In this document: piece after piece, positions 1 through 64,000 of the stretch
Numbering within the stretch: the stretch's first letter is position 1
Layout: every line of letters starts with the position of its first letter
Assembly (NCBI RefSeq): GCF_036321535.1
Contig: NC_087472.1
Span: forward strand, 38,254,001 to 38,318,000
DNA: 64,000 bases
Source: Camelus dromedarius
Taxonomy: Eukaryota
Direction: 5' to 3'
Notes under the pieces: generated by a model
The model's input: the letters and a program-made list of their open reading frames with translations, nothing else
Databases searched by the model: none
What the model was told of the DNA's origin: nothing
Program-made: the position numbers and the translations under genes

Positions 1-128
1 CCCCCACCTTCCCTGATTGCCAGCCCAGTTCTCTTCAGAAAGTCTAACAGCCACCACCAAGAAGCACCTCTCCCCCACCCTCCTGTGCCCAGAGGCTGCT
101 CTGGTCCTTCCCCTGACCCCAGCCTCAC

Positions 129-366
129 CTGCAGGAGCAGCTCCCTTAAGCGCTGCAGCTGGGACTCTAGCTGCTTGTTGTGGTCTTCAAGGATCTGCAT
201 GCGTGTCTCCAGGCGGCTCTTGTGCTGCCGAAGGATCCGGGCCTCAGCCAGCAGCTCCTCGTTGCGGTGGTCCTGTGCCACGTCACTAGAGCCCTCCGTC
301 AAGTGGGGTGCCTCGGCAGCCTCCTCATGCTGCCACTTCAGGCGCCTCAGCTCTCCCTGGAGAATC
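129..366 (-). CDS. DRP2: DRP2 coding exon 22 (238 nt; coiled-coil region)
   Basis: cag|G ATT CTC...CTG CAG|gtgagg; encodes ILQGELRRLKWQHEEAAEAP...EARILRQHKSRLETRMQILEDHNKQLESQLQRLRELLLQ. The gene continues left of position 1. Confidence 0.97.
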
Positions 367-946
367 CTGCCGGGGGTGGAGAAGTCAAGATCAAGGGCCC
401 CAATGGGGTATTGACTGTCCAGTCCAGGGCCCCATGTCTCCTCATACGTAGGTGTGAGCAATCCCTTTGCTCTCCCATCCTGCCCCGCTCCAGCTGAGCT
501 CGTGCTTGAATGGCCATATCCACTTCCTCTCTAGCACATATGTCATTTACTCTGCCATCCTCGGGCCTCAGAGCAGAGAGAGCTGACATTTCATATAACA
601 AATGTCTCAGGGCTTTGATGTGCTGCTTCGGGGATTAATTCTGACCTTAAAATCAGGCAGAAACACAGTCTGCAAATAAATGAGGCATTAGGGCCACTGA
701 CTCATCTACTCTGTTTTTAGATTTTTAGATTCCAGGGGAAGACATAACATACACAAAAGATCACCCATCTTTCCTCTTCTCTCCACTACCCCCCTTTTCA
801 GCCCATTTTAAGCACCCATGTTGAGTCATCAAGGAACCAGATTCCAAAGAGATGGTTTACTTTGGGGGACATTACTTTTTTTTTTTTTGGTAGTAGAATC
901 TCTCTCTCCCAGTGTTTCCCAGGGCTTCCCCACTGCTGCTCTAATG

Positions 947-1230
947 CAGTGTTTCTCAAACTATCCAAGCAAAAAACCAGGGGGATTTTTCAATCCTTTG
1001 TGGATCAATACATGGTCTGAATTTGCTAGTACGAATTTGCTAGTACACAGCTCACACTATGTGTAACTTGCAACACAAGTTCGACAACACTCAAACTGGC
1101 CTACATCCTATTCAATGAAGGCAAGCCTACTAATGATGTGCTTGGATGTCATGGCAATGTCAAATTGCCAGAAAAGTTTCTAAAAGCTGACTCTCTATTT
1201 AGGTATTCATCTTGTCTTGTTCCAGTAAAA
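947..1230. mobile_element. hAT-Charlie-like DNA transposon fragment
   Basis: Begins with cagtgtttctcaaact, a Charlie-type terminal repeat; subfamily not assigned. Confidence 0.45.
1019..1046. repeat. 14-bp perfect tandem duplication
   Basis: (gaatttgctagtac)x2. Confidence 0.95.
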
Positions 1231-1264
1231 AATACTTTGCAGTTAGGCCTTGTTCTAAGGACTT

Positions 1265-1425
1265 GCTACTCCAAATACAGTCTGCGGGCCAGTGGAATGG
1301 GCATCTTCTGGAAGTGGGTCAGAAGTGCAGGAACTAGGGCCCCTCCCCAGACCTGCGAATCAGAATCTGCATTTTACCAAGTTTCCCAAGCAACTCGTAT
1401 GCACACTAATGTTTAGAAGCAGTGT
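1265..1425. mobile_element. MER5A (hAT-Charlie MITE)
   Basis: ccccagacctgcgaatcagaatctgcattttaccaag...gtatgcacactaatgtttagaagcagtg. Confidence 0.8.
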
Positions 1426-1799
1426 TCTGGGGATGCTGTTGATTCTAAACATACCCTCAAAGTGGCCTGGATGCTCCTCAGACTCCCACTGCCCTCTGTA
1501 CTTTACAGAGATCAATGCCATCCCCGTAATCCACTTCACCTTCCCTCTTCCAGTCCTCAAATGCTCTACACAGTATCATTCTCCCCTTATTACTTTCACT
1601 AAATGATAAGCATTTCTTTCCATTTCCAACAACTGGAAGTTCCTTGAGGTCAGAGACGTGCATCATCTCTTCTGTATTCTCTGTGTTTGCGTTCTCTCTG
1701 CTCATATCTACTGGGTACTTGGAAATATTTGGATTGAGTTACAAGGATTCAAATAATTATTAGGATAGCTAGCTTTAATTGAGCCCTTTCCAATAAGCC

Positions 1800-1990
1800 A
1801 GACACTGTCTAAAGCATTAGATGCCTGATCATTTGATCTTCACAAGTGACCCTAAGAGGTGAGTACTATTATCATCATCCCCATTTTACAGATGAAGAAA
1901 TGGAAGATCACAGAATATAAGTAACTTGTTCAAGCCCACATAGCTAGGATGTGGAAATCCAGGACTTGAACTAAGCTGCCTGACTCTAGA
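1800..1990 (+). mobile_element. MIR SINE
   Basis: atccccattttacagatgaagaaatggaagatcacagaatataagtaacttgttcaag core. Confidence 0.8.
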
Positions 1991-2023
1991 ACCCACGCAG
2001 ATCTGTGCCACTGCCACACCCAC

Positions 2024-2167
2024 CGGTTCTCATCCTCTAAGTGGGCCAGGATCTTCTCAAGCTCCCCCTTGTTTTCTGTGGCCATGCTGCACGGAACCTG
2101 CTGTCCAAAACCTGGTTCCCGGTCTGTAATGGGGCTGGAGTGCCGCAGCAGGTACTGGTCCTCGTCT
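2024..2167 (-). CDS. DRP2: DRP2 coding exon 21 (144 nt)
   Basis: cag|A GAC GAG...AAC CG|gtgggt; DEDQYLLRHSSPITDREPGFGQQVPCSMATENKGELEKILAHLEDEN; phases fit both neighbours. Confidence 0.96.
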
Positions 2168-3028
2168 CTGTGTGAGGGTGGAGAGAGGAAAGGAGGCGGC
2201 CAAGCATTGAACCAAGAAACAGCTCAGGGAGTGAGTTCTCAGCTCCCCACTCAAGCCCCTAGAGACACATGCTGGAGTATTCACCTCTAAGTTACATAAA
2301 GAGGGAGAGGTCATGTATTCAGGCTTATGAGGGATGAAAGGGCTCAAAAGTGGTAGAGGTCATGGTTGGGGGTAGTAGAAGAGAATGTTTTTGGGATGCC
2401 AGGGCTTCTGGGTTCTACTTATCTGGGAAAAAATGAACAAATCCCTTCCCTTCCTGTGATGTTCCCCACCCCAACCCTCTTTGCTTCCCACCCCCAGGGG
2501 GTCATTGCCTGCCTGAGTCCCAGTCCCAGGGCTAGTCCCAACAGCTCCTAGGTCCTCTGAGGAGGCCGGGGACCTCCCTAGAGATGAAGGGCCCCTTCTC
2601 TGGGCTGTAGCACCAGGGAGTCTCTCTGGCCACACTTCAGTCAAGTCCCTGGTGTCTCCCTAGGGTTGATGTGGCACTAAATGGGGCTCTGGCATTTTGA
2701 GATTAGGATAATGGCTTATCTCTGCAACTTTAGAAGAAGGCATAGTCTTCTTCCCTCAGAGTGGGGCATAGGAACATGGGATCTTGCAACAGGAAGGGAC
2801 CTGGGCAGATGGCGGGGAGGTAGTACATCATTCATGCCCCAGCTCAGTTGATAGAGGATCGACTGCTTCTCTTATTAAACACTGCCCAGAAAGCAGCCTT
2901 CCTTCCTTGGGGTGTCAAGGACCCTAACCATCACCCCCTATCCCCTTGAGGATATACCCTTCCCAAACAGTGGCAGAAGGATCCCAAGGAGAGCTATTCC
3001 TGGCAAATCAGCAGCTGTGAAAACTCAC

Positions 3029-3094
3029 ATGCTGTCATCTGGGGATAGGCTGTCATTAAAGAAGGAGCAATTTTGACTTTCCATCTCAGCAAGC
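3029..3094 (-). CDS. DRP2: DRP2 coding exon 20 (66 nt)
   Basis: cag|G CTT GCT GAG ATG...AGC AT|gtgagt; LAEMESQNCSFFNDSLSPDDS. Confidence 0.96.
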
Positions 3095-3343
3095 CTGGGA
3101 AGAAAGAGTAGGAAGAGAAAGGAAAACAGAATGTGGAGTCTGCTTTCAACTGAAGGATTCTAATCCCACAATAGTATGATCAGCTTTGGGGGCTGTCGCA
3201 ACTCCCCTCTTCCTCAAGGGCTGGCTGCTGCATACCCCACTCTGCATGCCCTGCCCATCCCTGACTCTAATCTCTTTGCCCCAGCTGAAAGACCCTTCTC
3301 CCTTGGACTCCTTACAATCTCCCTCCCCCAAATCTGGTGGTAC

Positions 3344-3409
3344 CTGCTAGCAAAATGCTCAATGCGGGAATGTGTGTCAGCATGTGGCAACATCGGGGAA
3401 GAAGCCGGC
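3344..3409 (-). CDS. DRP2: DRP2 coding exon 19 (66 nt)
   Basis: tag|G CCG GCT...AGC AG|gtacca; PASSPMLPHADTHSRIEHFAS. Confidence 0.96.
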
Positions 3410-3754
3410 CTAGAAGAAAGCAGCAAAGACTCAGAAAACCAAAGACTGGGCAGCCAGGCAGCCTGTTTCTTCACCATCATCCTTCCACAACCCACCCCCC
3501 TCACTTGCAACCACCATCACCATATTAGAGAAATGGGCAAGAGCTGATGGGAATGAGATACAGAGACTGGATTCTAGACTTCTGGTCTATTTCTCAGGTC
3601 AGATTCCTGGTCAGGCCCAAGCTGAACTGTCCTGTCACAAGTTGGGTTTGCCCTGGAACACTCCCTTAGCCCACATGGAACTCAGGCCCTTCACAGCACA
3701 TCCTTAGGCTCAGTGAGGATGCCCCCAGTCCCCGTCTCAGCCACTGGTACTCAC

Positions 3755-3891
3755 GTCTCACTGTAGTCGGCCTCTAGCACTGATTGCACAGGCAGATAAC
3801 CTCTCTGAGGGTGTTTGCTGAAATAATGCTTTGAGCGGAATTTGTTCTTTAAGGTAGTGGCAAAGTCCCTCATGTTCTCACTGGATGTGGT
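3755..3891 (-). CDS. DRP2: DRP2 coding exon 18 (137 nt)
   Basis: cag|ACC ACA TCC...GAG AC|gtgagt; [45 protein letters not shown]. Confidence 0.97.
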
Positions 3892-4669
3892 CTGGAGGGG
3901 AGACAAGATAGAGGGACTCACTGTAATGGGGTATTCTAGGGACGTGTCGCTGCTCCCCTAGAGCAGGGACCATGACTGGTGATGCACTCTTGTTCATGTT
4001 TACCACACCCTGCTCCTAGAAAAACATCTAGAAGGACACATGCCAAACTGTGAACACTGATTGCCTCTAGGAAGTTGAACTGGAGGGGTGGGGAATGTGC
4101 TGAGGAAAGAAGGCAACTTTGTTTTATACTTTAAACACCTCTATATAATTTGAACCTTTTTACAATGATCATATATTTGTTAAATTTTTAAATATCTTTT
4201 ACATAAATTCTAGGGATGTACAAGATGAGCAGGAGCTACAGGATTATCTACCATCTCGAGCCAGTTTCCCCTGTATGACTTTAATCATGTTTATTTTAAA
4301 ATGATAATAAAAGAAAAATAAAGAACTAGGTTCCTGCTTCCATTGGGCCACACATGTTTCTGTGCCAACAGAATTTGGAGCAAAGATGACAGCTCAGGGA
4401 GCTGGATTATGGAGGTTGGGTGGGAGACAGTGGGGGGGCCTGGGGATATGTTTGGGACTTTGGGAGTGTCTGTGGAGAGAAAGGGATAAAGGATTTTAGG
4501 GAGCAGAGGCAGCTCAGAAAGCTTAGCCTGGAGCCATGGGTCCTGAACACAGCAGAGGAGAAACTGTTTGGCTGGAGTTCAGGAATACTGACCAATCTGG
4601 GCTCAGGAGGCTATGAAGGGCATAGTTTTCAATGAAAACCAAGTAGAATGTGGGGACCGCAATAAAGAA

Positions 4670-5268
4670 ATATTTATACAATGGAATACTATTCAGCCAT
4701 AAAAAATGACAACATAACGCCATTTGCAGCAGCATAGATGTCCCTGGAGAATATCATTCTAAGTGAAGAAAGCCAGAAAGAGAAAGAAAAATACCCATAT
4801 GAGATTTCTCATATGTGGAATCTAAAAAAAAAGAGCATAAATACAAAACAGAAACAGACTCATAGACAGAATACAAACTTGTGGTTGCCAAGGGGGCAGG
4901 GGGTGGGAAGGGATAGACTGGGATTTCAAAATGTAGAATAGATAAACAAGATTATACTGTATAGCACAGGGAAATATATACAAGATCTTGTGGTAGCTCA
5001 CAGTGAAAAAAATGTGACAATGAATATATGTATGTTCATGTATAACTGAAAAATTGTGCTCTACACTGGAATTTGACACAACATTGTAAAATGACTATTA
5101 CTCAATAAAAAAAAGTTTAAAAAAAGAATTAAATGGTGTAAAGAATATGAAAACAAATGTATGTATGTACATGTATGACTGGGCCATTATGCTGTACACC
5201 AGAAATTGACACATTGCAACTGACTATATTTCAATTAAAAAAAAGAAAAAAGGAAAAAAAAAGAAAAT
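4670..5268 (+). mobile_element. Young L1 3' end followed by a second short L1 tail
   Basis: atggaatactattcagccataaaaaa...ctcaataaaaaaaa (to about 5125), then a second gctgtacaccagaaattgacac...tcaattaaaaaaaa tail. Confidence 0.85.
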
Positions 5269-5730
5269 ACCCTTTTTTCCCCCCAAGAGGCTGCATAATG
5301 AATTTGAGCACAAAGTTTGGTATTGACTAGAAGGGACTGGAGCAATGGCAAAGTAGCAGGTGAAGACCAGGGGAGAGGAACAATTCAACAAGCTAAGCAG
5401 GAAAAACTAAAGTGAGTAATGGAAAGCTAGTCACCTACAATGGCCTTGCTCTATTTTTTTCTGAGAGTTTTCTCTGCAGGAGAACAGGGAGTGTCTTAAA
5501 TGATCAAGAGTGTCTTGGGCTGCTCTAGCCAGCTACGGCCCCAGTGAGGGAGAAGCTCTGCTGGAAGGACACAGAGGCCTGAATCTCCCAAACAGTGAAT
5601 CACCGGGACTGTTTGGAGAACGCTCCCCAACAGAGAGCAGAATACAGTGAGCTAATGCTTGGCAAAGTGGAGCAACGGCCCAGAAGCTGAGAGCTGCCCA
5701 CCCCTCCCACTTGGCCCAGAGGCCCCATAC

Positions 5731-5842
5731 CGGGGTGTAATACTCCATGATGGGGTAGTGCAGCTTGTTGCCCTTGCTGGCCCTGCCTGTCAAGAAGCAG
5801 GTCTGGCAGATGTCCACATTAAATTGTTTCAGACTCCGGTAC
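5731..5842 (-). CDS. DRP2: DRP2 coding exon 17 (112 nt; ZZ zinc finger, C-terminal half)
   Basis: aag|G TAC CGG...ACC CCG|gtatgg; [37 protein letters not shown]. Confidence 0.97.
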
Positions 5843-6166
5843 CTTGGGGAGAGGAGAGGTGGTAAGAAAGAGGATCCAATGTACCATAGTCACCTCCCCC
5901 GCCCCCTAACATCCAAATATACACATACATTGGAAGGGGGTGAGGCACGGAGCCATAACCGCTATATATATGGAGCACTTAACCTCCTATACATAGCAGT
6001 GGCTGACTCCTCACTAGATGACTAGTCTTACTCTAGAGGCCATAAATCCCCATGAAATCACACGCTCAGAGTCCCAAGAAGTTCAGGAAATAGCATTGTC
6101 TCCATATTTTTTAAAAGGGAAGGTGGAGCAGGGGTAAAAAGAGCTCATTATATCAAACAGCCTCCT

Positions 6167-6280
6167 GGGGGGAGGGCGTAGCTCAGTGGGAGAGCGCATG
6201 CTTAGCATGCACGAGGTCCTGGGTTCAACCCCAAGTACCGCTGTTAAAAATAAATAAATAAAACTAATTACCCTCCCCCA
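6167..6280 (+). mobile_element. tRNA-Ala-derived SINE (Vic-1 type, camelid)
   Basis: GTAGCTCAGTGG A box, CTTAGCAT, GGTTCAACCC B box, AAAT-rich tail; degenerate TSD aaacagcctcct / aaatagccttct. Confidence 0.85.
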
Positions 6281-6894
6281 AAATAGCCTTCTAAACAAAG
6301 ATGGCCCCAAGGGTCCAGTTTCACAGGTGTCACCTTGGAGAAGTTACACTTTCAATATGGAGACAACTGATTCTACCAGCCGCGGGCAAGTTGGCTAAAA
6401 GCTATTCCCCCCAAGTTATTTATAAAATATAATTCTATTTTGCCTGAATACAGACTAGCCCTTCAGATCCAGTTCCAAAGCCTGGTTGGACTGCCCAGAC
6501 CTAGTAGCATAGAACAGTGAGATTTCTAGACTTAGAGCAGTCAGAGGATCCAACATCTAGTCCTGGAGCCACAGTAGCCAGCTGTGTGAACTCCACCTCT
6601 GTGCCTCATTTGCTTATAAAAAGCAGGCTTGTAGTAAAGAGAGTATGTGCTAGTGCTTTAAAAAGTCAAACAATGGAGCATTTTGTGATGAAAGCCAAAT
6701 TCAGGATAGCAGCTACCTCTGTGGGGGATGGAGAGGAATGTAATCAATGAACTTACAAATATATTGTAATACATTTTTTATATATTATATAGAATGTATA
6801 TATAAATTTATAAACATCTACTATATATTTTATAATATACATAAATATATTGTAAAATATTGTTTTATTTCTTAAGTTTGATTGTGGATGCCCA

Positions 6895-7297
6895 CCGTGG
6901 GGCGCTGGCACCAGCTCATACCAGCCCATGAGAGCCAGTTAAAATTTCAGGAGTTTTCCAAGTCAGTTGTTAAATATAGCCATTATTTAAAAATTAAATC
7001 ATATAAACTCACAGGTAAGCAAATGATATGAAAAACAAAGGTAATAAATACTCCAACTCATCATTTCCCAACTATTTCACTATTATCTATGCTCTTGAGT
7101 TTGTCTACATCATTGTACCTGATGGCAGAAATATTACAAGTGGTGTGCAAGAGTGCATCACTTCCTGACCTCCTGTGGGGAGCCTGACACTGGCACGGTG
7201 GGAGTATTTACATCATGGAAATTAGCCAGTGCTATAAATCAGGTTTCTCTTCTGCTTTGTGGAGAGTAGGTTGTGAATCATTTGCCAGCACACATTT
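6895..7297 (+). mobile_element. MER63 (hAT-Blackjack DNA transposon)
   Basis: Ends resemble CAGTGGTGTGCTGG...CCAGCACACCACTG; internal atttaaaaattaaatcatataaactcac and gggagtatttacatcatggaaat match recalled MER63. Confidence 0.75.
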
Positions 7298-7666
7298 TGG
7301 TACATAGGTGTTCTTACATGTCAGGATGCTGGGGCTTCTGGGTTCTACTTAATGCTCCCTGGGGAACGATGAGCAAATTACTTCTCCTTCTGTGCTGATC
7401 CCCCCTCACTACCCCCTTTAGCTCCTCTATATGTTTTTATAGGCAAGTACTTCATAATAAACTAAAACAAAAGAAAATATTTCATTGCCTTCGATTTTTT
7501 AAAAGGTTAAATATTCTGCAATAGGAAGGATTATAACAGTATATAACAACATACAATAGGTTCCTTGTAATTATATAATTATGTGATGCACTGTTTCATG
7601 ATCTATTACTTATATGTGACATGGTCTATTTATTATTATCACTCTGGCCAGTATTGCTTTGCCTAC

Positions 7667-7833
7667 CTGAAGCCCTTGATGGGGCACTGCCTACAGATAG
7701 AGCACTTGGTCTGGTGCTTCACTTGCTCAGCGATGGTGACCCGATGCAGAACAGCCAGCCACACCATGGACTGGGGCTCCAAGTTGACCCACTCCAGGAA
7801 CTCTGAAGCTTCAATGACTGGCTTCCCAGTGCT
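7667..7833 (-). CDS. DRP2: DRP2 coding exon 16 (167 nt; start of ZZ finger)
   Basis: tag|AGC ACT GGG AAG...TTC AG|gtaggc; [55 protein letters not shown]. Confidence 0.97.
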
Positions 7834-8172
7834 CTAGGGAAACAAGAAGCCCAGTGACAACATCTGAGGCCCCAAAGTGTCTTGTGCTTAGAATGGCAGG
7901 TCTCAGGGGAGGAGGAGAAACAACAAGGCCTGGGTTGGCCTATTCTCCAGAGAAGTCCACCATCTACCCTGTACTAATTGACATGGTGCCCCTGTCCCCA
8001 CAGGACTCTGACCCCAAAAGCCCAGAGAACCCTCTGTCCTGTTGTTCAATACCAACAAACCCCCTTACATCCGAGTACTTCAGATCCAAAGCCCAGCTCC
8101 TAGTCCTCCCTCCCTCTTTCCCACCCTCCCTTTCATCATCCCCCCTTTCCTCCCTCCTAGTTCTATACTCAC

Positions 8173-8330
8173 AAAGCGGAAGCAACTNNNNNNNNNNNNN
8201 NNNNNNNNNNNNNNNNNNNNNNNNNNNNNNNNNNNNNNNNNNNNNNNNNNNNNNNNNNNNNNNNNNNNNNNNNNNNNNNNNNNNNNNNNNNNNNNNNNNN
8301 NNNNNNNNNNNNNNNNNNNNNNNNNNNNNN
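8173..8330 (-). CDS. DRP2: DRP2 coding exon 15 (expected 158 nt; mostly hidden in N-gap 8188-8343)
   Basis: Only the last 15 nt are visible: AGT TGC TTC CGC TTT|gtgagt (SCFRF). The 5' boundary is inferred from the conserved 158-nt size and from the phase-1 end of exon 14. Confidence 0.75.
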
Positions 8331-10007
8331 NNNNNNNNNNNNNCATAAGTCATGGCCAAGCCCGATACAGGAATGGCCAGAGAATGATGTGAGGAGAAAA
8401 AGCAGAAACAGATACAGGGAAAGAGCACATCAACTTAGCTAATGACTTTTGAAACTGGAAACGTAAAGGTCCATCCCTGAGCTTTTAGAAACCCAGGAGT
8501 TCTAAAGAGAGCACCTTCTAGATTCAGAGACAAAAAAATGAGACAGACACAAAGAGAGAACGCAACAGAAAGAGAACGGGAGAGAAGAGTGAAAGGGAGA
8601 GAGCAAGCTGCATATGGGAGCAGTGCCAGACACTGAAATGACACTGCTGGGAAAACAAATTCTCAAGAAGCAAGATGAAGGGGTGTGGAGTTCAAGGTTG
8701 CCTGAACATGAGTTGCAGTCTGTCTGCTCTATCCCCTCCTGTTCATGTAGCCCAAGTAGTCTGATACTGCAGTAATCTCTCAGTTATCCATGCAAAGGGA
8801 AAGAAACACTGGCACAGATGATCCAAAAAGAGGAGATAATTCAACACATTTGATCATTTAAGAATTAGCTCTAAATGACTGAGCTAAGTGAGGCAGACTA
8901 TGTACTTATATTTGAATATGGACACTATCTACTCTTGTGGGAACTCCCCTATCCCACCCCAACTTTAGAAAAACTCCATCAGGGGTTCTTGTCTGCCTGT
9001 TTCATACCTCACCTAATGGCCATAAAATAAACAAATGTAGAAGGCAGAGGACCTGGGTTTTAGTTGTGTATCCATTACTGACTAGCTTGTAAAACCCTGA
9101 GTAAGTCATGAATCTCTCTATGCTGCAGTTTTGTCATTTGTAAATTAAGATTAAATCATCAGTGTCTATCCCATCTTAAAGGAATGTTGGGAGTAATAAA
9201 TTATATCATAGCTATGAACATGCTTTGAAAAGTCTTCTTCCCTGTTAAGTTTTCCTAGATGGTTGTCATCACTCTTCTGTGATCTGATACAGCACATATC
9301 CTTTGCCACTCAGATTATTCTAATTAGCACTTTCAAAAATTCTTTCTGTGTATTTCTGTCTCTTCCCCTGGACTCTAAACCACTTGAGGCAGGGACTATG
9401 TCTAATTGGACCTTGTACTCATCACATTTAGCACAGTGGTCAACACACATTAAGCACTTGACAATTAATGATGCTGATTCAGAAAATTACAAAATGCTGT
9501 ACAAAAGATGGAGGATGCAGGGGAAAGCAAAGGTGCTTTACACCACAGAGGTTAAAACCTACAGAACTGCATACTGCCAGATAATGGGGATTATGGCACA
9601 CTGCCCATGTTATCACATGGGAAGTCTCCAGCAGAAAGTGTGACATGGCTTGAGGTTCAGATTGGGAGAGGGCTAAACTTGATAGGCCACAGGGGAATGG
9701 AACTACAAAGTCCAGGTTCTGGTACCCCAGGATGCCAACTCAGATCATGGTCAAATAATTACATCAGATCAGAAGAAACCAACGCCCTTGGAGTGACCCT
9801 GGGAATAATAACAGGTCTTAGACCCATCTTGGCCTTTGGCTGTTGTGGGTTGTTTGTAATAGCCTGGACCAGGAAGCATTAGAAGGTAGCCCGAGTAACC
9901 CTCGGCTGAGTCATAAGACCAACCTTCTGCTTATCTTACACCCTTCTTTCTCCCACCACACCTCTCCCTCCACCCAATTCCACTCCAGACTTTGGAGCTG
10001 TACTCAC

Positions 10008-10093
10008 ACTGCAGTTTTTCTTTCACTTCTGTGCCACACAGGCATGCAATGCCAGTCTTAAAGGACAATGCCCGCATCTTTCCACTGCGACCA
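10008..10093 (-). CDS. DRP2: DRP2 coding exon 14 (86 nt; EF-hand region)
   Basis: tag|T GGT CGC...CAG T|gtgagt; GRSGKMRALSFKTGIACLCGTEVKEKLQ. Confidence 0.97.
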
Positions 10094-10311
10094 CTAGATT
10101 TAAAAGAAGAGACTGAGAATATGAATATCGGTAAAGGGTTAACTTCTTGACAGTCATTTCCCTTGCAGAGTTGATCCCCACAGGGCTCTGTGCCAACCCC
10201 AAGCTGAGCTGGGTCTGAGTTCACCATGGGAGCAGCTCCTTGGCCACCATGCCCACTCTAGATGTCCCACTGAATTTCATCCTGGAGGCTGCCAGGGCTG
10301 CGAGCCCTTAC

Positions 10312-10513
10312 CTATCAAAAACATTGAGGAGCCAGTTGAGGCTCATGTCCACACAGAGCGGCACGTTGACCAAAATGCCTCTTTCCTCCTCCAGCCTTTC
10401 ATATAAGGCAGTCAGGCAGTGAATGACCTCCACCACATCCATCACATGCTCACTGGCCTGCAGATCATGCTCATTGAAGATCTCCAGGGCTGTGGTTAAG
10501 GTAACCAGGTCCA
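10312..10513 (-). CDS. DRP2: DRP2 coding exon 13 (202 nt; EF-hand region)
   Basis: cag|TG GAC CTG...GAT AG|gtaagg; DLVTLTTALEIFNEHDLQASEHVMDVVEVIHCLTALYERLEEERGILVNVPLCVDMSLNWLLNVFD. Confidence 0.97.
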
Positions 10514-11420
10514 CTGGGAAGGGAAGGAGAGAAGGAGAAAATACAGCCAAAAGTAGAACCCCAGGGACTAGACAAGGAGATATGGCCTCCAGGATCACCA
10601 AATTTGAGACTCAATCTCCAGACTAACCATTTGTAAGTACGATGCAAGCTTGCCTTTTACCAAGACCCCTCATCCCAAGAAGGGAGAAGGCAGGAAAGGC
10701 CACTTAAATTGGCCCGAAATTCTTCTATACCTGTCTGTTCCTTAACATCAGTTTCAAGAAGATAGAGGAATTTGGGTAAACTCTCAGGGGTCATATACCA
10801 TTTTTTTAACTTTCTCTGACTTTACATATGTTTCAACTACAAATAGGTTTGTCCATGAACCTCATTCTGAGAACCTAGACACTTAGTTATAAAGGCTAAG
10901 TTACGCCTGGGTAAATGTGACATAACTCAGGAGAACTTTTTAATTGCCTCCAATGCAGGAATCAACCTAGCCAGACACGCCTGGGCCAGGAAGATTGGAT
11001 GGACACTATCTCTGAGAAAGGCACATTATGTCTGCAGCCAGGCTGTCCCCTAACCACTGGCATTTGCTTCAACAGTTCTGCTGCTACATCTAATAACCCC
11101 AAGATGGCAAAAGAACACAAGCCCCCAGTGGCTCCAAACCATTTGCTGGATACTTCTTGCCAGTTGTTTGATTATCCAGGTTGAACAGGGAGGAAGGGAC
11201 AAGGAAGAGGATAGTTGTAGGTTAATTTGGAAGGAAGCTTGGGGGTTGGAGAGCATAGAAGGGCCCTGGAAAGAGCAGGTGTCCACAGCCAGCATCTTCC
11301 AGGCTTTGGAGAGGTCCCACCAAGCCAATGAACAACCCTGGCCAAGGTGGGATTAAACTGGGAAACAGATGAGGAAGAATAAGGATGAAGGCCATAAGGG
11401 AAGTGCAATGGGAGACTTAC

Positions 11421-11495
11421 GACGCAGTGCCTTCTGGACTCTGCGTAGCTTCATGGCAGTGCGGTAAGCTGAGAACTTAATGTTGTTCAGATCAG
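11421..11495 (-). CDS. DRP2: DRP2 coding exon 12 (75 nt)
   Basis: cag|CT GAT CTG...CGT C|gtaagt; DLNNIKFSAYRTAMKLRRVQKALR. Confidence 0.97.
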
Positions 11496-11519
11496 CTGCA
11501 AAGAATGGAAAGAAACCCA

Positions 11520-12330
11520 TGCAGATCAGGGAAATGCAAATTAAAACCACAACAAGATACAATTTTACACCTGCCAGCTTGGCAAAAAAAAAAGTATGAC
11601 AATAGCAAGTGTTAGCAAAGATGTGGATGAATGAGAACTGCTGGTGGAAGTGTAAAGTGATACAATCACCTGGGAAAAACAACTTGGCGTGACCTAATAA
11701 AATTGAACATTCACACATCCTAAAACCCAGCCAGCTATATATCCTGGAGCAGTGATTTTCACACATTTTTTGAACCAAGACACACAGTAAGAAATTCTTT
11801 TTACATTACAGTCCAGTATACATACACAAATGTGCACATGTATAAATAACTGAATCAAAAATTTTAGGAATTTTCAGTAGCAAATACATGTGTGTATAGA
11901 GGATCTTATTAAAATTTGACTACCTTTAAAAAAATTTCAGGAAAGAATACCTTACCAAATTTGATAAAGTAGAAACATAACAAAATTAGTATCAATTATG
12001 ACTCTCATTAAGGATCTGTTGCACTTTCATATTTCCTAGTCTATTTTTAATTTTTGTAATGCTTGTCACAACACACTGAAATGATGTTATGAGCTGTAGA
12101 CCGAAAAACATGCACATGTGCACTAGAAGACATGAGCAAGAGCTCCTTAGTAGCACTGGTCTTGTTAGCTCCAAACTAGAAATGACCCAAATGTTCATCA
12201 ACAGTAGAATGGATGAGGAAACTGTGGTATATACAACGGAACACTCTACAGCAGTGAAAATGAATGAATTATCGTCACATGCATCAACATGGGTAAAATT
12301 TACAACATAGTAGTGAATCTGTCTTAGTAG
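11520..12330 (+). mobile_element. Old L1 (L1M/L1ME) ORF2 end and 3' UTR fragments, interrupted by a DNA-transposon-like insert near 11750-12090
   Basis: atcagggaaatgcaaattaaaaccac..., aaactagaaatgacccaaatgttcatcaacagtagaatggat. Confidence 0.7.
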
Positions 12331-12420
12331 TAAAGATAAAGCACATGATAGTCACACTCATCATGGCATGGACAGTGTCTTTCAAAAGGGATCTAGTTCA
12401 TATCTGTAAGCATAATTCCC

Positions 12421-12576
12421 TAACGTGATGATAAAATCGTCCAGGGGGAGTATAGAACTTCCAGTTGAGAGAGGTGCATAGGAGAAAGGAAGGAAGGTTA
12501 ACGTGATGATAAAATCGTCCAGGGGGAGTATAGAACTTCCAGTTGAGAGAGGTGCATACGAGAAAGGAAGGAAGGT
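12421..12576. repeat. 78-bp tandem duplication (2 copies, 1 mismatch)
   Basis: 12421-12498 and 12499-12576 are identical except g/c at unit position 61. Confidence 0.97.
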
Positions 12577-12645
12577 TACTGGAAAAAGCACAAGGACTCA
12601 CTTTCACTGTCACCTGCTTGTTGAGTGGAATTCCCTCCCATTGTT

Positions 12646-13012
12646 TTTTAAAATTTATTTTTTATTGAAGTGACATTGGTTTATAACATTATATACATTT
12701 CATGTGTACAACATTATNNNNNNNNNNNNNNNNNNNNNNNNNNNNNNNNNNNNNNNNNNNNNNNNNNNNNNNNNNNNNNNNNNNNNNNNNNNNNNNNNNN
12801 NNNNNNNNNNNNNNNNNNNNNNNNNNNNNNNNNNNNNNNNNNNNNNNNNNNNNNNNNNNNNNNNNNNNNNNNTTCTGGGTATTTACTGAAAGAATACAAA
12901 AACACTAATTCAAAAAGATACATGCACTCCTACATTCATCGCAGCATTATTTACAGTAGCCAAGTCATGAAAACAACCAAAGTGCCTATCTACAGATGAA
13001 TGGATAAAGACG

Positions 13013-13044
<32 letters not shown>

Positions 13045-13055
13045 TGGATACTACA
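12646..13055 (-). mobile_element. L1 3' end with probable 5' inversion (junction hidden in N-gap)
   Basis: Left arm is an antisense L1 tail, right arm is sense L1; degenerate TSD ccctcccattgtt / cccttctattctt. Confidence 0.65.
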
Positions 13056-13125
13056 CCCTTCTATTCTTATAGGACAAAGGCAACTGTATAGATCTCCACC
13101 CTATACAGAAACCTTGAGTTCTTAC

Positions 13126-13187
13126 CTAGGGTTTGGTATAACTCAGTCATCTTGGGATGGTCCCAACATGTGGTCTGAGCCTGGTGG
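13126..13187 (-). CDS. DRP2: DRP2 coding exon 11 (62 nt; WW domain, second half)
   Basis: tag|C CAC CAG...CTA G|gtaaga; [20 protein letters not shown]. Confidence 0.97.
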
Positions 13188-13501
13188 CTACAAACAAAAG
13201 CATTAAGAGAGCCAGTGTCCATATCACCCCCCACCTCCCACACACATGCGTGCACCACTCAGCGATAGGTTGGATGCAAGGAGCAGCAGAATCTGAGGGT
13301 GAACCCTGAAGATCCCAAAGCACAAGGGTTCACCTTTACCCTGGTAGACTCTTGAGCTCCTGAGATGAATAGGAGTTAAAACTGGACTGGATGGAGGAAT
13401 CCCAACAAATAAGGGGTGAGAAGGACAGGTAGGGAAAAAAGGTAGGTGAGGGAGGGGCTGGGCAGGTGACTGACCCGCTTCTGATTCAGATGGTCACTCA
13501 C

Positions 13502-13562
13502 TTGATGTAGTAGGGAACTTTATTGGGTGAAATCGCTCTTTCCCAGGGAACCTGAACAGAGG
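13502..13562 (-). CDS. DRP2: DRP2 coding exon 10 (61 nt; WW domain, first half)
   Basis: cag|CC TCT GTT CAG...ATC AA|gtgagt; SVQVPWERAISPNKVPYYI. Confidence 0.97.
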
Positions 13563-14299
13563 CTGATAAGGGAGAAGAGAAAGAGAAAGCTGGCCACTAA
13601 TGCTCTTCAGGCCCCAAGTTACTCCCCTGCTCTGTCCTCCCAAGGAAGTAGTCAAGCTCCAGAGGAGATGCCTGACTCTCGTTGCCAACTCTGAACAGCC
13701 CCTAAGGGTGGGGCAAACACTTTTAATGAACACACTTCTTTCCCTGATGTTAGGGCAAGGGAAGGAGAAGAGGGTGTCTCTGATGCTCTAATGGGCCAGA
13801 GTCGTGACAAGGGCATGAACAGGAATACTTGGCCTTGGACACCCTAGCTATCTTCTCCCTGCCATTTTTATCCATTTAGCTCAGGCAGCCCCATGAGGAA
13901 AGTAGGGTCCACTTCAAATTCACCACATTGGTTATCTGAATAAGAAGTGGACCCAACTTTCCTCATGGGGCTCAAAGCCCTTTCCCCAGAAGGTCAAACT
14001 TCTCAGTCCTGTGGGACAATGGGGAATGGTACTGCCCATTCCCCTCTAGTAAGGAACCCTGGAAAAGGCTATCTCTCTCAGCTCCAAATCTTTAACTTCT
14101 GGAAGTCCCAGGAGAGGCTCAGTCACCTGGTCAACCTCCTCATTGCCATTTCCCTGGGTACAGGAGCCCTCTGCAGGTATAGCTGCATGCCAGTGATTAT
14201 AATACAATAGTTCTAATTGCCGTGAACATATATTGAGCTCCTCCTATGTGCCAGATGCTCTGCTGAATGCTTCCTGTATATATCTAATTTTCATCTCTA

Positions 14300-15010
14300 T
14301 CTTCCCACCATCACCACAGCTACCATCCTGTTCTGGGTCATCATAAGCCCTCATCTGGATTATTGCAATATGCTTCCTAACAGGTCTCCCTGCTCCTACT
14401 CCAGCACTCTGACCCCGCCGAAACATAAGTTGGATCATATCATTCCTCTGCTCAACCCCTCCAAGTGTTCTCCATTCCATTCAGAGTAAAATCCCAAGTT
14501 CTGACCATAGCCTACAAGGCCCTCTGCACTTGGGGCTCCTGCTACCATTCTGACCTTCTGCTTTCTCCCCTTGTCGCTCACTTCTCCACTAGCCTCCTTG
14601 CTGTTCCTCAGACATGCCCCTCCCTTAAGTTCCCAGAAGTTGTTATTCCCTCTACCTGGTTTTCTCTTCCCTCAGATAGCCACAGGGCTCATTCCCTCAC
14701 CTCCTTGAGGTTTCTGCTCAATTGCCAAGCTCTTAGTGACACCTTTCCTGACCACCCTAATCAAAACTGCAATGTCTCTCCCATTAAGGCACTCCCTCAC
14801 CCACGCCTTCTCTGTTTTCCTTTTTTTCCACAGCACTTGTCACCAATTGACCTGATATACATTTTACTTATTTGTTTATGGTCTGGCTTCTTCCAGTAGA
14901 ATGTAAGCTCTACAAGTCTAAAGATTTTGGGCTGTTTTGTCCACTGATGTAGCCCCAGTGCCTAGAACTATACCTGGCCCACAGTAGGCCATCAATAAAT
15001 ATTGCTGGAA
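14300..15010 (+). mobile_element. L2 3' portion
   Basis: gaatgtaagctc...cagtgcctagaactatacctggcccacagtaggccatcaataaatatt. Confidence 0.8.
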
Positions 15011-15332
15011 CAATAAAGTCATTTAATTCCCATAACTCTATGAGCTAGATAATATTTTCCCCCTTTTTACATATGAGAAAATTGAGGTTCAGAAAGTTTA
15101 AGTTTTTTTTTTTCAAGCTTGCACAGCTATAAAAGCGAGGAGCGCTGACTCAGATCCAGGTCTCTCTGACTCAAGAAACTGTCCTTTTAACCACTACACT
15201 AGACTGCTTTAATCTACTGCTTCTTGGATGCCAAAGTATACTGGGCTCCCACCAGCCCCCGAGGGACAACAGTAGACTCTCTTGGAAGGTGGCTCAGGTT
15301 CTAACAAATGAAGTCCTGTTTGTCTCACATAC

Positions 15333-15411
15333 AGGAGAGGAAGTGCTGTGACCCAGGTCCAAAGTCCCGGTGGGCATCCTGGAGCTGCTTAAGCCTCTCG
15401 CCAACTGACAC
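15333..15411 (-). CDS. DRP2: DRP2 coding exon 9 (79 nt)
   Basis: tag|GTG TCA GTT GGC GAG AGG...TCC T|gtatgt; VSVGERLKQLQDAHRDFGPGSQHFLS. Confidence 0.96.
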
Positions 15412-15863
15412 CTATGGACAGAACACACACGAAGTCAGTGGACTTGTTCCAGATACCCAGTGTGAGATTTCCAGATGCCTCCGGCAATCTTTGTGACTTC
15501 CTCCAGAGGCTGCCTCTTCTCCAGTTTCAGCACCTCCTACTATTCACCCAACTCCCAGCCTCCCCACGGCACTCCCAAGGGTCAGAGAAGAGCATTCTTA
15601 ATTCCAGACCACAGTCACTCTTCACCTGCCCCTGTCTACCCTGAGTGCCCTAATATAGACAGAGCCCTCTCAGATTATTTTTATCACTTCTTGCAGCTTA
15701 GCGGTTGAGAAGCCTGTTCCCTCGTCCCCAATTCTCTACAACTCTTTTCTCACATAGGTTCCATTTCAATGCCCCTTCACTGCCTTTGGGCCTGGAGAAG
15801 TTCCCCCCAAGTCTGGTTATATCAAGCCTTTTCCCCAAGGCTCACTCCAGGCTTCTCTTCTAC

Positions 15864-16010
15864 CTGGAGCTGTTTCCACCGGATGTTGATCTGCTCCAGG
15901 GCCCGGGAATTCTCCATCGACAAGTGTACATCAGAAATGGCAAGTTGATGGGCCAGATCATTTACCAACTTCACTCCATCTTTCATGGGGGAGAATTCTT
16001 CTTTGAAGAG
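15864..16010 (-). CDS. DRP2: DRP2 coding exon 8 (147 nt; spectrin repeat)
   Basis: tag|CTC TTC AAA...CTC CAG|gtagaa; LFKEEFSPMKDGVKLVNDLAHQLAISDVHLSMENSRALEQINIRWKQLQ. Confidence 0.97.
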
Positions 16011-16399
16011 CTATAGAACCAGGACCCAAGTCCCACAGCACACGGTAGGAAAAAGGAACCATTAGTCATTCAGCTCAGCTCCTCCCTCCTTACCCAGAGA
16101 TTTTGGTTAAATAGCACAACCTCGGTGCTTGCCTGTTAGGGCAGCCAGACTAGGGTGTGGGTGGCCATTTCCTTATCCTCTTCCTTTTCTAGTCTCAGAA
16201 AACACCAGGGAAAGAGAAGACAGTAGAAGGATGGGAGAAAATTCAGTGAAACCAGCTCCCAAATCCAGCAGATAAACTGGGAGAGGCTCTGTTGAAGTCC
16301 AAGCCAACAATAGAGTCTCAGTAGCAGGAACACTGTCAGGGTCTGGGAGGAGCACCTGGTCTCGGGGTGGGCAGTAGCCAGGGGAGGGGGCCTGCATAC

Positions 16400-16668
16400 C
16401 TTAAGAGCCTGGATGTGCTCTGGGAGTGAATCAATGAAGAGATCCCCAATGGGCTCCCAAGTGGCTCGGACTCCCTCAGCCTGGGTCAGAGTCGTGCTTA
16501 ATTCCTCCATTGCCCCTTGGATCTCCAACAGCTGCTCCAGAGTGCGCTCAATGTGACGGTGCTGGTCCACGCAGCGGGCTGTCAGCTTCTCCCATAGTTC
16601 ACTGGCCACCGTTGCCTGCTTCCACACAAAGCGGCTAAGATTCTGGATCCGCTGTCTGGGAGACGTAT
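16400..16668 (-). CDS. DRP2: DRP2 coding exon 7 (269 nt; spectrin repeat)
   Basis: cag|AT ACG TCT...CTT AAG|gtatgc; TSPRQRIQNLSRFVWKQATVASELWEKLTARCVDQHRHIERTLEQLLEIQGAMEELSTTLTQAEGVRATWEPIGDLFIDSLPEHIQALK. Confidence 0.97.
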
Positions 16669-18243
16669 CTGCAAAGGTAGGCAGGAAGTCAAGTCAGGTC
16701 AGCTAGGCAGGGTCAGCCTACGGAAAGACCGAGACAGCCCTTTGTAAAACGTGTGTGTCTACATGTGTCTATATATATATATGTATGTGTGTGTGTGTGA
16801 ATATATATATGTATATATTCACACACACACACACACAAAGTTTTTCATGGTTGAGGCTCCTTTGGCAGATTCAGGTTTTNNNNNNNNNNNNNNNNNNNNN
16901 NNNNNNNNNNNNNNNNNNNNNNNNNNNNNNNNNNNNNNNNNNNNNNNNNNNNNNNNNNNNNNNNNNNNNNNNNNNNNNNNNNNNNNNNNNNNNNNNNNNN
17001 NNNNNNNNNNNNNNNNNNNNNNNNNNNNNNNNNNNNNNNNNNNCCAATTTTGTTCAGAGTTCCCCAATTTTACTTGTACTCATTTGTGTGTGTGTATATT
17101 TTGTTGTATGTGATTTTATCATGTGTGTAGGTTCATGGATCCATTACCAGTCAAGAGACCATATTGGTGTTTTCCACAGTATATCATGAAGATTTCTGCA
17201 TATTATTAAAGAATGGGCAAAATAAAGAGTGAGTAAAATATTTTGAGAGGCAGGAGTGAGGCAAATCATCCAGAGTCCTATTCATGTGACCCTGGAATGC
17301 AATTTTGCATTACTGTCTGCTGCTCATTTTCTTCCAAAGGAGGGAGACATTTTATGAAGACCCAGCACAGGAGAGCTTAGTGTAACTGGCAAAGCCTTTC
17401 CGCCAAGGCTTGTAGGCTTCCTCTTCCTCCCTCAGACCTCTCCTCAGAAGTAGATTCAGAGGCCCCAAACTCCAGGCTAACTGGAATTGTCCTCCTCTCT
17501 TGAGCTTGTCCTATCTGAGGCCCATCGGGCAGTAAATTGAGTACCAGTTAGTACTCAGTAGGAGGGCCTTGAGGTAAAATGAGAGGGTCAACAGCATCAA
17601 CAAAGGGCTCCATTAATGAAGGGATCTTTCAGGCTATTCACAGCCAATCTCAGAGGGTTGAAGCCTCTTGCTGGGCCACCACTCAGACCTAAGCACCATG
17701 GATCCCACCCTGCTGCCTTATTTAAACCTAGACCTACAGTGACCTATCCTATCGAGGAAAGGGGGCCAGAAGGCACCAGGGTCAGAATCAAAGAGCCACA
17801 ATTAATTTTCTTCTCAAATGCCATCATCTAATTTTTAGATTTTTTTAGAAATGTTTTTTATTGGCTGGTTGATTAGAGCATTGCCAAATGCCTCTCTATG
17901 TTAGAATAAGGCAGGATGTTTTTAAAGGACATACTACTGTTTTTATTCACTCAATCAGTTTAATGCATTTGAGTCTTGTTTTTTCTTTTTCGTGCCTCAT
18001 TGGACGACCACACATGATGCTCCAGAGAGCCACATACAGCTTTGGGCCACATGCTCATCTCCCCTGCTCCAGGCTCTCTTCTCTTTGCTTTTTCTTATAG
18101 TGTGAATCTTGCTCTTCCCAACTTTGGAGTCCTAGGAGAAAATTATCTTCCAAGATAACAGCTGAGAAAATGAGTTTGGGGAGGGCAGGAAAATGTTTAA
18201 TGGTTCACAGCTCAAGAAGATGGAAGAGAGGAAGACCACCCAC

Positions 18244-18364
18244 CTTTGCTGTCAGAACGTGGCTCCTCTAATTCCTCAAATGGGTGCTGGGACAGGAAGG
18301 CCTGAGCTGACTCCAGCACAGAGTAGATATAGGGGCCCCGAGACTTGACATCTTCCATAAAGGC
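18244..18364 (-). CDS. DRP2: DRP2 coding exon 6 (121 nt)
   Basis: cag|GCC TTT ATG GAA...AAA G|gtgggt; AFMEDVKSRGPYIYSVLESAQAFLSQHPFEELEEPRSDSK. Confidence 0.96.
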
Positions 18365-19017
18365 CTGTGAAGTTTAGCAACATGGTCAATGGGGAAGGAA
18401 TGTCTTTCAATTGTTTTGAATTCCATCCTGCAATTGACAATCTGTCTTCTCCGTGCAACTTGATCCTTTGGCATTAACCTCTATCTTTGGGCTACTTGGA
18501 CTAAAAGAGGTGCAGTCTTTTCTATAGGAAGAAGAATAATTCTGACCCTGGAATGTCTGTTTAGTCTGAAATAGGACTATGCCACAAGATAGATAGAAAT
18601 GCGAGGATTTGGGGCTAGGAATCTTGGTTCTCTGGAAGACTCAGAAAGTCCTCTGTAAGGGGCTTAGAGAAATCAAAGCCGGGATGGGCAAGATTTATAT
18701 TAAATTTTTAATTACATTTTTGTTGAAAAATACACTGAGAAGAGTAAATAAATCAAAAGTCACCTCGATGCACTGCCAGGAAGTGATTCCATCTCTGTAA
18801 CCAGTACTGAGATGAAGAAAAGAACTCCACCAGCATCCTCTTGTGTCCCCTCCCAGTCATTCTGTCATCCTTCCCCCGACCAAGGTAACTACTATCCTGA
18901 CTTGTAACACCACTTGTAACTGATTAGTTTTGCCCAATTTTGAACTTTATATAAATGGAATCATACTGTATGTGCTCTTTTTGTATCTGCCTTTTTTTCA
19001 CTCAACATACTGTCTTT

Positions 19018-19239
19018 TTTAAACATTTTTTTATTGAGTTACAGTCAATTTACAATGTTGTGTCAATTTCCAGTGTAGAGCACAATTTTTCAGTTATACA
19101 TGAACATACGTATATTCATTGTCAAATTCTTTTTCACTGTGAGCTACCACAAGATCCTGTATATATTTCCCTGTGCTATACAATATAATCTTGTTTATCT
19201 GTTCTACATATGCCTGTCAGCATCTATAAATTTCGAACC
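19018..19239 (-). mobile_element. Young 5'-truncated L1 nested in an older L1M fragment (about 18690-19320)
   Basis: Perfect 17-bp TSD ctcaacatactgtcttt at 19001-19017 and 19240-19256; same subfamily tail as 4670-5125. Confidence 0.92.
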
Positions 19240-20006
19240 CTCAACATACTGTCTTTAAGATTCACCATTGTGGCACACTGTAACAGTTTATTTTCTTGCT
19301 GTATTGTATTCCATTCTGTAATCATCTTTCAAATTGAGACAGAATAGACATATAACACTGTGGAAGTTGAAGGTGTACAATATATTGATTTGACACTTAC
19401 ACGATATGATTGCCATTGTAGTGGCAGCTAACGCCTTTGTCATGTCACATAATCATCATTTCTTCCAGTGTATTCTATATTTGTTCTAAGAAACATCTGT
19501 TGCTATTTTCTGATTTTAGAGGTAATATCTGTCACAGAAATCTTAGAAATTTCAGGAAAGTGTGAAGAAAAAATTAAAAAGAATGCTAATATCATCACTT
19601 GAAGTTAACCATTGTGAAGATTTTGATATAGCTCCTTCTTATGTTTCTGTATGTGTGTATATATGTACACACATCTATATAGATTTTTATATAATTGAGA
19701 TCTACCTGTATATAGTTTTATACCCTGCTTTTTTTTCAGTTAGTATTATATTATGTTCATTTTCCCATGTCCCTGTTATAAATCAGGGCAAAGTTTTAAG
19801 GGCAGCCAATATTGATGGGAAGACTAGAGGGGAAAGAATTGACTTAGCCTGTGAAGTGCTAGCCTCAGACCAGTGGGACTGCATATGGCTTCCCGTGACT
19901 TTCAGCCTCTAAACAGAGACTGGGCATCCATCCATCAAGGTGTGGCAGAAGAGATCCCTTCCCAGTGGAGAGGCCACACACCACGGCCTCTGGAATTCTA
20001 ACCTAC

Positions 20007-20163
20007 CGCATGCGTCTCCTTCTCCTGTTGCACCAGGACCACATCCCCTTGGAGGGGAAGCTGAGCCGACAATTCCTCATCTTTTTGGCTGAGCCAGTCA
20101 ATAATCTCTTGGAGAGGGAGCTGAAGCTTTCCACTGTGGTCTGAGAAGGCCTCTAAGCGGGCT
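20007..20163 (-). CDS. DRP2: DRP2 coding exon 5 (157 nt; spectrin repeat)
   Basis: cag|A GCC CGC...CAT GCG|gtaggt; ARLEAFSDHSGKLQLPLQEIIDWLSQKDEELSAQLPLQGDVVLVQQEKETHA. Confidence 0.97.
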
Positions 20164-21733
20164 CTGCACACAATGGGAAGATCAGTGATTTTCCATCCTC
20201 TTGTTAAGTGGCCAAGCATTTCCCCCCCAACAAATACCTGTGTGGAACCTCAGTATATAAACACATGAAAGAGGTGCTGCTCTGGTCAAAGTGGGAAGAG
20301 CCACCCACAGAGGCTCCCGAGGCACCTCCACACGGAGCATGGTACCAAACACTTGGCGGACATCAGTTTATTCAGGTGCCCACCCGGCATTAGGCTGGGA
20401 AGGGTAGTGAACTGAGCAAGGGCATTAGAGGTGGGAGCTGTCTGGTTGTCGTCTTGTCCTGGAGGAACTCAAGTCATACCAAACTGCTCATCCGCAGAGG
20501 CTCCTTGGCACCTGGCCTCTGAGCAGGAGCAGATGCAGTAGGCGGAAAGGGCGCGTACAGGTGGCTGAGGTGGACATGCACGTGTGTGAAGCTCATACAA
20601 ATACAAGCAGCCCAGGGGTCCCAAAGGCTGAGGGCAGCATAGGCTATAAAAGTTTGACATACGGAAGGAGAAAAACATGTACCGCATAAGCATTTGTGTC
20701 TGCCTTCTTCCACAAATAAGCCAGGAGCTGAGGTCCAAGTAATAGGAAGCCGGAGGCCAGCCCAGCCTGTGTGCAGCCGTCAGGCCCATTCCCCTTTGCT
20801 GATAGGGATAACTAGTCATTGCTTTCCTACCATCTGGATCAGGCCCTTTACCTAAATTTTTGCTTCCACTGATTCTCAGAGCAACCACATGAGGTAGGCA
20901 CTGCTATTGCCCAGAGAGGTTAAGTAGTTTGCCCAAGGTCACACAGTTCAGTCACTGGTAGAGCTATGATTTAAACTCAGGTTTGTCTGACTCCAGAGCC
21001 TGCATTCTTTCAACTTCTCCACACTGCCTCCTCCCCACCAGAGCCCACCAGAAGCCAGGGGTTTGGTCTTTGATGATAGTGGGTGGAGAGGAAAAGTGTA
21101 TGTGTGTGTTTGTGTGTGTGTGTGTAGCTATAGAGAGGGGTAGGGGAAAGAAGAACAACTGATAATAGAAATTGCCATCAGGCTCTTACTGATTCGCCTT
21201 TAGTTTGGGGAGGCATGGCTGGGGGATAAGCAATGGACGAGAGTAGAGGGATAAAAAGATGGGAAAGAGAGCAGATGGTATCTGCCGAGATGAAGGGTAG
21301 TTATGAGAGGAAGAGAGGGAGGGAGTCATCACAGCCCTCATTTATCCGTCAGCTCTTTTAAGTTCAGAAAGCCTTTTCATATCTTACTTGAGTCCTCAAA
21401 ACAATGCTATGAGGTAGTTAGGACAAGTATTAGTCCTCCACTCATTTTTTTTTTCTTTAAAAAACATCCAAACAAGCAGAAGCTAAAATTCAGAGATTCT
21501 CAAACCAATTATCCAAGGTGACACAGCTTCCTCAAGACTGAGGCTGAAATCCAAGTCTCCTGACTTCTGACCCACGGTTCTTGCCCCAGGGCCGGAGGAG
21601 GAAAAGGAGGGGAAGTGGAGGGCAAGGCTGACGAGACGGTGATGCACAGGCTGACGAGCTGTAGCAGCAAGAGGAACCCAGCACTGTCCCAGCCAACTCC
21701 CTCAAGCCCCAGTTTCAAGGCGCCAGGCCTTAC

Positions 21734-21897
21734 CGGAGATTGTGAGACTTCTTTTTGATTTCATTCCAACACAGATTCATGGCTGATGGTTCCAGGGGTC
21801 CGGCGGCACCAAGAGACCCGTTGAATAGCTTTGGACTTAGGCAGGGCACCCCAGCACCATCATGAGGAGGCGCAGGGGTGGCGGCAGCAGCTCTAAC
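21734..21897 (-). CDS. DRP2: DRP2 coding exon 4 (164 nt)
   Basis: cag|GTT AGA GCT...CTC CG|gtaagg; VRAAAATPAPPHDGAGVPCLSPKLFNGSLGAAGPLEPSAMNLCWNEIKKKSHNL. Confidence 0.96.
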
Positions 21898-23010
21898 CTG
21901 GACAGAAACACAGATACACTGCGATCCCTGGAGCGTGCCACGCCCTGGTCTGCACCAAGCCAAGCGTGGGCCACGTGCAAACAAGAGGAGAGAAGGGATT
22001 GTCCCAGGCTATGTTCGGGTTGGGGCGGGTGGTGATCTAAAGGAAGACTCAGTGGCTCTGTGCATGGCAAGGTCCTCTCTTGGGACAGGTCGGTCACTTT
22101 TAACTGCTGACTCCTTTCATTACCCCTCTTATTATCATCAATTCTGCCAGGATGACTGCCCAGATGGGATCCTGGAAGGAGTCGTGTTAGGTCAGAGATG
22201 CTCAGAATTGCTCAAACACTGGCAACCATGGCATTCAAGGGGAGCTGTAAGCTCAGACTTCACTGTCCCACAGTTTGCCCGATCTTCCAGAAAAAGAAGC
22301 TGAAGGGCTGCCCCATGAAGTTTCAGAGAGACACAGGGAGGGAGAGAAAGCAAGCCAGAGAGCCAGCAGCAGTAGAGGTCCTGCTTCACAAGTGAATACA
22401 GGCCTTAGTGCCCCTTCTCCCTCCTCCTCACTTGCATCTCCCACCGCAGTCAGGAAGGCTGGAAAGAGTCCTGAGGAGACCTGTTCATCTTCCATGGGTG
22501 GAGAAAGGGCTAAAGCAGCATTTTGGATCCTGATTTCTAAAGAGCTCTGCCCAGAGTCGACAGTTAAGAGCCAGCCCTCAAGCTTAGAGCCCATCACTTG
22601 CTCACCCCGTCGGGTCCTGTGGGGTTTGAAGGAGTGGGGGTTGTGCCAAATAGCCCTTCAGAAGTTCGCTACCTCCAGCGCAGTGCCAGACCTCCCCAGC
22701 CAGAGACAGAAGGGTGTGGAGGGCAGGGAGTGTGAAGGAGGAAATCTCAGCCTGGAGAAACCCACCTGCCTGCCTGCCTATCTACCTGCTTGCCTCCTCT
22801 GGAAAGAACATGGTCTTATTGGTGGCGGAGCCTCCTCTAGCCTCCCCTTCCCTCCAAACCATATTTCCTCACCACATAAGACTCTCCAGGCAAGGTAGGA
22901 AACCAGTCATCCCATTAAAACCACAGCTCGCAGCCACACACTGAAAGAGAAGCGAGGGAGCATCTAGGCTCTGAGGTCAGTCACCCTGAGTCCCCATGAG
23001 CTGACCCTAC

Positions 23011-23300
23011 CTGTACTGCCGGGGGACCCGGTCGCGGGACTGGGCAGCCCCATGATGATCGCTCAGCATGAATCCGAATCCGGACTCAGTGCCTGGTGAG
23101 CCACAGGCAGTCCTGACAGGCTCTGAGCAGACTCCCTCGGGGAGGGCGGTCAGAGCTGAGCCAGGCCAGGAGGCGGGATCGGTCACCCTGTTTGTTTACT
23201 GACCCCCCAGGAATCCAGAGGGGGCGGCTAGGTCAGAGCTCTCGACGGTGAATCAGGGCTTTGTCCCTGGGGAATTCCGCGTCGCTCCCCACTGGGCCCG
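23011..23300 (-). promoter_or_regulatory. DRP2: Candidate internal promoter and alternative first exon in DRP2 intron 3
   Basis: Roughly 18 CpG in about 280 bp against a CpG-poor background; GC boxes GGGCGG near 23145 and 23222; forkhead-like TGTTTAC near 23193; donor CAG|gtaggg at 23011. Confidence 0.45.
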
Positions 23301-25478
23301 CCACACTGGGGCCAGGAGGGCCCTCCCAGGCTGGCAAGGATGGCAGGAGTGGGACTGGGCATTCCATGGTGCTGAGGAGGGGCACACAGAGGGGAGCTGC
23401 TGTTGATTGCTGTTCACTTTCCCTGGAAGACACAAAGGATTCACTCTGCCTCCAGGCCCACCCTCCCCCCCTGAGGTGGAGGAAAGGATCAGATCACTTT
23501 GGTGACAAACCTCTGGTAAGCAATTTCCTCAAGGCCTGGCAAGACAATGCCAGGCTTGAAAATCAGCCTTGTCCTCGGCTAAGTTAGCATCCCCAGAGGC
23601 AGTGAGAAATGTGTGTGGCACACCTGGGGACAGAGCCGTGGGATGGCAGCGTTGGGAAGCTGGGCAGCAGAAGACTGATCCAAGCCCACAGTGGAAACGA
23701 GGGGGTGCTCTGCCTTTGGGAGGAGAGGTGGGAGAGCTTTGTTTCCCCCAGGCCTCCCACTGCGCTCTAAGGCCAAGAGGAGATGGATGGCCTATGTGCA
23801 TCCCACATGGACTTCTGCAGAGGGGGAGAAGGCAAGATGGAACCATGGAGTTAGCAGCTCTGTGCAGGGACCCAGTGCCAGGGAGGCTCCTGGGCCCTGC
23901 CTGTACTGTCCTGGGCCTCTGGCCTGAGGGGCAGGACCCCTTCTGGAAGTGGCCACTCTTCTCCTTTCCCAGCAGACTTGCCTGGGGAAAGGTTAACATT
24001 CCAGAGCTGGGCCCCCCACCCCTGAGCACTGAGGAAAAACACTTCGTTTTGACCAAAAAGAGTTCTGTTCCCATCCTCCTTTATCTCCCACAGAGTCTTC
24101 TGGGCTTTCCACAGTTCCACATTGTTTCCATGCTGAGGCCCACCTACAGGAATAGTTAGAGCAGCTGCCTGACCCTTTCTGGGGGTCCGGGATGGATGGG
24201 GGATGGCAAGGGATGGCAAGTCAAGAGCAGGGAGTGGCTTTAACCCTGGGTCGCAGCTTGGCTTCTGCTGGGATAATTGGGCTCAAGCCAGTCTCACAGA
24301 GTCTCCCGGACTGGGAATGCCGCTGAGTTAGAAGCAGCCTCTTGTGACCCAGCCACAACCAAGTTGTCCTGGTTCGGAGGGAAGTGCCCACGATCAGCTG
24401 GGCTCCATCTCTGTTAGCCTTTCACTCCCTCAAGCCTTCTTCTTCGTTTCCTGACTCCCCACTAGGCTCCCTGCTCTCCCCTCTGAGTTCCCCCTGATAC
24501 TCACAAGTCCCCAGTACCAGAGTCAGGCACACAATAGACAAATTATGAATAATCATTGTTTTCTTTCCCTATCACTGGCCTTCTGCTTCTGGCTTTTGTG
24601 GCCAAGATATTTGCTTCTCACCCCTACTCCCCACAGGGCTCTCTCCTCATCTCTTGAAACTCTAAGACAAAATCAGGGCCGTAGAGAAGGAAGAGAAGAA
24701 ACTAGACAATGACGGAGGGGAGGACTTGGTCTCACCATTCTCAGTCATGAAATGAAGCCCTCAGGTCCCCCTGCTGAGGTGGTAAAGCTTGGAGAGGGTG
24801 GGCAATGAGCAGGGCTAGCCTTCTGGAAGGATCCATGCTTCTCAAGCCCTTGACCCTATGAAAGCCCCACCCCAGGGAAGGGGTGGAGTTGCACAGGGGA
24901 ACTCTTAAGTTGACACTGGCATTGAGAATGTGTTATAAGCAGCAAATTCCCTCTGGCTAGACGTGCAAAACAATTTGAGAGGGCCTGGATCTTTGGATCT
25001 TATGTATCTCTGGACCTTCACTTTCCCTCCTCTTTCTCCCCAAAATGGTCTCCCCAGAACCTACATTCTCCATCCCTGTATATTCAGCTGCCCTTTGCAC
25101 CCCTGGCAGTAACTCAGCACCGCAGCCCGTCTGTGTGATACTAAGAACATAGTAATTTCACACACTCCCATTGCCTCTGGACCCCAAGGCACTGCAGGGC
25201 AGGCCAAAGTCTGCTTACACTTCTCCCTTGTCCAGTCAACTTCCCCGTGGACCTCCCTCATTGTCAGGAAAGGGGGCTGCACTCTTGTGATTACTGCCTC
25301 TCACACATCCTCTGCCCACCTAGCGAAATACACAGGTGGCCACACACCTAGCACTCCACTCCACTCCTAGAGGAGGAGAGAGAGAGGAGAGGCAAGTATG
25401 AAGCTCAGGGGATCCTCAGTGAGGCTAACCCAGGAGTGGCAAGTAACACTAGGTACTTGAGAGCAAGAACCAGTGAAA

Positions 25479-25632
25479 GGGGAGGGTATAGTTCAACTGG
25501 AGAGTTCATGCTTAGCATGAACAAGGTCCTAAGTTCAATCCCCATTATCGCTGTTAAAAAATAAATAAATAAAAATCTAATTACCTCCATTCCCCAAGCA
25601 AAAAAAAAAAACAAAAACAAAAACAAAATAAA
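25479..25632 (+). mobile_element. tRNA-Ala-derived SINE (Vic-1 type), more diverged copy
   Basis: Same body and tail as 6167-6280, plus an A/AC tail; TSD aagaaccagtgaa / aagaaccaatgga. Confidence 0.85.
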
Positions 25633-26036
25633 AAGAACCAATGGAAGGAGAGAGAATATTCTGCAGGTGCAGAATATGAGGTAAGCAACAGAGAAACCAA
25701 GACAAGACAAAGGAATGTTCTGCCTTGTCCTAGGCCATGCCCTGAAGGATCACGCTCTTCTGGGACCTCCCTTGGAAGGTTAACATGAAACCAGCCCCCT
25801 CAGCTATTGTGGGCCCTTTGGCTGGCCCAGCCCAACACATTTCCTTGCTGCACGCCCCCATACAAGGCCTCATGAGTGACAGGGATGGGCCAGAGGAAGC
25901 CTCGTGCTATCCAAAGGGTTTCTTGTATGTGGAGAGCATCCCTGAGCCTTCAGAAGCATGGATACACACAAGATCACACATAGATCCTGTGTCCACCCTG
26001 TTTACACAGGTCTTTCTTTTGCTATCAGCCTCTTAC

Positions 26037-26147
26037 CTGGGGGCAGGTGCTTCTGAGGCTGCTGCTGTGATGGAAGAGGTCAGCTGCCCGCCATTCATGA
26101 CATCGTGGGAGGGTGTAAGGGCATCCCTGCATGACCATAGGTTGCAT
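26037..26147 (-). CDS. DRP2: DRP2 first coding segment (exon 3; ATG at 26147)
   Basis: ATG CAA CCT ATG GTC...CCC CAG|gtaaga; MQPMVMQGCPYTLPRCHEWRAADLFHHSSSLRSTCPQ matches the recalled DRP2 N-terminus. Confidence 0.95.
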
Positions 26148-26208
26148 CAGAATCAAGGCTCATGGAGGGGTGAGGATGAGCAGTGCACCAACCATTGAAC
26201 ATAGGCAC
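26148..26208 (-). other. DRP2: 5' UTR part of DRP2 exon 3
   Basis: Strong acceptor tctctctttgttactattccag|GTGCC lies 61 nt upstream of the ATG. Confidence 0.85.
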
Positions 26209-26379
26209 CTGGAATAGTAACAAAGAGAGATTTAAAGTCAAAATCTAGAAAAAGGTCTGTAAATCCAGCACTAACACAGAGGTGCCTTGACCAGTTATGG
26301 AAATAAGAATTCAAAGCTTACAGACCTACCCAATAGCTTTTCCCAGGCCATCGTGTACCATAAAAGACTTGATGTAATT

Positions 26380-27600
26380 ATTGATCAAGGAAGTAGTTAT
26401 TGTTTCTCTATTGTGCTTTGTGCTAGAGACACAAAGACAATACGCTGCCTGAGATCTCACAGCCTGGGGATGGGGTGTGGGAGATGGAGGGGGGCAGTCA
26501 TGTAAGCTGATAATGATAATAAAACAATTATGCGTCAAATGCTATAATCGACGTTTGACCAAAAGGCCAGGGGAGCACAGAGTGTAGAAGAACTAACTCT
26601 ATCTGGGAATGTACAATGTTTTCAGAGAGACTGTATTTGAGATGAGTCTTGAAGGACAGGTAGATGTTTTCCTGTGCAGAGAAGGGGGAAAAGGTAGAAA
26701 TGCCTTCCGAGCAGAAGGACCCACCTGTGCAAAGGTGGATGTCACACGCACAAAAAAAGCACAGCATGTTCAGAGAACAGTAAATTCAGTATGGCTAGAG
26801 TTTAGGAGGCACAGAGATGAAAAAGACATGGTGCCTGTGCCTGAGAAGTTCACATACAGAGAGAACAGACATGGGGAAAATCAAGCCAGAAAGTGTTACT
26901 TGCATTGATAATAGAAGTATCTGTGGCATGGAGTGAAGGGATGGATGAGGAGAGTTCTACCTGGTCACATCAGGAAAAGTCTCCCTAGAGGAAATATGCT
27001 TGAGGTGAGTCATGAAAGAGAAATCAGATTGTCATCAGGCAGAGAAAATAAAACAAAAGAGATCATTTCAAACAGCGCAAAAATAAATGTACAGTGTGAC
27101 CAGAGTGTAAGGTAGGTGCCTTGTGGGGAGGAGCAGATGAGGCTGTGGCCAGATTGGGTCATGTCTTGAATGATAAGCAGAGGATTCTAGGCTTTATCTT
27201 GTAGACAATAGGGAGGCACTGAAGATTTTAAGCAGGGTAGTGACACGACCAGATTTGCAATTTCGAAAGAGCCCTCTGGCTGCCTTGTGGAGTGATTCTC
27301 CCAAGGGAAGAACCCATTGAGAAGCTGTTCTAACAGGCAGGCAGTTGCAGTGATGAGGGAGCAGAGAAGATGGCTTTGAGATACACTGAAGGGGTAAAAT
27401 TCACTGGGCTCTGTGATCACTTGGGTGTGAAGGGCGAGGGAGGTGAAGGAGTCAAAGATTTCTAATTTGGGAGCTGGGTAGATAATGCTGCCAACAGCAA
27501 GAGAGGCAAGACAGGAGAAGAAGCAAACTTGGTGTGGTAGAGGATGAGGGCCATGTTCTGTAATAAGCTGTGCTTGAGGCATGTTCAGTTTTTGATGTCA
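26380..27600 (-). mobile_element. L2 fragments
   Basis: gagatgagtcttgaaggacaggtag..., gaagattttaagcagggtagtgacacgaccagatttgc. Confidence 0.7.
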
Positions 27601-28269
27601 AGAGCTACGCTTAGGAAAGATATGAGTGAAAAAATTAAATGTCCAAAGCAATGGACAGTTTAGTGAATGTATCCAAAGTTGATGGGAATGGATGGCTAAG
27701 ACAATGCTTGAAAATGATCAAAGTGTTATCTTTTAGTGCTGGGTAGAGACATGCAAACCCTGATCCAAACAGCAGGAAGTGAGCATCTTCGATTCCTGAT
27801 GCTGATGGTTAAGTTGTTAACATGTTTGGTCTCTATTTCAGTGGTTCCCAACATTTTAGGTATAAGGGCCCCTTCTTAAAATAAAAATAAAAATATCTCA
27901 CTTCACCCACTCACACCTACATAGTAGCTGTAATTTTAGTACCTACAGAGTGAGAAAAACACTTACACACTTAAAGATCTGTGGACTCCTTGCATTAAGC
28001 ACCCTTCCCTCCTCCTCATGGGTCCGCGCTCCCAAGATTGGGGACTATTACAGATCACTAAGGTGCAAAAATCTATGGTTTGAATGACACTTTATTGTAG
28101 TCAAAGTCCCTGGAGATCACACAGCTACATAGTTTCTCATCCCCAAAGAGATTCCCCCAAAGAATGGTTGAAAAGAGGGATCCCCTCTGATCCAACACCA
28201 ACATAAAAGAATTAATCACTCAGATCAAAACTGAAGTATTGCTATGGACATGTTGTAAGTATGAAGGCT

Positions 28270-29230
28270 AGGAAAGGCTTGTTTTCAGACCTTTTTTATA
28301 TTCACATTTTAATTTTTGCTGATTATAGAAGTAACGCATATTCTTTATAGAAAAACTAAAAATACAGAAACTCACAACTGAAAATAAAAATAACCAATAG
28401 TACTACTACCAAGAGATTACTAACAGGTCTGAACCTTACAGTAGTTTTTCTATGAAAAATATATACATACACTTTGGAAATAAAATTGTCATCATATTAT
28501 ATATATATGTATTTTGTGTCATGCTTTTTTTTCATTTGCCATTTATATGATGATCAGTTTATAATATCACTATTTCTCTAAAACATGATTTCTAATGGCT
28601 GCAAAGATGGTAGACTGCTATGATTGAGGCCATGGGCTTTGGCATCAGACAGACATAGGGTGAAACCCACACTATTCAACCTATTAACAGTGTGGCCTGG
28701 GGCAAGTTAACCTCTCTGAGCTTCAGTGTGTTCATCTGTAACATAAGGATGACTATCCTCAAAGACTTGCTCTAATGATTAAAATTTAAAATGTTTTAAG
28801 GTGACTTAGCACAGTGTCTGGCAATAGTACACTGTTAAATAAATGTTACATGCAGTTATTGTTGTATATTATTTTACTGAATGGATATGTCATAATTTAT
28901 TTTGCCAGCCTTATGCATATTTGTGATTCTTTCCTTAGGATTATCTCCTAGAAGGGAGAATTCCTGGATCAAAAGGTGTGAGCCAATTTCAGACTTGTGA
29001 TACATACTTCTAAACTGCCCTAGGAAAAAGTCAGATCACTTTATACTACCACCAGCAATGTATGAGAGTGACAGTTTCCCAGCACACTTGCCAACAGTGA
29101 GTACTCTTATTTTTAAAGTATTTTTTCCAGTTTTATAAGTGAGGATGGCATCTTGAAGACTACTTTGTATTTCCTTAATTACTAGAAGTGCTTAACTTTT
29201 TCTTTACATTTTTAGTGGCCAGTTGTATTT
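28270..29230 (-). mobile_element. L1ME-type fragment with nested MIR (about 28620-28850)
   Basis: cactttatactaccaccagcaatgtatgagagtgacagtttccc...; MIR core ggggcaagttaacctctctgagcttcagt. Confidence 0.7.
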
Positions 29231-30349
29231 CTTCTTTCATAAACTTTTTCTCTTTTGAGGTTCACATTTCTACAGATTAACTTCCTTCCTTCTTATTCCT
29301 CTACCGGCCTGATGTCAGGTTGACACTTCACAAAACAAAAATACAACAAACCCAGGAATCAGAGAATTCAGATCATTCTGGTCCTAGCATAACTATCCTC
29401 TGCTATTTTCAGACTTTGTCACTGACTGTAACCTCACGTCATTTCACCTCTCTAGACCTTGGTTTGCTAAGCTGTAAAATGTTAAACAGTTGCCACACAT
29501 CAAAATGCTAGCATTCCCTGTATTTCTATAGCATGCTTTTGTAGTGTGCTATACTGCCTGTCTTGATCCTCAGTACAACCTGATAAGGTTCTCCCAGCCA
29601 GAATCATGATCCCATCTAACAGATGAAAATGTTGAGACACAAGTGAACCTGGGCCTCCTGACCCCTGGCCAGTGCTCTTTGTTCTACACAAAGATTCTTC
29701 TTTCTGCCTCTTTAGTTATCTCCATCCTATCCCAAATTACTACCTACACATATTGATTCTCTTCTTATTTCCCTTTTTAACTTGCAGAGGCTGTGAGGAA
29801 TTGGAGGTGAGTTGGTCAAGCATAAGGAATAAGACAGCTAAACAAAAAAAGTATCACTTAAGGGAGAAAATGATTCATACCTTACATGGGCCACAGAAAT
29901 CATGCTATAAGAGCAGAAACTGTTTACTTCAAGTTGGAGGGATTTCAGAGGTATTTACAGAAGAGATGTTTTTGAGCTAAGGTGACAGAGAGGATTTGGA
30001 CACACAAAGTAGTGTGGAGGATGTTTTTGGGGTGTCACTCACTCTTTTGTGCTCTCCTCTAGGGATCCTGCTAGATACTAAGCTATGGCTTTTTCCCACT
30101 AAGAATACTTTTTTCTTGGTTCTCAAAATCACACACAGGCCCCTCCAGGAGGATTCACTGTTTCTCTTGGGCAGAGATAAAAGCTTTAAAAATGTGTGGG
30201 AAATACCAGGATTCCAGCACAAAAGCAAGGTTGTTGGCTCACGGAGGACAAGGTCCGGGCCGGATACTTATTTCTATCCTACATTTTTTTTTTTTTTGAC
30301 ACAGAACCAGACACAGAACAGGCACTCAGTGAATGTTTCCTGACTTGAT

Positions 30350-30679
30350 CTTTTAAATTAAAGTATAGTTGATTTACAATATCATATTAGTTTCAGGTGT
30401 ACAAGATAGTGATTCAGTATTTTTATACTCCATTTAAAGTTATTACGAACTAATGGCTTTATTTCCCTGTGCTCTAAAAAATACCCTTTTTGCTCATATA
30501 TTTTATCCATAGACAAATACTCTATGTTATCACTTATATGTGGAATCTAAAAAATAAAACAAATGTGTATAACAAAATGGAAAGAGACTCACAAATCTAG
30601 AGAAAAAAACTAGTGGTTACCAGTAGCGAGACGTAATTGGGAAGAGGCGAGATAGAGGAATGGGATTAAGAGACACAAA
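30350..30679 (-). mobile_element. L1 insertion with 5' inversion (twin priming)
   Basis: TSD ctgacttgat at 30340-30349 and 30680-30689; antisense tail to about 30508, then a sense upstream segment. Confidence 0.85.
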
Positions 30680-31747
30680 CTGACTTGATGTATTGAATTG
30701 AACTCCAATTAGGTAGGTGTACAGGTTCTCAACTTTGGAGGTACAAAGCCCAGGAGGCACGAAGAGTAAGGCTTTGGATACACATATTTACTTGCATTTA
30801 TGTGAACTGATGTATATGGAACTTTACTATTTGAAGCTTGAAATGGCAAAAAACTGCAAATAACCTAAATAAATAAATAATGGTGCATCCATATAATGGA
30901 ATTCTATACAGCTATTAAAAACATTTCTTTGGGATTTTTTCTTATTTTCCCTCTTTTCAAAAACTTAAATATAACTTACAAAAAGTGCATAAAACATATG
31001 TGTAAAATATATTGAATTATTATAAAGCGAATCTCCATATAATCACTGCTTGGACTGAGAAATAGAATAATTACTCACACCCAGAAAAGTCCCATGTCGC
31101 CAATGAAAGATGAAGTTTTTACTGAATATCCTTTTGTACCTTTTGAATTTTGAACCGTACAAATATATTTGCTATTTAACAGCTACTTTCTCCCTCCTTC
31201 CCTACTCCTCACCCCAGTGCCATGGGCATCTTCAACTGTTTTTTGGAAAGGTTGGTATAGCAGCTTTTCCATAACCAAATAAATAATAACAGTTAAAAGT
31301 TACTGTATTCCACATTTCACACATATTAACTAGTCTGTCTGTATATATCAAGTCATTTAATCCTCAGGACAACACTAGTAAGTAGTTATTATTGTTGTCT
31401 GTATTATGCTGATAAGAACACGGTGGCACAGAGACAGTAAGTAACTTGTTCAAAGTGATACTGTGAATATGAGGTGAGGAACTAGTTGGGATTAATATCC
31501 AGGCAGGTGTGTCCCACAATACAAGTTCCTCAAAGCTACACTATTCTGCCTCTGTAAATTCTAGAACCCAGACTCTGAGGCATTGTGGTCACTGACACCT
31601 GGAAAGTAGAGAAGATTTCTGGCTGTGGCCCGCCAGCTGGGAGCCCAAGTGCCAACTCGGATGTGCCACCACCAGGCAAAGACACAAGCAATTAAGAACA
31701 GACAGGATGCAGTGATTCTGGGGTGTCACCCAGCTGGCAAATCTTAC

Positions 31748-31884
31748 AGAGCATTTAAATGACCTTCCCAGGACATTTGAGAAGTAAAATTCTGGTCAGC
31801 TCTCCTGGTCTGACCTCAGAGCTTCCCCAGTGCCTTAGAGCTCAGTAACTTTTTTTTTTGGATGCATGGATAAGCTCTTTCCAC
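31748..31884 (-). other. DRP2: Candidate non-coding DRP2 exon 2
   Basis: Strong acceptor cttctccattttatag|GTGGAAAG and donor TCT|gtaaga in non-repeat sequence, at about the expected position between exon 1 and exon 3; no transcript evidence available. Confidence 0.4.
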
Positions 31885-32538
31885 CTATAAAATGGAGAAG
31901 TCTAGGAACCAATCCTACAGAAATACTTGCAGAAGTTGGACGAGGGTGTCTGCTGCAGTATTGTTTGCAATTGCAAAACTCTGCAATTGACTCAAATGTC
32001 CATCAGCGAGGGACTGGTTAAGTGGACTGTGTCGGAGAGGCGGCACCATTTGACAGTGAAGGGCGTGGGCTCAGAGCCAGCACGCTCGAGTTTGCATCCT
32101 GGCTCTGTCACCTATCATCACAGGTTGGATGAGCTCCCTGACTTCCATGCTTCAGTCCCTGCATCTGTAAAACGGGGATAACGAAAAGACCTACTTCATA
32201 GCCTTGTTGTAAGGAGTTAATTCATAGTTTCTGACATCTAGTAGGTACTCAAATCTTTTCTATTACTGTAGCCACTCACACAAAGGAATATTACGTAGCT
32301 GTTAAAAAGAAAGAGATAGTTCTGTACTCACTGATTTGAACAGATGTCTAAGATATATATTTTAGGTTAAAAAAAGACAAGTGTCAGAATTCATATGTCT
32401 GGTAGAACTCCAATGTTGTAAAAAACCCTTTTCTTTCTGTGTATGCACAGAAAGCAAGTCTGCAAGGATGCACAAAACTGTTCAGTAATATTGCTTCTAG
32501 AGTTGTATGAGCGGGACTTTCCTTTTGACTTTATACAC

Positions 32539-32540
<2 letters not shown>

Positions 32541-32575
<35 letters not shown>
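32541..32575. repeat. (TG)n microsatellite
   Basis: Perfect TG run. Confidence 0.95.
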
Positions 32576-32578
<3 letters not shown>

Positions 32579-33079
32579 CATATATATAAAATTTTTTACA
32601 ACAAGCATTTATTATTCTTGGAAGAAAAAAATAAATAGGGAAGACTTCTAAATCACGAGAGGCATGGGAAAGAGCAGGGCAGTGAAAAGAAGACTCCTTT
32701 CCGTGAGCTAGAGATTCCTCTCTTCAATCCAAGGCAACACACGGCACTGCCTTTCTACCTAACAGCATGGCACTAAGAGACAAGACACACATTTCATTTG
32801 TACTGATCCTTGTTATGTGCTCCTAAAATAATTCCTGCAATGTAGCCAAAAACCAAGGTTCTGCTCCAGATGCTCTCACTTAATGAATAAATCATGGGAA
32901 CACAGATTGTCAAGCTGGTAGGGACCTCAGAGATTATCTAGGCCAACCCGCTCATTTACAAACGGAAGCAATGAAATGTGTTCCTGAGAAGGTAGCTGTT
33001 AAGAAACTTTGAGAAATAAAATTTATTTTCCAGTGAGGGAAAAAAAATCAGAGATGTATTCTCACGAGGAGAATGTTAT

Positions 33080-33750
33080 TCTAAGAACCAATTAATGCAA
33101 TACATCGGTGGGAGTATAAGTTAGTAAACCATTTTGGAGAGCAATTTGACAGTTATCTCCCAAAGGTGAAAATTCTCATACCCTGTGATGGGATTAGTCC
33201 CTCCTAGGTATATAGTCACATACAACTATCTACACAGGAATGATCATAGTGGCCCTAACTGTGAACCCAAAATTGGAAATAGCCTAAATGTCCATAAACA
33301 GAAGAATGGATAAATAAATCATAGCATATTCATTAAGTGGAATGCTATACAATAGTGAAAAATGAATGAACTAGAGCCACATGTCACAACATGGATGAAT
33401 TTCACAAATATAACATTGACTAGAAAAAAACAACCTGGAGAAGAATATATACCACCGATATACATTTTTAAAATACATAAAGCAGTGGCATATGCTGCTT
33501 AAAGACACATACATATGTAGTAAAAGTAAAAATAAATGCATGAGAATAATAAACGCAAAATCCACAGAGACTGGTTACTTCAGAAGGAAGAAAGCGGGGA
33601 GTTTTAATCACAGAAGGAGAGACAGAAGGTTTCAACTCTACTGATGATGTTTTTTCTTAAGCTGGGTGGTGGGTAGGTATCCTGATTTTCATTCTATTAT
33701 TCTTTATACCTCTTTGAATGTCTACAAATTTTCATAACTCAATGTTTTAA
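33080..33750 (+). mobile_element. Old L1ME 3' fragment
   Basis: ggagtataagttagtaaaccattttggagagcaatttgaca..., aaatgtccataaacagaagaatggataaataaat. Confidence 0.7.
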
Positions 33751-36133
33751 AGAATGTAACAAATCCCAAGCTGAAAGGGAAATTCATAATTTTCAGATAT
33801 AACAAAAGAACTAAAGAAATGGATATGATACAAATGTCTCACTCAAAAAGACAGGATTATTCCTTAAACCTACTTCATTTTCCTGGGACTAGTTTCTCAG
33901 GAGGGAACTTGTTAGAGAAGCCACAATTGGGCACAGGGAACTGAGAATCAGGAGGTAAGATTCCACTCTCTCAGATATTAAAAAGGACAATTTCATTAAT
34001 CTCTCAATTTTTTCACGCTTAAAAATGTGTTGTGATTTTAAAAACTGGATTCGATTATTTTTTAGGTTTATAAAAAGCACTTCCTAAAACTGTGTATGCA
34101 AGATGCTAACTTTTTTTTCCACGGAGAAGAGTGTTCCCTGGTCAAATCCATTTGGGATACACTGGGTCGTCAAAATTAAACAGCTTTATTTACACTTATA
34201 TACATTCTGACTCTCCAAGAGGAGAATTCAGTTATGAAGTGTTTTCAAAAAATTATTTGGAGCATAGAAGGCACCCCGCCCCACCACCATTCCTTATTTT
34301 AAAACAGAATCTATTAACATTCTCTCAGAACAGTGTTCTGTGAAACATCCATTTGGTAAATGTCGTCCTAGAAGGATTTATCTCGCTTACTTGTTCAGTT
34401 GCTGATGTATGTTTGGAATTCTTTGTAAGAGAGGAGAGTAGTTTCCTAGTATAACTTCCATAGAGTGGGTTTCCTTTGAGGGAGTGTCCCTGGCCAATTT
34501 AGAAGGCTGTGTTTTTTGGGCTTCGCGAGTGAGAGCCCGTCCCAGCTGACACTGTGGACTTAACATTAGAAACTTTTGAGTACCTATGATTAGAAGTGCT
34601 GCATCCCAGATGTGCTCTCTGCATCTGGCTCTTGGGCCTTTGCTAAGTTTGCTGCTTCAAGCTGTGCCTCCCTCCTTTGGGTGATTGTGGAGCTGAAGGG
34701 TGCTCTGGACCGGAGCTCAGGGCAGAGAGCCTGGGAGGACCACTCTCACAAGAAGAGGAGCCCCATCTAAGTGCCTTCATCCTCCAGCACTGGTTTGCAG
34801 GAGGCAGGACTGCAGAGCCGAGGCCAGCCCACCCAGGAAAAGACGGCTCCGTCTTCTTCCAGGGACAGGACACTCATCACTTCCCCTGACAGCGTGGCCT
34901 TTTGGGGTGAGGGGTTCCTTAGAAGGTCCCAAGGTTCTCTGGAACTGTCTCCCCATCCAGATCCCAGAGGGGAAATCTCCTGGGGTTTGTGGCTCCCACA
35001 GGGCCTTTTAAATGGTGATTTACCTGAGGGCCTTTCATCTAGAAACAAAGATTCCTTCGGAAAAGTGAGGCGCTAAGGTGAACTCAACATAGAGATTTTT
35101 AAAGCTTTCTGTTCCTTTGAACAATCAAAAAGAAAACATAAGAGGAAAGTATGTTCTTTTCCAGGCACCAGGCACCAGGCTCTCGGTGGAAGCAGGCAGC
35201 CACCGCAGCTACTGCTCCTCTTTCTCTACCCTACTCCGCCCAGCCCTGTGCCCAGCCCTGACCTCAACACCTATGAGGCCTGGCTCCCCCTCCCTCCCAA
35301 AGGCAGAATAAGCCTGAACTCCCCACACAGCCTCAGGCCCACTTACCAGGCTGGGGCATTGGGCCTGATGCTGGGGAAAGGTGACGAGAGCAGAAGGAAA
35401 GGGGTATTGGATTCCACGAGGGGCAAAAGCCCCATTTCAAAGCTCTCCCAGATCTGCTCTCAGGAGTGGAGAGGTGCCTCTTGGTTACAGAGGCTAGAAA
35501 GGAAATCGAGGGAAGCAGCAAGGGGAAAACTGCAACAGGGAAGCCGGACTGAGCCAGGAAGTAAATGCAGAGATTAGGATGCGCTTCAGCCCCGGGCTCC
35601 TAGGTCAGAGCCTGGGTTACTCCAGGGAAGCGCTTCTGTGTCCGGTCTGCTGGCCAGACACTCATTTGTTCAGGGAGCCTGCTCCGAGGTCCTGGTTTCC
35701 TCTCTCCTTCCTTTTCAGCCAAGGCTTTCCACACCCCTTTGCTTCCCTCCCGCTGGGAAAGCCATCCGTGGACAAAAAGCATGTCATTGAGAACAGACAT
35801 AAATAAATAAACAAGTAAATATATAAATGCCCCTCTCTTCTCAAAGCTGCAAACTATGGACCTTCCTCTTATTCATTTTTAGACCACAGTTGCTAGATTG
35901 GCTGGAGTTTCTGTTCCTGGGTATCTTTTTTTTCCCTTCTACAAATCCAAGCAGTGGCTACTTCATTATGGGCATTTTTTAATGCAAGTTTCCCCCCCAA
36001 AGGCACAAGCAGACGGCAGGCAGGCAGGCAGGTGCACACACACAAACACACACAGACACACACACATGGGCTCACACACAGGCGCACACAGAGTACCTCT
36101 GGAGCTTCCCTTCCCTCAGTCATTTCCTCTTAC

Positions 36134-36330
36134 CAGCTGAAAAAGGGCGAGGCTTGGAAATCATTTCTCTGTGGCCTACCTTCTGATTCCGGCAAGTCTG
36201 AGGAGCAGGCGGCAACTGGGAGCTGGGTGGCCGGGGCTGGGCTGCCTCTGTGAATCAGCAAAGAAGTCCCTGAGACAGGGATGCCGACAGCTGCTGTGTG
36301 CACACTCTCCCTCCGTCTCCCCCACCTCCC
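36134..36330 (-). other. DRP2: Candidate non-coding DRP2 exon 1 (two possible donors)
   Basis: Locally GC- and CpG-richer unique sequence with donors AAG|gtaggc (exon end 36180) and CTG|gtaaga (exon end 36134); the 5' end is uncertain. Confidence 0.45.
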
Positions 36331-36620
36331 TGCCCTCCTTCTCCTGCTCCTCCTCCCCTTTCCCAGCCGTTCTGTGTTGCTATGCCATCATATCACCAGG
36401 GCTCACAGCATCGCTCCCTCCGAACTCAGGCAGAGATACCCTTGACTGGGCAAATGCAGAAAGAGCAAGGACAGTTTTGTCAAACTACCAGAGCCTTGGC
36501 GGCTCTCAGAGATTTCAATTCATTAGAAGCAGAGGAGGAAAGCGGAAGAGGCTGAGAGGCAGAGGGGGAGAGGGGGAGAGGCTTCCACTGGGAAGGAGGA
36601 GACAAAAGAGGCTGGGAGAT
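36300..36620 (-). promoter_or_regulatory. Candidate DRP2 upstream promoter (purine/pyrimidine-biased, non-CpG-island)
   Basis: CT-rich and GA-rich tracts immediately 5' of candidate exon 1; inferred from position only. Confidence 0.3.
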
Positions 36621-38079
36621 CAATACAAGCTGCTGAGTGAGGAGCCTGGGCCCCAACTTCCACAGATCCAACCCAGAGCCAAAGCCAACTTCAGAGCCAG
36701 CAGCTGGCAGGGCCCCTCGGTAGCCAGTCCAGGATTCAGTTTCTGTGTTAGAGGTTGAAACACTCTGCTCTAAAATCGTCACTGGTACCCAAGGTACAGT
36801 CTTGGGCCCAGGGCAGTCTGCCAGTCACCAGTGAGTTCCATCCTCACCTCCTCTTAGATCTACATGTATAGACAATGAGGACAGTGAGGGAACCAAAATG
36901 GACCTTGAATGATTTGAGAAAATACAGCTCCTCCATGCCTCCCCTCAGCAGCTACCACTGTCACTCTCCTTTCCTCTGTCCATCCCAGCCCTCACTCCTT
37001 TAACTGTCACTCCTGTTAAAGAGGAGAGGGTAGGAACTCCAAACATGCTGAGATTCCTGGTAGAAGCCACTATAGAGATGGAGGGGATTATATCCCTTTA
37101 CAGAGTGCCCAGCACACAGTACATTAACTCAAAAAATACTTGTTGAGTAAGTTGAATGGATGGATGGATGGATGGACAGATGGATGGATAGCAGCCAGGA
37201 AGCCCCCATCCCCATCCTCCTACACAAACATACTCATACTCAAAGCCCCAGCAGCTCCAGGCCAGGGCAAAGGATAAGAGAAGCATTCTTCTTTCCTCTC
37301 TCCATTTGTGAGAACAGGGTGTGTATGAGCGAGAGTAACAAATTGGTTTAGGGTGGGTTGCTTAACTTCACAGATTTGCCTCTAAAAATTCTATAAGCTT
37401 TGATGGCACTGGAATTTAGGAGAAAGAATACTTCCTGGCCCAAAGGACTTGGGACTAGTGCTTACAAAGTTTCTACAGAGGCTGAGAATTATTATCACCA
37501 TCATCATCATTGTTACGGAAAACCCTCAGCTAGGAAATAACTAGCATGTATGTGTTTTCTTTTGAGATAAAATGGTAAAAACTTAAGCTGCTGGTTTCAG
37601 TAAAAGGTTAGCCATAAGGTCTGATCTCTTCTTTAAAACAAGCAAACAAAATGGGAACCAATTGCTCCCTCCCCCAAGCTAGGCTTTCAGAGCTTTGGGA
37701 GGGGCCCCTCCTGCCTGGCCAAAGCAGCAGCAGCCAGGCCCCCAGGCAGGCCCAGAAAGGGCCTTTGATTGCCTAAGGGGGTTTGGAAGCACATCCGGCT
37801 TCTCAATCTACACACCCCCAACTGAGCATTTCTGAGCTCCCCAGCCCAGCCCGGGCCTGGCCCAGTCGGCCCTAGTCTTAGCCCTGGCAGTGTGCTGGCT
37901 TTCTCAGCACCATCCAGACCCAGGGCCCCAGGAGTCCTTCACAGCTGACTCAGAATGACTTGGAGGGGGAAGTTGGCTAGAAGAAAGACCAGAGGAACAC
38001 TCTGAGAACTCCTCTGGGCTGGCACAGCACAGAACACACACCAAACACTTGGGGACCTGACTCACTGCTCACGCCTAGG

Positions 38080-38109
38080 GCCAGCTCGCCAGCTCGCCAG
38101 CTCGCCAGC
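38080..38109. repeat. 8-bp tandem repeat (GCCAGCTC) x about 3.7
   Basis: gccagctc gccagctc gccagctc gccagc. Confidence 0.9.
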
Positions 38110-39066
38110 CCACCGAGCCCAAGCAGAGTCTGAGTTTAGAAGGAGGCAGGAGAGTGAACTGGATGGGTACTTGCTCCCTACTTTGACTGCTCTTGGACTT
38201 GCTCAGATCACAAGGAGCACTTGGAACCCTCCTTTACTTTTCTTTGTCTATCTCTAGACAAAGCATTCAGGCTGCATGTACAAAAAGAGAATACCAGCCT
38301 TCAGGAAAATAAAGCCTCAGAGTTTGTTTTGAGGCGTACAACAACGTCTTTCCCTAAATCTCTCTCCCACTGACCCGACCATGGTGGAAATGTCCTCCCC
38401 TCCTCGTTTCTTTGCTTTGCTTTGCTTAAGGCACTAAGAGCTCCTGTGAAAAATGAGAATATTACCAACGAGACAAAAAACATGAAGCTATTATCAGCTA
38501 TCAACACCTAAGATCTAATTAGTAGATTATAATAATGGCTAACATTATTGAGCATTTACTCCAGGCTAGGCACTGTCTGAAGTGCTTTGCACACGTTATT
38601 AGTGCATTTCATCCTCATAGCAGATTAAAAATAGCTTCTATTATTACCCCCACTTCATAGACATAGTGAGGTTACATGACTTGCCCAAGGTCACACAGCT
38701 AATGCATTAGGGAGCCAAGACTTACCCTAGATCTCTCTGAGCAATGCCCGCGTGATTAACCATTATGCTATACAGCCTCCATCCATCTCGTAGTGGCCTG
38801 ATCAGATGTCAGGCCTAAGTAGTTCATTGAGACAAATGTGACAAGGGCAGAAGAATTCCCTCGATAGTTTTTCTAATCCTTTGTGCCTTTTCTCAGGCTA
38901 TTTCCTCTACTCAAAATGTCTCCCTTCCCTTTAGCTATGAATGGAGTATAAAAGGGAAAAGACAAATGACCTTGACCTTGAGATGATGTGGGGTGGAGCT
39001 CTCCAGTTTGTTATGGTCCGCACACTGCCCTCTGTACCCTGCTGATTTATATTACCTGTTTAGATA

Positions 39067-39625
39067 NNNNNNNNNNNNNNNNNNNNNNNNNNNNNNNNNN
39101 NNNNNNNNNNNNNNNNNNNNNNNNNNNNNNNNNNNNNNNNNNNNNNNNNNNNNNNNNNNNNNNNNNNNNNNNNNNNNNNNNNNNNNNNNNNNNNNNNNNN
39201 NNNNNNNNNNNNNNNNNNNNNNNNNNNNNNNNNNNNNNNNNNNNNNNNTAAGCCCGACAAGAGAAAGAAAAATACCATATGATATCACTTATATGTGGAA
39301 TCTTAAAAAAGGACACAAATGAACTTATTTATAAAACAGACAGACTCACAGCCACAGAGAACAAACTTATGGTAACTGGGGGAAAGGTGGATGGGAAGGG
39401 ATAAATTGGGAGTTTGAGATTTGCAGATACTAACTACTATATATAAAATAGGTAACAATAAGTTTATATTGTATAGCATAGGGACCTATATTCAACATCT
39501 TATAGTAACCTATAATGAAAAAGAATATGAAAAGGAATATATGTATGTATATGTATGACTGAAACATTATACTGTACACCAGAAATGGACACAACACTGT
39601 AAACTGACTATACTTCAATAAAGAA
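39067..39625 (+). mobile_element. L1 3' end (5' part in N-gap)
   Basis: aataccatatgatatcacttatatgtggaatct...aactgactatacttcaataaag. Confidence 0.85.
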
Positions 39626-40369
39626 AACATTATTTTAAATTACCTGTTTAGCTCCTGGGGCTTTTCAGTGGTGCCATCCCATAAGGTACCAAAGGTACAT
39701 TCCTTACTGTTACTGGTCTTCTGGGGTACTTGGAAGAGGATGGTTTGTTTTTTGTTTCCTGGAGATTGTCAGGATGGATTAAGAGTCTCTAGTTGTGTTT
39801 CAGGAGAGGTAACATCTTTGCTTAACATCACAACTCGATAGAAAAGTTCACTCTGACATTTAAACCCCGGGGAGACTAATTTTCACCCACGAGACATCAG
39901 GACAAACTGGAGCAAGTACAGAGGCTAGCTTCAACTATTTTTCTGAAGAGAGCAAAGAAAGATCAAAGGAGGTCAGGCCAGAAGCTTTGATCGTAGCTCC
40001 ACCCTGGTAACCTGCAGGAGGATGTTTGAGACCCACCCTAGTATTACTGAACACGACTTTGCTAAGTGAACAAGAACATGTGGGGCATTTCAGGCAAAGA
40101 GAAAGCCTGTGCAAAAATGCTGAGAGAGCACGGCTTGCTAAGAGACTATAGGTACTACCTCAGTGTGACTAAGTTAAGGCAGGGTTACAGGTGGGAAACG
40201 GGAGGAGGGGGCAGGAGATGAAGCTTTGGAAGCACACCCGGAGGCTCTAGAACACCACACTAAGGGGCATTTGCATTTTTGTACTTTTTTTTCCCCAAGC
40301 AGGGAAGCCACACTGTCAGATTTATGTTTTAGAAATATCATTCTAGTAGCTTTCATTGAAAGGACAATT

Positions 40370-41094
40370 TTTGAAACTTGAAGTGTAGTTGATTTACAAT
40401 ATTTCAGGTGTACAACACAGTGATTAAATTTTTTCATAGGTTATACTCCATTTAAAATTATTACAAAATAATGGTTCTGCTGTAAAATATATCCTTGTTA
40501 TTTATTTATTTTACATATAGTAGTTTCTGTCTCTTAATCCCCTAGCTCTATGTTGCCCCTCCTGCTTCCCTTCCCCACTGGTAACCACTAAGTTCTCTAA
40601 GTCTGTTTCTGTTCTGTTATATTCACTATTTTGTTTTATTTTTTAGACTCCATATACATACAAGTGATAACATACAATATTTGTCTCTCTCTGATATATT
40701 TCACTAAGTGTAATATTCTCTAAGTTTATCCATGTTGCTGCAANNNNNNNNNNNNNNNNNNNNNNNNNNNNNNNNNNNNNNNNNNNNNNNNNNNNNNNNN
40801 NNNNNNNNNNNNNNNNNNNNNNNNNNNNNNNNNNNNNNNNNNNNNNNNNNNNNNNNNNNNNNNNNNNNNNNNNNNNNNNNNNNNNNNNNNNNNNNTCTTT
40901 NNNNNNNNNNNNNNNNNNNNNNNNNNNNNNNNNNNNNNNNNNNNNNNNNNNNNNNNNNNNNNNNNNNNNNNNNNNNNNNNNNNNNNNNNNNNNNNNNNNN
41001 NNNNNNNNNNNNNNNNNNNNNNNNNNNNNNNNNNNNNNNNNNNNNNNNNNNNNNNNNNNNNNNNNNNNNNNNNNNNNNNNNNNNNNNNNNNNNN
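40370..41094 (-). mobile_element. L1 3' end (partly N)
   Basis: ttgaagtgtagttgatttacaat...tttatccatgttgctgcaa. Confidence 0.8.
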
Positions 41095-43467
41095 TTACCG
41101 CATGCCTGCTGCATGCTGTGCTAGACCCCAGCTAGACCCCAGGGGCACAGAGAAAACTTGGAAACTGCCTTCAAGTTGCTTATAGCCTAATGGCTATAAC
41201 TCATGAAACATAAATACAATCGCATGCAACAAAGGATGAATTAGAGGGGAGGAAGTCTGGAAGTCTGGACACCTGGTAGGAGGCAGCTGTAGTCCTCATC
41301 AGATGCGGGCCTGAGGAGGCATTTGGTGGTGAGAGCAGAACATTGCCCCCACCCTTAATGGATCTTCGTCATATTATTCTTTCCTTTTTATCATTTCTTC
41401 CTAGCTTTACTACTTGATGAGTTGCTGAAAGGGAAATAAACCGTGAATAGCTTTTTTGTCCTGGGGAGAGGTGGTGTAGGTAATTTGCATTGTCATTCTA
41501 CAGCCTTGTTCATTGGCTCCCTGACCATGTTTACCAAAAGTACTATTTCAGATCATTCCTACTCTTCTCAAACACCCAACCCAAGCCCACTTACCTCAGC
41601 AAATAACCTCTATTCTTGTTTGGCTGAGAAGGTGGATGTTATCCCTGTAGAAGTCTTCTCTACCTCAGAATTTCTTCCAGTCTTCTTCCCCTTTCATCAT
41701 CTCTTGACAAAGGAACCCTCCCACCCCCTTTTTCCTCACCAAGGTCAATACCTCGGCTCATGACCTCACACCTCTTCCTATCTCCTCTAGGACCTTCTCC
41801 ATAAATTTTGGTCTTTCTCTCGCTTTTATCTTCAATCTTTTCTTTGCTTATGACACATTCCCCTGCTGTCTAAAAACATGTGAGGAGCCGGAAGTCTGCT
41901 GACTTCTGTGAGCTGGGAGGTGGGAAGACTGTTTCCCCACTAGAGAAAGCCCACCGCCCACAGCAACCCACCTCACACACACAACCAGGTCGAGATTTAC
42001 CAATAAGTTGGAGAAAGTTTGGAGGGAAGTCACATCATCAGGGCAAAGAATTCTCAGGTTTCAGGTAAGACTGGGAAGTAAAAAGCAGCACTAAGAAAAT
42101 GCAGAGGAAAAGAATAATACACCTTTGCCAGTTATTTGCAGAGTGTTTTTGCCACATTGTTTTATGTTGCAGAGATCGGTTCCAATAAATGGGGATTTCA
42201 TGCAGCAAAACTGAAAGGGTTAAGTCAAGGGGCAGACAGAGGTAAAATGCCTCAGGAGAAGTTGGGATGTGAGAATGGGTCAGACAGTAGGAGAGAGGGA
42301 GTGTCACCAAGTGTGTGTGACATGGAGGAAATGGAGAGGTAAGCTGGAGGAATTTGTTAGGAATGTAGGGCACACTGGCTGAAAAGGCTAGATTTTGTCA
42401 TTAGAGTCGATAAGGAATAAGGCGAAGCCACGGTCGACCAGGGTTGAAGAATCAGTGTTGTCCCAGTCAATGTTCTGAGCATACTCTGCTGCTTTTGTTC
42501 AACATCTCAAAATGTGGAGCTCATCTGACACACTTGGTTGCCTCCCACCCTCTTCTGCTGGTTTTCAAGTTTCTGCTAAGCCAGACCCAGCAGCTGGGAT
42601 GTTATATAACCAAATATTATGTTCTACTTATGTTTTTAAATCTATTCCATTTAGACCCAAACCATTCAAGCTCCAGTAAAAGTGGTACAGTGGCAGGAGC
42701 ACTGAATTAGGAGTCAGAAGACAAAGGTTCTAGTCCCAATTTTGCTACTAAACTGCTGTTCATCTTTTTGAGCCTTGGGGTTTTTGTTTTCTTCACCAGA
42801 AAGAGGATAATATCTACCCTGTTCACTTGATTCGGTTGAGAGTCAAACAGGATAATGAATATGAATATATGTGGAATATATTGAAATTATAAAGGGCTAT
42901 TCAAATGCAAGAGATTATTATTTCCATTGCTTCAAGGTCCTGGTGGTTCTCCTATCTGCAGAAGACATAAAGACACAGAGCAATTTTTAGCATCTAAGGA
43001 AGCCAAGCCAGGAATGTAATTAGCTCCCCGTTTCCATGACAGATCAGATACTATAGCGCTTTAAGTAGACACACCAACAAGGCAGTCAGACTCTTATTCA
43101 CCATCCTTCACATTATCAACCTTCTCATCCTTCTTCCAGTCCAGAAGGTGACATACACACATAACAACCTTCACATAAGAGATTCTAGGATAGGATGCAC
43201 ACCACAATAAGAATTACTGGTTTTATAGGTGAACGAGAGCTGCTGCTGATTTGTACTTTCACTGTGTTTAGGTTGCAGGGGCAAGACGGGCATTTCTTGC
43301 CGATAACTTCATTGAGAGGAGGAGGGAACTAACATTTTTGGAGCTCAGCCTCTATGCCAAACACAGTGCAAGGCACTTGACAGTTGTTATCTCCTGTAAC
43401 GCTCACAACAACTAGGCAAGGTAAAGATTATTTTTCCCAACTCTACACACACAAAAAAACCTGCATC

Positions 43468-43517
43468 TAATTGACACAACATTGTAAAATGACTGTAACT
43501 CAATAAAAAAAATGTTA
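43468..43517 (+). mobile_element. About 50-nt extremely truncated L1 tail inserted into a MIR
   Basis: aattgacacaacattgtaaaatgactgtaactcaataaaaaaaa flanked by aaaaaaacctgcatc / aaaaaaacccctgcatc; MIR core resumes with gttaagtaacttactcaag. Confidence 0.85.
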
Positions 43518-44529
43518 AAAAAAACCCCTGCATCCCGGAGATGTTAAGTAACTTACTCAAGTTCATAAAGCTAGTAAGACACGCAAGCTGGAATCCCATC
43601 CCCAATTCATTTGACTTCAATGTTGATGCTCTCCTCACTTCTCTCCTTCTTTCAGGCAGGACCTCAATATTCCAAATAGGGCACCTCCTAGAAATGACCA
43701 TTTCTTGTTGCACTTGAGAGCACACACTGACATATCATCTGGCAAGTACCATGGCCACCAACAGGTAGAGGCCCCTTTCAGGGATGCCTTTAAATTCTGA
43801 AGTTATTTTGGAATGTAAAGCAATCCTGGGCCTAATAGACAAGAGCTGTCTATCCTTTATACTGAGTAGTGAGCTCTAGACATCTTGCAAGACAGGCAAG
43901 ATATTTGCTTGACAGAGGCAAAGTGAAAACTTCAAGGTGAGAATCTATTCATGTTAAGAGGATGCCTCACACCACATTCTCTGGCCAATAACCAATCAAA
44001 CGCAGAGCTACCATACTGGTCCCTGCTTAAAGTCACTTTTAAATTCAGTCTTCTAAGGGTGAATAGACTTGGTAGATATCTACTTGGTATGATTTGAGAG
44101 GACTGAAATGCTATCACTAATCAAAATGATTTCCCCCGCTGGCCCTGCTATGAGGTTTGCAATTCCCTACTAAACACTTCTTTCAGGTTAAGGCATCTGT
44201 CAAAATGTAAGTGCTATCTTCAGTCACGATACGTCATACTCATTAGTTCATCACTTTCATTCTCAGCACCAGACAGGTATGGGATACAGGGAAAATCATG
44301 CTGAAGGGGAAAGCAGAGAGAAAGCTTCAGTGTGATGTGTGACAGGCAGCTAGAGTCCAGCAAGTTCAGATCAAGACACTTAGAAACCCCAAGTACCAAA
44401 GACATAATGTTACAAACCCTATATGCCCATATATCATTCAAAATAAAAAATAATATTAACCTGTAAACTAAGCATAAAATGGTTCAACAAAATCTGATCT
44501 TTCCCATAATGACTACTGCAATTCATTTT

Positions 44530-45210
44530 TGTTGCCATACAATTCATTTTTTAAAGCCTACAATTCAAAGGCATTTAGTATATTCAAAGTTGTACAACCA
44601 TCACCAAGATCAATTTTAGAATATTTTCATCACTCTCTCCCCCAAAACAATCCCCATATCAGACACTCCCTATTTCCCTCACTCCCTCCCAGCCATAGGC
44701 AACCACTAATCTACTTCTGGTCTATGTAGATTTTCCTATTCTGGATGTTTTACATAAAAGGAATCCTACAATATGTTTTATATCTTTTGTGTCTGGTGTC
44801 TTTCACTCAGCATAATGCTANNNNNNNNNNNNNNNNNNNNNNNNNNNNNNNNNNNNNNNNNNNNNNNNNNNNNNNNNNNNNNNNNNNNNNNNNNNNNNNN
44901 NNNNNNNNNNNNNNNNNNNNNNNNNNNNNNNNNNNNNNNNNNNNNNNNNNNNNNNNNNNNNNNNNNNNNNNNNNNNNNNNNNNNCTGTGTGTACCAGTTT
45001 TTGTATGGACATATGTTNNNNNNNNNNNNNNNNNNNNNNNNNNNNNNNNNNNNNNNNNNNNNNNNNNNNNNNNNNNNNNNNNNNNNNNNNNNNNNNNNNN
45101 NNNNNNNNNNNNNNNNNNNNNNNNNNNNNNNNNNNNNNNNNNNNNNNNNNNNNNNATTGTCTCTCTTTTTGACTATAGCCATCCTATAGGGTATGAAGTT
45201 GTATTTCACT
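44530..45210 (-). mobile_element. L1MB-type 3' end (partly N)
   Basis: gttgtacaaccatcacc...ggcaaccactaatctactt. Confidence 0.8.
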
Positions 45211-46147
45211 GTGTCAAGCCTTTTTTGAAATATCAAATATCCAGTTCTTCTAAAAAAAAATCTTTAATGCCTCTATTTAGCTGGTTTCCTAACCATATGC
45301 TTGATCTGCCTATTATTAGACCAGCCAGGACTGAGATCAGCTAGAATTGATTTGTTTCCTGGGGTTAGAGGGCACATCAGGGAGGGTCTATCATGTAAAA
45401 CATTTCCAACACCAAACCAAGACACAAAGATGACTAAGCCACACTTCCTGTTTATTAGGGGAGTCAGTCACCTACTCAAACAACTACAAAGTAGAATGAG
45501 AGAAGCACTATAATAAGGCAATGGAAGTACGCAGGAGAATCAGGGCAAACCAGATGCAGTGCTCTCAAAATACAGTGCTAAGCAGCCCCAAACATCAACA
45601 GAGCAGCCTGGCTTCCACCCCTACCCAGCCACAGCATGAATCCAGAGTCTTCTTGGAAACAGTTATAAGAGCAGGGGATAAGGCTCTTAGAGATATACTC
45701 TCCTGGACCTGCGAGGTGTGTTTGTCATTTTCTCATTTCAATTACTATTCATACTTACTACCCACTGGCTGGCTCTTTCAGACTTGGCCTCATTACTTTC
45801 AATCTTATGTCAATTTGTAGGACCACACTGAAGAACGGTTATAAAGTGCTTTGTAATTCTCAAGTGAATTATAAATAATAATTGCAATCTGCTTACCAAC
45901 AACAACCAAATCCTATTCCAGTAGGTCCTCATTGCCCTCTCCTTAATCTACCATTTTACCTGAATTATTCCCATTACACCTCTTTGCATCAGTACATCCC
46001 AACTTCTGGAGATAATGCTTGCAACAAGCCAAGCCTCCAGAGAGCCTTTGCAATCTTAGAAGCACTTTGATTCAGTATTTTGCTTAGGAAATAGAACCAA
46101 GCCAGAGAGGTTGCTCCCATCTCATAACGGAGAGACAACTTATGAGC

Positions 46148-46497
46148 GTTACTATGAGGTGTTCCTGAAGAGCGACCGTGTGGCCTGCGTGGTGCAGAGT
46201 GGGGGCTGACCCACCAATGACTCTCAGGTGGTCTTCAAGAAGCACATTGAGAAAAGGGTGCGGAGCCTGCCTGAGACTGATGATCTCAGCAAGAAGATGG
46301 TGCTGAGTTCCTGGAGAGCCAGGTTTGATGCCATTTACCTCAGGGAGGAGGACACCAGGAAGCAGCAGGCCAGGATGACGGCCAGTGCAGCTTCTGAGCT
46401 GATTCTGAGCAAACAGCAACTCTATGAAATGTTCCAGAACATTCTTGGGATCAAGAAGTTCAAGCACCAGCTTCTGTACAATGTTTGCCAGGTAAGG
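46148..46497 (+). pseudogene. CADPS: CADPS (CAPS1) partial copy: end of exon 2 joined to all of exon 3, then a 5' splice site
   Basis: [113 protein letters not shown]|gtaagg. The exon-3 part is 333 nt with no indel and an in-frame TGA at 46207-46209. Residues [20 protein letters not shown] and FQN favour CADPS over CADPS2. Confidence 0.92.
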
Positions 46498-49400
46498 TTT
46501 CTGTCACTTGGACCCAGAGCAGGGCATGGAGAAATTACGTTATCAGAATGAAGTTCTGTGTGTCCTCCCTCTCTTATGCCCCCTTCAACCCATGAGAAAA
46601 CTGCAGCTATTAAGGATGTGGGTTTGGGGTACCCACTCCCCAGGTCCCAAGACTTTCTCCTGAGAGAAGCTAAGAGTAAGTGGTCTGCCTGAGCACAGCT
46701 AACTCACCTTCAGCAGACCAGAGAAGGTAATTTCACTTTTGAACTGCTCTCTACTTTTCTGAAGTGCAATTCAATTGTGCTTGAAAAGTCAAGCACAACC
46801 TAATTGCCCTCAACCATCTGTCTAAACCCTGCTCTGAGCAATGGGCCAGGGCTTTGTAAAAACACATGATTCTGCCTGAGGGAGGCCTTGGAGGAAGCCC
46901 TTTGGAAAATAGAGACCTCTACTCATTAATTTATTTCTTCAAATACTTATTGACCACTTACTAATTTTAATATTTCAGAGTAGTAATAGCATAGTGGTTA
47001 CCAGCACAGGAAGGCCAACTTCCTGGGCTCAAATTCTGACTCTAATGTCTGCTTACTGACTTTAGTTGCTCTCTGGGCAAAATGAAAATAATAAAATTAC
47101 TCATGCCATAGGGTAGACACGGGGATGAAATGAGATTCATACAGGAAGTGCCTAGCACATTGCCTGGTGCACGGGAAATTTTCAGTAAACGCTAGCTAAT
47201 GTTGCTATTCATGCAGGATCAGACCATATCCATCAGGGATCAATGAACAGGAGTAAAATTTTACAGCCCTTTGGCCAGTTTCATGGGCCCACTGCTGTAA
47301 CTGCTCTGGGGAAGAAGCATATGCTGAGAAGAGTGGTAGGAAAGGTGTTGTGATTGGAGGAGGTAACATAGAAATGACACTTGGATGCCAGAAAGCCACA
47401 TGTTGCACTACTGTAGAATATTAACACCAAAGAGGAAATTATTGAACATCAATACATCCTGCTCTGGGATAAATGATTCCTACTAACACAACCGAGCTTC
47501 TGCCAGTCCTGTTTTCTATCATACAACAAAGAGCTCAATGCAGACTTAGGGAAGTGACTGTTAGGTGAAAAGCCCGGAACCTAACAAATTATTCCAACTT
47601 TCTCCCAGTAGCACTTTTGTTGGATTAGTCCTGTGAGTTGGGGTACCTCAATTGATCCCAAAAAAGGGCAAAATATGGTGGTGAGAATATCCAACTGATG
47701 AGCTAACTGAGGAGAGGATTGATTTAGGATGACCTTGAATGGGTAGAGGGTCTTTTGCTGGGACAAGGCTCAAAAGGAAGTGAAGGTGAGAATACTGTTT
47801 TGACCATGCTAATGGCTGTCAAGCAGGAGTCTTTAACCCCATGCCTGACTTTCATGTTTATTGAGCATCTACTCTGTGCACAGTAGTGCTGAGCATTGTA
47901 AGGAATACAAAAGAAGCAACAAATGAACTTCCTGCTTCCAAACTGTTATTAAACTGCAGCGGAAAAATAGTCTGCATTTTCTGCCTATAACTGGTCTCCA
48001 GATTGGAGAGTACAATGGTAACAGCTGCACTAACTCAATTCACAAAGTGACATAAAACCATGCATGGGCACTTCTGTTTGTTATAGGACGGCAGCCAGAA
48101 CTGTATAAAATTCTATGCTTATGTTCTCTGTTGCACTAGTCTCTCATTGGACTGGCCATCCATAGTCTTTAAACAATAACCAACCCAGTGAAATGTCTCT
48201 GGCCCTCCCAGGGAAGGGCTGGTGGGCCCCAAGGGCATACACATCATTGGGTTACCATCACTGGGCATTCCTGTGCCGGCTCTGCTGTTTCCTCTCAAGT
48301 TCCTTTGCCATTTGAAGGCCGTTTTTGTTTTCCACTCCCGAAGGGCTGAACCTCAGAAACCGTGGGGGTGGTGAACAGCCATTTGTGAACTATCTAGTTG
48401 TGCAAGAACCAGGGCAATGGCAGACTGAGCAGAATGAACCCAGAGCTCCAAGGAGCCACCAACCCACACATCAGTACACTCTCCAGGTTCCTGTGTCCAA
48501 GTTCCTCACACCTCCCCCTGAGGGTAAGAAGCCTCACAGTGAGGGGGAGGGACCAGGCAAGGCAAGTAATTTTCTAGGATTATTTTTCTCTTCTACAAAA
48601 CGTTCTCAAAAAGTTCTCCTCTGCTGGTCGGGGCGGGTTAGGTGTAGTTCTGCTGAAAGCCAAGAGACAGCCCCTTCCAGCCACATGAATATCTGGTTAT
48701 ACTTCCTGACCCTCCCAGAGATAAGCCACGTTTAGCACCCACAGTGTCTAGTCTTTTTTTCTGTTCAAATCTACCAAGAGCCAAGCTACCCGAAGGATCT
48801 CTGTTTATTGAAAGCTTGCTCCTACTGCTATTACTAGGTCTTTTTATCACCTTTTCCTCCTCTTGGGGAAGCTCAGTGACTAAGAAACGAATTCTGACCA
48901 CAAGGGAAAAGAGTCTATGAGACTGCTAAGAGGGGATGATATTTAAACTGACCACCAGGCAGAGCAGGGCATTCCAGGCTGAAAGAGTGACAAGACCAAG
49001 GGTGAAGAGGTATGTAAGGGCATGGCGGGTTTAAGAAAGTGAATAGTTCAAGAACAGCTGAGTGGGGCTGCAGTGGAAGGTAGCAGTGAAGTGAGAATGA
49101 TGCCCAAAAGACTGGAACAAAGTAGGGTGGGGCCGAACGTGAAGGGCATTGAGTGCCAGGTTAAGGGGGTGGATTACTCCTCCAGGCAATGGGGTGTTCT
49201 AAGTAGATAAAGCACAATCCAGTCCACGTTTACCAAGAGAGCTCTGTGGAAGTAAGGAGGCTTGATAGGCAGAGGTAAAGAGACCATTGAGGAGGCTCTA
49301 GCAAAGGGCTAGCTAAGAAATGAGAGCCATGTCTAGGGCAGTGGCAGTGGCAGTGGGAACTGAAACGTGGCAGATTTGAACATACTACGAAGCAGTAAAC

Positions 49401-50188
49401 AACTGACTCTCCAGAAAAGAAAAGGGGGGGAAAGAACCCTGATTTAGAGGGCTTGCTGATTTCCATGTAATTATTTCCCCATGGCTGATTTCAAGCTACC
49501 AACTAGACGTCATTGGATGTGGAGTTAGGAAGAGGTGTGCTCAGTTGGCACTCTCGAGCCAGTGTGAGCCAGCATACCACTAGGAAGTGACCAATTCAAT
49601 GTAGGGGAAGAGAGAAAACATCAAAGGTGATGGACATGCCTCATTTGGATAAGTCCTAGATGTTAAGTTAATGGAGAAAGGGAAACCAGGAAGAAAAACA
49701 GACTTTGTCATTTGGTCTGGGGTGGGGAAGGACTAAGAGGTAAGAAGCATATCAGGAGAGAAATAGAATTTTCCTTTTAGACATGTGAGTTGGAAGTCCT
49801 AGCCCTGGAATTCTATTTTCAGTGAGGCTCTGCCTTAAAACAATAACTCACATTAATGGAATATTTATATTATGCTAAGCACATTATGTATTTTTATGAT
49901 CTTTCAGCTACACCACAACCCTATGGGTTGACAAATAGTAGTTGCACAAGAAATATCTTTAAAGTGAATAAATGAACTATTCTTGTTTTCTTCATTTTGC
50001 AAATAAGAGAAATGAGATACGAGTTGGTTAACTTATAAAAGGGCATACAGCTGGGACTCAGACTCAAGCCTGTGTGATTTCAGAACCACTCTGCTATACT
50101 ATACACGTGTGCTGTGGAGACAAACCATGGCAGGGACCTTTTCTCTTTTATCTTTCTAACTCTAGTCTATCAACATGCCTATACACAG

Positions 50189-50572
50189 TGTTATAGATTG
50201 AATGTGTCCTCCCAAAATGCAGAGGTGACTGTATTTGGAGACAGGACTTTTTCAGAGGTGACTGAGGTTAGATGAGATGATAAGCATAGGGCCCTGATCC
50301 AATGGGATTAGTGTCCTTCTAAGAAAAGTAAAAGAGACCAGACTCCCCCACTCCCCCTCTGCCTATCTTTCTCTCCATTCACATGCACTGAGGGAAGTCT
50401 ATGTGAGGGCAGAACAAGATGGTAGCCATCTGCAAACCAGGAAGAGAACTCTCACCAGAAGCTTAATTGGTCAGCACCTTGATTTTGGACTTGCCAGCCT
50501 CCAGAAAATAGTCTGGGTTTAAGCCACCCAGTCTATGATATTTTGTTATGGTAGCCTGAGCTGACCAATACA
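50189..50572 (+). mobile_element. MaLR solo LTR (MLT1/MST family)
   Basis: tgttatagattgaatgtgtcctccc...aagccacccagtctatgatattttgttatggtagcctgagctgaccaataca. Confidence 0.85.
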
Positions 50573-50825
50573 CAAGTACAGGATCATTAAACACTTGTTG
50601 AGTAACTGAGGACTGATCCTAATATTTATATTGGAATTACTATTTTTTTCAGAAATAAGACCTAGTAGGACAAAAGGAAGAAATAGGAGTAAAAAGAGGC
50701 TCCACATGAGAGATCTATGGTGGAGGATTTTTCTCTGATGAGAGTTTTTCTGTGGGGCTGCTGAGGGATTTCTTGCCAGAGTTTTACAGCAATATTACTA
50801 ACCAGCCTCAAAAATATCTTTTCCT

Positions 50826-51099
50826 TGGCAGGGAGGGATAAATTAGGAGTTGGGGATTAACAGACACTAATTACTACATATAAAATAGATAAACAACAAG
50901 ATTACTGTATCGCACAGGGAACTGTATTCAATTTCTTGTAATAACATATAATGGGAAAGAATCTGAAAAGAAAATATATATGTATGTGTGCATATGTATA
51001 ACGGAATCACTTTGCTGTACACCTGAAACTCACATTGTAAATCAACTAAACTTCAATAAAAATTTTTTTAAAAAGAAAAAAAGAATTTATTAAAATAAG
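50826..51099 (+). mobile_element. 5'-truncated L1 3' end
   Basis: 14-bp TSD aaatatcttttcct at 50812-50825 and 51100-51113. Confidence 0.9.
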
Positions 51100-53039
51100 A
51101 AATATCTTTTCCTGAGGATCTTCATATTCTGCTTCCTCCTTTCTTTATTTACTTGTGACATTAGGAATGCAATGGGAAATAAGAAAAATATTTGTTAATT
51201 TTACAAATATGTATTGAGTATCTTCTATGCTGTATAGTATGTCCATTATGGTATTTATTTTTTTACTGTAAGCCTGGGAGGTAGTTCATATTATCCCATT
51301 TATACGATGAGAAAATTGAGGTTAGCAGAGGCTAAGTAATTGCTCAAGGTTATACTGTTAAGTGGAATCACATAGTTAAACCTGTGTTTGATTTTTTTTT
51401 TTTTAATTATTTTCACTCTTTCTTTACCCTTACTAGCCAGCAGGGTGCGTTCTCTGCTCAATAGATCTTTACCTCTCAGCTTAGATCCATAGGGGAAACT
51501 GTGTCAATTGCTTTATATGTATCGTCTTAATTTCATTCTCACGACAACCCTAGGCATCTAGTGCAGTATCTAGCACGTAGTATGTATTCAATAAATACTT
51601 TCTGGGAGGATGACCATGTAATAATAGTAGAAACTAACATGTATTGAGTCTTCTATGGGTCAGCATCTATTCTAAATACTTTACATGCAATAACTCATTT
51701 AATTTCCACAACACAATGAGGGAGCAACTATTGTTATCTGAATTTTAAATATACCTACTGATTGTAACTTTTGGAGTTTTTCATAGGCATCTCAGACGCA
51801 ACATGCTTCAAATTGAGTACTTCTTCCCCAAAGCTCCGTTCCATACAACCACCCTTCCCCCACATCCTGCTCCCCTGAGTAGACATTTGTCTGCCTAACA
51901 TCCTATTGACCCTGCTTCTGGAAAAAGCATGCATCATTCTTTAGGGAAACTGGCCCTCCCTCATTCCATTGGTTCTTATGGAATTATGAATCACAGTACC
52001 TCCACGTCCCCACTGCAGCGGTGGGCGTGCAATCCAAGCAAGATCGAATTCTCTCTCTTAGGAATCTAAATGTCAAGTGAATATGAAGATGAAAGTTGGC
52101 TAGGGTTTGGTTACCTAATGACAGCACCCTTAAGAGACATTCACAATTTCCTGCTGCACAGAAACCCATAGTTGCAATCCTATCCTTTTTAAGTTCTGGT
52201 AGCTCAGCTCTTCCTTCAGTTGTGACCTATCCTACCTGTATCCTTCCAACGAATTCCATTTGTTTGTCTCTTGTTGTTGTTTAAGTTTCAGTTGGAGTCT
52301 TTGTTTTTAATTTTAATTTTAATTTTTTTGCTGTTTGCAATCAAAGGACTTTGATTAAACCAAACTCAGTGAACGGTACCATTTTATTTACCCAATAGCT
52401 TAAGTCAGAAACCTACTGGGCTAATAACACACTGCTATACACAAGTCACAAGTCTGATATTGAGTCTACTTCTTTAAATCTTTCTAATCTGTCTGTCTAT
52501 TCTTACAGCTACTGCCTTGATTCAGGCCCCGTCTTAACCTTAACTGCAGCAAAAGCCTCTTAGTTGGTCTTCTTGCTTTCTGAAAACCCACATCTGATCA
52601 TGTTACTCCTCTGTTTAATACCTGTTGTGGTTCCTCATACCATTTAGTATCAGTTTGAATTCCTTCGCTCATCACAAAAGGCATTTATGACTAAGCCCCT
52701 GCCAACAATTCTCCCTTTTGAATAAAAGATAGAATAAAACCACTGTTTATGTGTCAACATTCAACTGCCACCCCCACCTCACACACAATACAAACCACTA
52801 GGAAGGAGATATTTTCAAAATATTCACCCAAAAGACCTTAACTCCTGGAGGGGGCTGACCATATTTTATTCATCTTTGTACAGTGCCTACTCACAGTAGA
52901 CACACAAAACTTAATTTCCTTTGCTCTTTTTCCCATGCTGGATATTCCCCAGTAATTCCTCAGTGGTATAATTTCATTCTATTTCTTTCTTGCTTTGACT
53001 CTTCTGTACAAGCCAAAATGTAGACATTACTGTCTTTTC

Positions 53040-53517
53040 TTCCTTGGTGGGCCCCCAGTGAGCCCATGTCTCTGTGTATTCACACCCTATGTGACCTCTT
53101 CCATATCCTTCCCTTCCCCTTGAATCTTGACAGGTCTTGTGACTTTCTTTTAACCAATAGATAAAAGTGACTGTGCGAATGCTGAGGCGAGGTCAGAAGA
53201 AGTCTTACAGCCTCTACCTGGGTCACTTGGACCACTCCCTTGCAGAACCCAGCTATTATATTGTGATAAGCCCAGGCTATACGGAGCGGGCACAGGTAGG
53301 TGCTCCAGTTGACAGCCCCAGCTGAGTTCCTAGCCCACAGCCATCAGCCACTAGTGATATGAATGAGCCACCTTGAACATCCAGTACTATCGAGCCTTTG
53401 ATGACTCTAATCCCAGTCAAGAATTGCCCAGCTGAGCCTAGTCAACACACAAAACGTGAAGAGACAAAAATTTTAACTTTGCAGCGGTTGGTTACACAAC
53501 AAGAGATAATCAGAACA
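53040..53517 (+). mobile_element. MaLR LTR (MLT1G/H-like)
   Basis: ccagttgacagccccagctgagttcc...ccagctgagcctagtcaacac...gataatcagaaca. Confidence 0.7.
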
Positions 53518-55289
53518 CTTTATTCATTCCACCCTGTGTCTGAAAAAAGTTCTCATAGGTAAACTAGCTCATGTTGTAGGATTGAGGTTTCTTTCCTAGC
53601 CATACTACCATTGAGTCTAACAAATTTTTCCACCTAAGACAAGCATTCAGAGAAACTAACCTAGATGACTCAGCCTTAATCTACATCTTTTTGTAGATCT
53701 GAGTTTCTCTTTAAAAGGTTGAATATATTCGTTTAGATGTTTTAAAAATTAGGAATATTATTGATCATAGGATTTTAGTAACTGTAGGCTTATGATGAAA
53801 TATTCTGAAATTCATCCTAAGTAATGGCTGGGTATTTTTTCTTTTAACTCTAAATGTCCATCCTAGAACTCTTCTACTGTTAAGTATAGAACCCACAGAC
53901 ATCTTTATCACTACACTTGATCTCCAGGAGCAAATCCTTCTTCTGTTTGCAATAGAAAGGTACTTAACAAGACATCCTACTCCCATTTCTTTTTCAATGC
54001 TTCCCTTTCCCTTTTTCCTTAGTGTCTAGTCACTGAATTGTCAGTTTTTCTTTCATTTGGTATGTTTTTCTGACAATATATATCAATGGCAACCATTAAC
54101 AAGAACAAAGTTAACTATTTTCTCCATCTCACAACTCCTCCCTGCAAATTCTCAGCATCTTCTTGATTAAATATTTTTACTTCAAAGGAAAATTGCTAGG
54201 TAAAGAATCCTGAGTCCATCAACTATCATGTTAAGCAAAATGTTTCCTTCAAAACTAACTGGGTGTAGAAACAATGAAAGTTGATTGTCTTTTCCATATT
54301 AGAACTTAATGGTGATAAAGTGGGTGAAGAAGTAGTAATAATAATGGTTAACACTTATCAAGTGATCATTTTATACTAAGCACTATTCTAAGTACTAATT
54401 CATATAATTCTTATAACAATCTTGAAAGGAAAGTGGTATTATTGCCCATGTTTTACAGATAAGAAACCTGAGACCCAGAAAGATTAAATAACTTGCCCAA
54501 GACCACACACCTAGAATATAGCAGAGTCTAGATTCTAAACTAGGCAATCTAGCCTCAGAGTCCACTCTCTTAACCACTATATTACTAAGTCAAGTTTTTA
54601 TTCAATGCTTCCAGATACTCAAACTTTAAAGAATGGAATAGAAAATGCAGAATTAGTATCTATTTTTCTCTATGTTAGAAAATTATTCATTGGTCTGGAA
54701 ATGTAGAATGATTACTGCTATGAATATTATATCCAAAGATGAATTAAGCAAGACTTAAAACAACATTGCAACAATCTGTAAAAATTAAATTCTAGGGACC
54801 TATGCCAGTAATTTACTCATTGTCCCTCAACTCTACTCCTACCATTCTATAATTTGTGCATTTCCCAGGCTCTCTTCCCAACTTGCTGTTGGGGTCTGCC
54901 AATAAGAGGCAGTGACAGGAGATCAGAAGGTGGAGGAAGAAAGATGCTTCCTGCTTTTGGCTCTGTTGGGTCGTAGTTAACAGAAGCTGTGGTGGCAGCA
55001 ACAGTAGTTTCTAGCCCTGGTTAAGGTGATACTGCTTTGGCAGAGCTAGAAGTGATTGTGATGTCTCTCCATTTTGCTCTGCAATTCCTTTCTAAATCTT
55101 CGTAACTAATTCTTTTTTAAATTAAATTTCATGTTTGAAACATCAAGAGTAACTTCTTTTTACCTGGATGGAACCTAAAGCTCCGAAGAATTTAAAGATG
55201 AGACTATAGGAGCCCTATCAATGATCTTTGAGAAACTGATGGTTACAGGTATAGCATTAGAAGACTGAAACTGGCAAAACATTGTACTT

Positions 55290-55920
55290 AAAACAAAAAC
55301 TTTGGGGGTTGGTGGGGGAAGGAGAGAAATAGGTGAGGGAGATTAAGAAATACAAACTTTCAGTTACAAAATAAATTAGTCATGGGTATGAAATATACAG
55401 TGTGGGGAATATAGTCAATAATTATGTAATATCTTAGTATGGTGACAGATGGTAACTAGACTTCTGATGATCATTTTGAAATGTACAGAAATAGTGAATC
55501 ACTATGTTATGTAATAGGAGCTAACATAGTGTTGTTGGTCAATTACACTTCAAAAACAAACAATCAAACTCATAGAAAAACATCAGATTTGTGACCACCA
55601 GAGGTGGGGGGAGGGGATTAGATGAAGGTAGTCAAAAGGTACAAAGTTCTACTCATAAGATAAATTAAGTACTATGGATATAATGTACAGCATGATAAAG
55701 ATAATTAACACTGCTGTATGAAAGTTGTTAAGAGAGTAAATCCTGAGTTCTCATCACAAGGAAATTTTTTTTTCTATTTCTTTAAAGTTGAATCTATATG
55801 AGACAATGTAATCATTTCATGATGTAAGTCATATCATTATGTTGTACACTTTAAACTTACACAGTGCTGTATGTCAATTATGTCTCAAAAAAACTGGAAA
55901 ATATAAATAAATAAAAATTT
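55290..55920 (+). mobile_element. L1 3' end (laurasiatherian L1MA-type)
   Basis: tacaaactttcagttacaaaataaattagtcatggg...gtcaattatgtctcaaaaaaactggaaaa. Confidence 0.75.
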
Positions 55921-57110
55921 AAAACCTTTTTGTATTGTAAAGAATAACACACACAGAAAAATGAACACACAGAACCACACAGCTCAATGGTTTACCAAGA
56001 ATCAGCCATGTAATCAGCACCCACATCATGAAACAGAACATTACCAGCACCCCCTGAATCCTTCTGCCAATCACTAAGTCCTCTCTCTTCAGCAAAAGTA
56101 ACCATCAACCTGACTTTTATGAGAATCATGTCCTCATCTTTCTTTATAGCTTTACCACCTAAGCATGTATACCTGAACATAAATGGTTTAGTTTTTCTGT
56201 TTTTTAACTGTTATACATTTAATAAAAAACACTTATTCTTCTGTGTCTGGGTTCTTTAACTCAACATTATATTTGTGAAATTCACCAATTCTGAAACAAG
56301 AAACTGTAATAATTTATACATTTCATTACTGTATAATATTCTATTGTATGAACAAACATGGCTACCAAACATAGTGTGATTTCAGGATATATTAATAAAG
56401 TAGGTAAGTTAGGTAACATATCAGTGAACTAGAAGTCCTGCTTGAAGGATGTCCAAGGCAGTAAAGGTCTAGTTGTTTATACTTGTCTGGAAAAAGAGAA
56501 AGCTTTGGGCATAGAAGAAAAGGAGCCACAGCCGTCCTTAAGAGTTTTTTTTTAAGCTACCATATAAAAGAGGAATTGAACTTATTCTCTGTACTTTAGG
56601 ACCAATAGGTAGATGGTATAAATAAGTATATTTCAGCCATCTTGTCACTATATTCTTGTCCTTACCATCCCGTAAAGTTCTTGGTGATAATTTGGTCAGA
56701 TCAGCAGACCATAGCAGCCTATCTAAATATGGATAAACTTAACTGAACTGCATGGCTAGTTGCCTGAGTTCAGGGTTTTCAAATGCAATAAAATAGTTAT
56801 AGAAATGATCCTCATCTCAGCATTCTCTGCAAACTTTCTGTCGAGAGAGACTTTTCAACTGGAGCAAGCAGAGTCAAATCAATAGGAAAGATAGGCTAGG
56901 AACTGTAGAAGATACTGACCATATGAATCATAGAAACTAAATAACGTGAAGACCTCTGAGTTGGAAAATTAGGATGCCATTTGAGTTTTACATTATATTA
57001 CTCTTAAAAATAAATTCCTATAATAGGTAATGTTGAGAATTTTTCTAACCAAAAAGCGACCTCAAATATATGAAGTTAGAGGAAAAAGACAGATGAAATT
57101 TCTTGGAACA

Positions 57111-57112
<2 letters not shown>

Positions 57113-57142
<30 letters not shown>
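57113..57142. repeat. (TG)n microsatellite
   Basis: Perfect TG run. Confidence 0.95.
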
Positions 57143-57147
<5 letters not shown>

Positions 57148-57266
57148 GCTATCTGCTTTACAGAGTTATAAAATTCAAACAAGATAAAGTAAATACATGC
57201 ACTTCATAAAGTCCAAGGTGCACTAAACTAGAAGATGAGCTTTAAAAAAAAAACACAAGGTTTAAA

Positions 57267-57520
57267 ACAAAAACAAATACGCAGATACAGAAAAGAGAGT
57301 AGTGAGTACCAGAGGAGGAGGGGCAGGATGAAGGGCAAAATGGGTAAAGGGGATCAACTGTATGGTGACAGATGGAAACTAAATTTTTGGTGTGAGCATG
57401 TTATAGGGTATACAGAAGTAAAAATATAACATTGTACATAAACTTTAAAAAATAATATAAATAAATGGATGGTTTATTATTATGAATCAAAAATTTTAAT
57501 TAAAATTTTTAAAAAATAAA
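57267..57520 (+). mobile_element. L1 3' end fragment
   Basis: ggtaaaggggatcaactgtatggtgacagatggaaac; short TSD acaaggttt on both sides. Confidence 0.7.
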
Positions 57521-58299
57521 AATAACAAGGTTTCAAATAACTCTTAGAAGAATCAGACTGAAGTTCTAAACCAGGGTTTAGTCTGAATAATTTTTCAGAA
57601 ATGAGACTCCTAAAATTTTCCTGATGAGATTCTGAACAGAATTAAAGATATAATAAGAATTAACCTCTAGAGAGGGAGTTAATTTTATGAATGTTGAATA
57701 AACACAAAAGGGTACCATTATACATTAGGCCCTCAAGTCAAAATTTTGCTAAGAAAAAGCCTCTTCTAATCTACCACCTCACTAAATACACTACCAGAGG
57801 TTTTCTTTTTATAGACTGGCCAAAGGACTAAAGGCGTTGCTTAAACAGTAATTGCAGAGACTGATAACCAAATTATTGCTAAAGTCTATTCCGCTAACCT
57901 AAGCGTACTGAAGAAAGGGATATGGAAACTGATGTTAACAGTAGGATCAAAAGGCTTTCTCACAGCCTTCAAATTCTAAAGATTTTGGTGGAGAATTTCA
58001 GTCATTTGTAATAATACAAGTACAATGATTTCAATTATACCTCTCTCAATTTACCATTAGCCATAGTAGAATACCTTATTGTACCTATGTGTTGGGGGAA
58101 AATAGAAATGGAGAAAAAACAGAATACTTATGAAAAATTCACATCTAATAGAAAAACCAAATAGATGTGTTTGGGTATTTCTTTTTGAGGTTAGAGAAAA
58201 TGAAAAGACAAAATAGAAATAAAAATGTTATTTAAAAGTTGCAGAAGACAGAAAATTATAAAATATTGCTGAAAATTTTTTAAAAAGCTAAATATACCA

Positions 58300-61200
58300 T
58301 TCTGGTGAGGGATGGTGATAATATGGGAAGCTGTGCATGTGTGGGAGCAGAGGCTCTCTCCAAATTTGTTGTAAACCAAACTGCTCTAAAAAAAATAGCC
58401 TTAAAATTAAAAAGAAAAGCTAAATAAATGGCTTGATATACTACATTCATGGATTAAAAAAACTCATTACTTTTAATATATTAATTTTACCTAAATTGAT
58501 ACATAGATTCAATACCAGCTCAATAAACATGCCAACTAGTTTTGTTGTAGAAATCAACAAGATGATTCTATAATCTACATGGAAGTGCAAAGGTCTTAGA
58601 AGAACCAAAGCAATCTTCAACAAAAACAAAGCTGGAGGGCTTTCACTATTAGATATCAAGGCTTGTCTTAGAATGCTACGGTAACTAAGACAGTGTGATA
58701 TTTGTGTCATGACAGTCAAATATAGCAATGGGAGGAGTGACATCAGCTAGATGGCCACCTAAGATGTTCTTTGCTCATATTCCCCCTCAACATCAATTTG
58801 GCACCTATCTACAGACAAAAGTGCCTTTGTGGGAGCTGTGGGTTCCAAGTAAGAGACTGTGAAAGCCTGGTACAGTCTAAGGTTGCAGAGAGCTGTTTTG
58901 AGAAGATCAGCCTGTGCTCAGGCTGCTGACTTGCCTACCAAAGCCCTAGCTATAGACCCAGAAACAGCTCCATAAACCTGAAGATCTGACTACCACACCA
59001 TTTAGCTTTCATTCTGTCAGCAGCACCAAATGGCAATGGATTTGGGAGGATTCACACCATCTGTATGTCAGGTAATAGGCATACAGATCTCAGAAAAGGA
59101 AGAACAAACTAAGCCCAAAGTTAGCAGAAGAAAGTAAATAACAAAGATTAGAGTAAAAATAAATAAAATACAGGCCAGAAAAATAATAGAAAAGATCTAC
59201 AAAACTAAGAATTGTTTTTTGAAAAGATGAACAAAATAAACTTTTAGCTACAATAAGAAAAAATAGACAAGACTCAAGTAAAATCAGGTATGAAAGAAGA
59301 GACATGACAACTGATACACAGAAATATGTAGGATCATAAAGATTGCCATAAACAATTATATGGCAACAAACTGGATATCCCAGAAGAAACAGATAAATTC
59401 CTAGAAACATACAACCAAGACTGAATCATGAAGAAATAGAAAATTCTACACAAACCAATAGTAAGTAAGGACACTGAATCAGTAATCAAAACCCTCCCTA
59501 CAACAACAAAAAGCCATGTAAACGTGCTTAATATCACCAATCATCAGGGAAATGCAATCAAAATCACAGTGAGATATCACCTCACACCTTTTAGGATGGC
59601 TATTAACTCACCCTACCCCCCCCCCAAAAAACCCAAAATAACAAGCATTGTCAAGGATATGGAGAAAAGACGGCCCTTGGAAATTGTTANNNNNNNNNNN
59701 NNNNNNNNNNNNNNNNNNNNNNNNNNNNNNNNNNNNNNNNNNNNNNNNNNNNNNNNNNNNNNNNNNNNNNNNNNNNNNNNNNNNNNNNNNNNNNNNNNNN
59801 NNNNNNNNNNNNNNNNNNNNNNNNNNNNNNNNNNNNNNNNNNNNNNTTCATTGCACTATTATTCACAATAGCAACCTAAATGTCTATTAATTGATGANNN
59901 NNNNNNNNNNNNNNNNNNNNNNNNNNNNNNNNNNNNNNNNNNNNNNNNNNNNNNNNNNNNNNNNNNNNNNNNNNNNNNNNNNNNNNNNNNNNNNNNNNNN
60001 NNNNNNNNNNNNNNNNNNNNNNNNNNNNNNNNNNNNNNNNNNNNNNNNNNNNNNNNNNNNNNNNNNNNNNNNAATATAATGCTATTGCCAGGGACTGGAA
60101 TGGAGGGGGAACAGGGAGGTCAAAGTTTCAGTAAAAATTAATTAATTAATTAATTAATAATAAAAAAACAAGATACATTGTACTTCTATATACTTNNNNN
60201 NNNNNNNNNNNNNNNNNNNNNNNNNNNNNNNNNNNNNNNNNNNNNNNNNNNNNNNNNNNNNNNNNNNNNNNNNNNNNNNNNNNNNNNNNNNNNNNNNNNN
60301 NNNNNNNNNNNNNNNNNNNNNNNNNNNNNNNNNNNNNNNNNNNNACCTAAATAGATGGAAAGAAATCTGGTATTCGTGGATCAGAAGACCTAAAGTTGTT
60401 ACGATGGCACTACTCCCCAAACTAATCTACAGTTTCAGTGCATTCCCTATCAAAATTCCAATTACCTTTCTTTACAGATATTGACCAGCTAATCCTAAAC
60501 TTCATATGTAAATGTAAAGGACTCAAAATAGCCAAAACAATATTGAAAAAGAAGAAAAATGTTGGAACTTTTACACCTAAAAACTTACCACAAAGCTACA
60601 CTAACCAAGACAATGTGATACTGACTTAAGAACAGACATAAAGAGCATTGGAACCAAACTGAAAGTCAACAAATAAACTTCAACATACTTCTATAGCCAA
60701 CTGATTTTTGACAAGGACACCAGAACAACTCAATGGAGGAAATAAAAGCCTTTTTAATAAATGGTGTTGGAACAAATGTCTATCTCCACATGAAAAAATG
60801 AATTTGAACCTCTAACTTGCACAGTATAAAAATTAACTCAAAATGGATAAAAGATCTAAACACAAAAGCTAGGACTATAATACTCTTAGAAGAAAACGAT
60901 GTAAATTCTAATGACCTTTGATTAGGCAACAGTTTCTTAGACATCACAACTAAAGCACAACCAACCAATGATAAAATAGATTAGACTTCATCAAAAATTT
61001 TTAAATGTTGTTCATTAAGAGGCACTATCAAGAAAGTGTAAAGGCAACCCTTTATTTGCAAATCATACATATATGTGATAAGCATCTTGAATTCAGACTA
61101 TATAAAGAAGTCTTACAATTAAACAACAAAAAGACAAACAACCTAATTTAAAAAAGCGCAAAGGACTCAAATAGGCACTTCTCCAAAAAAGATACACGAT

Positions 61201-61950
61201 GTCCAACAAGACACAAAAAGATGCTCAACATCATGTCATTAGGTAAATGAAAATCAAATCCACAATGAAATACCACTTCACACCCACTAGCATGGCTAAC
61301 ATTTTTAAAAATAAAAAATAACAATTATTAGCAAAGATGTGGAAAAAATGGAGCCCTCATACATTGCTAACGAGAATGAAAAACGGTGCACTTTGGAAAA
61401 CAGTTTGGCAGTTCCTCAATAAGTTAAACATATAATTACCATATGACCTTGCAATTCTATTCCTAGGTATACACCCTAAAGAACTGAAACACAGGTGTTA
61501 AAATNNNNNNNNNNNNNNNNNNNNNNNNNNNNNNNNNNNNNNNNNNNNNNNNNNNNNNNNNNNNNNNNNNNNNNNNNNNNNNNNNNNNNNNNNNNNNNNN
61601 NNNNNNNNNNNNNNNNNNNNNNNNNNNNNNNNNNNNNNNNNNNNNNNNNNNNNNNNNNNNNNNNNNNNNNNNNNNNNNNNNNNNNATTATGCATATGAAA
61701 GTGGTCAGACCCAAAAGGCAGCATATCCTATGATTCTATTTACATGAAATATCCAGCATATCGGGCTGGGAGAAGGGGGAAAATGAGGAGCAACTGCTTA
61801 ACAGGTGTGGAGTTTTCTTTTTGGGTAATGAAAAAGTTCTTACCAAAAAAAAAATCATCTTACCAAATCTAGTCTTACGAAGTTTGTAAAGAAACCTAAT
61901 AACACAAAAATGCAAAATATGAAACATTTAAATTGTCAAAGTTAAACCTA
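58300..61950 (+). mobile_element. Cluster of fragmented, nested L1 (ORF2 relics, 5' UTR-like piece, 3' ends)
   Basis: Decayed ORF2 segments at 58440-58730, 59085-59520 and 60340-61500 with stops and frameshifts; several N-gaps. Confidence 0.85.
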
Positions 61951-62365
61951 TTGGTGACAGAATAAGACACAAAATGCTAAGAAAAAAATTTAATCCTCAC
62001 TAATGGCAAGAAAAATCTGAGATCTAAGCTAAAAAGAGTTAATGTAGTTATTAGCCAGTATGTCTGCTCTTATGTAAATGGCTAATAGGGGTAGGGTTTT
62101 TCGAGAAGTATAGATCCCAGCAAGACTCAATTACTGTCTGACCCCGAGACTCTAAGTCATAGGCCAAGAATCCTCAAGCTGAGGGAAACTCAATTCATTT
62201 CCAAACACTAGGGAAATGGAACTTTGAAGTCTGGACGGGCAGAAATCAGAAGAATTGTATTCTAGTTCCCCATTCAACTCAACACACTCATTTTTCCTAC
62301 TCTTTCTCCGCCCGCAGAGGCTAGATAGCAGAGATTGAATTCTTAATTTCTTGTAGTGGGGTAAA

Positions 62366-62384
62366 CGTCCAGCAGGGGGAGATG
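62366..62384 (+). promoter_or_regulatory. CTCF-like motif
   Basis: CCAGCAGGGGGAG versus core CCASYAGRKGGCR, one mismatch, in non-repeat sequence. Confidence 0.25.
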
Positions 62385-63139
62385 GTAGGCTAGCCTAGAT
62401 TCTGCAATAACACAAAATTCTAAACACGACTTAGATTTTCTAAGAGCATCTTAGAAACTGGGTTAAATAATTGAAATAAGCCTAATTTTTATAATTCTCA
62501 CCAAACTAAATAGATTAATAATTTTTTTAAGATTATCCAGTTAAAAACGTGAAAAAGTCCCAACTCTATTTAAAATATCATTCACTCTGGCTGTATCTTC
62601 ATTCAGGAATAGGGGAAATTAACTAAATGTTTTGTTAGAAATCCACTTGGGCTTTATTCGTTTGAAAACAGCCACTATAGCTATATTATATATTTTATTC
62701 TTGGTAGAAAAATATGTAAATGCCTCTAAAATTGATCAAAACTTTTTTAAGAGAAAGAATACTATGGCAATTTTTACTCACAATTTAGTAACCTACTCCC
62801 ACTTATCTATCTGTACTTCAGAAAATTATTCCAGCATGTCTGTTTTCCTTGCTGACCCTAAAATATCTCAAATAAATATGTAAATCTGGTATTTACCTTT
62901 AAAAATTCTTAAAAATACTTGATAGCTGCACAATTACCACAGAAAATTCTCTGCATGTTCCTAATTTCCTAGATTGGAAGAGGATAAGGTATGAGACAGA
63001 AGACAAGTAAATAATGATTTTATGACTATATTTTTTCCAAATTTGTTATTATACAATTAAGGTAATTAGTATGCAAACATGAGATCGTTAAGATTACTCA
63101 TCTCAGCCTTTTCCAAAACAGGAGTTGAAACAGCTCTTA

Positions 63140-64000
63140 TAAGTTTTTTTTAAACAACTTTAGTGATATAATGTATTAACATAAAACTCAGTGGTTTATA
63201 TTATATTTACAGAGCTTAGGACACTTTTATCACCTTAAAAAGAAACCTCATACCTATTAACAGTCACTTCCCATTTTAGTCNNNNNNNNNNNNNNNNNNN
63301 NNNNNNNNNNNNNNNNNNNNNNNNNNNNNNNNNNNNNNNNNNNNNNNNNNNNNNNNNNNNNNNNNNNNNNNNNNNNNNNNNNNNNNNNNNNNNNNNNNNN
63401 NNNNNNNNNNNNNNNNNNNGGTTCACAGACAGCCATCTTCTTGCTCTAACCTTACCTGATGAAAGGGTAAGGAAGCTCTCTGGGGTCTCTTTTATAAGGG
63501 CACTCTCCCATTCATAAGGGAAAGTTTGTGTCCCCCACCCAAATTCTCAAAGGCCCCCAACTCCAAATATCATCACTTGGGAATTCAGCATATGAATTTG
63601 GTGAGGGGACACAAACTTTCAGTCTATAGTACTCCCCATTATCTTCACCCTATCCCCGCCAGCCCTAGACAAACACCTAACTACTTTCTGTCTTCATAGA
63701 TTTGCCTGTTGTGAATATTTTCAAATAAATGAAACCACTCAATATGTGCTCTTTTGTGGCTGTCTTATTTCACTTTGTATAGTGTTTTTGACTTTTATCC
63801 TACTGTAATGTTTGGCTTCTTCATCCCACTTTTTTTTTTTTTTTTTTTTTTGCTAAGCAGTATTCCTTTATATGCATAAAACATACTAAATAGCATGCTT
63901 TGCTTCTTCATTCATCAGTAGGACATTTGGGTAGACTCCACTTTAGGGCTATTACGAATAATGCTGCTATGAACATTTGTGTACAAGTTTTTGTGAAGAC
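63140..64000 (-). mobile_element. L1M 3' end with nested MaLR LTR (about 63280-63630)
   Basis: L1 gggctattacgaataatgctgctatgaacatttgtgtacaag; LTR end atatgaatttggtgaggggacacaaactttcagtctatag. Confidence 0.75.

Follow-up and report, generated by a model that had tools for sequence, protein, structure and literature searches.

The upstream region of DRP2 in Camelus dromedarius carries a dead piece of another gene, the secretion gene CADPS, and this piece lies on the opposite strand to DRP2 within the window that we analyzed (the whole 64,000-nucleotide stretch of contig NC_087472.1). It neighbors a gene of the dystrophin family, whose EF-hand_2 exons lie on the minus strand. The piece, ~406 to 420 nt long, starts with the final 14 nt of CADPS exon 2 and continues through the whole of exon 3 into the first ~59 to 75 nt of intron 3. 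Searches of the 64-kb window with long CADPS/CAPS proteins (tblastn) found none of the other CADPS exons, including LDNPDE, and returned noise only. In Camelus ferus, the parental gene lies on scaffold KB016643.1 (locus L007) and the copy on KB017782.1 (locus L008), a different genomic location.

The exon limits of the parental gene were verified on L007 and on read-through open reading frames (ORFs) of many species. Exon 2 ends in ...CCAGAGTTACTATGAG (QSYYE), directly followed by GTAAGA; intron 2, which is 10 kb long in camel, closes with the pyrimidine-rich acceptor ...CCTTACTCAG, and similar tracts occur in other parents; exon 3 runs from GTTTTCCTG to TGCCAG, after which the intron opens with GTAAGAGG. 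The read-through ORFs pass from ..LQ into VFLKS and from NACQ into V.., and spliced CADPS products join QSYYE to VFLKS, and NACQ to LDNADEQ or NALQ to LDNPDEQ. Exon 4 was not found in 23 kb of parental sequence, so intron 3 is longer than 23 kb.

Exon 3 is present in full on the plus strand at 46159 to 46491 (333 nt, 111 codons), and its gap-free alignment to the camel parent bears out the indel-free copy that had been claimed there. It differs from L007 18975 to 19307 at 42 of 333 nt (87.4% identity); 32 of these differences are transitions, and 16 fall at parental CpG positions. An ungapped blastn match pairs window positions 46157 to 46525 with L007 18973 to 19341 at 87.26% over 369 nt, and identity of the exon copy to five other CADPS parents ranges from 79.6 to 86.2%. 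The translation of 46159 to 46491 reads VFLKSDRVACVVQSGG, then a stop, then PTNDSQ...LLYNVCQ. The stop is an in-frame TGA at 46207 to 46209 (plus strand), which occupies a parental Cys codon and is TGC in the aligned Camelus ferus copy (L008).

Junctions of the CADPS copy

The 14 nt at 46145 to 46158 on the plus strand (AGCGTTACTATGAG, coding for ..YYE) abut exon 3 and mark the 5′ limit of detectable homology. They match the end of exon 2 (L007 8880 to 8893) at 13 of 14 positions with no gap, a match that takes in the 46148 to 46158 segment originally assigned to that exon. With at most one mismatch allowed, the exon 2 14-mer AGAGTTACTATGAG has a single occurrence in the window, precisely at 46145 to 46158, where 0.05 would be expected across the window, and this uniqueness covers the 128 kb of both strands together. 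A model composed of exon 2, exon 3, and intron 3 begins to align at 46145 and reaches 310.4 bits; a genomic model (intron 2, exon 3, and intron 3) begins only at 46155 and reaches 299.1 bits, which leaves the spliced model ahead by 11.3 bits. The parental intron-2 end has TTACT..AG in common with the exon-2 end, but its fit is poorer (a 2-nt gap, 9/12). Had the parental acceptor ended in GTTACTATGAG, the junction would have pointed to a duplication of DNA; it ends instead in CCTTACTCAG. No polypyrimidine tract lies upstream of the exon 3 copy, so both the spliced junction and the missing tract are seen as predicted, and comparison of the last 300 nt of intron 2 with window positions 46000 to 46158 gave nothing above the null (P about 0.1). 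There is one splice junction only, and it rests on 14 nt.

An apparent extension of exon 2 farther upstream, in which tblastn without composition correction reached back to 46027 through NGET and SKQQLQ look-alikes, was rejected as chance. Set against a null of 1500 other window segments, the upstream extension gave P values of 0.28 to 0.89, and nhmmer with exon 2 alone gave no hit.

On the 3′ side, GTAAGG stands directly after the exon 3 copy. This retained 5′ splice donor and the first 34 nt of intron 3 occupy 46492 to 46525 on the plus strand and match L007 19308 to 19341 at 29 of 34 positions, ungapped; the similarity to intron 3 on which the original prediction had staked itself is therefore present. 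A 26-mer from this intron (+9 to +34), with up to three mismatches allowed, occurs once in the window, precisely at 46500 to 46525, against 0 occurrences expected. The intron continues at 46526 to 46567 (plus strand; parental positions about +35 to +59), which is the 3′ limit of detectable homology. This continuation is broken by a secondary insertion of ~20 nt that resembles a local duplication (ATGGAG...ATGAAG), includes TTCTGTGTGTCCT, which is identical to L009, and is not significant on its own in an unanchored test. The nhmmer alignment with L007 reaches 46572, and that with a four-parent profile reaches 46566, with an envelope end at 46586. Beyond lies the zone in which the insert ends (46568 to 46606, plus strand). 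The expectation that 46492 onward would follow intron 3 to an endpoint marked by a poly(A) signal or A-rich tract holds for the match, to about +59; no poly(A) signal or tail was found at that endpoint. From this zone on, no stretch aligns with the 23 kb of camel intron 3 or with the other parents; chains of small matches that run to 47289 under lenient settings, which we considered as intron 3 beyond about +59, do not rise above the null (P of 0.045 to 0.6) and have no profile hit.

Template and route of integration

We consider it very probable that the fragment is a dead, RNA-derived, short semi-processed retrocopy of camel CADPS. The exon 2/exon 3 junction and the start of intron 3 together indicate a template RNA that lacked intron 2 and held intron 3. 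Retrocopies are recognized by the precise loss of at least one parental intron, which leaves an exon-exon junction, and by a new location, and the fragment has both; it also combines, within one copy, the absence of intron 2 with the kept start of intron 3 that marks a semi-processed retrocopy. The template would have been a CADPS transcript from which the 10-kb intron 2 had been spliced out with the >23-kb intron 3 still attached, and ~406 to 420 nt of this RNA would have been copied by reverse transcription into DNA that became fixed upstream of DRP2. The source may have been a nascent transcript, a simpler source than intronic polyadenylation; every nascent CADPS transcript passes through this state as the polymerase traverses intron 3. 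Comparison with the camel parent upholds the predicted removal of intron 2, retention of intron 3, RNA template, and 5′ truncation in exon 2. The intronically polyadenylated template that was offered along with them is unsupported, because the intron piece ends before the parental A-rich tract (~+95) and has no poly(A) signal or tail.

A poly(A) tail is absent from the copy: the end zone offers only GAGAAAA (46594 to 46600), with 4 A's. Neither is there a significant TSD. The repeat search found no direct repeat at the ends of the insert, and manual comparison gave chance-level pairs only. The weak candidates, both on the plus strand, are ACAACTTATG at 46135 to 46144, the decamer that immediately precedes the insert, paired at 7/10 with AAAACTGCAG at 46597 to 46606, or else GAGACAACT against GAGAAAACT at 8/9, with chance probabilities of 0.13 to 0.25. 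The absence of TSD and poly(A) reported from the sequence at the outset accordingly stands.

Against this background we weighed the reading that the copy is a classical L1 retrocopy whose template was a CADPS isoform polyadenylated within intron 3, with a tail and TSD that have since decayed, and we regard it as doubtful. Its appeal is that the 3′ end of the copy does lie within intron 3, that L1 events are typically 5′-truncated, and that an A14 tract near +95 of intron 3 in the camel parent could imitate a tail or prime reverse transcription; GAGAAAA stands at a roughly colinear position, and the pair at 46135 to 46144 and 46597 to 46606 is TSD-like. Homology, however, stops at ~+59 to 75, ahead of that tract, which is itself short or broken in other parents; neither AATAAA nor ATTAAA occurs in the first 95 nt of the parental intron; a non-CpG decay of ~7% should have left an A-rich run, yet there are just 4 A's; and the TSD candidate is at chance level.

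How the semi-processed copy entered the chromosome is a separate matter. Since both of its ends lie inside the transcript, and neither a poly(A) tail nor a convincing TSD accompanies them, we lean, with a slight and tentative preference, toward a cDNA patch caught at a chromosome break, that is, an endonuclease-independent integration akin to the class 2 templated sequence insertions (TSIs) discussed below. An abortive or internally primed L1 event is possible though unlikely, and the later shortening of a longer CADPS copy by deletion is somewhat less likely again. A chimeric retrocopy joined to a small RNA or a repeat was rejected: Rfam gave a sub-threshold mir-218 match only (20.7 bits against 62), and within the sequences compared the flanks showed no repeats.

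Age, decay, and coding status

The fragment stands at the same place in Camelus ferus. The copy and the camel parent have in common an 11-nt deletion in intron 3, whereas L004, L005, L009, and L012 all keep those 11 nt, and the copy has two of the four camel-unique exon 3 states of the parent. This common deletion and these two states place the origin of the fragment on the camelid lineage, ahead of the divergence of the living Camelus species. A maximum likelihood tree for placing the copy had open forks, and the placement rests on these rare changes. No other protein has the 16 private residues of the copy; a metagenome scan recovered two ordinary parental CADPS loci only, and protein-based look-ups recovered parental CADPS loci only, apart from one Camelus ferus gene model. 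That model, the hypothetical protein CB1_001639003, includes the copy, and the statement that no CADPS copy had been described beside DRP2 has to be amended to this extent.

Judged by its substitutions, the copy looks to be decaying largely neutrally. On its own branch, 41% of CpG positions have changed, against 6.7% elsewhere, and its 34 changes divide into 19 nonsynonymous and 15 synonymous, besides the stop in Camelus dromedarius. Purifying selection was considered and rejected; the pairwise dN/dS of 0.17 is misleading, and the polarized changes fall only marginally below neutral. The nonsynonymous fraction of 19/34, compared with a neutral 0.68 to 0.71, is a weak deficit (P of 0.02 to 0.055), and together with the absence of indels across the 333 nt it leaves a little room for past constraint.

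The same observations bear on a second alternative, in which the fragment is, or once was, a putative exon of a camelid-specific transcript that was, or in some species still is, translated; the retained donor at 46491/46492 would let this transcript splice from the CADPS-derived frame to sequence farther downstream, as the Camelus ferus gene model has it. We hold this to be improbable. The frame is intact and annotated in Camelus ferus, but the gene model is supported by its own annotation entry alone, and Camelus dromedarius has the in-frame TGA; of the four exon differences that separate the two Camelus species, two affect the protein, one as a stop codon. The indel-free 333 nt carry less weight when only about 3 indels would be expected, as does the open frame when 34 neutral changes would leave it free of stops with a probability of about 0.4, and the nonsynonymous deficit is offset by a synonymous decay that GC-rich third positions inflate. 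In three runs labeled probable RNA, 16 to 30% of sampled locus words were found, but these words may be DNA carry-over or unspliced background. Least probable of all, and almost certainly wrong, is a duplication, at the DNA level, of exon 3 and its flanking intron sequence in which the YYE-coding 14 nt resemble exon 2 by chance: an intronic 3′ flank is what a DNA copy would have, and TTACT..AG occurs in the intron-2 end (CCTTACTCAG) as in the window, but intron similarity is confined to the 3′ side of exon 3, whereas the gap-free 13/14 match, unique in 128 kb, falls exactly at the junction, the pyrimidine tract is missing, the last 300 nt of intron 2 do not rise above the null upstream, and the genomic model, 11.3 bits lower, stops aligning 4 nt before the exon.

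Comparison with known systems

Read as a semi-processed retrocopy, the CADPS fragment preserves a clean, checkable record of a splicing intermediate: in the germ line or early embryo of a camelid, a 10-kb intron had been removed while the next, of >23 kb, was still attached, as co-transcriptional splicing predicts. It has no bearing on CADPS or DRP2 function. It does call for caution in two respects, as the annotation of Camelus ferus makes it a protein-coding gene and standard retrocopy pipelines, which look for several exons and little intron, would overlook it. Short, tail-less, RNA-derived patches may outnumber what catalogues of mammalian processed pseudogenes suggest. If the empty site has end-joining scars, the fragment would be an ancient, fixed case of RNA-templated break repair.

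Semi-processed retrocopies have already been documented (PMC3449122, PMC2584115), and the CADPS copy has in common with them a partly spliced pre-mRNA template, the loss of one intron with retention of another, and a new location. The textbook cases, however, are near full length, end in a poly(A) tail, are bracketed by direct repeats, and include functional copies, whereas the CADPS copy is a dead fragment of ~420 nt that bears one spliced and one unspliced junction and neither a tail nor clear repeats. Nor does it match the pattern of a classical L1 processed pseudogene, as it lacks a poly(A) tail and still has the donor and start of intron 3.

In class 2 TSIs, a distant transcribed locus supplies the RNA template for a short patch, which can hold both intronic and spliced exonic sequence and has no TSD, poly(A) signal, or tail (Onozawa and Aplan, PMC5110952). 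The CADPS copy resembles them as a short RNA-templated insert (~420 nt) with no tail and no significant TSD. Class 2 TSIs, however, are defined at polymorphic or induced breaks by microhomology, microdeletion, and untemplated bases, whereas the CADPS junctions date back tens of millions of years.

A survey of humans and great apes found that 12 to 16% of great-ape retrocopies are truncated at both ends and that a tail is missing from about one-third to one-half of retrocopies (10.1101/2020.06.07.139212). Doubly truncated, tail-less processed pseudogenes of this kind are, like the CADPS copy, RNA-derived, cut short at both ends, and devoid of poly(A). With its requirement for 3 or more exons and little intron sequence, a pipeline like that of the survey would pass over the CADPS copy, which has ~1.04 exons and an intron start. 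The CADPS fragment is, in sum, a clear, small example of an already known type of pseudogene.

A CADPS copy from a partly spliced template

The exon-3 copy of CADPS at 46159-46491 on the forward strand was identified by translation and protein search. Among 5.8 billion proteins, the single 100% match was a Camelus ferus hypothetical protein, CB1_001639003 (P0001), followed at ≤85% identity by many CADPS and CADPS2 exon-3 ORFs, from which the exon limits were taken. Products of genomic read-through give ...LQ before VFLKS on the upstream side and NACQ before V(R/S/G)... on the downstream side, and spliced products join QSYYE to VFLKS (protein matches P0036, P0122, P0124, P0127, P0128, and P0130) and NACQ to LDNADEQ or NALQ to LDNPDEQ (P0144, P0206). 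P0124, another gene model from that Camelus ferus assembly, led us to 42 kb of parental camel CADPS (locus L007). There, exon 2 (8780-8893) ends in ...CCAGAGTTACTATGAG followed by GTAAGA, the 10-kb intron 2 ends in ...CTGTCCTTACTCAG, and exon 3 (18975-19307) runs into GTAAGAGGTCTGTCACC...; exon 4 was not found in the 23 kb 3' of this exon.

Directly 5' of the exon-3 copy lie 14 nt (46145-46158, AGCGTTACTATGAG) that align ungapped with the last bases of exon 2, agreeing at 13/14 positions. When both strands of the window were searched with AGCGTTACTATGAG at ≤1 mismatch, the only match was exactly 46145-46158, with 0.05 expected. The original prediction had named a matching intron-2 acceptor as grounds for a DNA duplication instead; the true parental intron-2 end fits worse, having only TTACT..AG in common with the window and costing a 2-nt gap. 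An nhmmer model of exon 2, exon 3, and intron 3 scored 310.4 bits with its alignment starting at 46145, and the model with intron 2 in place of exon 2 scored 299.1 bits, starting at 46155. A search of the sequence upstream of the copy with the 300 nt at the 3' end of intron 2 gave nothing above the null, and the pyrimidine tract and (C/T)AG found at the intron-2 acceptor of 4/4 other mammalian parents are both missing at this place in the window. The exon-2 match, the model scores, and the lack of intron-2 similarity and of a pyrimidine tract together show that the template had lost intron 2.

On the 3' side, the ungapped blastn alignment does not stop at the end of exon 3 but reaches 46525, and its intron-3 part has 29/34 identities, a level equal to that of the exon part; the intron-3 26-mer (+9 to +34) occurs once in the window, against 0 expected. 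Once the copy in Camelus ferus and additional parents (L009, L012) were included, the alignment extended to ~46566, parental +59, across a ~20-nt secondary insertion that resembles a local duplication. The sequence after 46491 is thus similar to intron 3, as the original prediction had proposed, and its semi-processed CADPS retrocopy is borne out by both the exon-2 end and the intron-3 start. These junctions show that the template was an RNA from which intron 2 had been spliced out while intron 3 was still present.

Extent, flanks, and genomic setting

The insert runs from 46145 to ~46567-46586, with an original length of roughly 406 to 420 nt. Past ~46566, neither the 23 kb of intron 3 from camel nor any other parent could be aligned, although the parents are well conserved among themselves in the stretch beyond +59; the parental A-rich run begins at ~+95, outside the homology. 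Upstream of 46145, NGET and SKQQLQ resemble more exon 2 and were attributed to chance by null tests. No further CADPS exons occur in the 64-kb window. The insert has no poly(A) tail, and a repeat search and our own calculation put its target site duplication candidates no better than chance, in keeping with the earlier failure to see either. The flanks are unique sequence, and no small-RNA partner was found for them; a sub-threshold Rfam mir-218 match at 46765-46808 (+) (20.7 bits, E 0.15; gathering score 62) was treated as chance. An L1-like fragment recognized by eye lies at ~44500-45240 (+), N-masked at 44822-44984 and 45019-45155, with an A9 run at ~45250; it precedes the CADPS fragment by ~0.9 kb and is not contiguous with it. 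A MIR-like SINE at ~46960-47210 (+), seen by eye and in weak nhmmer cross-matches to CADPS-intron repeats, marks the downstream flank as old DNA.

Dystrophin-type exons with Pfam EF-hand_2 lie on the minus strand at 10308-10601 and 11353-11778, with ZZ-like and spectrin-like ORFs recognized by eye on the same strand at 5533-5817 and 16136-16627. They fit a DRP2 gene oriented right to left, in agreement with the predicted neighbor, and place the copy upstream of this dystrophin-family gene on the opposite strand. CB1_001639003 is a 163-aa model assembled from a 2-codon first exon, the CADPS fragment, and a downstream exon (~48003-48056) reached via the retained donor (window 45521-48056, corresponding to 10001-12537 of the orthologous Camelus ferus locus, L008); it is very likely an annotation artefact. 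Sequencing runs X20, X19, and X18, flagged as probable RNA, contain 16 to 30% of sampled 31-mers of 46100-46920; the 7% in another organism's run set probably comes from a 33-nt stretch identical to true CADPS.

Age and decay

L008 is 99.2 to 99.7% identical to the window, which marks the latter as DNA of a different Camelus. In intron 3, CCCAG is followed in all four non-camel parents (L004, L005, L009, L012) by ~11 nt that are missing from both the camel parent and the copy; the gap maps to L007 19330-19335 (~+25), and this loss is a lineage marker that may serve camelid phylogenetics. The copy has two of the four camel-unique exon-3 states. Polarizing the exon-3 differences with three close parents assigned 34 changes to the copy's branch and 6, all synonymous, to the camel parent's. 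The common gap, these states, and the polarized changes point to an origin part-way along the camelid branch, before the two Camelus species split; an ML tree did not resolve the copy's placement. Non-CpG divergence on its branch (6.7%) suggests an age of tens of millions of years, given uncertain rates.

The pairwise dN/dS of 0.17 between copy and parent is misleading because synonymous sites changed in the parent too and are CpG-rich. On the copy's own branch, 19 changes are nonsynonymous and 15 synonymous, and 41% of CpG positions changed. Simulations gave an expected nonsynonymous fraction of 0.68 to 0.71 (P = 0.02 to 0.055 for the observed value) and a 0.40 to 0.43 chance of no stop codon. 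Relative to Camelus ferus, the exon part has a stop at 46209 (TGA; TGC, Cys, in Camelus ferus), a Val/Leu difference at 46180 (G/T), and two silent differences (46344, 46395), and the intron part a 2-nt indel at 46525/6 and one substitution at 46530. This ~1% divergence is similar to that of surrounding DNA. The fragment is under essentially neutral decay, with at most a faint hint of past constraint.

Possible routes of formation

Intron 3 (>23 kb) could be removed only after its full transcription, and intron 2 would be removable once exon 3 emerges. Because intron 2 would leave early and intron 3 late, we infer that exon 2-exon 3-intron 3 is the normal state of nascent CADPS RNA, requiring no special isoform. 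The fragment is tailless, with both ends internal to the transcript, which is compatible with the capture of a short cDNA patch at a break, for which class 2 templated insertions are a precedent (PMC5110952), and also with an L1 event that was abortive or internally primed; a longer copy with later deletion would be a third route. It is common for retrocopies to be tailless and truncated at both ends (10.1101/2020.06.07.139212).

No CADPS retrocopy link was found in the literature searched. Semi-processed retrocopies are already recognized as a class (PMC3449122), and retrocopy pipelines make room for them (PMC2584115); the CADPS fragment is real, yet a small addition to that already known class.
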